DNA of 63,600 bases, the filler included, from Licmophora abbreviata (Eukaryota), in assembly GCA_900291995.1 (NCBI GenBank). It is 9 parts of 9 records of this genome, joined end to end, with 100 filler letters (N's around TTAATTAATTAA, not from the genome) between each part and the next. Parts side by side here need not be neighbours in the genome. Positions count along the whole stretch, not along the records: positions 34,636 to 44,309 come from OLMU01003959.1; 8 more parts are not named here. One strand, 5' to 3'. The notes beneath the pieces were generated by a model. That model was not told the DNA's origin. It searched no databases and worked only from the letters and a program-made list of their open reading frames with translations. The stretch's first letter is position 1. Each line of letters starts with the position of its first letter. Positions 1 to 63,600 of this stretch are shown here, one piece after another. The position numbers and the translations under genes are program-made.

Positions 1-85
1 TGCTCGAATGATTAAATTACACTTTTCTGTTGTCACCGCACGCCTCTACTCTAATGTCACAAGGTGCTTGTGCACTGCGACGCTG

Positions 86-1357
86 TCAAAAGCCGGCGCT
101 CGGTGAAACGGCAATGCCTGTGATTCGGAATGGCCATTCACGATCTTCCTCCAAGGCAGCTAGCTTGATGGTAGCATCCCCTGGAGGAACATGGCCAATA
201 AGGTCCATTCTGTTCACATTGACCATGTATTTGTAGTTTCGTGTCATGGGATAGATCACCCTGCCCTTCTGGCTTTCGTTCTCACCGTGTCCCAGAATCT
301 TGAACAACACACGCGGATATTTGCTAGGCGGAGGACCCGTCACCATGTATCGAATGTGAACTTCGGCTGAGACTGGGAGCGGGTTGTGGATCTTGATCCA
401 TCCGACGGGCCCATGTAGTTCCAACGCATACTTGCCTGACACAAAGCTGTTCATGCGCATGTTCGCACTGGTGGGTAGCGATTTCTCACCTGTCATAAAC
501 CAATCGTCACAGACGTCCGTTGCTACCCACGGTGCGACTTCATCGTTCCTTTGTGCGTTTACACTCTGAAGGATATTTTGGATCTCACGGGCGACCAAGG
601 CGTGACCGTCTGCTGACAGGTGAACGTGGTCGCGACTGTAGAGATGTGCGTTCTCGATGAGCACGGGTCGAAGGTCGTCCCGCGGCGGCGGCGGAAGCTC
701 GTACAACAACCCTCCCACCGCATGAATTGCTTTTTGCTGTTCCATACTGGGTTTGAACTTCGCATCGAAAGTCCAATCTTTCGCATTCGATTGTTCCATC
801 AGTACATTCGCAACACTGCCGTCCCACAAGTCAGTAATGCCGTGCCGTCGGAGCCATTCCTTGAGGGTAGAACGCTCTTTCGTATTGTGTATTGATGATG
901 CTGGACCCCAAACTCTAAGAAAGATTATGACGGCCTTTGGAAATCGCTGTCGCAGTCGCCGTGCGAGACGCACTAGTCCTCGTTCGGCAGCAAGAAAGAA
1001 CTCAAGAACAATCACATCATAGACGGCGTCGCCAATCATGGACTGCACACAGAGGGCTGGATAGTCAGGACCAGTTGAACGGATGCCTTGATTATTCACT
1101 GTAGAAGACAAGAGGTAAGGATATGCTTGGAAGCGGTCTTCTGGCTTCGGTCCTAGTCCAGCACCGTAGGTCCTCGAAGCGCCGAAAGTGACGATCCGGA
1201 GATTCTCACTGATTGACGGCTGCTGCGCCGATTCAGTCAGACGTCGACCCACCATGCGCTGATGTGTAATACGTGAATCATAGAAGGTGACAGCTGTAAG
1301 TAGCGCTCCGACGAGAGATACACCAAACCACCGACATCGAGAGGAACAAATTGTCAT
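86..1357 (-). CDS. Membrane-anchored SGNH/GDSL-type hydrolase
   Basis: 423-aa ORF. Has an N-terminal hydrophobic anchor, block I-like VTFGASRTYG, DVIVLEF, and a catalytic DxxH (RDHVHLSADGH). Confidence 0.75.
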   Translation of the reverse strand: MTICSSRCRWFGVSLVGALLTAVTFYDSRITHQRMVGRRLTESAQQPSISENLRIVTFGASRTYGAGLGPKPEDRFQAYPYLLSSTVNNQGIRSTGPDYPALCVQSMIGDAVYDVIVLEFFLAAERGLVRLARRLRQRFPKAVIIFLRVWGPASSIHNTKERSTLKEWLRRHGITDLWDGSVANVLMEQSNAKDWTFDAKFKPSMEQQKAIHAVGGLLYELPPPPRDDLRPVLIENAHLYSRDHVHLSADGHALVAREIQNILQSVNAQRNDEVAPWVATDVCDDWFMTGEKSLPTSANMRMNSFVSGKYALELHGPVGWIKIHNPLPVSAEVHIRYMVTGPPPSKYPRVLFKILGHGENESQKGRVIYPMTRNYKYMVNVNRMDLIGHVPPGDATIKLAALEEDREWPFRITGIAVSPSAGF

Positions 1358-1827
1358 GGTCGACGTCTCAAAAAGTGAGACGAAGCAAATGCGCTGGGAC
1401 CGATACGAGTGTCAGAATGACCATTGAGATGACCGTCTGCCCGTCGAAACGCAGCTCTGGCTGACAAGCTTGGTGCGGTGCATGCTGCTGGCCACATTTG
1501 GCGCTCATTGTCCCGAGCCGCTTCTTTACGCTTGCCAAGTGTCTTCCGGTACTGCAGTAAGGAAGCGCTGACGGTGCCGAAGCCTCAAAGCCAGCTGCGG
1601 CATAGAGGCCTACAGTACCGTGTTGACGGGAGCTCCGATACGATGTACCGGTACAATGATAATAGGTTAACGTCACAACCTCATAGCTTACAGTTACCTT
1701 ATTTCGATTGCACGTTTGTCGGATTCTGTCGCCCCTCCTCTGCAACAACTGGCATCACTTCCAATAAGCAGTCAATGCTCCTAAACTAATCCGAGTCGCT
1801 TATATATCACCGATCACCAGACACTAC

Positions 1828-2793
1828 CTACATTCCATCCCTCGATGTCATGGTAGTCAAGAACTGCTCTCGCGCTTGACGGAATGCTTGGCCAATAGTC
1901 ATGTCTCCGGCCGAAACGCCCGGAGGAAGGCCTTGAGTTCCCGGCACACCCTGCTGTCCACTTGCAGACATGCCGTGCTGCTGTTGATTCTCATCGAATC
2001 CATCGTCGTCACGCAGCAAGACGGCCGCCGCCAATTTGTTTCCATCCGTTTCGAGAATGATGCCACCATCGCAGTGTTCGTCAATGAGCAAAAAGACAAG
2101 TTCAAGATTATCCAAGACCATGTTGCGATCCGTCGCTCCTCCCATGAGCTGGGCGAGAGCATCGTACATGCCTTCGCAGAGGTGCGCGAGTACCAATTCG
2201 CTCTCACCCGCGGGTCCAATGTGAACGACACGAACGTCGCCACTGCCGCCACCGCCCATACTGGTGCCCCCGCAAAAGACAGCCGTGCGCCCCATGACTG
2301 TGACGACCTCGGCGGCGTCGGGACGTGCAGCAATGCCATGAATTTTGGACTGTATCTGGCGTTCGAGATTGGAGCGCAGCTCTTCCACGGCCTTGCCGTC
2401 GGTGTCCTTTTTGAGAAAGTTTCCATAGTATTTACCGGCCAAGCGATTGCCTTCGCCATCTAGTACAAGAATGGCATCTACTCGTGGGAGCAGAGGAGGA
2501 AGAGCACTCTGCAGAGATACAAACAAGGAGACAGCAGGACCATGGGTGAGCAAGTACCTAGTACCGGTACAGGATTGAGGTTTTAGATTCCTTCCAGTCT
2601 TACGAAATGTACGTAGGACGTACGCGATCAAAGGAATCTCGGCATACCAGAGCGCGACAAGAAGCCAATGCGCTCGGTCGAAGAGGGCTCAGTTTTGCTG
2701 CCTCGGTTTCATCGATGCTTTTGTTTCTCGATAGTTCCACCTCTCTCAATCGTACATGCGCTACACTTGAGATGAAAGGAAAAGACTCACCAT
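1828..2793 (-). CDS. COPZ: Coatomer subunit zeta (adaptor small-chain/longin family)
   Basis: Motifs AILVLDGEGNRLAGKYY, ESELVL and DNLELVFLLIDE..DGGIILETD. Predicted exon 1 is the ATG alone (2793-2791), followed by intron 2790-2509 (GTGAGT...CTGCAG) and exon 2 at 2508-1828. Confidence 0.88.
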
Positions 2794-2860
2794 GATTCGG
2801 CTAAGTTCCAGCAAGAAAGAGATCTGTCTTGGTCACCACGATCTGGCTGCTTTTGGAACC

Positions 2861-2960
2861 NNNNNNNNNNNNNNNNNNNNNNNNNNNNNNNNNNNNNNNN
2901 NNNNTTAATTAATTAANNNNNNNNNNNNNNNNNNNNNNNNNNNNNNNNNNNNNNNNNNNN
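2861..2960. other. Assembly gap spacer (N44-TTAATTAATTAA-N44)
   Basis: Identical 100-nt spacer with a six-frame stop linker, found 8 times in the window. Confidence 0.97.
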
Positions 2961-3298
2961 GCTCGTGATGAGTCGTATGACTCGTACAGTTACACTATCT
3001 TCTTTTCTCGTATTTGGAGATTCGACGACATTAACCACGTTCCTATCGACGACATTGAACGCAGGTATGTATACCAGTAGCCAAACAAAGGTCTAGCTTT
3101 TGCTGTGATACCAACGATATCCAATGGAAAGGAAAAGCAATTCCTGTCATGAAGCTAGTTCGATATTGTGCAAGTTGTCGTCTGGAGAGTATCCTGCTTC
3201 CAGAGCCTAGCCTACTTTCCCTGGTGTACTGTTCGATAGTATCATACTCATACATTTCACGGTACCTATAAGACTCAACTGCCATTCGCTTCCTCAAT

Positions 3299-3820
3299 CT
3301 AATAGTATCCTAAAAGGCGGGTGCGACTGTGCTTAGCATCTTGGTGCTGCAACAGCTGACTGAGTTGGTGGAACGACTTGACACATTCCTGACACTGGTA
3401 AGGTCGGTCCGGTACGTAGTCATCCTGACTATCATCATACGTGAGCTGTGGAACCGAACTCATGAACGGCCTCATGGCGTTCCTAGACGAAGCAAATTTG
3501 TAAATCTGCTGCCTCGCATTCTCACTTCCGCGACAGCCCGAACAGTATCCGCTTTCGACATGCTGCACAGCGTTGGCGCCAGAGCGGAACCTCGTCTCAC
3601 CACAGATAGGGCAGGAAACGTTCCGTGCGCGATGCACCTGCATGTGCATGTTGAGAGCGTTCTGGCTGGAAAAGTCACGACTGCATTCGGCGCATCGGAA
3701 CCAAGATACGCCCGAGACACAACTCTTGCAGCGGGATAATCCAACTCCTTTCGACCACTGATTCTTACTGAAATCGTAGCGTTCACACCAGTCGCCGCAT
3801 TCTTCACAGTTGCGACCCAT
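3299..3820 (-). CDS. Zinc-finger protein (N-terminal CxxC..FSKNQ..CxxC module plus C2H2-type fingers)
   Basis: Likely start MGRNCEEC at 3820. Contains CAECSRDFSSQNALNMHMQVH, CPICG..H..SGYCSGC and CQECVKSFHQLSQLLQHQDAKH. Confidence 0.8.
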   Translation of the reverse strand: MGRNCEECGDWCERYDFSKNQWSKGVGLSRCKSCVSGVSWFRCAECSRDFSSQNALNMHMQVHRARNVSCPICGETRFRSGANAVQHVESGYCSGCRGSENARQQIYKFASSRNAMRPFMSSVPQLTYDDSQDDYVPDRPYQCQECVKSFHQLSQLLQHQDAKHSRTRLLGYY

Positions 3821-4147
3821 CGTGAGGTGGCATATATACGCGCCGCGGCCAAAAGAGCTCCTATTGAAGTGCACTTTGTGATTCCTTGATCTTTTGCAAC
3901 GAAAGAAAACCCAAGAAACTTTTTTCGATCGCTGATGACTGTCTGCACTGTCATGCGCGGTCACGACCACCCGAGCGAGCCGGCGCCCGCCTCTACTCGC
4001 CACTGATGGTGACTAACAGATTGCTCATGTCTCACCTTCTTCTCTACTCGTACTCGAGTAGACTAGATGAGCGTACCACGCCCTAAACGCACTACCGCTC
4101 CTACATGACAAGATTTCATTGCCAACGTCGTACTCCTTATCCATCTT

Positions 4148-5114
4148 CTAGTCCATAAAGTATCCATTGAATGCACTGGTTTCGTAGCCCGCTTTGACAA
4201 TCGACACAGGCAAATGACGAGCACGTCCATACGTCTTGCCATACTTGTCAACGTGTCCCATGGCAGCCAACTTTTCACTCCTGTCCGCACTCTTGCCCAT
4301 CCACACAAATAGCTCCCAACCAGCATCCAACAGGTACACATTTGTCTCGTCTAATTCTTCGCGACTTATCTTGGGAGTTGGCTTACCCCAACCAATCTTG
4401 ACGGGCTCTCCTTCGGCAACTTGTTCCGGGGCAGCATCGGGAGAGAGTTTGTATAGTGTCGGCGTGAATTCCTCCATCATTTCATCCTCTTCTGAGCCTT
4501 CGGGAATGTATTCCGTATATCCACCGAGGGCATCCCAGAATTCAGTCGCATCGGCATCGCCGTCACCCTGGTCGAGCACTGCCACCGAGCCTTCCGTAGC
4601 CATACCTTCGGCGAGGGAGTTGGCACGAATGCGTTCGTCCGGATTGGACTGTATGACGTAGAGCACACAAGAAATGATACGATGAGCGCGAGAGTAATGA
4701 GCACGACAGACGAGGTAAGTACTCAACGACGACAAGGCAGTGGTATCAAAGTGTGATGGCAACATTGCAAACATACCTTCTCGCCGTTCCAAAGAAAGAC
4801 CTTGTCCTTGCCCAAGACGAGAATGAACGAATCGCCCGAATTCAAGGAGTCGGTACTAACACTGGGCATTTGCGTAAGGCTCATGGCTTTTTCCGTTCCC
4901 TTGACACGATACAAGTGCGGTTCTTCGACCGTGGGTTCGACATGGCGGAATCCACTGTCGACGCCTCCCGTAAGGTACATGAGACGGCCGTCAAAATAGG
5001 ATTTGAAGGCATCAGCCTCAAATCCTTGGACCTCCCGATGCTGAACTGCAATACCGCCCAAGGAATCATCACATTCGACCATTTTATATGCTGCAGTCCC
5101 GTATTCATCTTGCG
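4148..5114 (-). CDS. Gelsolin/severin/villin-family actin-binding protein (5' end lost in gap)
   Basis: Motifs QHREVQGFE..F, YLTGGVDSGFRHV, SLNSGDSFIL, VFLWNG, EFWDALGG and LLDAGWELFVWMGK. Intron 4776-4649. Confidence 0.9.
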
Positions 5115-5214
5115 NNNNNNNNNNNNNNNNNNNNNNNNNNNNNNNNNNNNNNNNNNNNTTAATTAATTAANNNNNNNNNNNNNNNNNNNNNNNNNNNNNN
5201 NNNNNNNNNNNNNN
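5115..5214. other. Assembly gap spacer
   Basis: N44-TTAATTAATTAA-N44. Confidence 0.97.
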
Positions 5215-5290
5215 GACTCCAACGTCTCTCTCTGTCTTTGTTCCCGGCACGACTAACGCATCCTGCATCGTCCCTCTCTCTTTCTCGCAG

Positions 5291-6742
5291 CACTGGCGCA
5301 TGCTCGTGGCCGCCAACAAGGAGCTCTATGTCTCTTTGCCCAAGCGCCAGAAACAGCTACTCTCCATGAGTATTGTCAACGCGGTCCGATCTCAGAATCC
5401 TCCAGGTCGGTTTCTTCAAAAAGACGGCAGCAACAAGTGGGTCGACATTGGGGATCAAAGGGCCTGCGAAAAGACCAGTCAGGCCTTGCGAGAGGGGGCG
5501 AAAGAAATTCGACAGGAACTGGTACAACGTGGGGACCTACGCCCCGAAGCAGTAGCACGCGACTCTAACAGCCCTCGCAATGGTAAACCCACCACCGAAC
5601 TGTCGTCGCAAACATCCCGTTCTTCCCGGAATTCACCCACGAGGCCTCCTGCCATTGTCGACACTGCACCGGGGGCGATGGCTGCACCTCCGCCTCTTCC
5701 CGACCACGTGACGAGTGTTCAGTTTTCCATCCCGCCAGCGAACGACAGCCACGCCAACTTTGTGCTGCCTTCGTTCGCGAATGGACTTCACTCGGAGACC
5801 AGTGATCCAGTACCTTGCACGACAACACAACTCGAACAAGATTTCCAAGTTGCCTTTGTGGGGAATGGTACACTGGAACCAGCCGGGACGTCTTTTGGAA
5901 GTGTAAGCATTGGATCCAGTGTACTGGACATGCCCATGCCACTCGAATCCCAAGGCATGTCGTTTGGAAGTACGACTGTTGCAGGCATGCCGACTCCCTT
6001 GGAACCGGGTGCTCTGTCTATTGGTAGTGCCATGTCGTATACTACTACGCATACGACGACTGCTCCTGCCGCCACAAATCCTGTCGACCATGGCTTGGAA
6101 GCGGTTGGCATGTCGATTGGATCACTCAGCTTGACGAGCGCCGAACACTTTCGACTCAAGGAAAGCTTGCCACCAACACAGGAGGAAGAACCAGAAGTAT
6201 TGCCCACACTGCGACTGCAACGTCGCTCAACGACAGATCTGTTGGTAGACAGCGACTCGGAAGACGACGACGACGAAGCAGGCGGTCAACACCACGATTC
6301 GGCTGCGGCCACTGGCAACACCGGGGGAGACTTGCCCAAGCGTAGTGCTAGTGTGGACTATGCTGCCTTGCAGAGGCGATTGAACATTGATAATTCCAAA
6401 TCGGCTCACGATACCACTACAACTTCCACTATCCAGCCACTCCCGCTGGACCGAGATGTATCGACCTCGTCGTCGATTGCGAGATTCATGAGTCTATCGG
6501 GAGCATTCACGGATCAAGCGGAAATGGAGCGCAAATCGACGGTGGAACAGACGGAACTAGCGTACGATTTTTCGGGATTCTCCTTGGACAGTGTTAGTGG
6601 GCGCGACTTCACCATGCCGCCTCCGCCGCCCAATAGCTATTTCAGCCGAGAGGATAATGTGACGGACGAGGAAAGGTTGGCCATGCTTGTGAGTCGGCAA
6701 GGGTCCACGGGTCAGGCAGACATTCGTGGAACGCAAGTGTAG
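5291..6742 (+). CDS. DUF6824-type diatom protein with long disordered tail (5' exon missing)
   Basis: Splice acceptor TCGCAG ends at 5290. Motif IVNAVRSQNPPGRFL..W..IGD..ACEKTSQALRE is typical of the expanded diatom family. Confidence 0.75.
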   Translation, partial: HWRMLVAANKELYVSLPKRQKQLLSMSIVNAVRSQNPPGRFLQKDGSNKWVDIGDQRACEKTSQALREGAKEIRQELVQRGDLRPEAVARDSNSPRNGKPTTELSSQTSRSSRNSPTRPPAIVDTAPGAMAAPPPLPDHVTSVQFSIPPANDSHANFVLPSFANGLHSETSDPVPCTTTQLEQDFQVAFVGNGTLEPAGTSFGSVSIGSSVLDMPMPLESQGMSFGSTTVAGMPTPLEPGALSIGSAMSYTTTHTTTAPAATNPVDHGLEAVGMSIGSLSLTSAEHFRLKESLPPTQEEEPEVLPTLRLQRRSTTDLLVDSDSEDDDDEAGGQHHDSAAATGNTGGDLPKRSASVDYAALQRRLNIDNSKSAHDTTTTSTIQPLPLDRDVSTSSSIARFMSLSGAFTDQAEMERKSTVEQTELAYDFSGFSLDSVSGRDFTMPPPPPNSYFSREDNVTDEERLAMLVSRQGSTGQADIRGTQV

Positions 6743-6816
6743 CGTGGGATGGCGCGCATCACGTAGAGCCTGCAAGTTTCTGTATGTGTAGAACTATGTG
6801 TCTTTTGCTTAGCTAG

Positions 6817-8493
6817 CTAGTTGTTCGGCACTGTGCACATGGCAGGATCTAATCTGCGAGAAATGTCGGCAAAGTCCACTCGCGATGAGTCAGTACTCAG
6901 GCCTGGAAAGAAAAGAGGAACGCCTTCACTGATATCCGGCTCGATTCCAGCTCCTTGAATTTCCGTTCCATTTGGTGTGACGTAGCGTGCTACAGTAAGT
7001 ACCAGTCCAGCGCCATTCTTGAGACCGTACACGGCTTGAATGAGTCCCTTGCCAAACGACTTCTCTCCCATCACGACGGCTCGGCAATTGTCGTGGAGAC
7101 TTCCAGCAAGTACTTCTGACGCGGATGCCGATCGACCATCAAGCCATATGGCGATGGGTATCTTGGGCTCGACGGCTAGTTGCCCAGAGCCAGTCCGTAA
7201 GGGAAGCTCGACCTTATTGCTGTCCACCACATACGTTGCAACGCGATTGTCGACAAACAAACTCGAAATCTCCACGGCACTCTGGAACGCCCCGCCCGGA
7301 TTGCCTCGCAAGTCCAAGACCAGCGCCGTGACTTGCTGCTGTCGCAGATCCTTCAGCGCTTCTTCTAGCCGTGCCTTGACTAGAGAGTTGAACTCGGCAA
7401 TACGAATAAACCCAACTTTGGTACCATCGCTCCGCGTTTCGCTGACCTTGAATTGAATGGGATCCTTCACCTCGGCAAATGTGCGTTCCATTGTGATTTC
7501 ATTCGCGTTCCTTGCGTCTTGCGACTTGACCGTCATGGTGACGGTTTTCGAGGTTGGATTTTCTGAGATCTGATCAATGATATCAAAAGCGGTTCTTCCT
7601 TCCGTTTGAATTCCATTAACGGCCACCACTTGATCTCCAACCTGCAATCCTGCCTTGGCCGATGCTGACCCAGCCACGGGCGGAGCTCCAACGACGATCT
7701 CTTTTCGTTCGTTGGGCATAAGCGTCACACCGACTCCAATCAAGTCGAACTTTTGAATGGCGGCATACTGCTTCACATCAAGCATGCGTGAAAACTTGTC
7801 GTCTAAACTTTTGACCATTTCCGTCGCCATTCGCATGCTGGCATCATTGTCTAATCGTTTCGGTTGCATCTTGTCATATTTTTGTTTGACCGCTTCCCAA
7901 TCTTGGTTGTTGAAGGATCGATCGATATAATACTTGTTCACTAAAGACCAAACTTCGTCAACAACGGTTTTGGGTTGTGGATTGACTGCTTTGACGATAT
8001 CGTTGGGTATCGTCCCGGCTGTCGTTCCCTCAGGAGTTCCGACCGCTGACGATATTAGCGTCTTCTGGGGAGCTTCTAGCAACATCGATGTTGTACCAGC
8101 AGCACCGTATGCAGATGGTATCCCGAAGGGATTTGTCAGCGTGTTGTCGTACATAGGCGAAAAGAATAGCGCAAGGCCCAGCAGCGACGAGGCAGCGGCG
8201 GTACGAGTCTTGTGCAAGAGACCATGTTGCTCTGCTGATGCTACTATGCTTGGTCTGCGTTCATCAGTATTCTGATCTAATGGCCGTCTTGATAATGCGG
8301 AAGCTCTACACCGCCGCAAAACTCCTGTCTCTAAGGAATCTGTTCCCCACGATGGTCCTTGTAATCTGGACGAAGCGAGCAAGAAATGCACCTGGAACGA
8401 GTCGGCGGGAACGTGGTGAAGCACAATTATTGAAGTCCATAGTAAGCCCAACAGGATCCCCGGAATCGTAGTCACTTTCCGCGTGAGACTCAT
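6817..8493 (-). CDS. ctpA: Carboxyl-terminal processing protease (S41A, PDZ), plastid/lumen targeted
   Basis: Motifs LDLRGNPGG, SASASEVLAGSLHDN and KSFGKGLIQ, plus PDZ GLQVGDQVVAVNG. Signal peptide followed by ADS-F. Confidence 0.92.
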   Translation of the reverse strand: MSLTRKVTTIPGILLGLLWTSIIVLHHVPADSFQVHFLLASSRLQGPSWGTDSLETGVLRRCRASALSRRPLDQNTDERRPSIVASAEQHGLLHKTRTAAASSLLGLALFFSPMYDNTLTNPFGIPSAYGAAGTTSMLLEAPQKTLISSAVGTPEGTTAGTIPNDIVKAVNPQPKTVVDEVWSLVNKYYIDRSFNNQDWEAVKQKYDKMQPKRLDNDASMRMATEMVKSLDDKFSRMLDVKQYAAIQKFDLIGVGVTLMPNERKEIVVGAPPVAGSASAKAGLQVGDQVVAVNGIQTEGRTAFDIIDQISENPTSKTVTMTVKSQDARNANEITMERTFAEVKDPIQFKVSETRSDGTKVGFIRIAEFNSLVKARLEEALKDLRQQQVTALVLDLRGNPGGAFQSAVEISSLFVDNRVATYVVDSNKVELPLRTGSGQLAVEPKIPIAIWLDGRSASASEVLAGSLHDNCRAVVMGEKSFGKGLIQAVYGLKNGAGLVLTVARYVTPNGTEIQGAGIEPDISEGVPLFFPGLSTDSSRVDFADISRRLDPAMCTVPNN

Positions 8494-8833
8494 CGCTACG
8501 GCTGCCGATAGCCTAACAGCTGACAGAAGCTGAAGATAGACGACCGTATGGTATCTGCTATCACTCGACAGAAGGAACTGTGATCACAAACCGACAACGC
8601 CATCAAACTTGAAACTTGGAAGTACGTACGCATTGAGTCGGAGGGAACAACTGTCTTTACGCGTTTTGAGTATTGTGTTCTACGTGGAAGCAATCCGGAC
8701 CGCACAATTTTCCCGCCAAACTTTGCAACTTTGAAACATGAAATTGGACTACGCGCCGATCGCTTCATCTCTGTCACCCATCACCGGAGTTGGGAGTCCC
8801 TCTCACCAACGCTGCCTAGCGAACGAAAAGATC

Positions 8834-10189
8834 ATGAACTCGCTTCTCCTTATAGCAGTCGCACTCCTGTTGACGAGATCGGGGGACGCATTTGTCCAGA
8901 ATCGTCCCTTCGTAGGTCGAACAGTCGCTTCTTCCGCAACAACAACGCGCCGGAACATGGCGGTATCGAAAAAGGATACATACAGCATCACGCTGCTTCC
9001 TGGCGACGGTATTGGTCCTGAAATCGCAGAAGCTACCAAAGAAGTCCTACAGGCGTTGTGTAAGAAGTGCGGATTTAACATGGAGCTCAATGAAGCTCTG
9101 ATCGGGGGAAGTGCCATTGACGCCGCCAACGACCCGTTTCCAGACGAATCCTTAGAGCAGTGTCGTGGTAGTGACAGCGTTCTTCTGGCCTGTATTGGAG
9201 GATACAAGTGGGACAACAATCCGAGGGAGCTCCGTCCCGAGTCGGGTCTGTTGAAGATGCGCAAGGAGATGGGTCTATTTGCCAACCTGCGCCCCGCCAA
9301 GGTGCTGCCGCAGCTGTTGGATGCTAGTACTCTCAAAAGGGAAGTCGTTGAGGGTGTCGATGTCATGGTGGTGAGAGAGCTGACTGGTGACGTCTACTTT
9401 GGAACCCCTAAGGGCATTGATGTGGTCGATGGAGAACGTGTTGGATACAACAACATGATTTACTCCGAGAAGGAAATTGATCGCATTGCGCGAGTTGCTG
9501 GTGCGTTGCTCCTACACTACTGGGATCATGTACTCCACTTACTCGACACTTTAATTATTGTCTTCTCCTCACACTCTTTCTCTATCTTTCTCGCTCGCTC
9601 AGGCGACGTGGCTAGCAAACGTGGGGGCGATCTGTGCAGTGTTGACAAGGCCAATGTCTTGGACGTTTCGCAATTGTGGCGTGAGGTCGTGACGGATGTC
9701 ATTACGAAAGACTTCCCTGACGTCAAACTCTCCCATATGTATGTCGACAATGCCGCGATGCAGTTGATTCGATGGCCTAAACAGTTTGATACCATTGTGT
9801 GTGGAAACATCTTTGGAGATATCCTAAGTGACGAGGCGAGCATGCTGGTGGGTTCTTTGGGAATGTTGCCCAGCGCGAGTATTGGGGAGGACGGTCCGGG
9901 TGTGTTTGAACCGTGTCACGGTTCAGCACCTGATATTGCCGGAGAAGACAAGGCCAACCCACTGGCCATGATTCTTAGTGCCGCCATGATGCTCAAGTAT
10001 GACTTGGATCGACCCGAGGAGGCGCTCTTGCTGGAGAATGCTGTCGAGGCAGTGCTCAATGAGGGGCTTCGTACTGCGGATATCAAACAAGAAGGCGATG
10101 GGTGCAAGCTGGTGGGTTGTAAGGAAATGGGAAGGGCAGTGGCCGACTTGGTGGCGAATGTGGACTTGCCAGCCGAGATTAGTGTTTAA
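8834..10189 (+). CDS. leuB: 3-isopropylmalate dehydrogenase, plastid-targeted
   Basis: Motifs [44 protein letters not shown] and [12 protein letters not shown]. Bipartite presequence GDA-FVQ. Intron 9501-9602. Confidence 0.96.
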
Positions 10190-10315
10190 ACGAGAGACTT
10201 TGCTAGCAATGTGTTACCCTACAAGGGCTCGCTCTAGAGAGAACAAATCTATAGTGATGTTTCAGAAAGGACGGTATGAGTCTCTTATTTGCAGTGCAAG
10301 TATGGTGCTTCGTCT

Positions 10316-10825
10316 CTACTGAAAGTCTTGTTCGCCTGGAAGGTGAGAGTCCTGAAAGATGCAAAGCAGAGCGAGCAGTCAAGAAACGGCATTAGCGTAG
10401 TGCCCCGTGGAAAACTTCTGTAAGTACTGGGAGCTGCGAGTACTCACCTCCATTGCTATGGTGTCTCCAACACTCTTCATCAAAGATTCAATGGTCGCTT
10501 CGTCTACACTGTGAAGGGTCGTATCCAACGAAGCCCGTAGTTTGCGGACAAGTGCCTCAAAGTTGGCGTCGCGTCGCGACAGAGTCGTTCTCTGATCCAG
10601 CAGCGTATTGATGATTGCATCCTTGTCGTCGTAGCTGCACTCCTGGTCTAGACAGAAGCGCGCTGTGTTCTGCATGCACATGGAGTCCATGTCATCGTTC
10701 AGAAGCCTTTTCATCTTCGCTTGACAAAAGAACGACGCCGGACGAGAGGAGCGCGCTTTCGACGACACGAAGGCACTCGCCGACGTCACAAGAGCTGCAA
10801 AAGTAACAGCGGCGAGGAGCTTCAT
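10316..10825 (-). CDS. Small plastid-targeted protein of unknown function
   Basis: Signal peptide plus ASA-FVS. Predicted intron 10447-10352 gives C-terminus DSHLPGEQDFQ*. Confidence 0.7.
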
Positions 10826-11234
10826 CGTCAGATCTTCACAAGAACGCCCTGGGCAGCCAGAGACGACAGAGCGGTCGGCTGTCGTCGATGACGGCCATTG
10901 TAAATTCGAGAAGACATCATCAATTTCGAAATTGCAATGGCGGCCAGATGGCGGACGGTGTTCGCAAAATAGTCAGCTCGACCAATCACAGTTCGCAGTC
11001 TTGAAGGTTCGCGAACCCCGAAGCTAACAAAGTCCGGCACTTGAACTTGGCAAGCGATCGAGTGCAGGTGATGCCGTACCGGTACGGAAAGGGCCATCAC
11101 TGGTTGCTAGACGATGATACAACAGCAAACTACTTGGTATAATCTATTAAACTTTATTTTAAAAATTAACTTCAGATGTCTTTTCATCTACGGTAGAGCC
11201 AAACTCGATCTCCAACCCGCTACGAATAGCAGAG

Positions 11235-14200
11235 CTAGTCCAGCTCCAAACAGAGCTCATCGAACTTGATCCCACCAAAACGCGTTGACGATTTGGTAGA
11301 CGCCGAATAATCGTCGTCTCCGACAGGGTATTGATCCGGGCGTCCATCCGTGTAGTGGGACGCGTAACCCGAGGCACTGTTGCTTCTCGGCACGAGCACG
11401 GGGGTAAACACCCCGCGAGCGCCAGAGGAGGACGGTGGCACAACTCGCAGAGGTGCGTCGGATGCATGCACGGCATTCGTACTCGGATGGTAGGCGCCCG
11501 CTGCGTGACGACGAATGCGCGATTCCTTTAAGGATCGTAGCTTTACCATAAGAGCCGCGGGCTTGGATAGACCCGAACTCACGTCTGGGCTACTAGAGAC
11601 TTGCACGACGCTTTCACGGTGATCATTCTTCCCGAGATAGCTCGGCGGTGTCCGGTGAACCGCCGCTCCCGTTGACATCTCCGGCAGTAGTAGATTGCTC
11701 GGGAGTCCATGCACTGCTGTTTCGGCAGGTTCCGCGGCCACTGGCGCTCGTGCTCTGCCAGCGGAAAGGTAACTGGTATTGCGTCGTGTTGGTGTCGAAG
11801 CTCGGCTGCGCGACGGCGACTCGTGCGAAGGGGACTTTCCCCCCTCGACCGTCACCTTGGTGAAGAGCTTGTCACCCTTTGGAGTTTCCCAGTCCCTTGG
11901 ATGGCTAGGTTCCTCCTCCCACTGGCTCGATCCGAATGGCTGCCATTCTTGAGTCTCAACGGTTGCAAACGCATCTGTGGGCATAGCCTTAGATTTTCTT
12001 ACGGGAAAGGTGGCCGTCACGTTGTTTAAATCCCAAGCCGCTCCTTGTCGCATGTCGATGTTCGAAGTGTCCGGCTTGCCAATCAATAAAGCTGTAGCCT
12101 GATCGTCCGATCTAGGGAATCGCATCCGAGCAATCAATGGTGCAGCGGCCTCCGACATTTGACTGGAGGATGCCTCAGAGGGACCTTTTCCTTCCGTGAC
12201 GTCGACGACTGAGCTCTTGTCCTCCGTCTCAGCGTCTGAGCTACCAACCGAGAGATGGTTTAGGTCTTCTTTACTGCGTAGACAAGTAGGAGTCGTCAAG
12301 GCAGACACGTCCCCAATCGACAAGTCCAGAGTAACACCATCTTCGTAGTCACTGTCCGTTCGACTCACTGACGGCTGGATAGCCTGTCTCGGTTCGCTAC
12401 CCGACTTCAGCGGCTTCCTCGACACAAAAACCTTCGCCTTGTCATCGCCTCGGCCAGAAGAATGTAGCATAGGAGATGCGCCACCACCTCGTTTCTTTGG
12501 CTCGTCTGACTCCAGCGGTTTTTCGTCGCGAGCAGCGGTCTCGTTGGAGATCGTGTCCTTAGAAACCGCAAAAGGCCGCGGTGAATGCGTTGTCGATGAA
12601 GCAACCTTGGTCCTCTCCGTCGCCAGCGAGACTACACCAGGCGTTGGGCTCTGGTGAGGGGATCTGTTCTTTAGACTTCCCGAGAGTGCACTGATTCTAT
12701 CCTTGACCGAAGGAAAAGGAGATGTAGGGAGGTCAGCCGTTCCAGTCGGGCTTTGTCTTTCAGGAGACGACGGCAAAGTCCTGGCACTGTAGCGTTTCGC
12801 GGGCTCCACAAGAGCCGCCCGAGGCGCAGCTTTGGGGGTAGACAAGCGAACGCTCGTAGTGGGCGATTCCTTCCATGGTGTAGATGCAACTGTCGACGGG
12901 GTACCTTTAGTCGTCGTGGTCGTCGCCGGACTCTTAGTCGGCGTCATCTTCTTCTCGGCGCCTTCAGAAGAACCGGATGCTGCAGCATGGGTAGCCGAAC
13001 GAGACCTCCCAATCCAAGTCGGAGACGCTCCTGGACGCTTTCTGGGCGAAGACTCCGGCTCCGAGGCCTGCTGTACCTTGAGAGCCACGATGCGCTCCGA
13101 GACACTCAAGAAGGATCCAGGCGCTTTTTTTGGCTCGCTACTTTCATTGACTGACGGCTTCACATCTACAGCAGGCTCCGTTGTCCGTGCAGCTGCAGTC
13201 CTATGTGCCTTCCATCGATTGTGGGGAGAAAACGGCGATGAGGTTGACTTCAACTTCTGAAGGGTTTCTGGAACGTCTTCGAAATTTTCTTCTCTATCCC
13301 TTGCAGCTTCCAGATCAATCGCTTTCGTAGGCGTCACACGTTCAGTCGACTTGTTCGTCATCTGCGCTCTCCATCGATCGTGAGGGGAAATTGGCCGTGA
13401 AATCGTTGCAGAAGTCGGACGGGTTTGCACGGGCGTATCAGCTATCTTGTTCACACTCTGCTTCTCGCGGGAGCCCTCATCTCTTGTAGGCGTCACGGAG
13501 CGGTTGGACCTGCGCTTCATCTGGGAACGCCATCTATCGTGAGGGGAGATTGGCCGCGATGTCGATTCAGAGTTCGGCTTCGTCGGAGCGGGGGTCTTCT
13601 CTCCTTCGTTTGAATCCGGCATCACGCATGATGCCACGTCTCGTGATGGCGTCACCGGCCGGTTTGATCTACTCTTCATTTGCGCTCTCCATCGGTCGTG
13701 GGGGGATACGGGTCGCGACGTGTCCACAACCGCATCTTGAGAGTTCTTGACGACAATTTGTTCTCTATCCGAAGCGGACCCTTTTGTAGACGTCACTGGA
13801 CGGATAGTCCGACTCATCATCTGCGATCTCCAACGATCGTGAGGGGAAACCGACCGCGCCGTTGATTCAGTATTCATCTGCGTACCAATTCCATTGTCGT
13901 TTGACTCCGCGACAACGTCTGAGCGACTTGAAGGTGTCACCGAGCGACTTGGTCGAGCCACCCTCTGGGATCTCCACGTATTTCTCGGTTCGACAGAAGT
14001 CGCGCCACCGACGTCTTTGTTGGCTGCACTCTTACGATTTGTGTCCTCCCCCGCCTTTCTCGAGGGCCCTCTGGAATTCAATGGGATTTTCGATTCGATC
14101 TTGATCGGAGTTGTTGGCCGTTTCTGGACATTTTTCTCGACCTTGGACCTTCCATTCATTGCATTGCTGACTGCAGCAATTTCCAACGATTTTGCTTCAT

Positions 14201-17165
14201 TCTGAGCTTCCTCTATTGCTGAGTCATCTTCAGTCTTGGTCACCATGAGTGGCGGCCTTAGACTGGACGACGACTTGACTCCCCGAGACAGTTCTTGCTG
14301 AGTTCCGCTCTTCTCAAACACAGCGAACGCATCCTTCAGGTTAGTATTCTCCGAGAACGAAATCTTCTTTGCAGCTTGAAGCTTCTGCGATTCGAACAAG
14401 GCCCTCATCTTGTCTACAGTCGTTAGTTTCTTGGCTGCGGTTGAGTTGTCGCCTTCGGCCTGGGCCTCGAACATTGACCGTATACTCTCCACGCTCATAC
14501 CGCCGACAGTATCGTCGTCTTCTGCTTCAAGCGATGGCTTTGATCCGAGCGAGCTTTCCAGCGCAGAAAGAAGGCTCCTTACGTCTCCGGCGCTATCATC
14601 GTCAATACCAACTCTTGTCGCGCCGCTCACGCCGTGCCTAGCATATCGATCGGCTGGAGCGACGTCGTCGGCTGTCGCCGCTAAATGCGCAGACAGAACG
14701 AGGAGCTGGCGATGAGACAGGGAGTTAAATTCGGAACCAATCCCCGAGCCGCTAGCTGGACCCGCAGCCATCTTCGGGATATCTGCCCAATTCCTAGAGG
14801 CCTCTTCATATAGCGGTTGTCTTGATGCCGGGACAATGGCTCCATTAGCATCTTTCTCTCCGTCATGCGCCAGAGCGATGGACAGGGAGTTTCGCGATCC
14901 TTCTCCCACGACCTGCGAAGCTACTTCTGTTGACTTTTTCAACCCGTTAGTTGTACGATGTGCCACTTCAGAGGGACTCGTCGGAACGACGATGGAAATC
15001 GGCCATGTTTGTTTGGTCTTTGAGAGCTGCTTATCGATCGGTCTGTTCTCGCTGTGAGAAACGCTCTGCTGTTCCCGTTCGCCGGCTACACCCTCCACAG
15101 GGAGTTTTCGAGTAGAAGGTGCGGTATTCAGTGGGGTAAAGGAGCGCACAGTAGCATTGTGGAGGTCATGGGCCAAGGGCAGGTTTTCTATTCCTCCTTG
15201 TTGCGACGACTGAGGCCTTCGTCTCTGCAGAGCGGCCCTTCTTGCCGACCCACTTGCCAGTGCATGAGTCATGGACCTGTGAGATTGAATCGGCAAAGAG
15301 ATCATGCCATCTCCAGTCATACGCATTATTTTTGGCGGTCCATCCGCCTCCGACGAACTAATGGGTGGAAGAATTGGCGAAATTCCAGCTGACCACTTAG
15401 CTAAGGGAGACTCATCGTCCATGTCGACACGATCGGGTGAAAACACAGGCTGCACCCCCTTCATTTCCTTTCGACTGGGCGATAGCGCCGAAGTGTCTCC
15501 TCTAAAGTCCGCCGACCCAATCCCACTAGCAGATGACAGTGGTGCTGGAACCCATCCTCCAGAAGACGTTGCCGACTGAGGTGAAGCTGTCCGGTATAAC
15601 TTCCGTTCGGATGGCGGACTGGCTCTGCCATCGTAGCGAATTACGAATGGGTTGCTCGACACTTTGGTCCCACTATATCTCGTTTCCGGCAAAGGAATTT
15701 GTTGCTTCGCATGAGTATCATCTTGCGTGGGAGACTGCGCCGGCGTGGAAACAGGTGGAAGTAGATCCTCTCCATCTTCCGGATCGTCGGGTTCGTCCAC
15801 CTTTTTCAGACCCCCGAATCTGTATCGCTCATGGATATTCTTGCGAGCGACATCTCTATTTTCGAGCTGATGATTCCCACCGAAAACGTTTCTCAATGCT
15901 GGTGGGGGCTTGGTGACTTTTTCTTCACCTGTCTCAACTCCAACAGATGACGATAAACTCTTTGCCTGAAAGGATCCGCTGCTTCCCCTAGACTCATCTG
16001 CACCGTCGACTCCTCCAGTCTTGTGATTGACATGAAGTCCCAATCGACCTACAGGAAAGTCTGCAACAGGCGTCGGTGTCATAGCACTGTCATCGGTTGA
16101 GCTAACGCTTACCAGGCTGGTAATCTCCACCGGCTTTCGTGGATAGACTGGAGCAGGACGTCGACTAGATGCTCCTTTCGACAACGTCGAACTGCTGGGA
16201 GGCCACCGTCCTAATGGACTAGCTCCCGTGTGACTGACCGGTTGTTCGTGCTGGGCTGAGCCAGGAACCAAGTCACGACTGTCGGTTTCATCACTCTGCC
16301 GTTTATCTACAGAACGATTTGTAGTGACCTCCGTGGCAGCTCCGCTGACAGTAGTCATCTGATCCGGCGATCTTCGATGCGGAGCGGACGACGACAGATT
16401 CATCATCACTTCGGTCGGTGCCGTCGCAAGATCCGGCTGGACACCTTCTCTCAACCTTTGGGCCGTCAGCGGTTTTGGTGGCGATCTATGCCGAGGAGGG
16501 GACAGACCCAGCTGCCGCGGCGGAGCCTTTTTCTTGGTCCAACCACCGTCACCGTCGGTCTTGTCAGCTTCTATTCTCGTGCCTGGCCGTGAAGCAGTTC
16601 CTTCCAATCGTCGCCGCCAAGATGAGCCCGGTGACCTTCCCCCTTTTGGGACACTGTCTATTTTTTCTTCATCTTCGTCCAACAAGGGAGGTGTTGAGGA
16701 CCGAGACGATATTCGCTCAGTTTCAATGGAGGATCCGTCGTGGCCCGCCGAAGACCGGTTCGCAGTACTGCGCGAAGATGGGGTCCATCGACTGCTCGTC
16801 AGCGAGCTGCTCGTCTGTGTCAAGGAAGCATCGTCTATATGATTCCCTCCCGATACTTGAACCGAAGTAGCTGGAAAGAATACCGACTGTCCTCGAAATG
16901 GAGAGGTCGTAGTGTCTGGTGCAGCTGGTTGGTCTCTTGATGGGGTGCGGGATGCCCGACTCCTTCGGCTGCTTGAAGGCGAGTTTCCTGTGGACCGTGT
17001 CTGCAGATGCGATCGATCAGACGACGCATTGTCACCAGGCCCCTTCCACTCCATGGTCGGGGGTGAAAACGGACGTGTGGGAGTTAGCGCCACATTGGAA
17101 TCTACTGCACAAGCAGCCAAGTACTGACTGGCCACATTTGAAGTATTTCTGGATTTTCGAGACAT
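11235..17165 (-). CDS. Very large S/P/T/R-rich disordered protein with internal repeats
   Basis: Uninterrupted 1976-aa ORF with repeats of RP(I/V)SPHDRWR(A/S)QM. Confidence 0.85.
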   Translation of the reverse strand: MSRKSRNTSNVASQYLAACAVDSNVALTPTRPFSPPTMEWKGPGDNASSDRSHLQTRSTGNSPSSSRRSRASRTPSRDQPAAPDTTTSPFRGQSVFFPATSVQVSGGNHIDDASLTQTSSSLTSSRWTPSSRSTANRSSAGHDGSSIETERISSRSSTPPLLDEDEEKIDSVPKGGRSPGSSWRRRLEGTASRPGTRIEADKTDGDGGWTKKKAPPRQLGLSPPRHRSPPKPLTAQRLREGVQPDLATAPTEVMMNLSSSAPHRRSPDQMTTVSGAATEVTTNRSVDKRQSDETDSRDLVPGSAQHEQPVSHTGASPLGRWPPSSSTLSKGASSRRPAPVYPRKPVEITSLVSVSSTDDSAMTPTPVADFPVGRLGLHVNHKTGGVDGADESRGSSGSFQAKSLSSSVGVETGEEKVTKPPPALRNVFGGNHQLENRDVARKNIHERYRFGGLKKVDEPDDPEDGEDLLPPVSTPAQSPTQDDTHAKQQIPLPETRYSGTKVSSNPFVIRYDGRASPPSERKLYRTASPQSATSSGGWVPAPLSSASGIGSADFRGDTSALSPSRKEMKGVQPVFSPDRVDMDDESPLAKWSAGISPILPPISSSEADGPPKIMRMTGDGMISLPIQSHRSMTHALASGSARRAALQRRRPQSSQQGGIENLPLAHDLHNATVRSFTPLNTAPSTRKLPVEGVAGEREQQSVSHSENRPIDKQLSKTKQTWPISIVVPTSPSEVAHRTTNGLKKSTEVASQVVGEGSRNSLSIALAHDGEKDANGAIVPASRQPLYEEASRNWADIPKMAAGPASGSGIGSEFNSLSHRQLLVLSAHLAATADDVAPADRYARHGVSGATRVGIDDDSAGDVRSLLSALESSLGSKPSLEAEDDDTVGGMSVESIRSMFEAQAEGDNSTAAKKLTTVDKMRALFESQKLQAAKKISFSENTNLKDAFAVFEKSGTQQELSRGVKSSSSLRPPLMVTKTEDDSAIEEAQNEAKSLEIAAVSNAMNGRSKVEKNVQKRPTTPIKIESKIPLNSRGPSRKAGEDTNRKSAANKDVGGATSVEPRNTWRSQRVARPSRSVTPSSRSDVVAESNDNGIGTQMNTESTARSVSPHDRWRSQMMSRTIRPVTSTKGSASDREQIVVKNSQDAVVDTSRPVSPHDRWRAQMKSRSNRPVTPSRDVASCVMPDSNEGEKTPAPTKPNSESTSRPISPHDRWRSQMKRRSNRSVTPTRDEGSREKQSVNKIADTPVQTRPTSATISRPISPHDRWRAQMTNKSTERVTPTKAIDLEAARDREENFEDVPETLQKLKSTSSPFSPHNRWKAHRTAAARTTEPAVDVKPSVNESSEPKKAPGSFLSVSERIVALKVQQASEPESSPRKRPGASPTWIGRSRSATHAAASGSSEGAEKKMTPTKSPATTTTTKGTPSTVASTPWKESPTTSVRLSTPKAAPRAALVEPAKRYSARTLPSSPERQSPTGTADLPTSPFPSVKDRISALSGSLKNRSPHQSPTPGVVSLATERTKVASSTTHSPRPFAVSKDTISNETAARDEKPLESDEPKKRGGGASPMLHSSGRGDDKAKVFVSRKPLKSGSEPRQAIQPSVSRTDSDYEDGVTLDLSIGDVSALTTPTCLRSKEDLNHLSVGSSDAETEDKSSVVDVTEGKGPSEASSSQMSEAAAPLIARMRFPRSDDQATALLIGKPDTSNIDMRQGAAWDLNNVTATFPVRKSKAMPTDAFATVETQEWQPFGSSQWEEEPSHPRDWETPKGDKLFTKVTVEGGKSPSHESPSRSRASTPTRRNTSYLSAGRARAPVAAEPAETAVHGLPSNLLLPEMSTGAAVHRTPPSYLGKNDHRESVVQVSSSPDVSSGLSKPAALMVKLRSLKESRIRRHAAGAYHPSTNAVHASDAPLRVVPPSSSGARGVFTPVLVPRSNSASGYASHYTDGRPDQYPVGDDDYSASTKSSTRFGGIKFDELCLELD
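13205..13995 (-). repeat. About six degenerate ~50-aa coding repeats (SPHDRWRxQM..R(S/P)VTP)
   Basis: Copies near 13210, 13360, 13520, 13680, 13820 and 13970. Confidence 0.85.
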
Positions 17166-17660
17166 TCTGGCTGTTCGTTCCTGCAGTCCAAGCGATCTAT
17201 CTCTACACTTCAGCCCTCTGAAACAGCACTAAGGCTGGCTATTGAAAAGACAACGCACACAATTTGCCAAAGAAAGCGGCCACGTCTTTCGTTTGTCTCG
17301 GTATCATACGCGATGTCGGTGCGGTGAGGGAGTCCCTTGAAAGCGCGCAATTTTTATGGCCATTGCCAGTGCAGACGTCTCGAGGGAGCCCATCATCTAC
17401 TCTATCCACCAATGTGTATCTTTTGGGGAAACTCAACGCACATCTCAACGCATACTTCATTCACACGTCTTGAGATGATATATATGCGATGTGCGCAGTG
17501 ATGACGTAGGAGCAATTTCGTCATTATTCGAGTATCATATGAGTCGAGTCACGCTTTTTTTTAGCAGGAGGGTGATGCTACAGAGCGAAGCCAATCCATA
17601 AATTCTACTTTCGTCGCCCTTTTACTCCCTACATTGTCTTTACCCAAGCTACAGTATCTC

Positions 17661-19076
17661 TTATATGTAGACGGCACACCGTACCGGTACAGGAAGTAGA
17701 TTTCTGTCTTGCGGATGATACGGAACCAATGCCAGCGATTCGTGTCCTTCCTGTATTCCTTGGCTAGCTCGCCGACGCTCTCGAAAATTTCGTTGCAAGT
17801 TGAGGTCCAGTTCCTTACGGAGGTTCATGTCAGCACACGATACCTGTACTTTCATCAGAGTCTTGTTGCTGCGAAGCGTCTCCAATATGGCTTCTACTCC
17901 TTGCTGTTCGACCGGATTGTGTTCCAACACGAGCTCTTCCAAGGTGCGATTGTATCTCAATGCTGTGGCTAGGTGCTTTGCTCCAGCTTGTGTAATATCA
18001 TTCTGGCATAGGTGCAGCGATTCAAGACTTACATTGTCTCGTAAACCATCGCTCAAAGACAATACTCCCTCATCCCCAATATCATTGCTTTGCAGTAACA
18101 ACGTTTTGAGTGACGTATTCTTAGCCAGTCCTTCGCGACCTCGGCGGCATCCAGCAGCTTGAATGTGATTGTCGGAAAGGTTAAAATAAATCAAGGACAC
18201 GCTATGTCCAATGCCTTCAAAGAGTGCGTCTGCGCCCCTCGCCCCAATATTATTGAACGAAAGGTCCAATGTCGACAGCGACTTGGAGGCGCGTATAAGT
18301 GTAGCTATGGCACGGGCTCCGTGGTCGTCCAGTCGATTGTGTGACATGTACAGGTTCAACAGTGGCCTCTGCAACGTACACAATTTGCTGCAAAGTAAAG
18401 TTGCGCCCTTGGACTCAATAAAATTGTCCGACACGTCCAATTCCCGCAAACCAGAAGGTAAATTGAACGCAAGCACTTCAAGCCCGTCGTCCGTCAGACG
18501 CGTGTTTCGGAATGACAGCACTTGCAGCAACGACGCATGTCGTAATTGCGCTGCAATAGAACAAACGCCTTCATCATTCAATGGATTGTCCGATAGATGG
18601 ACTTCTCGTAATGTGGTCAGCTTGCGCAAGACCCGACTAAGCTCGAGGGCGGCTGTTACGCTGCTCATGTGATTGCCACGTATATGCAGCTCCTCCAATT
18701 GCGATACCTCCGCATGTACGGCAAGTCCCTGGAAGAGCCGAACAAAACCCTCACCCTCAATGTCATTATAGTCAAGGTTGATTATCAGCACATGGGTGTT
18801 GTATTCTAGAGCGTCGCCTAGCAACATGGCGCCAAGAGTGCGAATGGCACGACCCGCGAGATTGATCTCGAGTAGCGTCTTGTCATTTTGTCGTACTCGC
18901 TCACACAGTTTTGGCAGCCATGCCGGTATCGTCTTATTGATTCGCGAAGAAGAGACTGGGCTAGTAGTCCAGTCCTGTTTGTGGCGATTTCGTCTGAGGA
19001 GCGGCCGCAGGTAATGATACTTGGTGCCTCCGGTGAGGCGCCGAACAAAGAACCGGAGCTTCTGCGTCGTCTTCAT
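17661..19076 (-). CDS. Ribonuclease-inhibitor-like leucine-rich repeat protein
   Basis: Tandem ~28-aa LxxLxLxxNxIxxxG repeats. Confidence 0.9.
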   Translation of the reverse strand: MKTTQKLRFFVRRLTGGTKYHYLRPLLRRNRHKQDWTTSPVSSSRINKTIPAWLPKLCERVRQNDKTLLEINLAGRAIRTLGAMLLGDALEYNTHVLIINLDYNDIEGEGFVRLFQGLAVHAEVSQLEELHIRGNHMSSVTAALELSRVLRKLTTLREVHLSDNPLNDEGVCSIAAQLRHASLLQVLSFRNTRLTDDGLEVLAFNLPSGLRELDVSDNFIESKGATLLCSKLCTLQRPLLNLYMSHNRLDDHGARAIATLIRASKSLSTLDLSFNNIGARGADALFEGIGHSVSLIYFNLSDNHIQAAGCRRGREGLAKNTSLKTLLLQSNDIGDEGVLSLSDGLRDNVSLESLHLCQNDITQAGAKHLATALRYNRTLEELVLEHNPVEQQGVEAILETLRSNKTLMKVQVSCADMNLRKELDLNLQRNFRERRRASQGIQEGHESLALVPYHPQDRNLLPVPVRCAVYI

Positions 19077-19188
19077 TGTACAGGTAATGAAAATGGTAGC
19101 TTCATAATTTCGGTAGAGGTCAAGGAGTAGAGTTTTGTCTATAGATGTGGGAGATCCCGTACCCGCTCAGCGCCCACAGGCTGATGTG

Positions 19189-19613
19189 ATGTCGAAACGA
19201 GGTGACGAGAACCCGCCTCGNNNNNNNNNNNNNNNNNNNNNNNNNNNNNNNNNNNNNNNNNNNNTTAATTAATTAANNNNNNNNNNNNNNNNNNNNNNNN
19301 NNNNNNNNNNNNNNNNNNNNCGGACGCGAACCGCATTGGGGCTATCCTAGATCGGAATATGCAGCAGATGGAGACGCTTGCTGGTTCGGGAATGGGACCG
19401 ACGGATGCTTTTCACAGCTTCAAGAGTAGAAATCCTACGGATCAGTCGGCGTCGCAGTACATTTCTATGGAGGAGCCTTCAACGCGAACCAAATCAAAGT
19501 CTTCTACTCGAAAGGCGAGTGGAAGCCCAAGACATGAGGAGAAGGAACGTCCAGCGAAGCGTCGTAAGACTACTGCAGCGGTGACCGGGAACTCTGCGCG
19601 GCGCATTGGCTGA
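19189..19613 (+). CDS. Hypothetical basic protein spanning the gap
   Basis: The frame is open from the gap (DANRIGAILDRNMQQ...) to the stop at 19613, with an NLS-like PAKRRK. Possible start MSKRGDENPP before the gap. Confidence 0.4.
19221..19320. other. Assembly gap spacer
   Basis: N44-TTAATTAATTAA-N44. Confidence 0.97.
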
Positions 19614-19777
19614 TGATGGATCGGAAGGGAGAACGGTACGGAGCTTATCGTTCGCTTGTAAATCTACTAGCTGGTGATGTTGAAGAGCCGACCTATATGT
19701 TGTTTTGACGAATATTTTCTATGCCACCAGAGCTAGCATATGCCTCATCGCAATCGCACCTTAAGTCACTCTCGTCT

Positions 19778-21274
19778 TCATTCGTCTTCTACCGCTTCCG
19801 GCAAGTCACTGGTCGATAAGTTACGTTCAGCCCGTGTCGCCCGGATTTCCTCCAAATGCCGTTTCAAATGCTCTCGGTGTGCTTCGTACCGAATCTGGGC
19901 TTCCGTCAAAACGGCGTTTCGAATTGCTGTGACAATGGCGTCATCTGTCTTTTTGAAAATACGATCCTTCAAGGCGTCTACAACTGCGTCTTCAGGTCTG
20001 ATAGGCGCTTTGCAGAGCTCGCTGACTGGACGGAGCTTGAGACCCGACGGCAAAGAGCGCGGAGGGCAGCAAAAGTACGGACCAAAGTTAACTTTGACGG
20101 TCCCGCCCAAATACGTCGATATCGCTGGATAATAGGTGCCGTCCTGGATTTCATCAAACGCCGCGCCGCCTTCTCGTTTTCCACGGGACAGAACGAAGTG
20201 TCCCATAGCTTCGCCATTCTTGAAGAAGCGAATGTGATTGTTCACAACGGCCGGTTTTTTGGACGAGTCTGACGACGACTTTGTTTCCTTGTCGACCAAG
20301 CAAATTGCAAATCCCACGACATCACCTGGCCCAAACGGCTCACCACCCCAATGGTCTTCTCGTTTCGAGCTGTGAATGCGCGATCCGGAAATGTCTCGAA
20401 GCCCATAGCTCCACTTGTCGTATCCGACGGGCGCCTGCAAATCCCCTGTGCGCATGGACCAACCGATACGAACATTGCCGCCAATGGTTTGAGGTGGTGT
20501 CTCGTCGTCGCCTCGTCTTCGCTTTTTCGAATTCTTGGAAGCTTCGTCTCCCTGATCCGACGTCACCCCGGTCTTTTGCTGCTCTTCTCGAGTCAATTGC
20601 TCCTCCAGCTGCTTCTGCAGATTCTTCCCGAGACGCACATTGGGCGGAAGACCGTCGATAATCTGGCGAATGGGAGGTGGAGGCAGAACAAGTACTTCGT
20701 AATAGTAGTTTCCATCCGATGGTCCATGCGACGCTCGCGCCATACGATATCCCCTCATGCCACCCTTGAGAAGCATCCGCTTGCCACTAGGTCCATCCTC
20801 AATTTTGAGCTGAGGCGCCGAGTCGCGAGAGCTCAAGTGCACATAGGGCGGGGCGTCATTGATGGCACGTGTTGCAGCCTGCTGGACTTGTTCCACCGAG
20901 GGAATCGTGAGGGAGGAGCTGGACGAGACCGATGTAGCCGTCGATGACAAGAGGGCGTAGAGACCCGACAGACCCTGCGCCAGAGCTGCTTGCGCGGCGG
21001 CTGCGGCGGCAGCAGCTGAGAGCGCCGCGGCTTGGGCAGTCGCCGTACTCTCGGAGGGACCGGGGGAAGACCGGGAACGCTTTCGGCGGCGCACTTCGTC
21101 AGCAGACATCGGCTTCGTCGAGTCGGCGCCTCGTTTTCGCGTTGCCGCGGCTTGATTTTCCGTTTCTTCATCTGCTGCTGGAGCAGCCGACTCCTCATTG
21201 TCGACAGGCTCCATGACCGCATCTTCTTCCTCTTTCGGTTCCTCTGCGGGTGAATTCCCACTTACTTCCGACAT
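19778..21274 (-). CDS. ASH2L: COMPASS/Set1 complex subunit ASH2L/TRAUCO (SPRY domain)
   Basis: Motifs LSSRDSAPQL, GYRMARASHG, RIGWS..GDLQAPVGYDKWSYG, GDVVG and YYPAISTY..VNFGPYF. Confidence 0.9.
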   Translation of the reverse strand: MSEVSGNSPAEEPKEEEDAVMEPVDNEESAAPAADEETENQAAATRKRGADSTKPMSADEVRRRKRSRSSPGPSESTATAQAAALSAAAAAAAAQAALAQGLSGLYALLSSTATSVSSSSSLTIPSVEQVQQAATRAINDAPPYVHLSSRDSAPQLKIEDGPSGKRMLLKGGMRGYRMARASHGPSDGNYYYEVLVLPPPPIRQIIDGLPPNVRLGKNLQKQLEEQLTREEQQKTGVTSDQGDEASKNSKKRRRGDDETPPQTIGGNVRIGWSMRTGDLQAPVGYDKWSYGLRDISGSRIHSSKREDHWGGEPFGPGDVVGFAICLVDKETKSSSDSSKKPAVVNNHIRFFKNGEAMGHFVLSRGKREGGAAFDEIQDGTYYPAISTYLGGTVKVNFGPYFCCPPRSLPSGLKLRPVSELCKAPIRPEDAVVDALKDRIFKKTDDAIVTAIRNAVLTEAQIRYEAHREHLKRHLEEIRATRAERNLSTSDLPEAVEDE

Positions 21275-21375
21275 GACGCAGGCAATGAAATATATTTAGT
21301 TGAAGACTGCTTCGAGGAGCAAAGACGAGGAATCAGACGCTGCTCTGTTGTCAACTCTCTTGCGTCGCCGGTCGC

Positions 21376-21475
21376 NNNNNNNNNNNNNNNNNNNNNNNNN
21401 NNNNNNNNNNNNNNNNNNNTTAATTAATTAANNNNNNNNNNNNNNNNNNNNNNNNNNNNNNNNNNNNNNNNNNNN
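21376..21475. other. Assembly gap spacer
   Basis: N44-TTAATTAATTAA-N44. Confidence 0.97.
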
Positions 21476-21587
21476 GGACAAACCACGCCGCGGCGCCGGT
21501 GGGTCATCTTCAATCTTTGGACTTGGCGTCGCCCGACCCACGACAGACGCATCTTTGAATCAGCGGAGCGACGGAAGGACTTAAATG

Positions 21588-21619
21588 GACTCACTCGACT
21601 GATTAGACTCACTCGACTC
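21588..21619. promoter_or_regulatory. Tandem GACTCACTCGACT(C) element upstream of psb31 in the divergent ASH2L/psb31 region
   Basis: Two copies here, with near-identical copies at 42736 and 62474 in other divergent promoters. Confidence 0.45.
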
Positions 21620-21783
21620 GGAAGCCTGATGGATATCGTTCGTACAGCATACGGACGGGCAAGATCCGTATCTTTGGGGTTCAACTTTCACGTAGATGCC
21701 CGTACTGACTTCCGTAGGAAACTTGGAGAGCTACGAGACTGACATCATTAGAAGCACTTTCCCAGTTTGAAGTCTGTTGCACC

Positions 21784-22682
21784 ATGAAGATTGCCGTCCT
21801 TGCCACTCTTATTGCCGGCGCTGCCGCGTTTGCCCCCTCCACTGGATCGGTATGTAATCGATACTTAGATTGAGAAAGCTCCGAGGAAGAACGATTCGAA
21901 ACCCTGACTTGGAACAAAAGGCACGAGAGCTCCTACTGTCCTGGCGTTCACACCGCGTGCCTTCGTCTATATTTATATGTGATACTCGTCCAACAGTGCA
22001 CTGTGCAAGAATCAACAGACATGTAACGCTTTTGACGACCTGTGGTTCTCTTGTCTCACGATTTCCCATCCCTTTATCATTCCTTCGCAGCGCGCCAGTA
22101 CTGCCTTGAACGCCGAGGTCGACCGCCGTGTTGCCTTTGGACAAATCGGGATCGCAGCAGCGGGTCTCGCCGGACTCCCCTCCATTGCCGCCGCCGATGG
22201 CGCCGTCAGCGCCGCGACGGTTACCAAGGCCAAGCTTGTGTATGGAGATCGCATTGCTTCGTTGAAGGGTGCCGTCTCCAAGGGAGATTTTGCCGCGGTC
22301 GCGGACGAAAAGAACGCCTTTATCCTCTTCAACTCGGGTGTCTACCCCACCGCCAAGGATAAGAGCAAGAAGAAGGCTGCCGTTGAGGGCACCAACGCCA
22401 TCTTTTCTGCCATCCGATCCCAGGACAAGGCTGCCTTGAAGAGTGCCTATGACTCCTATGTCGCTTCCAACGACGTCAAGGCCCTTCCGGAAGTCGACCC
22501 CCAGAAAGGACAAGGTTACTCGACCTCTGACTACAGCTACCTCACACGCACCAAGGCTGGGTAAGTGCTCCCTTGAATACATGTAAGCACAGGATGCTGC
22601 TTCTACTTGGGTCACGTTTCCTAACGGTGCTATTATTTTGTTTTCTGTTCCCCTTGTTCGCAGCGCCGTCTACGTCAGGTAA
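21784..22682 (+). CDS. psb31: Photosystem II extrinsic protein Psb31
   Basis: Exons 21784-21849 (MKIAVLATLIAGAAAFAP..), 22091-22560 and 22664-22682. RR plus hydrophobic lumenal signal. Mature sequence DGAVS..YGDRIASLK..EKNAFILFNSG..GQGYS..RTKAGAVYVR. Confidence 0.9.
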
Positions 22683-23029
22683 ACGCACTCTGGGCGAAGA
22701 GTGTAGTTTCAAGGTTGGACGCTACTTCTGTTGCTTCCTGGTTCGATAAGGAGCGTTAGTGTGGACGAAAACTTAGAATAGACTGAATGTCTCCCTAATA
22801 ATAAGGAACGAGATTATTCTGTCATCCGGCGGCAACGCCGTTGCGGGCTGGCTAGCTTAGAGTGTGAACAGTGTTAAAAGTTGGGAGATTGCTGGAATCT
22901 GTCCACCAGTGAAGGTATTCTCGTCGTATAATACTAGCCACCAGTTTTAAAGGCGGGTAACTCTAGTGTCGAGCACTGGTCTACCGACATTACAAGTCTA
23001 TGAACCTGTCTAAGCCCAACTCACAATGG

Positions 23030-24974
23030 TTAGAGGTCAGGCCACCCCACTTCAAGCCAGTCGACATCGGTATTTGCACAAACTTCCTTAGGATTCCGAT
23101 TTATTTCGCTCGGGATGCCCAGTCGCCTCCGAGCCACGCCAGAGCAGGTCGCAAAAGCGGGACCACTGCGCCGCTCATCACAGAATAGACAGCTGTTCAG
23201 CCATCCGTCGTCCCCTGCGCCCCGAATATTATTCGTACCCATCAGTCCTTGGATCGTCGTCGACATGCAAGTGAACAGACACTTTGACGCGGTATTTATC
23301 ATGTTGTCCGCCCAGCAATTGGTGCAGTCACGCGAAAAGCCGATCTTGCCTTCCAAGCACCTGACCAGTGAACCATAAGTTCCCAAGATTGTGTGAATAC
23401 CGCACTTTTTCGACTTCTTGGCGACCGTCTTCCGGGTGTCGATATAATCTCGAATGTCTTCAGGATTTGAACAAAAACCGCAAGCGCCACAATGGGCAAC
23501 CAAGAAGCCTGCGTCGCTGGCTTGCTGCTTCGTAGGGAACGTCTCGAAAGACTGGGAAGGATCCAAGGGGTTGAATGCACAGACTTCATCAAGGATAAAG
23601 TACTTTGTTGTGGGCGGTGCCTCCGCGGCGTTGGTATTCTCAGCTCGAGAGCCGATGAGGACTACCACAATCACGACGTAAAGGACTATGACAATGCCAA
23701 GCAGACCGCGAAAGGCCCAAAAGGTTGCTTTCGCTCTCTTGCTCCGGGGAGCTACACGGTAGTCAAAGCAAGCCTTTGAGCAACAGCTACGAGGATCTCG
23801 GGAGGCCTCCTCATCACAACCGCCATCGGTATCGCCCACCTTTTGCTCGTCTCCAACCGCACTTGCGATATCAGCCTCCAGCTGCTCATTTGTTTCGTGG
23901 TCAATCACTCTGCGGTCAATGTCGGGCGTGTCATTCGGGTCTACCGGTCGTGAATCTTCATGGGTGTGCTTCGCATCACTTCGCGCGGAGGCCGTGAGAC
24001 GGGAAGCGATCGATGTTCTCGGGAAATAATCGTAGAGGTGCTCACTTCCGGTCTGAGGTCAGATTCTCTGGTTGAACACCAAACGTGGCCGTGGCCCAAG
24101 CCGAACATAACCAGAGAGCACAAGCTAGAATCATAAGGACTCCGGCAGCTCGCAACTCACAGACATTGTTGCAAACATCTCCTGGGTCCCGCCCTTCAAG
24201 GTACTCTGCAGTCAGGTTGTCGCACGTACAAAAGTCGCTCTTGAGAACCACCAGGGTCAATATACAGCTCACGGCGCAAATCAGTTCGACAATCACAATG
24301 GCCCTGGTTCCACCCCGCGAAATCCGTCGATGGACAGGATGGATGAAAAGGAATCGCACAATCAGAGTGCAGATCACATAAGTCAAAAGCCAAAAGACTA
24401 TCCACGCGTTGTACACATTCGTCGTAAAGACACTGGCGACAAACAAAGCGGCAATGCTCACCCCGATTCCCCAGCTGAGCGCAAGGAACTGAAGCGCTTG
24501 CGTCTTCGTAGCAAGCAACGAGAGTCCAAGAAGCATAGCCGTCATGCTGAAGACGCGCGCCGTGATGAGCGGGGCACCGAGTCTGTAGCTGAAAAAAAGC
24601 ACATCCCACAGCTGACACGTGCCCGTGGCGTCTTCCATGGTCCATAGACCGTAATAATTTCCCGTGAACGAAATGTTTGCTCCTTCAAAGTAGCTGCAGT
24701 CCCAGCTACCCCCAAAAGTAAATATGAGAGCCATGAAGCATAGCGCGAGCGGGATAGTGTGACGCGTCATGCCGTTTGGACAGCATTTGGTCCTCCAGGT
24801 TTCTTCGGAGGAGAGGGGTTCTTTTGAATGCATAAACTGCGACTCTTCGTCCAAGTGTTCTTCCCGCTGGACATCGTCGAAGTCCTCGCTTTCGTGCTCT
24901 TGGCCTCGAGTTTCTACCATCTTCTCGTCTCCACCAGCACCAGGCACCTCTATAGTTTCCACTATGCTGCTCAT
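23030..24974 (-). CDS. Multi-pass membrane protein with C-terminal Cys-rich domain
   Basis: ORFs 24042-24974 and 23030-23908 join in frame through a predicted intron 24045-23910 (GTGAGC..CCGCAG), or through a 1-nt frameshift. C-domain motifs HCGACGFCSN, CWADN, CLFCDERRSGP and RRRLGI. Confidence 0.65.
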
Positions 24975-25396
24975 CGTTCTTCGAAATCTGAAAATTGACG
25001 AGGAGACTGCGAAACCTGGATTGTGGATGCCCGGGAAGTATGATACCGGTACTAGACTAAAAGAAGTCTCATCAGGTCTCCGTCAGCGACATCGACATCG
25101 ACAGTCGAATCGAATGAATCAATGCAGGATCACAATCGAATCAATATCAATGCTGCGATGGACAGGCGGACAGGTGTGCAAAGTGCAAAGGGGGATGTGA
25201 CCCGGTCAGAACGTGCTTGGCGCGTCGTCATGGAAGATAACCAGCAGTAAAATGTAATCTCTACGAATAGAGAGATAGACATATCATTTTTGTTACAAGC
25301 AAACGGCTTCCATGGCTTCCTACGCTACCAGTAATTGAACCACATCTATGCTAGGTCGGAAGCGTTTGACATGATCCTAACAGAAACATCATCAAC

Positions 25397-28300
25397 CTAA
25401 GTATTCACGTAGTTGAACTTTTTCAGCCCAAACCAGCACATCAATCTAGCCAGAAACAAGCAGAAAAAGAGAACACCAATGTCTAGTGGCCGGTTGTCCT
25501 TCGTGAATCGGCCTCCGAAGTAAAAGTCAACGAACTCTGTCATGGTTCCAACACAGGCTTCGCCCGCCGTACAATTTTGCTGCAGGAAGAACTGCCCACC
25601 CGGGTCGGCAGTCACGTTGTAGTCGAGCCCAATAAACTGACTGGTGATTACACCCTCAAAGGCAAACCGTCCGGGCGCGGTCCAGTACCCCATCTGGAAC
25701 GGACCTTTGAAGTACTGCGGTTTTACGACGAGACCCGAGAAGAAGACGTTGTACCCGATGAGCGCNNNNNNNNNNNNNNNNNNNNNNNNNNNNNNNNNNN
25801 NNNNNNNNNTTAATTAATTAANNNNNNNNNNNNNNNNNNNNNNNNNNNNNNNNNNNNNNNNNNNNCGCCTACCAGTGCCCCGGCGGTAGGAGTGTCTTTG
25901 ACGACGGTGATGAAGGCCTGTCCAAAATACACATATACCGCAACGTTTAACGCGAAGTAGCCAAAGAATGCAATCCACTTGTCCGCCGATGTGAAGAGAC
26001 CCACGGTCGCGTAGTAGACAGCGGAGAAGATGGCAGCCATCATAACGATGTAAGGAAGCTCACCGATCGTGATCGCCAGCGTCACCGAGTTGTGATTCAG
26101 CATACCCGAGGCACGGTGTTTGTAGAAGACGTCGCGAATTTCCTTCATGACAGGCACAGCCATGCTAATGGAGACAACCCCCAGAATGATGAGCGCAAGA
26201 AACATTGTAGAAAAGATACCAGAAACTTGGTTTTCGTTGAACGTCGAGGGAGGATTCTTGTCTCGAATGAAGACTGACCCGAGAAGGAAGGCATAGAGTA
26301 TCGCAATCATAAGTCTTGCCAGGTTGTAAGAGGGCGCGCGTTTCATGATGGTGAGGACCCTGCGATTCATATACGTATACCGCGTCGGCCATTTCGCTGC
26401 GTAGACTTCTTCGTACGTAATCTTCTTCGATTCGTCGGGAGACACCTTAACTGATGCGACATACTCCTTCATAGTCTCATACTGCCCTGACTGTTCGAAC
26501 GCTTCCTTCCAGTTGAATTCTGCATCTTCGCCTGTGTACGCCCGAAGCATCCAGGCGGCAGGATTCTCGCCATGAGAAATCGGCCGGGCATCGTGACCCT
26601 CAAAGTAATTGACTAAGTGGCAGCTTTCCTGACCCAGTTCCCCGAAGAAGACCACTTCACCCCCACGTTTCAGCAGCAGCAGATCATCAAACATCTCGAA
26701 CACGGCCGAAGACGGCTGATGAATCGTTGCGCAAACTGTACGGCCTGTGTCTGCAATTTTCTTCAAGGCTCGCATGATTACAAGAGCTCCGCGACTGTCT
26801 AATCCTGAGGTTGGTTCGTCCAGGAATATCACCGATCTATTAAAAAATGGCAAAGACGACGACGCATAAGTCGACAAGCTAGCAGGGAGCACTGACCACT
26901 GCTTCAACTCTTTACTTACGGCGACGCGGCCAGCTCAACAGCGATGGCCAATCGTTTGCGCTGCTCAAATGTAAGCCCACCATATTCATAGCTTCCTACA
27001 GGTAAATCTTCGATCTCAGTCAACTCCATCATATTAAGAACGTAGTCAACAAAGCGCTGTTTTCCTTCATCGGTCGCCGTGACAGGATTTTCCGAGTCTA
27101 AACGCAACCGCGCCGAAAAAACTACCGTCTCTCGGACCGTAAGCTCTGCTTGCTGGACGTCAAATTGTTCCACATAACCTGAGCTGCGCAAGAAAGAGGT
27201 GCGCTCTTGAAGAAAACCATTCATTCGGACCTCGCCAGTGATGACGCCCGATTCTTTTCGTAATGCAATCACGTCCATCAACGTCGTTTTCTATAACGAG
27301 AGACGAGAAGCAGCATGATAAGCGCCATGGAGAACACGCGACAACGGCAGGGAGGGACTTTTTGACTTACACCGGCACCCGACGAACCCATCAAAGCGCA
27401 CATACGGCCTCCCTTGAAAGCCCCACTGACGTTATTCAAAAGTTTCAGCATACCATCGCCAGTGGAAGGTTTAACTTCGTAGCAAAGGTCTTCGAAAGTT
27501 AGATCAACAGGAGTGAAGGGCAGGTTGAAGTCGTCGGAGCTTTGCTGGGTATCGGCGTCTTCCTCTCCGAAGACCGTCGCGTTCTTATCAACTGATGTCC
27601 TCGTTGGTTCAATGCGAACGTATTTGACAACAATCGCAAGGGCCGCGGCCGAAAGGAGAGTATATGGGATCAAGAAGAGAAATGTGTAGCCAATCCAAGC
27701 CTTATCAGTCTTGAAACCTCTGCCGCCTAGAAAAGCCTCCGCGACGGTTAAGGATCCGCTGTTCAGAAGATTCTTGTACTTGTCGCTGGTGAACTCCGAT
27801 ATCACAAGTCCCTGGAATGCCCATGCCATCGGATTTGTGTAGTAAAGCCAATCGTAGTAGCGCGGGATCGTGTCCGGGAAGACGATGAAGCCGCTGAACA
27901 AAGAAAAGAGGAGAACGAGAAAGGTGCCGAAACTAAGGACGTTCGCCTTGTTTGGAAGAATTTGCGCAATAATACCGTACATCATTTTCAATGCAAAAGT
28001 GAACGACAATACAATGGCAAGATACACGAAGAAACCTCTCGCACTGAGATCAAGGCCAACCATAAAGTAGAGAGGAATCCCGAATGCGGCGATTTCTAGG
28101 GCACGTTGAGGCAGTGTGGAGATCAACCTGCCGAATACGAACGCGAAAGACTGGTAGAAGTTCGCGTCCGCATGCTTGTAGTGGATTGGACGGCCATCTG
28201 TGACAACGACACGCGAGAACGGTGAGACAAGTCAGACCATATCGCCTAGCACGTTAGAGCGTCAATACAAGAGAATGAACATACCAATATCGTCGGGTGT

Positions 28301-30263
28301 ACTCGTCGTAGTTCCAAGCAAGATATGAAGGCAAGTCATAAAGAAAGCAGAAAATACCGCGTCTTGCACAGTAACCAGTTTCTCGATATCTTCTTCGGTC
28401 GGAATCTCAGACAGATTGCTGGGGACTTTCGCCTGGCCAAATAGAATGCCTCCAGTAGCCACTGCCATGCCGATGTTCTCGAACGACTTGCCAATGATGA
28501 AGCCCTTGTCACGCCACCAAAGAGTAAGATGACGACGAAAACTGAGTTTTGTCGACCGGAGCAGCGAGTTCTGGAATTCGACCTTGAACTCGTCAGGAAC
28601 GTTCGTCGCGGTAGCACGGGAGGTGCTCCTCCCCAGCGACATCAGACGGCTACTGCCGTTCTCTTCATCGTCCACATCGACTGTCCAATCGTGCTGTGAC
28701 TTTGCGTGCAGCATAGTCTGGATCGTATCCGCAAATCGACTCTCCCGAAATGCTTCCGCAAACTGTTCGGGAGTGTAGTGCTCATCGCGTGGGCTCTTGT
28801 CCGCATCAAAAAGGAGCTCCCCGTCCAGAGTAGTGACGGCCTGCAAGAAATCTGCCACGTCCATTGTCGCAGGCAAATCGTATCCCAGACTTGCGAAATA
28901 TTCGACTGAATCTTCCACAGGTCCCGCATAGATGAGAAAGCCTTCGCTCAGGAGAACAAGTTCGTCAAAGAGTGAAAACGTCTCCGGTCCTGGCTGAAGC
29001 AACGAAACGATACGGGTCGTTTTGACAGCCTTGGCAAAGTCGACAATCGACTTGACAATATCATACGTGACGGCCGCATCCAAACCCTAAGGGAAGAACA
29101 GAAAGAAAGCAATAGGGTGTGTAAGCGCATGCTCGACCAGAGCGAGTACGATCGTCAATGTATAAAATACGCACAGTGGAAATTTCGTCGGTACAGGCGA
29201 CGGGAATCTGCCCTTGCATCATTTCTCCGATCGTGACACGGCGGCGCTGCCCACCACTGACACCACGGACATCGGCATTGCCCACAAAGGTATCCGCCAC
29301 ATGTCCAAGTCCCAGCCCCTCAATAGTTAGGTTTTCCGACGTTTCGCTGGGCTTCGCTGCGTTATTCTTCGGCTTGGCACCGTCACGGCAGGCACCAGCA
29401 TACTCAAAGGTTTCCTTGACAGTGAGATAGGGAGCGTGAATATCGAGCTGCCCGACGAAACTCACTACGTTGGCCAAGACCAAGTCGGGCTCCTCCTTGG
29501 TCGTCAGTCCGTTGTATTCAATTCGCCCCGTCAGGTAGGGTTTTCCCTTGGGAGCTTTGTCGAGGTCGTCGCCCTCAACCCAGACGGAATTGCGGGGGAA
29601 GCGCCCCGCGATGGTCTTCAAGAGCGTCGTTTTCCCACAACCCGGCGGTCCAAGGACAAGATAGGTCATACCAGGACGGAAACAGAGGCTGAGGTTGTTG
29701 AGGATAGGTTTCTTGGAAAAGGGGAGAAACAAATCTGACGCGGTTGTGGCTACCCAGTCACCACGCGTCTTGTCCTTTGGCGGATTGATCAATTGTCCAA
29801 CTCTCTGAAAGAACTGGTACGCAAGGAAGCAGATGCTTTGATTGAGGACGGTCCGCTGTGTAGCTGCCTGCACATCAACCGGCACGTAGAAACTCAAGTT
29901 GCGGAGGCGCACTTCGACTAGTTTGAGAGGATCTGAAATGGTCGGCGCGTTGATCATACTGAGACGACGAATCGCAGTGCGTCGCTCTTTGTGGCTGGCC
30001 TCGATTTCAGAATCTTGTTCTGCTTCTGCTTCTTCTTCAGAATCTTCCACGGAGGTGTCCAGCATGAGAACGGAGGGTCGTCTGGCCACGAGGTTCTGCA
30101 AGTGATCGGGCCGACCGGTGCGGGATGACACCCTCGGGCCATACAGAGACGAGCTGGTGACGGACTGTCGGGTCGAGCTTCGCCGCTGCACTCGGGGGCG
30201 TCCACTACCAGGCTCAAGGTCTCCACCTATGTCCACGGCACTCATGTTTTCGTCCTCGTCCAT
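25397..30263 (-). CDS. Full-size ABCG (PDR-type) transporter
   Basis: NBD1: GPPGCGKTT, VSGGQRRRV, DEIST|GLD. NBD2: GSSGAG|KTT, LTFEQRKRL, FLDEPTSGLD. Introns 29174-29087, 28284-28198, 27370-27291 and 26919-26837. Reads through the gap at 25766-25865. Confidence 0.95.
25766..25865. other. Assembly gap spacer (effectively zero-length)
   Basis: The flanks overlap by GCG and the ABCG frame continues (ALVG|ALIGYN). Confidence 0.95.
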
Positions 30264-30975
30264 CGGTGACTGTGTCCTGTCTTCCGAATGACCGACTAGA
30301 CCGGTAGTACAGTGTAGTAGCTATGACCAGCAAGTTCGCCCAGAAATGATTTGCTGTAGCGTTAGACTACTACGAAGCTGTGTCACTCAGCGATTCCAAA
30401 CCTAAGTTGAGACTGTCTCGTTTTCCAACAAAGAAGAATAGAGCAGAGACTCGACTTTCCCAAACAGAGGAATGAGAGATGTCCCCCTCAAGTGAACAGA
30501 GTGACAGAGAGCAAAGTTTCAAAGTTTCGGTTTGGAAGGCTCGAAAGATCTTATTCCGACGTTGCCGCGTACGAGGTAAACTTCTAACTGCGTCACAAAC
30601 AAAATTCAATAATACATACATGAATACAGGCATCCGTTGGATGACCATTTTCATCTTCCATATTTATTATTGGCTTCCTGCCCGACCGTTGGAAAAGCAA
30701 CGAGCCATGAGGAAAAGATTCAGAAGTATTCGACGCAAGGCAGACACAAAAAGGGCGCGCCGGCATTGCGTAACAAAACAACAACAAAGCGTTTTACTCT
30801 GTTAGTCTACAAGCGAGGGAAGCATTGTAGCATCACCAAGTCGCCCATTCTTCTTGTTGTTCCCTGCTGCGTCTGTTGATCTGAAAGTAGACTAGCGAGT
30901 AGGCCTTGTACGTGACAAAGGAAGACCAGAACGATAGAAACGAAGCAGAAAAGCAGCGTGAACGAGACAGCATCG

Positions 30976-33189
30976 ATGAAGCCGTCTCCGATACTTTCAG
31001 AGAATGACCGGGATCCTTTCAGCAGAGGCGTTTCTCGTCGACATCGCTCCAAAATTAAGACTCCCAAAGCAGAACGGAGGATCGTGATAGACATGCCGCA
31101 GCCTCACTCTCCTGAGAATCGAAATCTGGACTCGATTGGTCCTGAAAGTCCATTCGCATGGCCGGATGCTGGCTCGACGGCGGTCAGTCCAATCTCGACT
31201 CCCGGGAACGAAACTTCTACCGCCCACAAGACGACCCCTCAGACGCAGGCCTCCACTCCTGCCGCCGCAGACGAAGCCATCATTCCCACCCCATACTGCA
31301 GGTTGATTACGTCTGCCTTTGGATACGACTGTGACTTGTACACCGACGTACTCGATATTCCCAGGGACGCGCATCCCAGAGACATTCGTGTCGCCTACTT
31401 TCGGCGCGGACGCCAAGTCCTCAGCGATGATCGTGGAGTGCCTGCTCCAGTCAGTGACGCGCTCCATGGCGGAGGATCAGCAACGATCAATGGTGCAGTA
31501 TCAACGACTGCCAAGATGAAGTTCCAGGCCGTCTCCATGGCATTCGATATTCTGACCAATCCAGAATGGCGGGAAGCATACGACATGTACGGACTGCACG
31601 GACCGGATGATCCCTTTGGCACACTTGGAGACGATGAGTTCGCATCGATGCGATCGCTGGCGTCCACCTCGGCCTTGAGAAGGTCGGGTAGCGCCGACCG
31701 TCTAACGCACAGTGGAAAGAGGACCGCTTCGCGCAGCAAGGGAGGAGTGCGTTGGAAGGAAGAAGTCGAGGAACTTGTGTTTGCGCAGGATCCGATCGAG
31801 GTCAAGGCTGGTGGGGGCTTTGATGATATCGAAGAGACTGACGAAAGCGATAATTCCTCCGTGTCGGCGTCCAAGAAGAAGAAGAAGAAAAAGAAGCGAT
31901 CCAAAAAGAAGATCGTTGTGGAAACGGAGGCCCTGAAGGAACATTTAGAGCAGCTCGACAAGGAGGCGGAGCAGACCTTTGTCAACGACTTTCTTGATGA
32001 AATTGAACAGAGCATTGAAGGCATGTTGACTTTTGGAAGCATGGGAACGTCCAAAGGTGCCGAGGAACAGAAAGAGTACTTCAAGGACGCGCGCAAGAAG
32101 CTCTTTCATGATGATGACGCCATGCCACTCTTTCCCGTGGAGGAGGACCTCCTCTTTCCTGACGAGAATCGTGAGCCAGATACTTACCCAGAGTCGGAAA
32201 GGGCTCGAGAGGAAATGCGGACGAAGAGGACAAACAAGCCCAAGGGACGCGAATCGATGAATCCATTTGATGACGAAGTGGCATCCAGCGAGATTCCTAC
32301 GGACTCCTTCGATGCCAACTTTCCGACAGAAGAGCGCCCCACGACGAGTCCGTTCAACGCGGACGAGCCGATGGACGAGAATCCAACAAATCCCTTTTCC
32401 GAGACGGAACAGGCCAAGACCACGAACAATCCATTCGATGACGAGTATGAGGATTTCGGACATCCACACGCTACTGGCTTACAAGATCCTTCTCCGGCAA
32501 CTCCCGTCAAGGCCAAGCGCCCCAATAAGAAAAAGATTGAGATGGTCGCTCCCACTGAGCTGTTTGTCACCAAGACGACCAGACGAGAAACTGACGATGA
32601 CGGCGCGAGTGCTACACTCACGGTTGACGACTCAGTTAGTACCATAAGTGCCAGTGTCGTCAGTGTCGCAGACAAGGGCACGACAGGTAGTTCCACCTCA
32701 CGAGGCACGAGACTGGCGTCTGTAAAGGAAAATTCCATCGATCTCAACGACACTGGCGATGCCGTGATGCACGAATTGGACGGTTCAGTCAATAGCGCCG
32801 ACCTAGATGACGACCATGTTGACACCCTCAACATTGTGGATGAACTCGGCTGCGGTAATTGGTGCGGAGAGGTGCAGCCATCTCTTTCCGCTGATGCAAC
32901 AGACGATGACGTGCCATTTTCGGAACACGGAACAAGTCATTTGGAACAGAGCGATGGAGATGCTCCAGAGTTCCACGTTTATTTGATGTCGTACCTTAAG
33001 GCCCTCTCACATGACCTCTACGAGTGGGGGCGATCATTCGGTGAGATGGAATTGTCAGACACGTTGGCACTCTCCGAAGAGGACCTGGAAAGCATGATGG
33101 GCATTCTAAAGACGGAAATGGCGCTGACGCCTGGCGACTTGCCGAAGAATCATTTGCCAGCGGAGCTCAAGCAGACGCTCTCCTTTTGA
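30976..33189 (+). CDS. J-domain-like protein lacking HPD, with acidic disordered tail
   Basis: DLYTDVLDI..IRVAYFRR..KFQAVSMAFDILTNPEWREAYD, a poly-Lys stretch and NPF motifs. Confidence 0.75.
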   Translation: MKPSPILSENDRDPFSRGVSRRHRSKIKTPKAERRIVIDMPQPHSPENRNLDSIGPESPFAWPDAGSTAVSPISTPGNETSTAHKTTPQTQASTPAAADEAIIPTPYCRLITSAFGYDCDLYTDVLDIPRDAHPRDIRVAYFRRGRQVLSDDRGVPAPVSDALHGGGSATINGAVSTTAKMKFQAVSMAFDILTNPEWREAYDMYGLHGPDDPFGTLGDDEFASMRSLASTSALRRSGSADRLTHSGKRTASRSKGGVRWKEEVEELVFAQDPIEVKAGGGFDDIEETDESDNSSVSASKKKKKKKKRSKKKIVVETEALKEHLEQLDKEAEQTFVNDFLDEIEQSIEGMLTFGSMGTSKGAEEQKEYFKDARKKLFHDDDAMPLFPVEEDLLFPDENREPDTYPESERAREEMRTKRTNKPKGRESMNPFDDEVASSEIPTDSFDANFPTEERPTTSPFNADEPMDENPTNPFSETEQAKTTNNPFDDEYEDFGHPHATGLQDPSPATPVKAKRPNKKKIEMVAPTELFVTKTTRRETDDDGASATLTVDDSVSTISASVVSVADKGTTGSSTSRGTRLASVKENSIDLNDTGDAVMHELDGSVNSADLDDDHVDTLNIVDELGCGNWCGEVQPSLSADATDDDVPFSEHGTSHLEQSDGDAPEFHVYLMSYLKALSHDLYEWGRSFGEMELSDTLALSEEDLESMMGILKTEMALTPGDLPKNHLPAELKQTLSF

Positions 33190-33338
33190 GTTTCCACGCC
33201 AACGACGAGTCATCGAGGCACATTAGGACATATAAGAGTCGCAGTTAAAGCGCACTTTACTAGAATGTTCTTGTACGACGTTTAGAGCGCCTGACCGGCA
33301 AATTCGTGAGAAAAGTTCGGGAGTCTCCGTGGCCCCGG

Positions 33339-34389
33339 CTACTCATCCGGAACGAAGTCAAAGTCTCCGTAAGGCGGCGAATGCTCCTTGTACCATGCTT
33401 GCACTTGTGGAATAGCCCGAATCCGCTTCATGTGTGCCTTCACCAGAGGATACGCATCCAATACGGTTGCCGGAATACCATCCAGAATACTTCCATCAAT
33501 CCAAATGCTAAGCTGATACAGACGCAAATCGGCAATCGTGACGCTGTCACCGACCAGCCAACCAGCCTTGTTCCCCTTGAGAGCATCTTCGAAATAAGCA
33601 AGGTGCTGTAGACGGAATGACATTGCGAGGCAGACATGTCAATGAGACACAGTTGTTTTGTTGACGAATATGCAAAGTCTATACGATCTCATATGACATG
33701 CGACTCGACTCACCTTCGGAAGCCCTTTGTTGACGATACGCGATCGGATCGCCACTTTCTCTTCCGATGTCCACTCTGTATCATCCGAAATCATGTTTCG
33801 GACTGCCCCCTGCACAGTCAAAACGATAGGGCGCGAGGCATCATCGACGACATCGACCATCGAGTCGACCTGTGTACGCGAGAAAAAGAACCGAAGATGA
33901 GTTATCAGTTCTACTGAGAAGATGTAGATGTTACCAGGCTATTGACACAAAGACTACTTGTGATCGTACCTTGCATGCCTGCAAAGGATCGTCTGGATAC
34001 AAGCCTGCACTAGCAAAGAGCGGGATGCATAGCTTAGCAAGTGATCTTCTGATATCCTGACTTCAGAAAGCCAATACACCACGCTGTCGACACACTTGCT
34101 TGATTCACGCATTCGATCCATACGATTACGTACCTCCTAACTTTCCCAAGTATCGAAGAATCGCGTGCGCTTCAGGAATTTTCGTCGACTCTGCTTCCCC
34201 GTCATTCTGAACCTCCAAAATGGGCAGTTGGCCGAGAGGCAGCGTGTTCTGGATGCTTTTGAACGTAGCAAAGTCCAACGACTTGTGTGTGAAGGCAATC
34301 TTTCCAATGGCCGCAGCGAGACGAAGTGGCTCGCCCCGATTGGCAAAACCAAAGTACGTGAGAGTCAATTTCGGCATGATGGCAACCAT
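33339..34389 (-). CDS. Glutathione S-transferase (sigma-like)
   Basis: Motifs LTYF..RGEPLRL, PLGQLPIL, GLYPDD and TIADL. Exons 34389-34134, 34004-33970, 33869-33714 and 33605-33339. Confidence 0.92.
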
Positions 34390-34535
34390 GGAGAGTGGCG
34401 CTGGCTTGATTTTGTTTTTTGTGAACTTCGCGTCGGCGGCAAGTTTTCTACGTGAAGTTTTGCACAGATACACTTCTATCGAATTCATTTGACTTCGATC
34501 GAAGCGACTACTTACTTGTGCGACACTTACTCCCT

Positions 34536-34635
34536 NNNNNNNNNNNNNNNNNNNNNNNNNNNNNNNNNNNNNNNNNNNNTTAATTAATTAANNNNNNNNN
34601 NNNNNNNNNNNNNNNNNNNNNNNNNNNNNNNNNNN
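34536..34635. other. Assembly gap spacer
   Basis: N44-TTAATTAATTAA-N44. Confidence 0.97.
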
Positions 34636-34767
34636 TTTGGACCATCGCACCATGAAGACACATTGGATAGGACACCAACTAAGCTAGTTTCTAATCTTCG
34701 TCGCCCGATAGGCTATAGAAAACAAGGGATAGTCGTCCTAGGAATGTTAGGTTGTTCGATTGAGTCG

Positions 34768-35388
34768 CTACGTCCACGACGGGGTCCACTCCTTGGCAGA
34801 CGCCGACAAGCCATCGTCTGTACCAGTACCTCCACTCGTAGCACGCCTTGATGACTGTGACGCACCGGAAGAAAGTCCTGGAAGAGCGGGCTTCCACGAA
34901 GACGTGACAGGAAGTGCAGTGTGACTAGCCCCGTTAGGAGCCATCCTGGCAGCATAACTCGGCGCTGACATGACACTTCCAGTGTTGCTCGCCGCCAGTG
35001 CGGCTGGGAAGGCTGCTTCGCGTGCTCGTGCTTCTCCTTCATCCTGCGGGTGACGATACAAACACCCCTTCGTTACGCAGTTGTCTCCATGCCGACAATT
35101 GATTCGCTGGTACTTGGCAAGGAGCATATCTGCTTCCTTCTTCGGGGGGTGTCGTTTCCGGCAGCCTCCCTCCTGAAACGAGCAGATTCCCGCCAAGAAC
35201 GCCATACACGGCTCCTTGCTTACCGCAGAAGCGGCGTCGGCTTGTTTCTTGCGAGTGGGATGCCGATAAATACAATCAGGACGTGTACAACCAGCACCGT
35301 AGAAGCACTGGACCATCTGTGAGGACTTGCGCCCGGCTTGCATGGCAACGCCCCGATGGTTGTTCACGTAATTCTTTCCTCGTGGCAT
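34768..35388 (-). CDS. Triple CCCH zinc-finger RNA-binding protein
   Basis: CFYGAGCTRPDCIYRHP, CMAFLAGICSFQEGGCRKRHP and CRHGDNCVTKGCLYRHP. Ends in a PAM2-like LSASAKEWTP. Confidence 0.85.
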   Translation of the reverse strand: MPRGKNYVNNHRGVAMQAGRKSSQMVQCFYGAGCTRPDCIYRHPTRKKQADAASAVSKEPCMAFLAGICSFQEGGCRKRHPPKKEADMLLAKYQRINCRHGDNCVTKGCLYRHPQDEGEARAREAAFPAALAASNTGSVMSAPSYAARMAPNGASHTALPVTSSWKPALPGLSSGASQSSRRATSGGTGTDDGLSASAKEWTPSWT

Positions 35389-35918
35389 GATCTGATAACA
35401 GAGCGTCGTGCCAGCAATCTACCCCCCTACGATGCAAGCAGGCGGTATTGACGTCGACTCTAGAATACTTTCGGCCTTGCAACTTGCAATCAACCGACGT
35501 GACCGACAAACACCGCGACAACGGATGACAGCAAATTCCAAACACAATTTCAATTGAAGTCACTCTCCAGCGCTCGGTTCCTCAATTTAGATCCTTTCTA
35601 CTTTGTACATTGGACAGGTAACCGATCGAAAGTTACAATTTTCAATTTTCGATCAATGTTCAATCGATGCGAGCGTGGCAGTACCGTGTCGGCTTTGAGA
35701 AACAGACGACTGGGCACTGGCTTGCAAGGGACGATGCTAAGAAACGCTCTACACACAGCATTATATCTCCTCAACTTGCATGGTACAGCTATGTTGAATC
35801 GTCTCGCCACCACACTAAAAACATAGTACCGCACCCAGGCACCGTCCATGCCAAGAACGATACTAACCCTCCACTACCACATACTCCCTGTCACCTCTTC
35901 TCCAACAAACGCACTCGC

Positions 35919-37545
35919 TTACACGGCTCCATGCGTCATCATAACGTTCGCCACACGGAGGAATTCCAATAATGTTGGCACCAGCAAACAAGTCTCCGCG
36001 AGCATTGAACTCCTGCGCCGTCCTCTTGACATCTCCATAAATGCGGCCCACTTGCTTGGCCAGCTGTTCGTCCGTCGGGTTCGATCCCAACGCATGGACA
36101 ATGGACGATCCAGTGAGCGTCATGGTATCGGGTCCGTACATGAGACCACGCTTGCGTAGAACCGAACGGGCTCCCGCAGTCACGGTCGAGTTTCCGCCCT
36201 CAATGATACCCATACAACCGTTGTCAGCAAGCCTGTTGGCCGCTGCCGTATCGATCGTGTTCATCGCACCGCACGGAAAGCACAAGTCGCAAGGAATGTC
36301 TAGCATGCTGTCAGGTTCGTTGAACTTGGCCGTCGTGGACGAAATAATGTAGCGTCCCAGCAGGGCACCTCTTTCGTCCTTGATACTATTGATGGTTTTG
36401 AGCTGACCGGCGTTGATACCGTCGGGTTCGTACACATGTCCACTGGCATCGGAAAAGCTGATAGGAATGGCGCCGTACTCCAAGAGCTTCTCGGCAACAC
36501 TACGTGCTACCTTTCCAGATCCGATAATTAGGCAGCGCTTTCCTTCTAAGCTGTCGTTGCGATCCTTGACCATTTCATTGGCAAAGTGAGTCACTGCAAA
36601 GCCTGGCGCCTGGGTTTGACAACGCGCACGTTGGATGTATCGATATGGGAACGAGTGAGTGAGATGTCAAATAGAAAACCATCGTCTGCATGCTTTGATA
36701 TACGACACAAACTTTCCACTTACTGAGTAAAACATGGACGTGGGACCTCCACTCAGAAAAGGACGGCCTCCACTACTCGTCTTGATGTTGATGCGCTTGT
36801 ATTGGCCAAACAAGTATCCGAGTTCCTTGTCGCCGACACCCATACCCATCAAAGGAAGATCTACATCGGGTCCAATGTATTTTGCAAGTTCGGTCATGTA
36901 GGACTGACAGAATCGCTGCATTTCCGCCTCACTCTTGTCAAAGGGATTGAAGTCACTCCCTCCCACGGCCGCTCCGATGTCAAACCCGGTCAAGGCGTTA
37001 CTGAAAACACTGACAAAGCCAAAGGCTTTCAAGACCGCCGTATTGATGTGTGGCGAGAAGTGCAAGGATCCTTCGTAGGGACCAATGCTGGACGAGTACT
37101 GAATTCGCCATCCACGGTTCATTCGCACGACACCCATATCGTCAATCCAGGCGACGCGAAACTGCAAGAATCTCTCTGGCTCCATGAGTGTCTTGGCGAC
37201 AAAGGCATAGCGGGGATTTCGATCAAAAATGGGCGAGAGGCAGTGCAGGGCGGAGGTAACGCAGTCGATGAAAGCTGTTTCGTGTCCGTCACGGCGACTA
37301 GCTTCTCCGACTAGCAAATTTGCAGCTTCCATGCCGGTTTTGAAGCGAACATCACCCTGTCGTCGAAAGAGAGGCTTGTTTCTCCAAGACTTGGATACTT
37401 TCATCGTTTGGTGGACTCCTTCGTCCGACGACAGCAGCGTCTTCTTTCCTGCCACATCAGACGCAGTGGCTAAGGCTCGAACTGCTGTAGACGACACAGA
37501 GGGACAGCGGCGAGCCGCAAGAGCGGCTTTTCGGGCCAGCATCAT
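35919..37545 (-). CDS. NADP-glutamate dehydrogenase homolog with degenerate active site, mitochondrial-type presequence
   Basis: Motifs EPER..FRVAWIDD.G...NRGWRIQY, RFCQSYMTEL, GYLFGQYKR and GANI.GF.RVA..M..HG. Intron 36723-36610. One extra A near 35964 shifts the last 15 codons. Confidence 0.88.
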
Positions 37546-37857
37546 GGTCGAATCTTTCGTTGTGCCGCGAGACACTCAGAAGAAGTTCGGCTTGGAGTTC
37601 GCAGATGGATGACACCCCGGTAGAAATGCTACGTGGGCTCCACGTAGGATCTTTAGGATTCGCATCTAAAACATTTGAATTTTGCTCAATTTCTGAAACT
37701 CCCGATTCCTACTTTGAGAGTATCTTGATCGATGAGGACCGCATCTTTACTCTTTTTGGTATCGGTGTCATCATCCTCATCATTGGTGTGCCCTGTGTCG
37801 TCGGCGTAGACTATTGACGACCATTCATTGCGTTTCTAGAGCATATTCCAGTCTAGG

Positions 37858-39228
37858 ATGAGAGCCTTGTCTATTCTTACGGTAATTCTGGCCTTGGAGG
37901 CGCTCGAAACAGTCCAGGCGAGCCACAGCAGGCCGAGAACGACGGTATCCACCCCGCCCGTTGGATCTCCTCCAGATTTGACCAAGTCACGTCCAACCGT
38001 CGACGTTCAGAAGCTCTCAACAGCAGATTTGACGTATCCTATCGTGACTGAACCTGCGCTTCAGTCGAGGGGTGGAGACTCGGACTCGTTCACCTCAAAC
38101 TTGCTCGATCGACTCAGGATTGCTTCGTACTTTGCGCTGTGGTATGCCCTCAATGTCGTCTACAACAGTAAGTCAGCAGCAAGATGACCCAAGGAGCGAC
38201 TATTTCAGGCACCATCTCACTCGCATCCAACACATCTGCTCGTTTATCGCACCCAAGTTGTCAATAAGAAAGTTTTGAACGTTCTGCCGGCTCCCTTGAC
38301 GGTCGGGACTCTGCAGTTTGGCACAGGTGCCTTGTATGCTTCCTTGTTGTGGCACACCAGACTCCGCACACCGGCGACTCTTACCTCGGAAGGACGCCCG
38401 CTTGTCTCCAAGATTGGTTTCTATCATGCTCTTGGACAGCTCCTCTCCATGGTTTCCTTGGGGGCCGGACCTGTCTCGTTTACCCATATTGTCAAAGCCC
38501 TCGAACCCTTCTTCAGTGCGCTGGTCAATGGCCTCATGTTTGGAAAGTGGATGCAGTGGCAAGTCTATGCGACACTTCTTCCTGTCGTCGGTGGCGTTGG
38601 GTATGCATGCTTGAAAGAACGATCCTTCAGCTGGTTGGCCTTTGCGACCGCCATGGGAAGCAACGTGGCCTTTGCGCTTCGTGCCGTCATGAGCAAGGCC
38701 GCCATGACGGGAGGAGCCACCATGGGAGCCAATCTCACTAGCGCCAACTTGTTTGGATTGGTCACGTGGATGGCGTTCTTTATGAGTATTCCGGCGGCGC
38801 TGTTGGGAGAAGGCATGTCGTTTCTGGACCTGTGGAAAAAGGCCGTCGGAGAGACGGATGTGGTCGAACTGACGAGGGCTGTCATTATTTCGGGGCTATT
38901 TCATTATCTCAACAACGAAGTAATGTACTTGGCGCTGAGCAATGTGCATCCCGTCACTCTGGCCGTCGGAAATACCATGAAGCGTGTATTCATCATGGTG
39001 GCGTCTGTCCTGGTCTTTCGAAATCCTGTGTCGTTGCAGGCGGGTATCGGATCGGGGATCGGCATTGCGGGTGTTTTGCTTTATAGTCTTACAAAACAGT
39101 ACTACGAGGCGCTTGAAGCAGAAGAGACTGCGGGAAAGAAAAAGGGTGGCAAAGCGAAGGGTGGTAAGGCCAGTGCCAAGAAACCGGCACCGCGTGCCAA
39201 CAAAATATTTGCGTTACGCAGACGATGA
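37858..39228 (+). CDS. Triose-phosphate/phosphate translocator family protein (complex-plastid membrane)
   Basis: Motifs YFALWYALNVVYN|IVNKK, VSFTHIVKALEPFF, FHYLNNE and VGNTMKRV. Intron 38168-38257. N-terminal signal peptide. Confidence 0.93.
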
Positions 39229-39315
39229 AGCTTTTGGTACTGGTTTGACGGTATGGACTACACTTCTTCGACAGCTGCTAATTATTGCTAATCGCGACCG
39301 CTTTTTTATCATGCT

Positions 39316-42300
39316 TTACTTGGTATCTTCAGTCCTTTCAAGCTTGTTCGTGGCTTCAGGATTGTGCGACGGGATTCGCTCTCTACGATCCACTTGAGCA
39401 GCCGATGCTGTAGCGACGGGCGGCGGATCCGAGGGGAATACAATGGGTCTTCCGATGATGCGAATGAACATTTCTGCTTCTTGGTACTTGGCGTCAATCG
39501 CTCGGGTCGATGATGCGGACTCGACGATGGCAGCGGTTCGGATTGCCGACCACTCGGGCTGGTCCTCGATGCACGGTTCGTGTTTTTCCAGTATCCGTCG
39601 CTTGGCAAGAATGTAAGCGAGGCTCAAATCCTCCATACCGTGGTTGCCCCAACCGGTGTGTTCGTCGTACCATTCACACCGAAGAAGACGTGCTTCCTCT
39701 TCACGAAGATCGTGCATCAACATACCTGAGTCGACCCATTGAAATGGAAAGTCCGGGTAGGTATCGTAGCGAATCTCGAGGAACTCTCGTCTTAAATTAG
39801 ACTGCACCCCTGCAACGACCTGTTCGTAAAACTGCAGTTGTTGTCTCAATTCACTGCTCGTCTTGACACCCTTCGCCTGCATGAATCTATTCGCGTAGTG
39901 ACTCACTTCACTTGTCTTGGGAGGGAGGTCTTCCACTGGAGCTTCGTGTGGGCCGCCAAACAAAGCAACGCGGCGTGCCCTCCGAGGTGGAACGGGCTCG
40001 AATCGGAAAATAGTCGAGCCGCTGCGATAAATCTTCTTGCGCTTCTCCCCTCGCGCCGGAGAGTCGATCAATTTCATTGTCTCCACAATGACGGTCGAAG
40101 ATGGTAACGGGTATCTGTCTGGTTCCACATACATGGCACGAGTGACGCTGCTGGAGAAGAACTTTCCTGGTGACAGTTTCGGTAGACTCAGCTCCTCCTC
40201 CGTCATGGTACTGTCGTTGGCTGGTACAAAGAGAAGGGTCCATCCACTTGCCTTCGAAAGGCCACTGAGCGCCACCACAGTGTCGGCGCCCGCCTTTTTG
40301 GCGACCCGCCTGGCCAAGACGCTCTCCGCCGATACAAAGGCAACATTGCATAACATGTCATCGGAGGCGGTCCCACTCCACGTCGCACTCTGTGGCAACG
40401 CCCCCGTGCTTGAAGAAAGATCCACCATATACGTAAGATACTTGCACCCTTTCGTAGTCTTGCGAGCACTCTCGACCACTCGATCGTCATACACGGAGCT
40501 GGTGCACTGGTGCTGGTAGCCACACTCAGACGCACAAGGGAACGGGCGCGATGTCAAGTGTGACATCGTCTCGTTGCCAAACAAGACTTTCCGGAATTTA
40601 GGACGGGATTCAACGATTTCGTTGCCATATGGAAATGCACGCGACAGGTGCGAAGCAGCCATTCTCTGGGAGCCGATGGCGGGCGACACGGATGCCTCCC
40701 AGCCCAACCATTCGGAAGTTATCGACACGTCCTGCGCCGAGCTGCTTCTTCGCTGCTGAGTCGTAGTGTCTGCGTTGCCGCGCAAGCTCCGTTTCGCAGA
40801 ATCCTGCTCCATCGCCGGAGGCGCACCATCACGTTTGACTCCCCCCACCAAGCGATCGACCTCGTCTTGCAAAACAGCTCGATTTACGGCCGGTCCTCCA
40901 CTAGTGCCAATCGTAAACGACGACACAAAAGCAAACTCCTGTTTCCACTGCATTCCCGCAACAAGCGCGTCGACCAGGTCGTCCTCGTGCAAGTACAATG
41001 TGTTATCGGAAGATGCATCCGCAAGACTCACGGTCGTGTTGTCGATCAGTCCCAACGCATACTTGATGCTTTCTCGCAAATGAGTCGCACCATCATCCAC
41101 GCCACCGTACACAACATGTCCAGGCTCCAATTGCAGTGTCGTCATGGAAAGACCGTGCAACGCGTGATGGGTCGACGTCAATACATGATGTTCGTGTACC
41201 ACGTGATGATCCGGCAAGAACGTGACTACATGCGGTTGTCTTCGTTTCGTCGTTTTGAGCTGCACCAAGGCGTCCAATAAATGTGACAACGATGCCAGTC
41301 GTTCGTATCGATGAAACAATCGTGCCGTCGGAGACTCGTCGTCGTCACTATGATCATGATCACTGTGGGCTTCCTCAACATGCGCCACTGGCAAATGTAC
41401 AATGTGAGTCGGCTGGAATGATTGCAGCGTTTTCAGCAGTGTTTGCTTGCCGAGCGGCTGAAGTCCAACGACCGAAACTACCAACTTTTCAAAGACAGGT
41501 ATGGTTCGCTTCAATACACTGTAGAATTCATGTAGAAGCCGCATTCTGGTATACTTGTGATTGGGCATGAGAGAGTCGATTCCCAAGACATGTTCGACGC
41601 CGCAGTCGTTGTACAGCCGCAAGGCCAGTTTGACCCCCACCTCGCTCAGTACATTTGTAATGACCACCTTGGAATCGCGATTGAGCGGCGCCGACGATGA
41701 CCAGTGTTTGGACGGAGAAGAAGTATCGCCACCACCACATATAGAATCCACAGATTTCCATGACGCAGCCGATGTATCGTCCTTGTCATGCTTCGGAATG
41801 ACACCATCGTAGGACACTGGTTGTAGTGATGATCGAATGGTCGTGGCCGGTGGCGCAACACGGTTTCGCCGACGTCGGTATCGTTGTTGCAGTGTCGCGA
41901 GTTGCGCAGCGGACAGTTTCGAAAGCGACGGTGATTTCTTGACCGCTCCAGTTCCACCACCTCCCACACTGCCACTACGAGTCCCTCCTAGAGTCGACGC
42001 TGTTGCGTTGTTGCTGGTGTCGTCGTCTTGGTGATTGTGCTGCCTCCCGACAAGGTATAAACGACAAAGTCGTCAGTCGCTCGTTTCATTTGCGCATGCA
42101 AGGAAGGGTAGCGAAGTAGAGATGCGACAAGGATAAGTCCAAGAGCCACCATGAGAGCCATTCGACGGCGTTCCTTTCGAGAGTAGCGTGTTGGTCGTTG
42201 ACGATGAAAACAGGAGGACCCACAGAGAGTAGTACAGCGTTTGAAAGTACTACTACTAGTAGTAGTAGAAGTGGTAGAAGTAGCCAGCAGTGTGGACCTC

Positions 42301-42578
42301 ATCCCGCCAGGCTGTGATGCGTTCGACCGAGAAAATCGTCGAGTGGGTGTCATCGAGGCTGTTCGTGTCACTCCTGCTCGATTCGGCGGTAGTGTTTCAA
42401 TCTGTTCAATCTGATTGCTGCCAGAGGAAGCAGACGAAGAGGCTGTGGACTGGCACATGGTGTTGTCAAAATCAAAAGTTGCCGTGGCACGGTCCGTCGC
42501 AGTAGATTGTGCGTCCCGGGGTCTCTTTCGAGCCGGATTTCTCTGTCGAGAGGCGTCAGGAGGATGAAAGTGTGACAT
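39316..42578 (-). CDS. Type II membrane protein: degenerate SDR-epimerase-like domain plus DUF616/TOD1-MUCI70-like domain (paralog A)
   Basis: ORFs 41988-42578 (TM helix) and 39316-41967 are joined by a 1-nt frameshift near 42037. Shares FPCASEC, CNVAFVS, LPKLSPG.FF and LRC with the neighbouring gene. Confidence 0.7.
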
Positions 42579-42735
42579 GTCGAGACTCCTCTCTACGTGA
42601 AATCACCGGGGAACAATGCAAACGTGATGGCTACCGACCTATGTAAGGTAGACTACACCCTATCGAGTGTCGAGGCTCGTCATTTCCGTGTCTCAAGTAT
42701 TGGGCCGTCTCATTACTCGCATGTCGCCGCGATTC

Positions 42736-42749
42736 GACTCATTCGACTC
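42736..42749. promoter_or_regulatory. GACTCATTCGACTC element in the 420-bp bidirectional promoter
   Basis: Exact 14-mer also present at 62474-62487. Confidence 0.45.
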
Positions 42750-42998
42750 ATAGCACAGAGCTCGCAGTCGGCGATGGCGAGCTCGTAAGCTCCCAACGCG
42801 CGCTCCTACATTCAACATTGTTTCCGCGACCATGGCGAAATAAAAAAATTGCTCGAGGGACGGGTCGATAGTCGTCGTTTTCGCATCGTTTGGCAAAGCA
42901 TTGAGGCGCGAGAGTGAGTTCATTCTTGTCTGCGGACAGTAAGTACACTCATAAAACCACCCGATACTCCCAGAATACAGCAAAAGACCTCCAAAACG

Positions 42999-45900
42999 AT
43001 GAACAACGACGACTTGACGACCAACACCATCGGGCTCACGTCAGACATGGCGCTGCTACGGCATTCTCACTCGTCTCGACGACGACCACGACGATCTTCT
43101 CCAGTTTCGTCATCCGTCACGTCTCTCTCCGCCTTCTGTACGCTTCTGCTTGCACTCCTATCGTCAATTCAGGCCACAGCTCAGCCGCAGTCGGACGATG
43201 CTCTCACACCCGAAAGCGTGGTCCTAGTCACGGGCGCCGCTGGATTCCTCGGAAGCGAACTTGCCATGGCCCTGGGACGTGTCTACGACGTCAAAAAGAT
43301 CATTTGTGTCGACGTCATGAGTGCTGCTACTACAACACACACGAACTCTCTGCCAGAAGAACAGAATCTTGCTCTCTTTGAGTTTCAGCGTCAGCGAGCC
43401 TTTCACGTATTGCAAGACTTGCAGCAAAAGATTCATTTCTATCGCAGCGACATTGCTCCCTCGCTTCCGGAATACTTCGATCTGGGCGAAGTGCCGGTGC
43501 TAGAGTACATCTGGAGAGAGCACAGTGACATTACACATGTCGTACATCTCGCAGAGCCTCCCGGCTCGCAGTACATGGCTGTGCCGAGAACGAAGGAGTC
43601 CATCAAGGCGGGACTCATGGAGACTGTGCTCGAACAAGCCTTGAAGCAACCCAGACCACCCCACATTGTCTATGCCTCCTCTTACGAAGTCTATGATCAT
43701 CGAAACAGTGCTGATGGTCGAGGCAATGCAGAAACAACAGCCCCGTTTCGTGAGTCCACTCCCATCACGGTCCCGTCGTCACTGCGGGGCGCATCCAAAC
43801 TACTGGACGAAATGCTCGCTCAGACGTACTATGAAACCGATCAACTCTTTACCGTGGGACTGCGTCTCTTCTCCTTGTATGGTCCATGGGGCGTTCCTGG
43901 TTCCCCGCTCTTTGAAATGGCCGAACGAGCCGTCGCCGGGGATGTCAGTATACTACAGCAGAATGGAAGCGGCGAGTCGGACCTGTGGGACGATGTACGA
44001 GATTACTTGTACATTGACGATGCCGTCGATGCGGTTCTTAGTGCCATGCAAGTACGAACCGTCGACGGGGCGCCGCTGTCATCAATGTCGGGTCGGGACA
44101 GGGCACGTCACTGCGAGAGATTGCGCGACACATGGAAACTCTACTTCCTCGAAAGACTCCTGATCTTCAAGTGCCATCCGATTCTTCTTCTACTACCTCG
44201 ACATCTCGGACTATCTCCTTCGCTTCCATGGACCGAGCGGAACAGATACTTGGCTTTCAACCGCAGATCTCATTGCAACAAGGACTCACAAAGCTCTTGG
44301 CGTGGCACTNNNNNNNNNNNNNNNNNNNNNNNNNNNNNNNNNNNNNNNNNNNNTTAATTAATTAANNNNNNNNNNNNNNNNNNNNNNNNNNNNNNNNNNN
44401 NNNNNNNNNATGGACCGAGCGGAAAATGTACTTGGCTTTCAACCGCAGATCTCATTGCAACAAGGACTCACAAAGCTCTTGGCGTGGCACTACGATCGAG
44501 CATTTCCGTACGGCAGTCACACCGCAGCCGAGAATCAACACCACGAGGCGCTAGCCAAGCAAGGAATCGTCTCCTGTTTGCCGTATGACAAGGAGTGCTT
44601 GAGCGGTACTCCCGTCTTTCCTTGTGCGTCAGAGTGCTCGCATGAAGCGCAGTGTACTTCGTCGTTTTATGACGACGTCTTGGTTGTGACTAGATCTCTC
44701 GCCACCGAGTGTCGTGATATCTTGTACACGGTCGCCCTCGAGATTGACTTGGAGAACATTCCATCTGCCAACATGGCAGGCTCGTCCCGCAAGGCGTCGT
44801 TCTTGGAAGGACCTTGCAACATTGCGTTCGTTTCCGAGTCAAGCCCGCTAGTACAACGACTCAAGGAAGAACAAGACTTTTCGTCGTCGTGGACCGTCGT
44901 GGAGGAATTTCTTCGGATCGCTAGTAATTCAAATGGCAAGGAGAAGAAGCTTTTGACTCACGGATATTGGACGCTGATTCCGGTATGGACGCCGTCGTTC
45001 GTGACGGGGGATGAGGCGTTGTTCCGACTGTTGCCAAAACTATCGCCAGGTCTTTTTTTTGGCAAGTCGACGCACCGCGCCATCTACTGCGACCCAAACG
45101 TCGTTTTCAAGAATGTCAAGTCAATCATTCGAGAGGCTCACATGCAACCGTACTTGGATGGCGTAGAAGGTGCGACCGCCATGCTGGTGGGGGGAGAGCG
45201 ACCGGGGCCCACGAGTGCGTTTGGAAAGGCAGCGGGGCACATTGGCCAATTGCCTCTGTCAACCGAGTCAGTTCAGAATGCCGCCTATCGCATGATTCAG
45301 ATTGGTGCGATTGACGAAATGATTGCGGGCGAGGGAAGCTCTCAACACGCCTTGGTAGATTCTTCGTGGGTCGTCCACACGTTGCAGAGCGAAGATAGTC
45401 GACTCTTTCGTTGCGATGTGTTGGGCGAAGTTATCCAGTGGGACGTTCCGACCGACAAGACTGCATTCGAGTTCATAATGGAACTCCACGACATGTGGAG
45501 CCGTGTTATTGTCAACACGAAGGAGAATGAGCCTTGGTGGATTGGCGATGCCGTCTTGACCGTCCCGCAGGAAACTAGTGCCGCGTCGGACGAAAGTGAC
45601 AAGGAAGCAGACATGGCACAAGATCGACGGCGATTGGCTGACACAGTAGCAGGCGCCGAGGCTGAGACGGAGGGTTTCAGCGGCGAAGGAGAAGGCGTTG
45701 GCAAGGAAGACGACGCTGATGGGGAAGGAGACGCTGACGAGGAAGAGGAAAGTGATGAGGAGGAAGATGCGGACACGGACGAGGATGCCGACAAAGAAGA
45801 ATCTGACGAGGAAGATGAAAGCGAAGAAGCCGAAAACGAGGAAGACGAAACCACGAAAGAGACGGACAATTCCGAAGAGACTGACAAGACATCCGAAGCA

Positions 45901-46392
45901 AACAGGGAGTCGAAGGCTGGGGGAGCGATGAATGCAGAGGCGCTACTCCGAGATGACAAGGAAATTACTGGTGACGAGACCGAAGGTACTAGCACCGATG
46001 TGGACGCCGGCGAGAAGGACGAAGCATTTGACTCCAAGAAACAAGCTGGAGACGAAACGGAGGAAGAGAATGAAGGGTTTCTTGGAGAAAAGAATGAAGA
46101 GGTTGATACCGGAGCCGGAGATGCGAAGCCGAACGACGAGACCCAAGACCAGGAAGAGACGGAACCAGAGAACGAAGCGCTTGCTCAGGAGGAACTCAAT
46201 GAGGTCGATACAGGAGACGAAGACGAAAAATCTGAACAGAAGAACCAAGAGTCCCAAGACGTCGAGCGTGATGTGAGCGGGTACGATACATGGATGGGGG
46301 TGCTGTCGTCGACATCAACCTACTACTTCGTTCGGATTGTTCCCTCCTTGGAAGTGGGCGCAATGTATCTGGAGGACTACAGTATTGACTAG
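42999..46392 (+). CDS. Secretory-pathway protein: UDP-glucuronate 4-epimerase-like SDR plus DUF616-like domain with acidic insert (paralog B)
   Basis: Motifs VLVTGAAGFLG, VVHLA, IVYASS, GLRLFSLYGPWG, RDYLYIDD, VINVGSG (after a 1-nt frameshift near 44077) and LGFQPQISLQQGL. Then FPCASEC and LPKLSPGLFF. Spans the gap at 44310-44409. Confidence 0.8.
44310..44409. other. Assembly gap spacer with overlapping flanks
   Basis: 44228-44309 is repeated at 44410-44491 with a few substitutions. Confidence 0.95.
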
Positions 46393-46901
46393 TAAAAACA
46401 TCCGCAATTCGTAGCACACGTGATTTCGCCTCCCCGTGCCCCGTGTTTGCATGTACAAGGTAGCGAGGCCGTAATGAGGTCGATAATGGAACCCCTGCAT
46501 TGCATGGCAAAACTCTACCTCGTCGGCAGTTGACTCTTGTACCTGTAGCCGATCCGTCATCAGCTGCAGTGCGCACAAGAAGCGGCCGTTGTTCGAGACG
46601 CAACATGGAAGCGGTCAGCACGAAAGACAAAACATTATCGACCAAGCAACAAGTGAACCAATCTTACCTCACAACCTTATCGGCATCTCAAGCTACGGGT
46701 TAAATCGGTTCATTCCTGCGTCTCCTGTAGTGGGCGTTGCGAGCCGCTTCAGTGTTGAAGTGTGATCTACAAAATCATTCACGGGGGGCGAATCGCTTGC
46801 CCAATCTCAATATAGCTATGGTCCGTGATGACGCTACGCGTTTCTCTGTCGCTTCTCGCTTCTTGAACAAGAAATGTAGCAGAAGGTCGACCTTGCACTT
46901 T

Positions 46902-49322
46902 TTAGACATGTCGATTGAGAATATTCTCCTCTGGCTCCCATGTACAATCTTCGATTGGGTAGCCCTTCCACTTAATGAGAAACTCGGTCCTACGGCCAAC
47001 GCGGCGGTGATCGCGTATGTTCTCTACTTCGAAAATGTCATGACTCTGGTGAGATGACTCGTGCAAGGTCGGATGCGCATCGCCGTCGCCATGACAGATT
47101 TCCGGTTCTCCGCCGCCTCCCGCGTCTTCGACAGACGCATTCCCAGCCGCCTCGCCACCTGTCTCGTCCAAAGAAGACTCTCCTGGAAAAGAAGCGGGAA
47201 AAATTGGCGTCTCTGGCATGTCCCAATCTTCAGGTTGTGTATTCTGAGGCGTATTTGCGTGGCTCTCTCCTCTCCCGATAGTCATCGTCGTGACCTTGCT
47301 TTCATCTTGTCCACACACATCAGTATTATATGAGACATCATCCTGTTTTAATCCTTCTCGATTCACAGCGTCCAACGTGCCAGTCTTCGCTTTCATCATC
47401 GTTGCCCATGCGTGTCCAGCGTCCCGATCGTTAGAAGCAAGTGAAATTGCATGCAACATTCCAATCTCCACCCAGCATGCTGCGCCCAAACGGGCTTGTT
47501 GTATCGTTACCTCGTCACCAGCCTGATTTCCATCTCCACGGGCGAACACTTCTTCCCAATCGGATATTACTCGAACAAGAGCGGTTGCATCACGGGGTTT
47601 AATTCCCTGCAGAATTCCGACTAGCATCGGTTGCTCATTTTGGTTGGTTGGCTCAGTGGCACCATGCATCCCCACCAACGACTGAGGAAACCACGCGACG
47701 ACGCCATCTGAAGCTAGAGATTCAGACAGTGGATTTTCCGTAGCGTCGTCAACATAACGTGTCGATTCATGAACGGCGCGGAACGTGAATCCGTCTATCA
47801 TATCGATGTCAGCGCCATCCCAACCTTTCGGAGATGACTTTGACTCCGCCGTGGATAGCGCCCGGCTAATTCTAGCGTTCGGCGGATTCAAGGTCGACGA
47901 ACCAAATTGTCGACTTCGCTTCCGCTGTTCAATGATAAAACCATCGCACCCCTCGATTTCGACATCTGAATCTACATGCTCGTCGTAGCGCTCACACATG
48001 GAGCAGAACCAATGTCCGTTCGGCACACTTTCCAGTGGTGGATCGGTACACCGGAGATGACATAAACAATTACACCCATCACAGATGAGAAGTGTCTCAG
48101 GGCGAAACGCACTTTCACACACATAGCACCGGTAATGTTGTTCCTCAGGACCGGTCGTCGTGCCATAGCGCCTTTTCTTTTCCTCTTCGATTGTCCAATC
48201 AACTTCGTTGTAGCTCTCGCTTGAAACACTGTCATCTTTCGCTTCCTGTTCCGCAAGTAGATGGTCTCGAAGCAGGATCTGTTTTCGCAACTCGGAAGCT
48301 ACGTCGACTAGGCGCATGTCCCCGTGCTCCACAGTACATTGCAGCTCATAGTGACCCCAACCACCACAGTTCAGGCATCTTCGAAGCCTGGACGACGCGA
48401 CTGGGTACAGATTCGTCTTCTGGCGGACGAGACGACGTTTGTAGTAGCGGTCGCCACGCGATGCCACTTCCCCAGAATGCAAACTCGCGCTCTCTTTGCT
48501 TGAAATTTCCGACGAAGAATCATCCTTCCCCACCCAATTTGCAATTGCCGCCATGGAGCATTCATTGTATGCCAGAGCAAGCGGTTCGATAGCAGCCGTC
48601 GCGCTCTTTCCTTCGTCCGTAGTTGACGACGCCACGAAATTCGACAGCACTGCTCCCTCAATATGTTGCAGAGCCTTTCTGGAAGTTTCCGGCTGATTAG
48701 AGTGAATGTCGCTAACGCTCTCACCCTGACGCGGTGCAGTATCTCTCCTAAGAAACCCGATTATTCGTTCATGTGCGTCGTCCGTATCAAACGTTTTAGA
48801 CGACGATGCTGATATCATGCTCCGCGATGGCTTTGCTATCAAATCAAATAAGAATGACGACGACTCCCTCAGGAGACGTGTTGTTGAAGAAGCAGAAAGA
48901 GCCTCATCATCGACCCCTGGAACCGAGAGATCTTGTCGTCTAGTCGTACTTGTAGCAGCATTATCCTGAGATGCAGCAGCGACCAGCAAGGGGCTCTTCG
49001 TCTTTTCGAGTGTGAGATACGACGACGTCTCCTTGGACTCGGTCCCCACAAAATGAGGTAGTATGGTATGAACAGAATGGTCGTCTCGGTCGGAAGCCGC
49101 ACCTAACAAGACGCTTGGCGTCTCTCGTTCACGTTCTCTGCCGTCTCCTCGACCTGCCTTATATTTTCGTTTGGTGGTGCTGTTCCCCGGCAGCCCCTCC
49201 TTTTGCTGCTGTTGCTGCTGATGTCTATGAACAGCGTCATCACCACAAACACTAATGCCATGATCCTCTCCAGGAATCTCACAAGAAGAAGATCCGATCT
49301 GGTCTTCCTCTACGTCCATCAC
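46902..49322 (-). CDS. Chromatin reader: CCHC knuckle, PHD finger and C-terminal chromodomain
   Basis: CLNCGGWGHYELQC; CYVC..LLICDGC..HLRC..P..WFCSMC; FEVENIRDHR..FLIKWKGY..TWEPEENI. The 3' end is uncertain. Confidence 0.85.
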   Translation of the reverse strand: MMDVEEDQIGSSSCEIPGEDHGISVCGDDAVHRHQQQQQQKEGLPGNSTTKRKYKAGRGDGRERERETPSVLLGAASDRDDHSVHTILPHFVGTESKETSSYLTLEKTKSPLLVAAASQDNAATSTTRRQDLSVPGVDDEALSASSTTRLLRESSSFLFDLIAKPSRSMISASSSKTFDTDDAHERIIGFLRRDTAPRQGESVSDIHSNQPETSRKALQHIEGAVLSNFVASSTTDEGKSATAAIEPLALAYNECSMAAIANWVGKDDSSSEISSKESASLHSGEVASRGDRYYKRRLVRQKTNLYPVASSRLRRCLNCGGWGHYELQCTVEHGDMRLVDVASELRKQILLRDHLLAEQEAKDDSVSSESYNEVDWTIEEEKKRRYGTTTGPEEQHYRCYVCESAFRPETLLICDGCNCLCHLRCTDPPLESVPNGHWFCSMCERYDEHVDSDVEIEGCDGFIIEQRKRSRQFGSSTLNPPNARISRALSTAESKSSPKGWDGADIDMIDGFTFRAVHESTRYVDDATENPLSESLASDGVVAWFPQSLVGMHGATEPTNQNEQPMLVGILQGIKPRDATALVRVISDWEEVFARGDGNQAGDEVTIQQARLGAACWVEIGMLHAISLASNDRDAGHAWATMMKAKTGTLDAVNREGLKQDDVSYNTDVCGQDESKVTTMTIGRGESHANTPQNTQPEDWDMPETPIFPASFPGESSLDETGGEAAGNASVEDAGGGGEPEICHGDGDAHPTLHESSHQSHDIFEVENIRDHRRVGRRTEFLIKWKGYPIEDCTWEPEENILNRHV

Positions 49323-50048
49323 TGCTACACTAGTTAGTACGACTAGCAGGAATAGCTAGGTCTGGAGGAGGATCAACGTAAGTAAGAAAACAAGAGATCA
49401 GTGTGTGGCGAGAAATGATGAAAACAGTACTACAACAACACCAAATTTCATTGGCCAAGTGCAGGAAGCAAACAATAGCCACGGGGCTTTTTTGCTGCGC
49501 CTGATGAACACCAGGGAGTAGTAGTTAGGGTATCGCTCGCTCCAACAAACGCGACGAGTTACCTCTTGCTGGTCTTTCGTACTTTTCACTGGATCTCCAG
49601 TCGCTACTCTGACCCTAGTCCCTTGCCACAGTCTCAAGAAGGCGCCACATCACGACAGAGCACGAAACGCACCACCTGAAGAATGGCAGCTGCACCATGC
49701 AGCTTCTGCTGGTTTGCCACTCGTCGTCAGTCATCGATGTGCGTTAAGGTGTTCTGGAGGACGGAAATCGCTGTATTAAAAGTCCGGGTCTTCTCAGAAT
49801 GATATAAGCATTCCAGTCGTGCTTTGATAAATAACATGGCTTCTTTGCGAGAGTCGGCCGGCGAGCGAAGCACAGACAGCGAGAGAAAGTGGACGCGTGC
49901 GGTCCGCGACTTCGCTGTGATGCAGCAAATTGAAAATTCACAATGGTCACTTTCAACTTCTTCCTCGCCCGTTGACTCTGCCGCTTGCTGCCACCGCTTG
50001 CGTTCTTCTCCCCTAGCCACTCGTACATTGTAAAACTGACCTGCAGGT

Positions 50049-51185
50049 ATGCCCCCGAGTGTACAGCGCACGAGCCCAGGGGGCTCTTCGACGGCGTTGA
50101 GAACAGTTCCAGAAACCGGGCCGCAGTTTGACGACGACCCAACAGCAGGAGTAGCAGCAGCAGGAGGCTTCTCGTCGAAGGGACGCCGCAAGACTCCTGT
50201 CTCTCCATCGCCTGAGCGACACCAGACTGTACAGACCTCGAATTCGAATGCAGAACAAGAAGAGATTTCTGGAAACACGCTGCCTTCGTCGAATCCGTCC
50301 TTTACATCGCCTGCACAATCATCATCACTCTACGGCAACCATCCATTCTCGCCCAACACCATGAACATGTACGGTGCTGGCGGCGGCGCTATGTACAACA
50401 GCATGTATGGCATGATGGGATCTCCCATGATGGGCGGAGGAGGGCCGCTCTCGGGCTTGAATCAGTTCTTGTTTAGCGTTCAGACGGTGCTCTTTTCTCT
50501 CGGTCAAGCTGTGCAGGTAAGTCGCTGCTCGTTGTAGTCTAAGAAGAGAGAATGAGACACTTCCGACCCCAAGCTGCTTTCCTGCACATCGACTTTGTAT
50601 ACTTGCACGCATTCTCATCACCTCAATACGACTCTTCTTCTTCTTCTTCTTCTCTTCTTCCATGACTACTACTACTGATTCGACTACTTCTAGATTGTCG
50701 GAATGAACACACAAGCCTTTCAGCAACTCTTGGACGCCGCCACGACCATGCTGGATCACGCCCTCACGACTTGGAAGGATATGCGCGCCTTGGAGCGACA
50801 AGCACTCGAGGACGAATCCGAACACGATAAAAAGCGAAAAAGGCGATTGCGGGCTTTGCGATGGGCCATCCTGGTGGGGGGTGCGTACACGGCATATCGA
50901 TTTGTAGTACGACGAATGGTCAGCAGAGCGCGAAGGATGAAGCGACAAAGGCAACTGACGATTGGAAATGACATTGGTAACTCTGGAGGGTGGACGGGAG
51001 GTGGATATGACAACCGTGCGATACAGTCGGCACCGCCGCCTACTGGATACGGGTCTCATAACGTCGTGGGAAACCATTCACCGGCGTGGAACTCCGCCCC
51101 CTACCACCATGGGTCGTACGGATATGGCCATGGGCCTAACATGGGTGGAGGTATGAATCCTTATGGCGGCACAGGATACTACTAG
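50049..51185 (+). CDS. PEX13: Peroxin-13-like protein (plant-type, no SH3)
   Basis: N-terminal M/Y/G-rich region, conserved helix FSLGQAVQ|IVGMNTQAFQQL, a TM segment and a YG-rich tail. Intron 50517-50693. Confidence 0.55.
50632..50678. repeat. Intronic (CTT)n and (ACT)n microsatellites
   Basis: ctcttcttcttcttcttctt... followed by actactactactg. Confidence 0.8.
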
Positions 51186-51391
51186 CAACTCTCATCGACA
51201 TGTACAAGTAGTCTACAACCGACTCTCTAGAGGGTAATTTTTCTTTTTTGCTGTTTTGTACTTTTCGTGTGTGTTGACCACCTCGGCAGGTGTGCTGAGC
51301 GTAGATCGCATCGTGCATTTGGATGGAGAATCTCCCTCGAGGACTCCGTGAAGGGGTAGTGGATCATCTCTCTTGTTGGAACCAGACATCT

Positions 51392-53721
51392 CTATAGAAC
51401 GGAATCGGACGCGTCCACGACTGGCGGCGCAACGAGGAGCGAAGTCTTGCCTTCTTTGTTGGACGAAGCTTTCTTTTCGTCCGTCAAGGACTTCAAAAAG
51501 CTCGTCGGACCATCGGTCGAGAGCTTATTGGCCAGTCGGTAAAACATTTCGACCAATCCGGGGCGAAAGCGCTCCGTGCCACCCTTGACGTCGTCACCTG
51601 GTGATTCAAATCAGAGAGGTGCGAAGCGTGAGATACGTTCTAGGTTCACGAGGCTTCGACAACGATATGGCCATGATATCAAAACCCATTCGATTCGCCA
51701 CTGACTTACCACACACACCGCTGGGCCCACTTCCGACTTCACCACCATTGTTGGATGCTTCATCCGAAATTAACTTGAAGAAATCAGGCTCAAAGTCGAC
51801 TTGTTCGCTAATATATTCTTCGGCACGCTGTAGAACAGGTAGAATACTGGATGCCGTGCCTCCAATTTTGGCACGTGCCCACTCCTCCACCGTCGCATAA
51901 TCGGGGGCCGCACGCTTGCGCTTCTTGTTGGATATCGATGGCGTCGAAGCAGTTTCGGGCCTCGTCTCGGCAAGCGCCTTCTGCTCTTGCTGAAGTTGCT
52001 CCTGCAGCTGCTGTTCGGTTCGCAGTTTGTTGGCTTCCCGCAGCTGCACAGCAATCGGGTGTTCCACTACGCGATAGAACAACATGTAAGCTTCTGCGCT
52101 TTGAACGTCCTGCCACGACGCCTTGGTGACACGTGAGTCGTCCATCTTCCACCACTCATTCTTGTGAATGTTGCGTACATAGGCAACATAGTGGCCGGAG
52201 TGACTGTTCTTGCCGGCATGTACAATAACTGCAAAGAGTCGTGTGAACATGTGGTTGTGCCGCTCTTGTAGTTCCGGAGTCAGGAAGGGACGCAAGTCCA
52301 ACACTTGATCGAACTGGACGTGTCCTTCAATCTTGGCCGAGCCCGACTTGCCAAACGCCAGTAGTTCCGTCTGCTGCGGCCACATGGTCGTCAGCTGACT
52401 CACTTCGGATCGGCCCGAGCGTGCAGTGGTCGTGTGCGCACCTCCCTCGGAGCCGTAGCGAAAGCGCTTCAGGTGGAGCGTGAGAACGGGAGGGATGGAC
52501 GCAAGGCGCGACTGCTTCATGGCCCGACCGACCTTGTCGCACTTTTCGCATTTGTAGGCGTCAAGCGGTTCGGCTCGCGCAAAGCGCTGAAACGCCGCAT
52601 TTACATTGGCGAGCGCCTTGCCCGAGGATTGAGCGGAGGACGATCGGCGAGATGAAGAGTCTTGCTGGAAACATTCCAACCCAATATCTTCAATGGGGTC
52701 AATTTTGCTGCTCGAGGCCCCGCATGCATCGCACGTCACGTTGGACTCAACCGTACCTCGAAAGAGCTTGAAGGGATACTCGATATCCTCCTTGGAACTG
52801 CCGTCTCCCATAGACGAGGTGGTAAGCGACGCAGTCTTTCGTGCCGTTGAGCACGACTTTTGCATGGCGTCAATTAAGAGACGCAGAAACTCGTGCGAGT
52901 CTTCTTGCTGTCCGAGTTTGAACCACGGTGCCACGTGATCCATGAATCCGTGGACAAACTCAGTGGGGGCCACCGCGTCCGACTGAGATCCATGGATGTT
53001 CTCCAACAGCGTTTCAACCTCGCACAGGGCACAGAATGTCGACTCCTTGCTATCGTTGTTGTCAGTCGCAGATCCTTCGTCTTCTGAAGCCGAGTTGCTG
53101 CGAGTGCCAGGGCCTCCACTGGAGCGTTTGGACTTGCGAGTAGCTCGATTCACGGGAAGGGAAGATCCTCCACCAGAAGCGTTGTCGGGAGAAGGACTCG
53201 ACTGGTGGCGACGAGCCCTGCGTTTGGCAATCGGACATTGCAAGCGATGGGGCTCACAGTCCAGCGCCAAGCAGAGTTCCGGAGAATGGGCCAACACTTC
53301 CAAGACACAATTCATGAAGCTGCAATGGCGAATCAGACGTATACGATTGGAAAAGGAGGAGAGTGAGAAAAAATTAGTAATCGTAGAGACGTCGGAGCCG
53401 CCGAACGGAAGGAGTCGTATGATATTGTGAAATAATGCGATTGCATCGGCATCACAGTTTCAATCAGTTCCGAAATTCGAAATTCAGGTACAGAAATCAG
53501 CGTTTCGGTCTCCCCTGTTCCAAAATTCAGCCAGGATTGACTCACCAAGTATTTCCGAGGTTCACCATGCCTGCCCCGATGTCTCGTTTGGGAGGCATGT
53601 TCTGTGGAGCCGCCGAAGCAGTCGATTTAGTCACAGCCGCGGTGCTGCGTGTGGTCCGGGCGGCGTTCGACGGCGCCGCGGAGGCCCCTTGCCCCGCTTT
53701 GAACTCGTATGGGGGCATTCT
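51392..53721 (-). CDS. Ubiquitin-specific protease (peptidase C19, USP36/42-like), 5' end in gap
   Basis: Cys box GMVNLGNTC FMN, with the Cys codon split by intron 53545-53320. Also QQEDSHEFL, LHLKRF and His box VHAG..HSGHYVAYV..W..MDD. Second intron 51709-51598. Confidence 0.92.
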
Positions 53722-53821
53722 NNNNNNNNNNNNNNNNNNNNNNNNNNNNNNNNNNNNNNNNNNNNTTAATTAATTAANNNNNNNNNNNNNNNNNNNNNNN
53801 NNNNNNNNNNNNNNNNNNNNN
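53722..53821. other. Assembly gap spacer
   Basis: N44-TTAATTAATTAA-N44. Confidence 0.97.
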
Positions 53822-55135
53822 GGATACCATCATCAGCAGCAAGAGCGGCCTCATCGTCTTCCAAATCAACAATTTCATCCTTTGGTTTCAGCGGTGCCGG
53901 GTTTCTGACTTGCTACCATGCTGGCGCTGCCGAATGCTTACTGCAACAGGGCTTATTGCTCGGGCCAGGAGAACGCCCAACGACGACTCGTGGGAAACAT
54001 TCGACACCCTTTCCGGCCCACACGCTCACTGGCGTGTCGGGAGGAGCGCTCATTGCGTGTGGCCTAACGGCGGGAATTCGACCGGAAGATTCCATGGAAG
54101 CAACGCTCCATATCTCCCGAGAAACGCAACGTCTGGGAGGACGATTGGATAGCTTAATGCCAGGGTAATTTCTCATACGCGTGAATTTGGGAATTTTTGC
54201 ACCAGTCGCGGTAGTTCAAAGTGTGTTTCGAGACACGGGGCTCACTCTGCCTTTTGTACTTTCTTCCTCATTCGCAGTTTCTCCTTACTGGATCAAGTTG
54301 GGAAGCTTTTCCTTGGACTGATGAGAAAGGGGCTGGGAGGTAGCATTGATGGCGACCATGACGATTACGACATGGAACTCCTGCAGGCAAGACTTGCTGA
54401 TTCGCGACTCCGTGTGGGATTCACGGACCGCCGGGTCTTTCCTCCATTTGGACAAAATCCACGAGCCTATTTTTATGTTGACGAGTTTCGAAATCTTCAA
54501 GACATGGCAGCCGCAGCGATACTGAGCTCCTATGTGCCTGGAGTTACTGGACCAGCGTTGGGATCGCTTGATGGGGCCAATACGGCAGTGAAACAGGCGA
54601 AAGACCGAGTTGAAGAGATGCTGGAGTTAGGATTCATTAAACATGGGACGACAGGAACAGTAGTAAAGCCAACTTCCGACGTGAAGATGTCGTTCTGGGG
54701 CAATCGAGAATTTTACTGGGACGGGGGGCTCGTCAATGTTTGGCCAGTTGTGGATGAGAACACAGTCATCGTCACTCCCATCGGTGCGAGCTTCAAGCCC
54801 AATCCTTTCATTTCGCCAGCGATTCATACACGAGATCATGGATCCATCTGGGACAGACTCTTTCCAAGAAAGATTCGTGTCAATAGTATGACTGAGCTTC
54901 ACTTGAGCCCGGAGAACTTGGAGACTCTGCGAAGAATTATATTGTCGTCGGATGAAACTGTGTTGCAACAAAGATATGCAATGGGGTATGACGATGCAAA
55001 GTAAGTGAAATCTGGGCCCCGACACGCGAAACACTTCCAGTTGTTCCTAACTCCTCTGCAACTCTCTACAGGAAGTTTTTGATTGAGCACGACTTGATGA
55101 GTGTATACTCCATGGGAGCGGAGGTTAGCCAGTAA
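53822..55135 (+). CDS. Patatin-like phospholipase/lipase (PNPLA/ATGL-like), 5' end in gap
   Basis: FSGAGFLTCYHAG oxyanion motif, GVSGG nucleophile and WDGG. Introns 54165-54277 and 55001-55071. Confidence 0.88.
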
Positions 55136-55204
55136 ATGATCAATATCATATAAAAAAATAGATTTTAACTTGGAAACTATAATGAATCGCCCGTCCTGGC
55201 AGCA

Positions 55205-58200
55205 CTACGAAAAGTGAGCTGCCGGAATTTCCAGATCTTGTAGTTCTTCGACGTAAAGACGACCCATCCCACCGCTAAAGGTGAGGGGTGCTCCGGTTGT
55301 GGCGTCGATCGCCAACACAGTGTAGCGCAGTTCGCACGTCAAAATTGCCATGCCATCGATTCGATGCGGAGCGGCCGATAATACGCACCACGCGCTACCC
55401 GTCGACTTGAATGGTAGCGCCTTCAATGGAACTTGCAGTGTTGACTGGATGGCCTCTTCCGAAGATTCCGCGACGACGAAGGCAACGTCTCCCAGCGTTT
55501 GACCATCCACGTGTGCCGCCGAATTTGTCACCTTGGCTTGGATAATCAAATGTCGTGGAAAGAAGTGCTTCACAATCATGACTTCTGGAAAGGTTGACGG
55601 TGCAGCATGGGCAGGACGTGCCTTGAAGGGTTTCGAGGAGTGTAGGGGTTCGCCAAGTTTAAGCGATCGCAGCTGCGGGACCGCATGAAGATTCGCCTGT
55701 GCCTTGATTTGCGCTTCCGTGAGCTCCTGCTTCAACGAAACGTACTTGGCTCGAAGCAATGATGCCGTCACTGTCAACCGACGAATCTGAGATTCGCTGT
55801 CGACCAAAGCAGGAATGAGGAAGGGTCTCGCAACAGCAGACACGGGCACATTCTGGGGTAGAAGGCGGATCGCTGCAGCCCGATCAATGGAGCCCCGTCT
55901 GAGAGCAAGCACCTGAATAGCGGCTGTGGTGCCGCGGTCACTGTCGGGATCTGACTCGAGAGCGACACGCACAAGTGGAAGGTAGGCACAATCGGCGCTG
56001 GATCGTTTGTCGGTCTGCGTCGATCCGCGTCTCGCCCTTTGTTGTTCAAGCCACGCCTGTTGCATCTCGTACCGATTGTCGCAGTATTCAAGAGCGAGAT
56101 CTAGGCTCTGCAAATCACAGTACAGAATCTTCAGCGCATCGTCGTGTCTTCCAAGTCGACCGAGAAGAAGAGCTTTCTCCTGCAAGAAGGACGAAGGCAA
56201 GGACGCCAGCAGACGTTCTGACCGTACCTTGGCATTCAGCCATCTCAACAGACGGCGAAGTTTCGCACGATACATCTGTCCCAAGACAGTGTCCTGATCA
56301 TCATCACCACCCTCAGGTCCACGCTCGGCAATGACACCCTCGAGAAGCAGATAGGAAAGCTCGTCGTGCAGATTAGAAAATTGCTCCTCGATCTGCTCGT
56401 CAGCTGGGAGACTGTCGAATGCATCTTCTGTTGGAGGACGATCCGTCAGAATACCAATGGCGGATTCCAAGTACGAGACCGCGAGGGCTCGACCAGATTC
56501 AAGAGGCAGCCGCGTCTTGCCGTCGCTCACTGTGGATGCAACATAATCAGAGGAAGTGTTTTCGTCCTTGGCGTCAAAGGCGACGGTTGGGTTCACGGAT
56601 TTTAGCAGCTCAACAACCTGCAGTGGGTGCGAAGGGTGCGCCAACGGGTCATCCCGTGCCATCATAGACTTCCACTGAGCTGCGTTCTGAGGATGCGTCG
56701 CCGTGAACACGCTTAGACCTAGGGGTGCGTTGCTTTCCAACAATCGGCGAGTGACGGCGGAGTTCAGAACCAACCGGCACCCCTGGTCCTCCTCACTGCC
56801 CCACAGTTCGCTCAAATGTGTCGCAGTATACGACTCATACTTGATTTGCGACCAGAACCCAGACGATCGCCCGTGAACGTCAGATGCCTTGTTCGGCTTT
56901 TGCCGCTCGTACAAGACGTCGATGGCGCGCTCGTGCTTCCCGCACGATCGCAGCAGCCAGACAGCAGCCTCGACAAAATCCATGCGGAGACTTGCACTCG
57001 AAGCTCGATGACCCGACGACGGCGACGCCATGCGCATCGGAGAAGTCGTCTTGGAGGCCTCGAGCAAGAGCCTGTCGGCGATGGATTCACATAAACTGGC
57101 GGCGGCAGGCGAGACGGTCCCGCCGGGGAATGTAACTCCTAACTTGGCTACACACTGCTTGGCTGCGCGATTTGCCATGGATGCACTCGGAGGAGTCATC
57201 TGGGAGCAGACCAGACAGAGCAAAGCCGTTCCAGTCAGAACTGACCCAGGAGACGCTGAAGAAGTCATGGTGGATGCCGGTTGGCGAATGACAGAAGAAC
57301 CAGCTTCTTCGAAAGCACCAAAGTGCCCCTCATGTGACGGCCGGGCAGCCATGCTCGTTTCCGTGGGCCATCCTGAGGATCCACCACCGTCAAAGTCAGC
57401 GAGTGATAGCACAGCCTCAAGGTACTGGCGTAACAAAGCGCGGGCATGAGCCGTTGGCTCCGGTCCGACGTATGATGTGGCGGTAAAGGAAGCACCAATC
57501 GCTTCGGCTAGTTCGGATCGAGGAAAGCCATTCGCACCAAATGCATCAATGGAGAGACGCATCAATCGATCGGCTAGGTCCTTTGAAATAAAATAAAATA
57601 AAAAGGAAATGAGTTGCGATAGAGCACAATGGAAAACACACATCTTTCGTGGACTCGTCGATGCGCACCTGCGACGTGTCGGGAAGACACCGCAACACCT
57701 TTCCAGATCCAGAGTACGATGCAGAGACCATCCAGGGGTACGAGTGACGCAATACAAAAAAATCGTTTGGACGCGTTCCGACTTCGACAGTTCGAAGGGG
57801 TATCGCCATACACGAAGGAGATCGAATGGATATGAGACCGTCGCTCGTCAGTATCGCCATCCAAGGCCATTGCGGCGCTGCTGCCAAAATCGGGCTCGCT
57901 ACCGTCACCGTGCCATTGCGAGGCGGACTGCATGACAACAAGCGTGGAGAGTCTGTAAACTGCAAATCAACTACCGCGCATTCCCGTCCAGAAGCAATGA
58001 AGAGACAAGACCAGTCGTCCTCCATGGATGGATCCTTGATATCTTTCACAATGACGGGATGGACTTGAGACGAATGGGAAAATGAAATTAGTTTGACCAT
58101 GTTGTCCGCCCCCGCCGAGTTATCCGTTTCATCATCCGTTGATACAGCATAAAAGGAGTTTCCAACTGCCACCACTGCAACGTGCCCCTTGGAGGTCACT

Positions 58201-58832
58201 TCCATCGCATCCTGACCACTGCGTGCTCCAGGCGACGGTAGCGTGAGCGTCCCGATTCTGACGTCTTCGCGATGATCGGAATTCAACCGCAGACTTCCGA
58301 TCGTACGCCCAGCGGCATAGACAAAGCCTCGTGACGCATGAAAGGTAGCACAGGACATGCGAGGCAAGTAACTGGAACTCGGGAGCGGAGACCAGGTGCT
58401 TGTGCTTCCGTGTGTGCGCAGTGTCAAAAGATGAGCAGCAAAGGCGCCATCTCCGGCAGAAGATCCTCGATTGTCATCTACCAGTATCAAGAACGCATTG
58501 TTTCCCTTGGTTATAGACACGACAGATCCGTTAAAACTTGCATTGAGGTCGACCGGAGCAAGATGACGAGGTGTCTCCCGCGGTGGCTGCGGCGGCGTCC
58601 TCCGTCGAGCGGGAGACATGGGTCCCGAGGGAGACGAGTACGTACGCGAGTGAAGTGAGCCTCGTTCCGTCCCAAAGACCACCGAAACAAGACTAAGTTC
58701 TTGCTGTGTGTCTTTGGATGCGACTTCAAACGGATTTGTAGACGTCTTTGTATCTGCCTGGGCCGCAAAGACACACAGCGATCGCGGCGCAACGCCATTC
58801 GTACGAAGATCCCACGAGCCCTCGACTGCCAT
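55205..58832 (-). CDS. Vps39/Vps3(TGFBRAP1)-like tethering subunit with C-terminal gamma-COP-appendage-like domain
   Basis: Beta-rich N-terminal region and clathrin-repeat-like EKALLLGRLGRHDDALKIL..LALEYC. Intron 57668-57581. C-terminus VKHFF.RH..Q..VTN..LP....G..EELQDLEI. Confidence 0.75.
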
Positions 58833-59234
58833 ATTTTTCTCCTCTTTCACTTCGTTCTTCGTTCGAAGCAATTATTATGTTACCGCTATACCGCAGGATC
58901 GTGTGACTAGCCAGGCGTGAGTGATTTTGTGACGCCAAGGAGGGAAAACAGCGGCATGTCGATGCTCATTGTGGGGTGGTCGAGTTTTTCGAGTCAAGCT
59001 TGTCGTCGTCGAGGCGATCCGGGTTCTCACCCTTAGCCTTACTTCGTCATGACGGCTGATGGCTGTGGGACTGGTGTTCCATCGCCGCCGGGGATACATC
59101 CCACTGCCACTCGACTCTTTCCCTTCAGCGCAACCATCTATTCTTTTTACATGGCTAGTAAGTTTCAAAGTCTAGTAGTTTCTAGTTTGTAAGGAGAGCG
59201 CGTCTTCTGGAAGGGGAGCCGACGATAGCGATGA

Positions 59235-59861
59235 CTACACGGCGTCATCGCCTGACACCGATATGGATTCGTCCTCAGCCACCACACCATCTTCGCTTCT
59301 CGCGTCAACCTCATTCGATTCTTGAGAAGTTTCTTCCTGTACCTGCTCCTTTTCCTTCCTCAAGTGTCTAGCATACTTTGCTAGCACGTGCTGGTAAGCT
59401 CCTGCGACAGCACTGAACATGAGCCAATACCCAGCCCAACTGATGGCCACAAAGTTCTTCATTTGCTCGTTTGACAGGTACATAGCCACGACCGCATAGA
59501 TCCCTAATATCACATGCCCAACAAAGTAGACTCTCCCAGACCAGACGGGAACTTGGATCGTCGCTTGACCAATCGAACATACGTCCAGAAATAAGTACAG
59601 ACAAAGATGCCATCCACACAGGGCAACTAGTGTCGCCGCCACTGCGACAACCCAATCGATAGAACTTGTATCATGATTGTAAACGATCGATTTGTCCCAG
59701 TAGATCGCAGTTGCTATACTAAACACCAGTACAGACGGGCAATTCCATGCGCCGAGGACAAACAGTTGTTCTGTCAACGGGATGTCTTCTCCCGAAAGCA
59801 GACGAAACAAAAATTGAACAAAGTACGAGACACATCCAGTATTGGACGACGACGATGGCAT
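59235..59861 (-). CDS. Hypothetical 4-TM membrane protein with acidic tail
   Basis: 208-aa ORF with four hydrophobic segments. Confidence 0.65.
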   Translation of the reverse strand: MPSSSSNTGCVSYFVQFLFRLLSGEDIPLTEQLFVLGAWNCPSVLVFSIATAIYWDKSIVYNHDTSSIDWVVAVAATLVALCGWHLCLYLFLDVCSIGQATIQVPVWSGRVYFVGHVILGIYAVVAMYLSNEQMKNFVAISWAGYWLMFSAVAGAYQHVLAKYARHLRKEKEQVQEETSQESNEVDARSEDGVVAEDESISVSGDDAV

Positions 59862-60559
59862 GGCAATGAGGGAGTACAGAAGTGAGTGACAGAGGGCTGT
59901 AATTCACGTTCTCATGGACGACAACAACGATAACGACACATGATGTAACGCGATGATGAGACCTTCGAGAATCACGCAAGAAGCGTGAACCCAGCGGGCA
60001 GTTTGGAAAATGAGACGGTCGCTTTTGTCATTCCGTAGAGCATGTACTGATGTGCACGGATCATAAGCGAGATGTAGTCTCAACCTCCGGGTCTCCCCAT
60101 AAATGTTGCAATGATGGCGTCATGATGACGATCGCAGAAGCTCATATCCCGAAAGTGTCAGGATCTTTTCTACGTAGAGTCAATACGGCGTCCTACACGC
60201 ACGACTACATCGTTACGGCGGCGAGTATTCCGAAGCCAAGTCGGAGGCAAAGCACAAAATCAGCGGCGTTGACGAAAAAAGGAGTCGGCCACACAGAATT
60301 GACGCGAGGCAGGGCAATTTCAAATTGTCGCTCTCTCGTGTCGGGGGACAAGTTTGTGCACTCCAGAGGGATCGAAAGCTGCCGCTGCGTGTGGTGGGAC
60401 CATCCTTGTGCCGGTAGAGTGATTCGCAAGGCCGTATCTGTGTCCAGTTTTGAGGGGAAGTCCGTGGCGTATGGATACGCACCTTGAAAGGTATCTTTCG
60501 CTGTAAAAGCTACCATATCTGTCACTGGAGACTGGGATTGATTGTTGTGCTTCGTTGCC

Positions 60560-61534
60560 ATGAGCCGCCAGTACCAGTCGAACCATCCGCACTTTAACCC
60601 GCCCATTGTTGTGCATGATCACGACGTCTTGAACGGTCGAGGAGTCAACATTGCTCACCACCCTGGCAACGAGCGATTCCGTTCCTTAGTCACGACGAGG
60701 CTAGACGACAAGTACTGCATGGACTACTCGGCTTCTGAAAAGAAGGCTGTCGCGGAAGAAATTGTAAAGCACATTCAGGCGCTGGACCCACCAGGTCGCT
60801 TTCTCCGAAGAGATGGACGCGGGCCGTCGTCGCGGGGGCTGAGCGGGCCCTGGACGGAGCTAACTCCTTCGCAAGCCGTCAAGAAGACGTGTCAGGCACT
60901 ACGAGACTGCAATCGTCCCGATCGACAAGGATATGCTGCTGGTGTGGCCATGCCGGAAGATGTCGTCGAGGAGGCTGAGCGACTCGAAAGCTCTGGGATG
61001 ACGCGGAAGCAAGCCGCAGCTACCGTGGCTGCCAGCAAGCCCGACTCATCGTATACGGCACCTCCGGCGTACGGCTATGTCACGCCGCAAGCTGCTGCGG
61101 CGGCAGCCGCTGCTGTTAGTGTTTCACTCAAGCGAGAGCGAGAGGAAGCCTTTGACACTCATACTGCCACCGCACTGGTCGAAGATGATGGCCGCGTCTC
61201 GCCAAGCATCGAGGATGCAGCTGTCGAATGGCTGAAGAGGCAGCGTACGGACGAGGCGACGGCAACAGCCGCTACTGTACCTGACCTCCATGGCTATCCG
61301 ACTTCGGTTGCACCACACCACCATCTCCACCATCATCACATTGACCCAGTGGATGCTCAAGTGATGGAAGCTGACACTGCAGCAGCAGTTTTCAGCCAAG
61401 CCACCGACTTGCTATCTGCTGAGGACCCAATAAGGGATGAAGACCACGACGACGTCGATGCTGCGATTAGCTATCAAACGCACATGGCGCTCAACGCTGG
61501 AGACGTGCACCAGGGAGGGCCCAACATGCTTTGA
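60560..61534 (+). CDS. DUF6824-type diatom protein
   Basis: DVLNGRG..HPGNERFR..IV..I....PPGRFL..W.EL....A..KTCQALRD. Confidence 0.8.
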   Translation: MSRQYQSNHPHFNPPIVVHDHDVLNGRGVNIAHHPGNERFRSLVTTRLDDKYCMDYSASEKKAVAEEIVKHIQALDPPGRFLRRDGRGPSSRGLSGPWTELTPSQAVKKTCQALRDCNRPDRQGYAAGVAMPEDVVEEAERLESSGMTRKQAAATVAASKPDSSYTAPPAYGYVTPQAAAAAAAAVSVSLKREREEAFDTHTATALVEDDGRVSPSIEDAAVEWLKRQRTDEATATAATVPDLHGYPTSVAPHHHLHHHHIDPVDAQVMEADTAAAVFSQATDLLSAEDPIRDEDHDDVDAAISYQTHMALNAGDVHQGGPNML

Positions 61535-61828
61535 TGGGAAAAGCACTGTTGAGCTCGGGGCTTTTTTTGAACTAGAGGGATATAGAGCAGATGCGGATCT
61601 TGTATCAATCTGCCAATAGAACGAATGATGATCGAGGGACATTTACTAACGCTAGCAAGTTCTACTCATCAAGACTCTTTAAGTGTAGACTATACACTAG
61701 GACAGCTACGATCTACAGAGTCGCAATGGCGTAATGGTGCAGTAGAAAGTGACGATTGTCTCCACAGCAAGCGAGTCGAGTCGTAAACGATGTTAACGAC
61801 ACTACCCATGACAGTTCCACTTTTTCAC

Positions 61829-62209
61829 TCAGTGCTGCGACTCGTTGATCTTTCCAAGGATAATCAGTGTGAGAAACATGTAGAGAAAGATGCTATTAGG
61901 GTTCTTCCACGGTGTCATGAAGAGAACGAACAGCTCGAGTGGGTCTGTGATTTTGATCTTTTCTTTAGGAGGGGCGTTCTTCTTCTTTGCCATCAGCAGA
62001 GCGGTTGTCGTACTAGTAGCAATATAATTCAGTGATGGTTGCACAATAGAGAGCGTATGAGCGAGAGGACTGGGCGTATCGTTCGGAAGGGCACATCGCG
62101 TGGGAGCAGCAGATCGCAACACGAAAGCGCTACTGGGACGTAAAGCCAGAAGCAGGATTATCGAAATAAGAAGGCGCAGGCAGAACATTCTAGAGGAGGC
62201 AGGATACAT
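61829..62209 (-). CDS. Small plastid-targeted membrane protein
   Basis: Signal peptide plus SSA-FV, a transit-like region, and a short C-terminal TM domain (MTPWKNPNSIF). Confidence 0.7.
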   Translation of the reverse strand: MYPASSRMFCLRLLISIILLLALRPSSAFVLRSAAPTRCALPNDTPSPLAHTLSIVQPSLNYIATSTTTALLMAKKKNAPPKEKIKITDPLELFVLFMTPWKNPNSIFLYMFLTLIILGKINESQH

Positions 62210-62473
62210 GACACGGGCATGCGATTCGTCTCCTATCTTATGCGTTCCGATCAACGGCCCGTATCTTCTTGCGACAGCGATATAACTCGATTGCAGAAGA
62301 GTTGGGTGAAAAGTGACAAGACATGCGTGGTGCATTTCCGTCCTCCGTCATCGTACCGGTATCACCCGACGACGCGAGATTGTGAACCGCGCGCGAAGCT
62401 GTTTGTTATTGAGCTTCAACTCTGAGAAGACTGATATTTTCAAAAGAGATGCCATCTTTCCGTTCAACGGACC

Positions 62474-62490
62474 GACTCATTCGACTCGAC
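62474..62490. promoter_or_regulatory. GACTCATTCGACTCGAC element in divergent promoter
   Basis: Same 14-mer as 42736. Confidence 0.45.
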
Positions 62491-62633
62491 TAGGTCACTC
62501 TTCTTTCGAATTTTTGAGATTTTGACAGACACCTCGTATTCCGTAAACATTACCATTATGATTTTACAAGACTCGTCACCTGTCGACGAAGACTTCTGGC
62601 GTAAAAGCAATCACATTTCATGATTGCCGAAAG

Positions 62634-63050
62634 ATGTTGAAGATAAAAATCTCCTCGTTTAGAGCGGGCATTATCGCCGCTTTCCTGCTGTTGAATGTCT
62701 GTTCGCCGGTGTTGAGCCAACCTACTTCGGCTCCTTTCCCACCGCCCGCTGCTTCCAGCTCGCCCTCCGCTCCGCCGATTTCCCCCATCTCTCCCGTTCC
62801 TACCCCAGTCGACTCGTCGACTCCTGTCCCAGTTGCATCACCGACTCCTGTTCCTGTCGAATTGCCGACTCCCGTCCCTGTTGAACCACCGACTGGTAGC
62901 ACTCCAACATTTTCTCCTGTTGAAATGGCGAGAACTAGTGCTCCTGCCGCCCCTGGCGCCGATTTTGGAAGAGGAGATCGAACGAGGGGTGGAGGAGGAC
63001 GTGGAGGGGCTGGTGGTGCACGCTCACGCGCAGGGGATGGCTTTCGCTGA
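62634..63050 (+). CDS. Secreted Pro/Ser/Thr-rich protein with Arg/Gly-rich tail
   Basis: Signal peptide (..VLS-Q), xPTPVPV repeats and RGDRTRGGGGRGG. Confidence 0.65.
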   Translation: MLKIKISSFRAGIIAAFLLLNVCSPVLSQPTSAPFPPPAASSSPSAPPISPISPVPTPVDSSTPVPVASPTPVPVELPTPVPVEPPTGSTPTFSPVEMARTSAPAAPGADFGRGDRTRGGGGRGGAGGARSRAGDGFR

Positions 63051-63600
63051 TATGGGGGGAGCAAGACAAGGTCGACAGGATAGTGCTGTTGCAAGTTGGC
63101 GATTGGGCTGAACCAGCGTGGGAAGCACAGCCCATACGCAGTGACTTCTTTAGTAGGTTAATACATTATTGCATGAAGTGTACGTATGTTGAGATAACGA
63201 ACAAATTGTAGTTCCATAGCTGAGTGGTAACAATACCTTGCAATTCTGACTGGCGTATCGCATCGTTCGGAAAGAAAGTACTTCAAGTATTTCATTAACT
63301 CATTACATAGCTTTCTTTGCTGAGTAGAGCTCTCTCTCAAGCTGTCACCGTTCGTAGCCTTTGCAGAGACGAAGACTTTTACATTTTTCCTTGCGAGGGT
63401 TCCAAGGTTCCCATCAAGTTGCTTTCTACTTGCAAAGTCGTATATCATACCAGACTTCATCCGTTGACAATATTTTTCAAAGAACAAAAGCACCGATGCG
63501 TCTGCTGTCGTGTGCGCTCGCGACCATCAGAATATCATGACAGATTGGCGATGTCTGAGTTCAATGCCGCTGGACATTTTACGGATGACGACACGCACGA

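Follow-up and report, generated by a model that had tools for sequence, protein, structure and literature searches.

A GdhA-type glutamate dehydrogenase homologue of Licmophora abbreviata with replaced active-site residues

The closest described relatives of the protein reported here are active hexameric GdhA-type NADP-glutamate dehydrogenases (NADP-GDHs), and it was compared with E. coli GdhA, C. symbiosum GDH, C. glutamicum GDH (5gud/5ijz) and Plasmodium GDH (2bma/3r3j). The only experimentally studied precedent that we cite for a GDH-fold protein kept without activity is bacterial: according to PMC9570180, the inactive GdhA of Thermus thermophilus is the regulatory subunit of the catalytic GdhB. 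We analysed a stretch of 63,600 nucleotides (the window) from the Licmophora abbreviata assembly GCA_900291995.1 and found, on part OLMU01003959.1 (34,636 to 44,309 of the window), a GdhA-type gene whose catalytic residues are replaced. On balance we favour the reading that it belongs to an old, selected, non-catalytic GdhA-type family of stramenopiles, that the protein is mitochondrial and stands alone, and that an extra base near its stop is an assembly error or a young allele.

Gene model and active-site residues

The complete gene lies on the minus strand at 35919..37545, from an ATG at 37545-37543 to the stop of a family-type C-terminus, as determined from open reading frames, translations and Pfam matches. 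Exon 1 (36724..37545, minus strand) comprises 274 codons and encodes a presequence, an N-terminal arm and domain I, where the active site has been remodelled. It is followed by a phase 0 GT..AG intron of 114 nt (36610..36723, minus strand; GTAAGT...CCCAG) with an in-frame stop inside, and by exon 2, which encodes the dinucleotide-binding domain II and runs up to a frame break (35966..36609, minus strand). When 14 related loci were examined at the splice point, the frame was open across it in 7, cDNA-like contigs among these, and closed 1-22 codons upstream of the APG codon in the other 7. Both domains of the ELFV (Glu/Leu/Phe/Val) dehydrogenase superfamily with the GdhA-type fold were present, the N-terminal dimerisation domain (ELFV_dehydrog_N, PF02812, 2e-36) and the C-terminal dinucleotide-binding domain (ELFV_dehydrog, PF00208, 3e-37). 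The best solved relatives were the active Plasmodium NADP-GDHs 3r3j (E 6e-54) and 2bma (E 2e-53), and the nearest full-length relative, P0003, was 73% identical across 489 tree columns. AlphaFold2 modelled the exon 1 product with a mean pLDDT of 83.3 (94-98 across most of domain I) and P0003 with a mean pLDDT of 89.8 and a pTM of 0.86; the P0003 model was matched by Foldseek to C. glutamicum GDH 5gud_A with a TM of 0.93 and an rmsd of 2.1 over 450 columns. The locus encodes a GdhA-type GDH homologue with an intact fold.

The substitutions were defined by residue-by-residue alignment to Plasmodium GDH (3r3j, 2bma), which revealed that GPYKGG had become GPYEGS, FKNSL had become FSNAL, GGGKGG had become GAAVGG and PAGDIG had become PLMGMG. 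On the minus strand, E158 (37072..37074) replaces the first substrate lysine, S182 (37000..37002) the second, V194 in GAAVGG (36964..36966) the catalytic lysine, and G234 in PLMGMG (36844..36846), a Gly in 99% of the clade described below, the catalytic aspartate. The place of RPEATGYG in active enzymes is occupied by FYSAPGFA, which straddles the splice junction and in which F272 (36730..36732, minus strand) replaces the Arg. In C. symbiosum numbering we take E158 and S182 to stand at the substrate lysines K89 and K113, and V194 and G234 at the catalytic K125 and D165; R205 and Q110 presumably belong to the same set. A GdhA-type scaffold with changed key residues had been proposed in the first-pass annotation, and it was borne out by Pfam, by the Plasmodium GDH alignment and by the clade columns; the codon positions that it gave for E158, S182 and V194 proved correct on recount. 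The sequence CDLCFPC was also considered; other members have A, V or I in place of its middle Cys, and an Fe-S idea for it was discarded because that Cys is not conserved.

To place these changes against active enzymes, we used as the reference 64 columns of the N-terminal half that show at least 93% invariance among 131 active relatives. In the clade 42 of them were kept, 8 were partly kept and 14 were lost, the last including both substrate lysines, the catalytic lysine, A-G-D of PAGD, Q of EQ and R of RPEA. These alignments suggest that more of the active site has gone than chance would predict. The catalytic Lys, the catalytic Asp and the substrate carboxylate ligands that a competent GDH carries are all absent, and we infer that the protein has no GDH activity. 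The first-pass view of a pseudoenzyme, in which the active site was lost selectively from an otherwise intact fold, is thereby supported by the alignments, the clade and its low dN/dS. That the protein might still be a GDH using other residues seems to us scarcely credible: public records do name members NADP-GDH or glutamate dehydrogenase (NADP+) (for example in Fistulifera, Ectocarpus, Tribonema, Nannochloropsis and Phytophthora), but these names are automatic annotation, and the four classical residues, the RPEA Arg and the EQ Q are all lost. Since the active-site residues are lost, the annotations as active glutamate dehydrogenase are probably wrong.

The stramenopile clade, its selection and the frame break

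The catalytic lysine was absent in 97 of the best 120 longer homologues. The members without it formed one clade with a support of 99 that holds oomycetes, eustigmatophytes, brown algae, chrysophytes, raphidophytes and diatoms, with Cyclotella, Thalassiosira, Fistulifera, Triparma, Heterosigma, Ectocarpus, Tribonema, Nannochloropsis, Ochromonas, Phytophthora and Saprolegnia among the named members; many of the sequences derive from transcriptome collections, which speaks for expression of the orthologues, as do the cDNA-like contigs. In a 117-row tree the 65-row clade made up wholly of such members had an SH-aLRT of 99, and in a quick LG+C20 PMSF tree a single branch with a support of 99 separated 20 of these rows from 23 active ones. 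The origin of the clade lies no later than the base of the stramenopiles sampled. A first-pass suggestion had been to look for a clade sharing the substitutions with dN/dS below 1, and the outcome was positive: there is one such clade, and dN/dS is far below 1, ranging from 0.02 to 0.17. On 225 codons of the N-terminal half it was 0.024-0.095, on 216 codons of exon 2 it was 0.047-0.165 (comparisons with unsaturated dS only), and exon 2 against L001-L003 and L006 gave 0.09-0.15. Conservation is highest in domain I, which also bears a predicted pairing surface. At the level of sequence, the clade is shown to be old and under strong purifying selection from oomycetes to diatoms. A protein-cluster look-up of P0064 returned GDH-named clusters only. 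Full-text literature searches, with most subscription journals outside their coverage, returned no paper describing the clade, which may still have been published.

The residues that replace the first, second and catalytic Lys vary with lineage, being E/S/V in diatoms, E/S/Y in chrysophyte-like members and M/R/H in oomycetes. Across lineages the catalytic Lys position holds V, Y, A, H or F and the first Lys position E, M, A, S or Q; the diatom replacements (GPYEG, FSNAL, GAAVGG and MGMG) are conserved within that group. Given this variation, no single new ligand site is evident in the sequences across the clade. In domain II the dinucleotide-binding fingerprint GSGKVA (36505..36522, minus strand), which fits GxGxxA/G, is kept in the Licmophora gene, as had been claimed. 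Throughout the clade, GxGxxA together with the acidic residue after the second strand was kept in 79 of 97 proteins, and the second Gly was replaced in 16 of the 97, including the diatom Fistulifera, so that dinucleotide binding is not the common function of the whole clade. The GSGNVA Asn has gone, the sequence close to the nicotinamide pocket has degenerated at NMP and KAANAGG, and in diatoms the loop that follows KAANAGG is shorter.

These observations bear on whether the family might be a neo-functionalised enzyme, in which NAD(P)H and the remodelled cleft would serve another reaction, with a substrate that is uncharged or cationic. The fingerprint and acidic residue kept in most members, the conservation of the replacing residues within large groups and the strong purifying selection over the former active site are what such an enzyme would show. 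Against it speak the differences in the replacing residues between major lineages, the loss of the second Gly in 16 of the 97 members, the loss of the GSGNVA Asn and the decay of NMP and KAANAGG; we know of no ELFV-family enzyme without the Lys/Asp pair. We therefore think a new enzyme unlikely, and favour a selected protein that is non-catalytic.

One extra base was found at 35964..35965 (minus strand; AA inside GGAATTCC), which shifts the last 14 codons. The exon 2 frame continues into 31 unrelated codons, and the frame one base on reads the family-type C-terminus FLRVANVMMTHGAV followed by a stop at 35919 (35919..35963, minus strand, out of frame in the assembly). The frameshift noted at 35964 in the first pass is thus present in the assembly as described. 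FLRVANVMMTHGAV matches the final 14 residues of P0003 without a difference, and in 11 of 12 related loci no frame break interrupts this stretch. A small intron restoring the frame was rejected, since GFLRVAN returns only when exactly one base is taken out. Contigs from four public runs were aligned to the site and none bridged 35964/35965; an environmental contig with 0 differences over 165 bases ends two letters past 35964, and therefore neither confirms nor removes the extra base. The best public sequencing run contained 0.20 of the sampled words, and a search of JGI metagenomes for DNA of the same species gave at best a locus 85% identical over 85 residues. Exon 2 contigs came twice from a metatranscriptomic run and once from a presumed RNA run; none of them crosses the intron, and contigs are no proof of transcription.

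If the extra base were real, the Licmophora copy could be a newly dead pseudogene whose altered C-terminus destroys the protein. The base is there in the assembly, and the residues that it affects are conserved family-wide and lie in the predicted dimer interface. We nevertheless hold this to be quite improbable: the remaining 490 codons form a conserved, uninterrupted frame, the exact C-terminus of the family can still be read from the 14 that are shifted, and dN/dS between the Licmophora copy and its relatives is as low as among the relatives themselves. A unitary pseudogene would show disabling lesions and relaxed selection, and we found one 1-base shift and no other lesion. The frameshift does not look like the lesion of an old pseudogene, and we favour either an error of the assembly or an allele of very recent origin.

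N-terminus, self-pairing and active paralogues

The N-terminus carries a mitochondrial-type presequence of about residues 1-40 (37426..37545, minus strand), assigned by composition and modelled as disordered. By composition alone, there are 5 R/K and no D/E among the first 25 residues, consistent with the presequence originally claimed, and of the 90 clade proteins that begin with a start Met, 85 have at most one D/E over the same length. Judged from sequence, the protein would be imported into mitochondria. The presequence is followed by a clade-specific arm, G43-G71 (GVHQ..SKSWRNKPLFRRQGDVRFKTG; 37333..37419, minus strand), delimited by motif count and pLDDT, with a basic consensus of W-R-N-K-P-L-F-R-R..G-D..F-K-T-G. 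The strict arm motif occurred in 103 of 270 classified homologues, all of them lacking both the catalytic Lys and the catalytic Asp, and in 0 of 131 active ones. Its pLDDT was 86-94 in the Licmophora product and 95-97 in P0003, so the conserved arm models as ordered. The active neighbours P0282 and P0297 have LFRRGGREVSFVNGEQA and FFQNKSKEVKFKDGAQA at the arm position, a weak form of it.

When two P0003 copies (residues 60-517) were modelled together, the pair reached an ipSAE of 0.43 compared to 0.00 for the best control; at least 68% of contacts agreed between runs, and the partner pLDDT was at least 85. In calibration on microbial proteins, 21 of 30 solved as same-chain pairs came up to the mark, and none of the 23 solved as single chains did; among eukaryotic proteins 17 of 29 reached it, and only 1 of 7 among those without an older solved relative. 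The predicted interface consists of the domain-I strand 137-147 and the C-terminal residues 515 and 517. Since GDH hexamers have been solved, the pass of the P0003 pair may reflect structures already familiar to the model, and it shows likeness only. The models suggest that the protein may assemble into a GDH-like oligomer through the domain-I sheet.

Active GdhA-type paralogues could be placed in three stramenopile taxa. The Phaeodactylum NADP-GDH is called cytoplasmic in PMC8811913; read by eye, the active paralogue of Triparma has a signal-peptide-like N-terminus and that of Heterosigma lacks an N-terminal extension. As far as their sequences and PMC8811913 indicate, the active paralogues of these three taxa do not look mitochondrial, and no co-localised active GdhA-type partner was found among them. 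The nearest active neighbours of the clade in the tree, P0282, P0297 and P0101, have mitochondrial-type N-termini, in P0282 and P0297 together with the weak arm, and a mitochondrial active partner may exist in some stramenopiles.

The first-pass annotation had suggested that, on the Thermus pattern, the protein serves an active GDH as its allosteric subunit, such that the two proteins would form a hetero-hexamer under allosteric control. Several points speak for this. The Thermus subunit is a described case; its structure 3aoe was among the fold matches (rank 46, TM 0.76); domain I, with its predicted pairing surface, is best conserved; active relatives of mitochondrial type adjoin the clade; and the residue losses and low dN/dS fit a presumably inactive paralogue kept by selection. 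Against this, the Thermus proteins are of a different, shorter GDH class with 23% identity, and the active paralogues in three stramenopile taxa look non-mitochondrial. With no co-localised active partner found, the suggestion is so far unsupported and in our judgement improbable. The protein would more plausibly function alone than as a subunit of an active GDH.

Proposed role and comparison with known systems

For such a stand-alone protein, a role as a ligand-binding or scaffolding protein in mitochondrial carbon and nitrogen metabolism may be proposed. It would act through the remodelled cleft, the ADP-binding Rossmann half, which is retained in most members including Licmophora, and the N-terminal arm. 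More specifically, and only tentatively, we suggest a GDH-shaped mitochondrial sensor or scaffold older than the split between oomycetes and photosynthetic stramenopiles, which has no active partner and whose cleft and arm bind a metabolite or protein and so steer carbon and nitrogen flux. Ocean production, coastal ecosystems and plant disease all depend in part on diatoms, brown algae and oomycetes, and models of nitrogen metabolism in these organisms are built on gene annotations. If the protein is inactive, models that use these annotations would wrongly place an ammonium-assimilating or glutamate-oxidising step in mitochondria, and if the sensor or scaffold proposal is true, the 'NADP-GDH' of this type annotated in diatoms, kelps, Nannochloropsis and Phytophthora would be a non-enzyme. 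The clade also offers a clean eukaryotic example of an old metabolic pseudoenzyme, with a datable origin, living active neighbours that have a weak form of the arm, and a gained N-terminal element.

Like the active hexameric GdhA-type enzymes, the protein has both Pfam domains, a closely matching fold (TM 0.93), 42 of the 64 invariant columns of the N-terminal half, GxGxxA and, by prediction here, the domain-I pairing surface. It differs from them in that the substrate lysines, the catalytic Lys/Asp, the RPEA Arg and the GSGNVA Asn are replaced, and in its added presequence and conserved N-terminal arm. The active eukaryotic GdhA-type proteins P0282, P0297 and P0101, with their mitochondrial-type N-termini, are its tree neighbours, and the first two share a weak form of the arm; unlike the Licmophora protein they keep GPYKGG, FKN, GxGKGG and PAGDIG. 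With Thermus GdhA, as presented in PMC9570180, it shares the state of a selected GDH-fold protein without activity (presumed here). The Thermus protein forms one complex with its catalytic paralogue, whereas here no co-localised active partner is evident; it is bacterial and of another GDH class (23% identity, TM 0.76), and the Licmophora-type protein carries an extra N-terminal arm.

Gene structure and loss of the active site

The minus-strand gene at 35919..37545, which encodes a homologue of GdhA-type glutamate dehydrogenase (GDH), was found to be split. Exon 1 (37545-36724, 274 codons, product P0001) begins with the first ATG past the upstream stop, at 37545, and is followed by a 114 nt GT..AG intron with an in-frame stop (36723-36610) and by the open frame of exon 2, which starts at 36609. 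Pfam analysis identified PF02812 in exon 1 (2e-36) and PF00208 in exon 2 (3e-37), the two domains of Glu/Leu/Phe/Val dehydrogenases, and alignment across the splice junction (..MFYS/APGF..) gave a segment equal in length to the RPEATGYG stretch of active GDHs. In 7 of 14 related metagenome loci, which are cDNA-like or have no intron here, the frame runs through the junction without interruption; in the other seven it ends 1-22 codons before the APG codon, which fits an intron in this position. All 56 distinct solved-structure sequences that match the window protein at E up to 0.001 are named glutamate dehydrogenases, with Plasmodium 3r3j (6e-54) and 2bma (2e-53) at the top.

Several other frames surround the gene. 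Directly downstream, an open frame at 34768-35418 (-) has several C-x-C-x-H spaced Cys/His runs and a weak CCCH zinc-finger match under the Pfam cut-off (24.7 vs 27 bits). A divergent, adjoining 346-codon frame at 38188-39228 (+) belongs to the triose-phosphate/phosphate translocator family (PF03151, 3.9e-80). Further on are a 918-codon frame at 39316-42072 (-) with no Pfam match at E up to 0.001 and a 479-codon frame at 42918-44357 (+) with an NAD-dependent epimerase/dehydratase domain (2.7e-21).

The alignments to 3r3j and 2bma displayed all four motif changes reported by the first-pass annotation, GPYKGG to GPYEGS, FKNSL to FSNAL, GGGKGG to GAAVGG and PAGDIG to PLMGMG, and the codon coordinates it assigned to the changed residues were correct. 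In the Clostridium symbiosum enzyme we take these positions to be K89, K113, K125 and D165. When the window protein was aligned with 270 homologues, 131 kept all four catalytic residues (active, or canonical) and served as the reference for invariance at a threshold of at least 93%; the dead group, which lacks the catalytic Lys, comprised 98 rows including the window. In the N-terminal half, 64 of 269 comparable columns were invariant by this measure, and the dead group had kept 42, partly kept 8 and lost 14. The lost columns are both substrate lysines and the Arg four residues past the first, the F, E and Q of GFEQ, the catalytic Lys with a later Gly, three positions of PAGD (A, G and D) with a later Arg, and the R and T of RPEAT. 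At the 23 invariant columns of the C-terminal half, 11 were kept, 5 partly kept and 7 lost; both glycines and the alanine of GxGxxA were kept, and the Asn of GSGNVA was lost. Local alignment revealed further decay of the TQNE, GANMP and KAANAGG stretches, most in diatoms, where the loop past KAANAGG is about eleven residues shorter. The column pattern indicates targeted loss rather than general decay, in agreement with the earlier proposal.

A stramenopile clade of dead homologues

A search limited to longer proteins gave 173 matches. Among the best 120 of these, 97 (P0003-P0100 minus P0069) lacked the catalytic Lys and the first substrate Lys, and the remaining 23 were canonical. The catalytic Asp is replaced by Gly in 96 of the 97 (P0098 keeps it) and the second substrate Lys is lost in 95 (P0073 and P0098 keep it). 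Their sources include diatoms (Epithemia, Cyclotella, Thalassiosira, Fistulifera, Cylindrotheca, Nitzschia, Chaetoceros, Leptocylindrus and Dactyliosolen), other lineages (Triparma, Heterosigma, brown algae, Tribonema, Nannochloropsis and Ochromonas) and oomycetes (Pythium, Peronospora, Phytophthora, Saprolegnia, Aphanomyces and Achlya). Several members come from transcriptome collections, and the family is transcribed in relatives. An exhaustive representative search, with 3656 matches at E up to 0.001, also brought in fragments and some deeply branching degenerate forms.

The question of whether a clade shares these substitutions, raised by the first-pass annotation, was answered by two quick trees. 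In the first (LG+G4, 117 rows), for which diatom rows were thinned to 17, four fused or duplicated models were left out and exhaustive-search rows were taken only at 400 residues or more, 65 dead rows formed one clade (SH-aLRT 99) whose branching follows stramenopile relationships, with two small dead groups outside it (P0148 with P0161, and P0226). In the second (LG+C20 PMSF, 43 rows), a single branch with support 99 parted 20 dead from 23 active proteins. No description of the clade was found in the full-text literature searched, which covered few subscription journals.

Other degenerate forms were also seen. P0161 (637 residues, with a long N-terminal extension) and P0148 make up a second, separate degenerate GdhA-like lineage among active enzymes, with R-K-A-E and R-K-G-D at the four positions. 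P0098, P0141-P0143, P0153 and P0170 are deep branches of the dead clade that retain some catalytic positions, for example A-K-A-D or H-K-H-D, and could represent intermediate stages, or else come from other protist groups. In Phytophthora fragariae (P0084, 1701 residues) and P. rubi (P0086, 1663 residues) an N-terminal dead GDH is joined to a protein kinase domain (PF00069), which may reflect merged gene models or a real fusion; in other oomycetes the dead GDH stands alone at about 500 residues.

The suggested test of dN/dS below 1 gave values well under it. In exon 2, compared over 216 ungapped codons, the gene had dN/dS of 0.145, 0.086, 0.146 and 0.135 against the related loci L001, L002, L003 and L006, and every pair with unsaturated dS lay at 0.047-0.165; the other pairs were saturated in dS, with dN 0.14-0.32. 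Over 225 codons of the N-terminal half, which include the former active site, the values were 0.024 (L005/L006), 0.034 (L008/L009) and 0.095 (window/L008), the remaining pairs being saturated in dS. The gene belongs to a family of probable pseudoenzymes that is old and conserved, has the GDH fold and has gained an arm at the N-terminus; the first observation was right, and is stronger than stated.

The N-terminal arm and the frame break near the stop

The arm is a conserved, clade-specific basic stretch, G43-G71 in the window protein (GVHQTMKVSKSWRNKPLFRRQGDVRFKTG, minus strand), upstream of the first helix common to solved GDHs. The strict pattern of its core occurs in 103 of 270 classified homologues, all of which lack both Lys and Asp at the catalytic columns, and is absent from all 131 canonical ones; variant forms are present in deep dead branches. 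A looser version was found in 2 of 212 active proteins, P0282 and P0297, which have mitochondrial-type N-termini as well and, with P0101, adjoin the dead clade in the 43-row tree. Because of these active neighbours, the arm probably arose before catalysis was lost. AlphaFold2 predicted it to be ordered (pLDDT 95-97 at residues 71-90 of P0003, the nearest full-length relative, and 86-94 at residues 51-70 of the window exon-1 product). The presequence noted earlier is borne out by composition: residues 1-25 of the window protein contain no acidic and five basic residues. Among the clade proteins that begin with Met and contain the motif (90 in all), the same region has at most one D/E in 85 and at least three R/K in 79, with a median of 46 residues ahead of the arm. 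Amino-acid composition thus makes a mitochondrial location of the clade proteins probable.

The frameshift flagged at 35964 is present in the assembly as one extra A (AA at 35965-35964, inside GGAATTCC, minus strand). The exon 2 frame runs ..GANIIG and then through 31 unrelated codons; one base further on, it reads FLRVANVMMTHGAV with a stop at 35919, which matches the final 14 residues of P0003 exactly and closely resembles all relatives. The same stretch lies in one frame in 11 of 12 related loci, L013 being the exception when the frame is simply extended. Public runs contain at most 0.20 of sampled words, and no contig of the four runs aligned spans the site. One environmental contig, which matches 35800-35964 with 0 differences in 165 bases, ends two letters beyond 35964, the suspected extra base; contigs often break at variant sites, and nothing can be concluded from this end either way. 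Assembly error, allelic variation and very recent mutation are the explanations left for the extra base; an old pseudogene is disfavoured because the rest of the gene is intact and the downstream codons are untouched. The C-terminal residues are conserved and form part of a predicted interface, so the protein would probably suffer if the shift were real.

Predicted assembly and possible function

The AlphaFold2 model of P0003 (517 residues, 117-row alignment) had mean pLDDT 89.8 and pTM 0.86 and was disordered only at residues 1-58. Two co-folded copies of residues 60-517 gave ipSAE 0.43 vs 0.00 for the best control, the runs shared at least 68% of contacts, partner pLDDT was at least 85, and the predicted interface comprised a domain-I strand (137-147), paired over a two-fold axis, and residues 515 and 517. 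For calibration, 21 of 30 microbial proteins solved as one-chain pairs attained the mark of this test, against 0 of 23 solved as single chains; the figure for eukaryotes was 17 of 29, but only 1 of 7 among those without an older solved relative. As GDH hexamers are already solved, passing shows likeness and may reflect memorisation by the predictor.

The kept dinucleotide-binding motif, which bears on a possible role as a dinucleotide sensor, was confirmed, with GSGKVA present in the window protein together with a Ser-Asp past the second strand. GxGxxA is kept in 79 of 97 clade members, and its second Gly is replaced in 16 (8 His, 4 Asp, 3 Asn and 1 Ser); the diatom Fistulifera and a chrysophyte-like group are among these. 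Since the motif is broken in these 16 and the substitutes for the catalytic residues vary by lineage, a clade-wide function is more likely to be carried by the fold, oligomeric core and arm than by one conserved ligand pocket. A new enzymatic activity is possible.

Another possible reading is that the dead protein is a regulatory subunit of an active GDH, as in Thermus, where passages of PMC9570180 describe GdhA as the catalytically inactive, regulatory subunit of a GdhA/GdhB hexamer. However, literature passages and the N-termini of active paralogues yielded no same-compartment active partner for the stramenopile clade. The Phaeodactylum NADP-GDH (13951) is called cytoplasmic in a passage of PMC8811913, and passages of PMC7408324 and PMC4588885 mention only this enzyme and NAD-GDH2. 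Read by eye, the active GdhA-type protein P0390 of Triparma strigata and a transcript relative, P0412, have a hydrophobic, signal-peptide-like start and then Phe, and Heterosigma active proteins (449 residues) begin at the conserved core. In some lineages, the active neighbours that carry the arm could serve as mitochondrial partners. Of the earlier proposal of a regulatory pseudoenzyme, the pseudoenzyme part is upheld by the targeted loss, the clade and dN/dS, and the possible role as a subunit of an active GDH is not supported so far. We favour a protein that would self-assemble and act as a non-catalytic sensor or scaffold without an active GDH partner. When the P0003 model was compared with known structures by Foldseek, GdhA-type enzymes came first (9yis_A at 8e-43; 5gud_A, aligned over 450 columns at TM 0.93 and rmsd 2.1), and the Thermus hetero-hexamer 3aoe_A stood at rank 46, with TM 0.76 and 23% identity.
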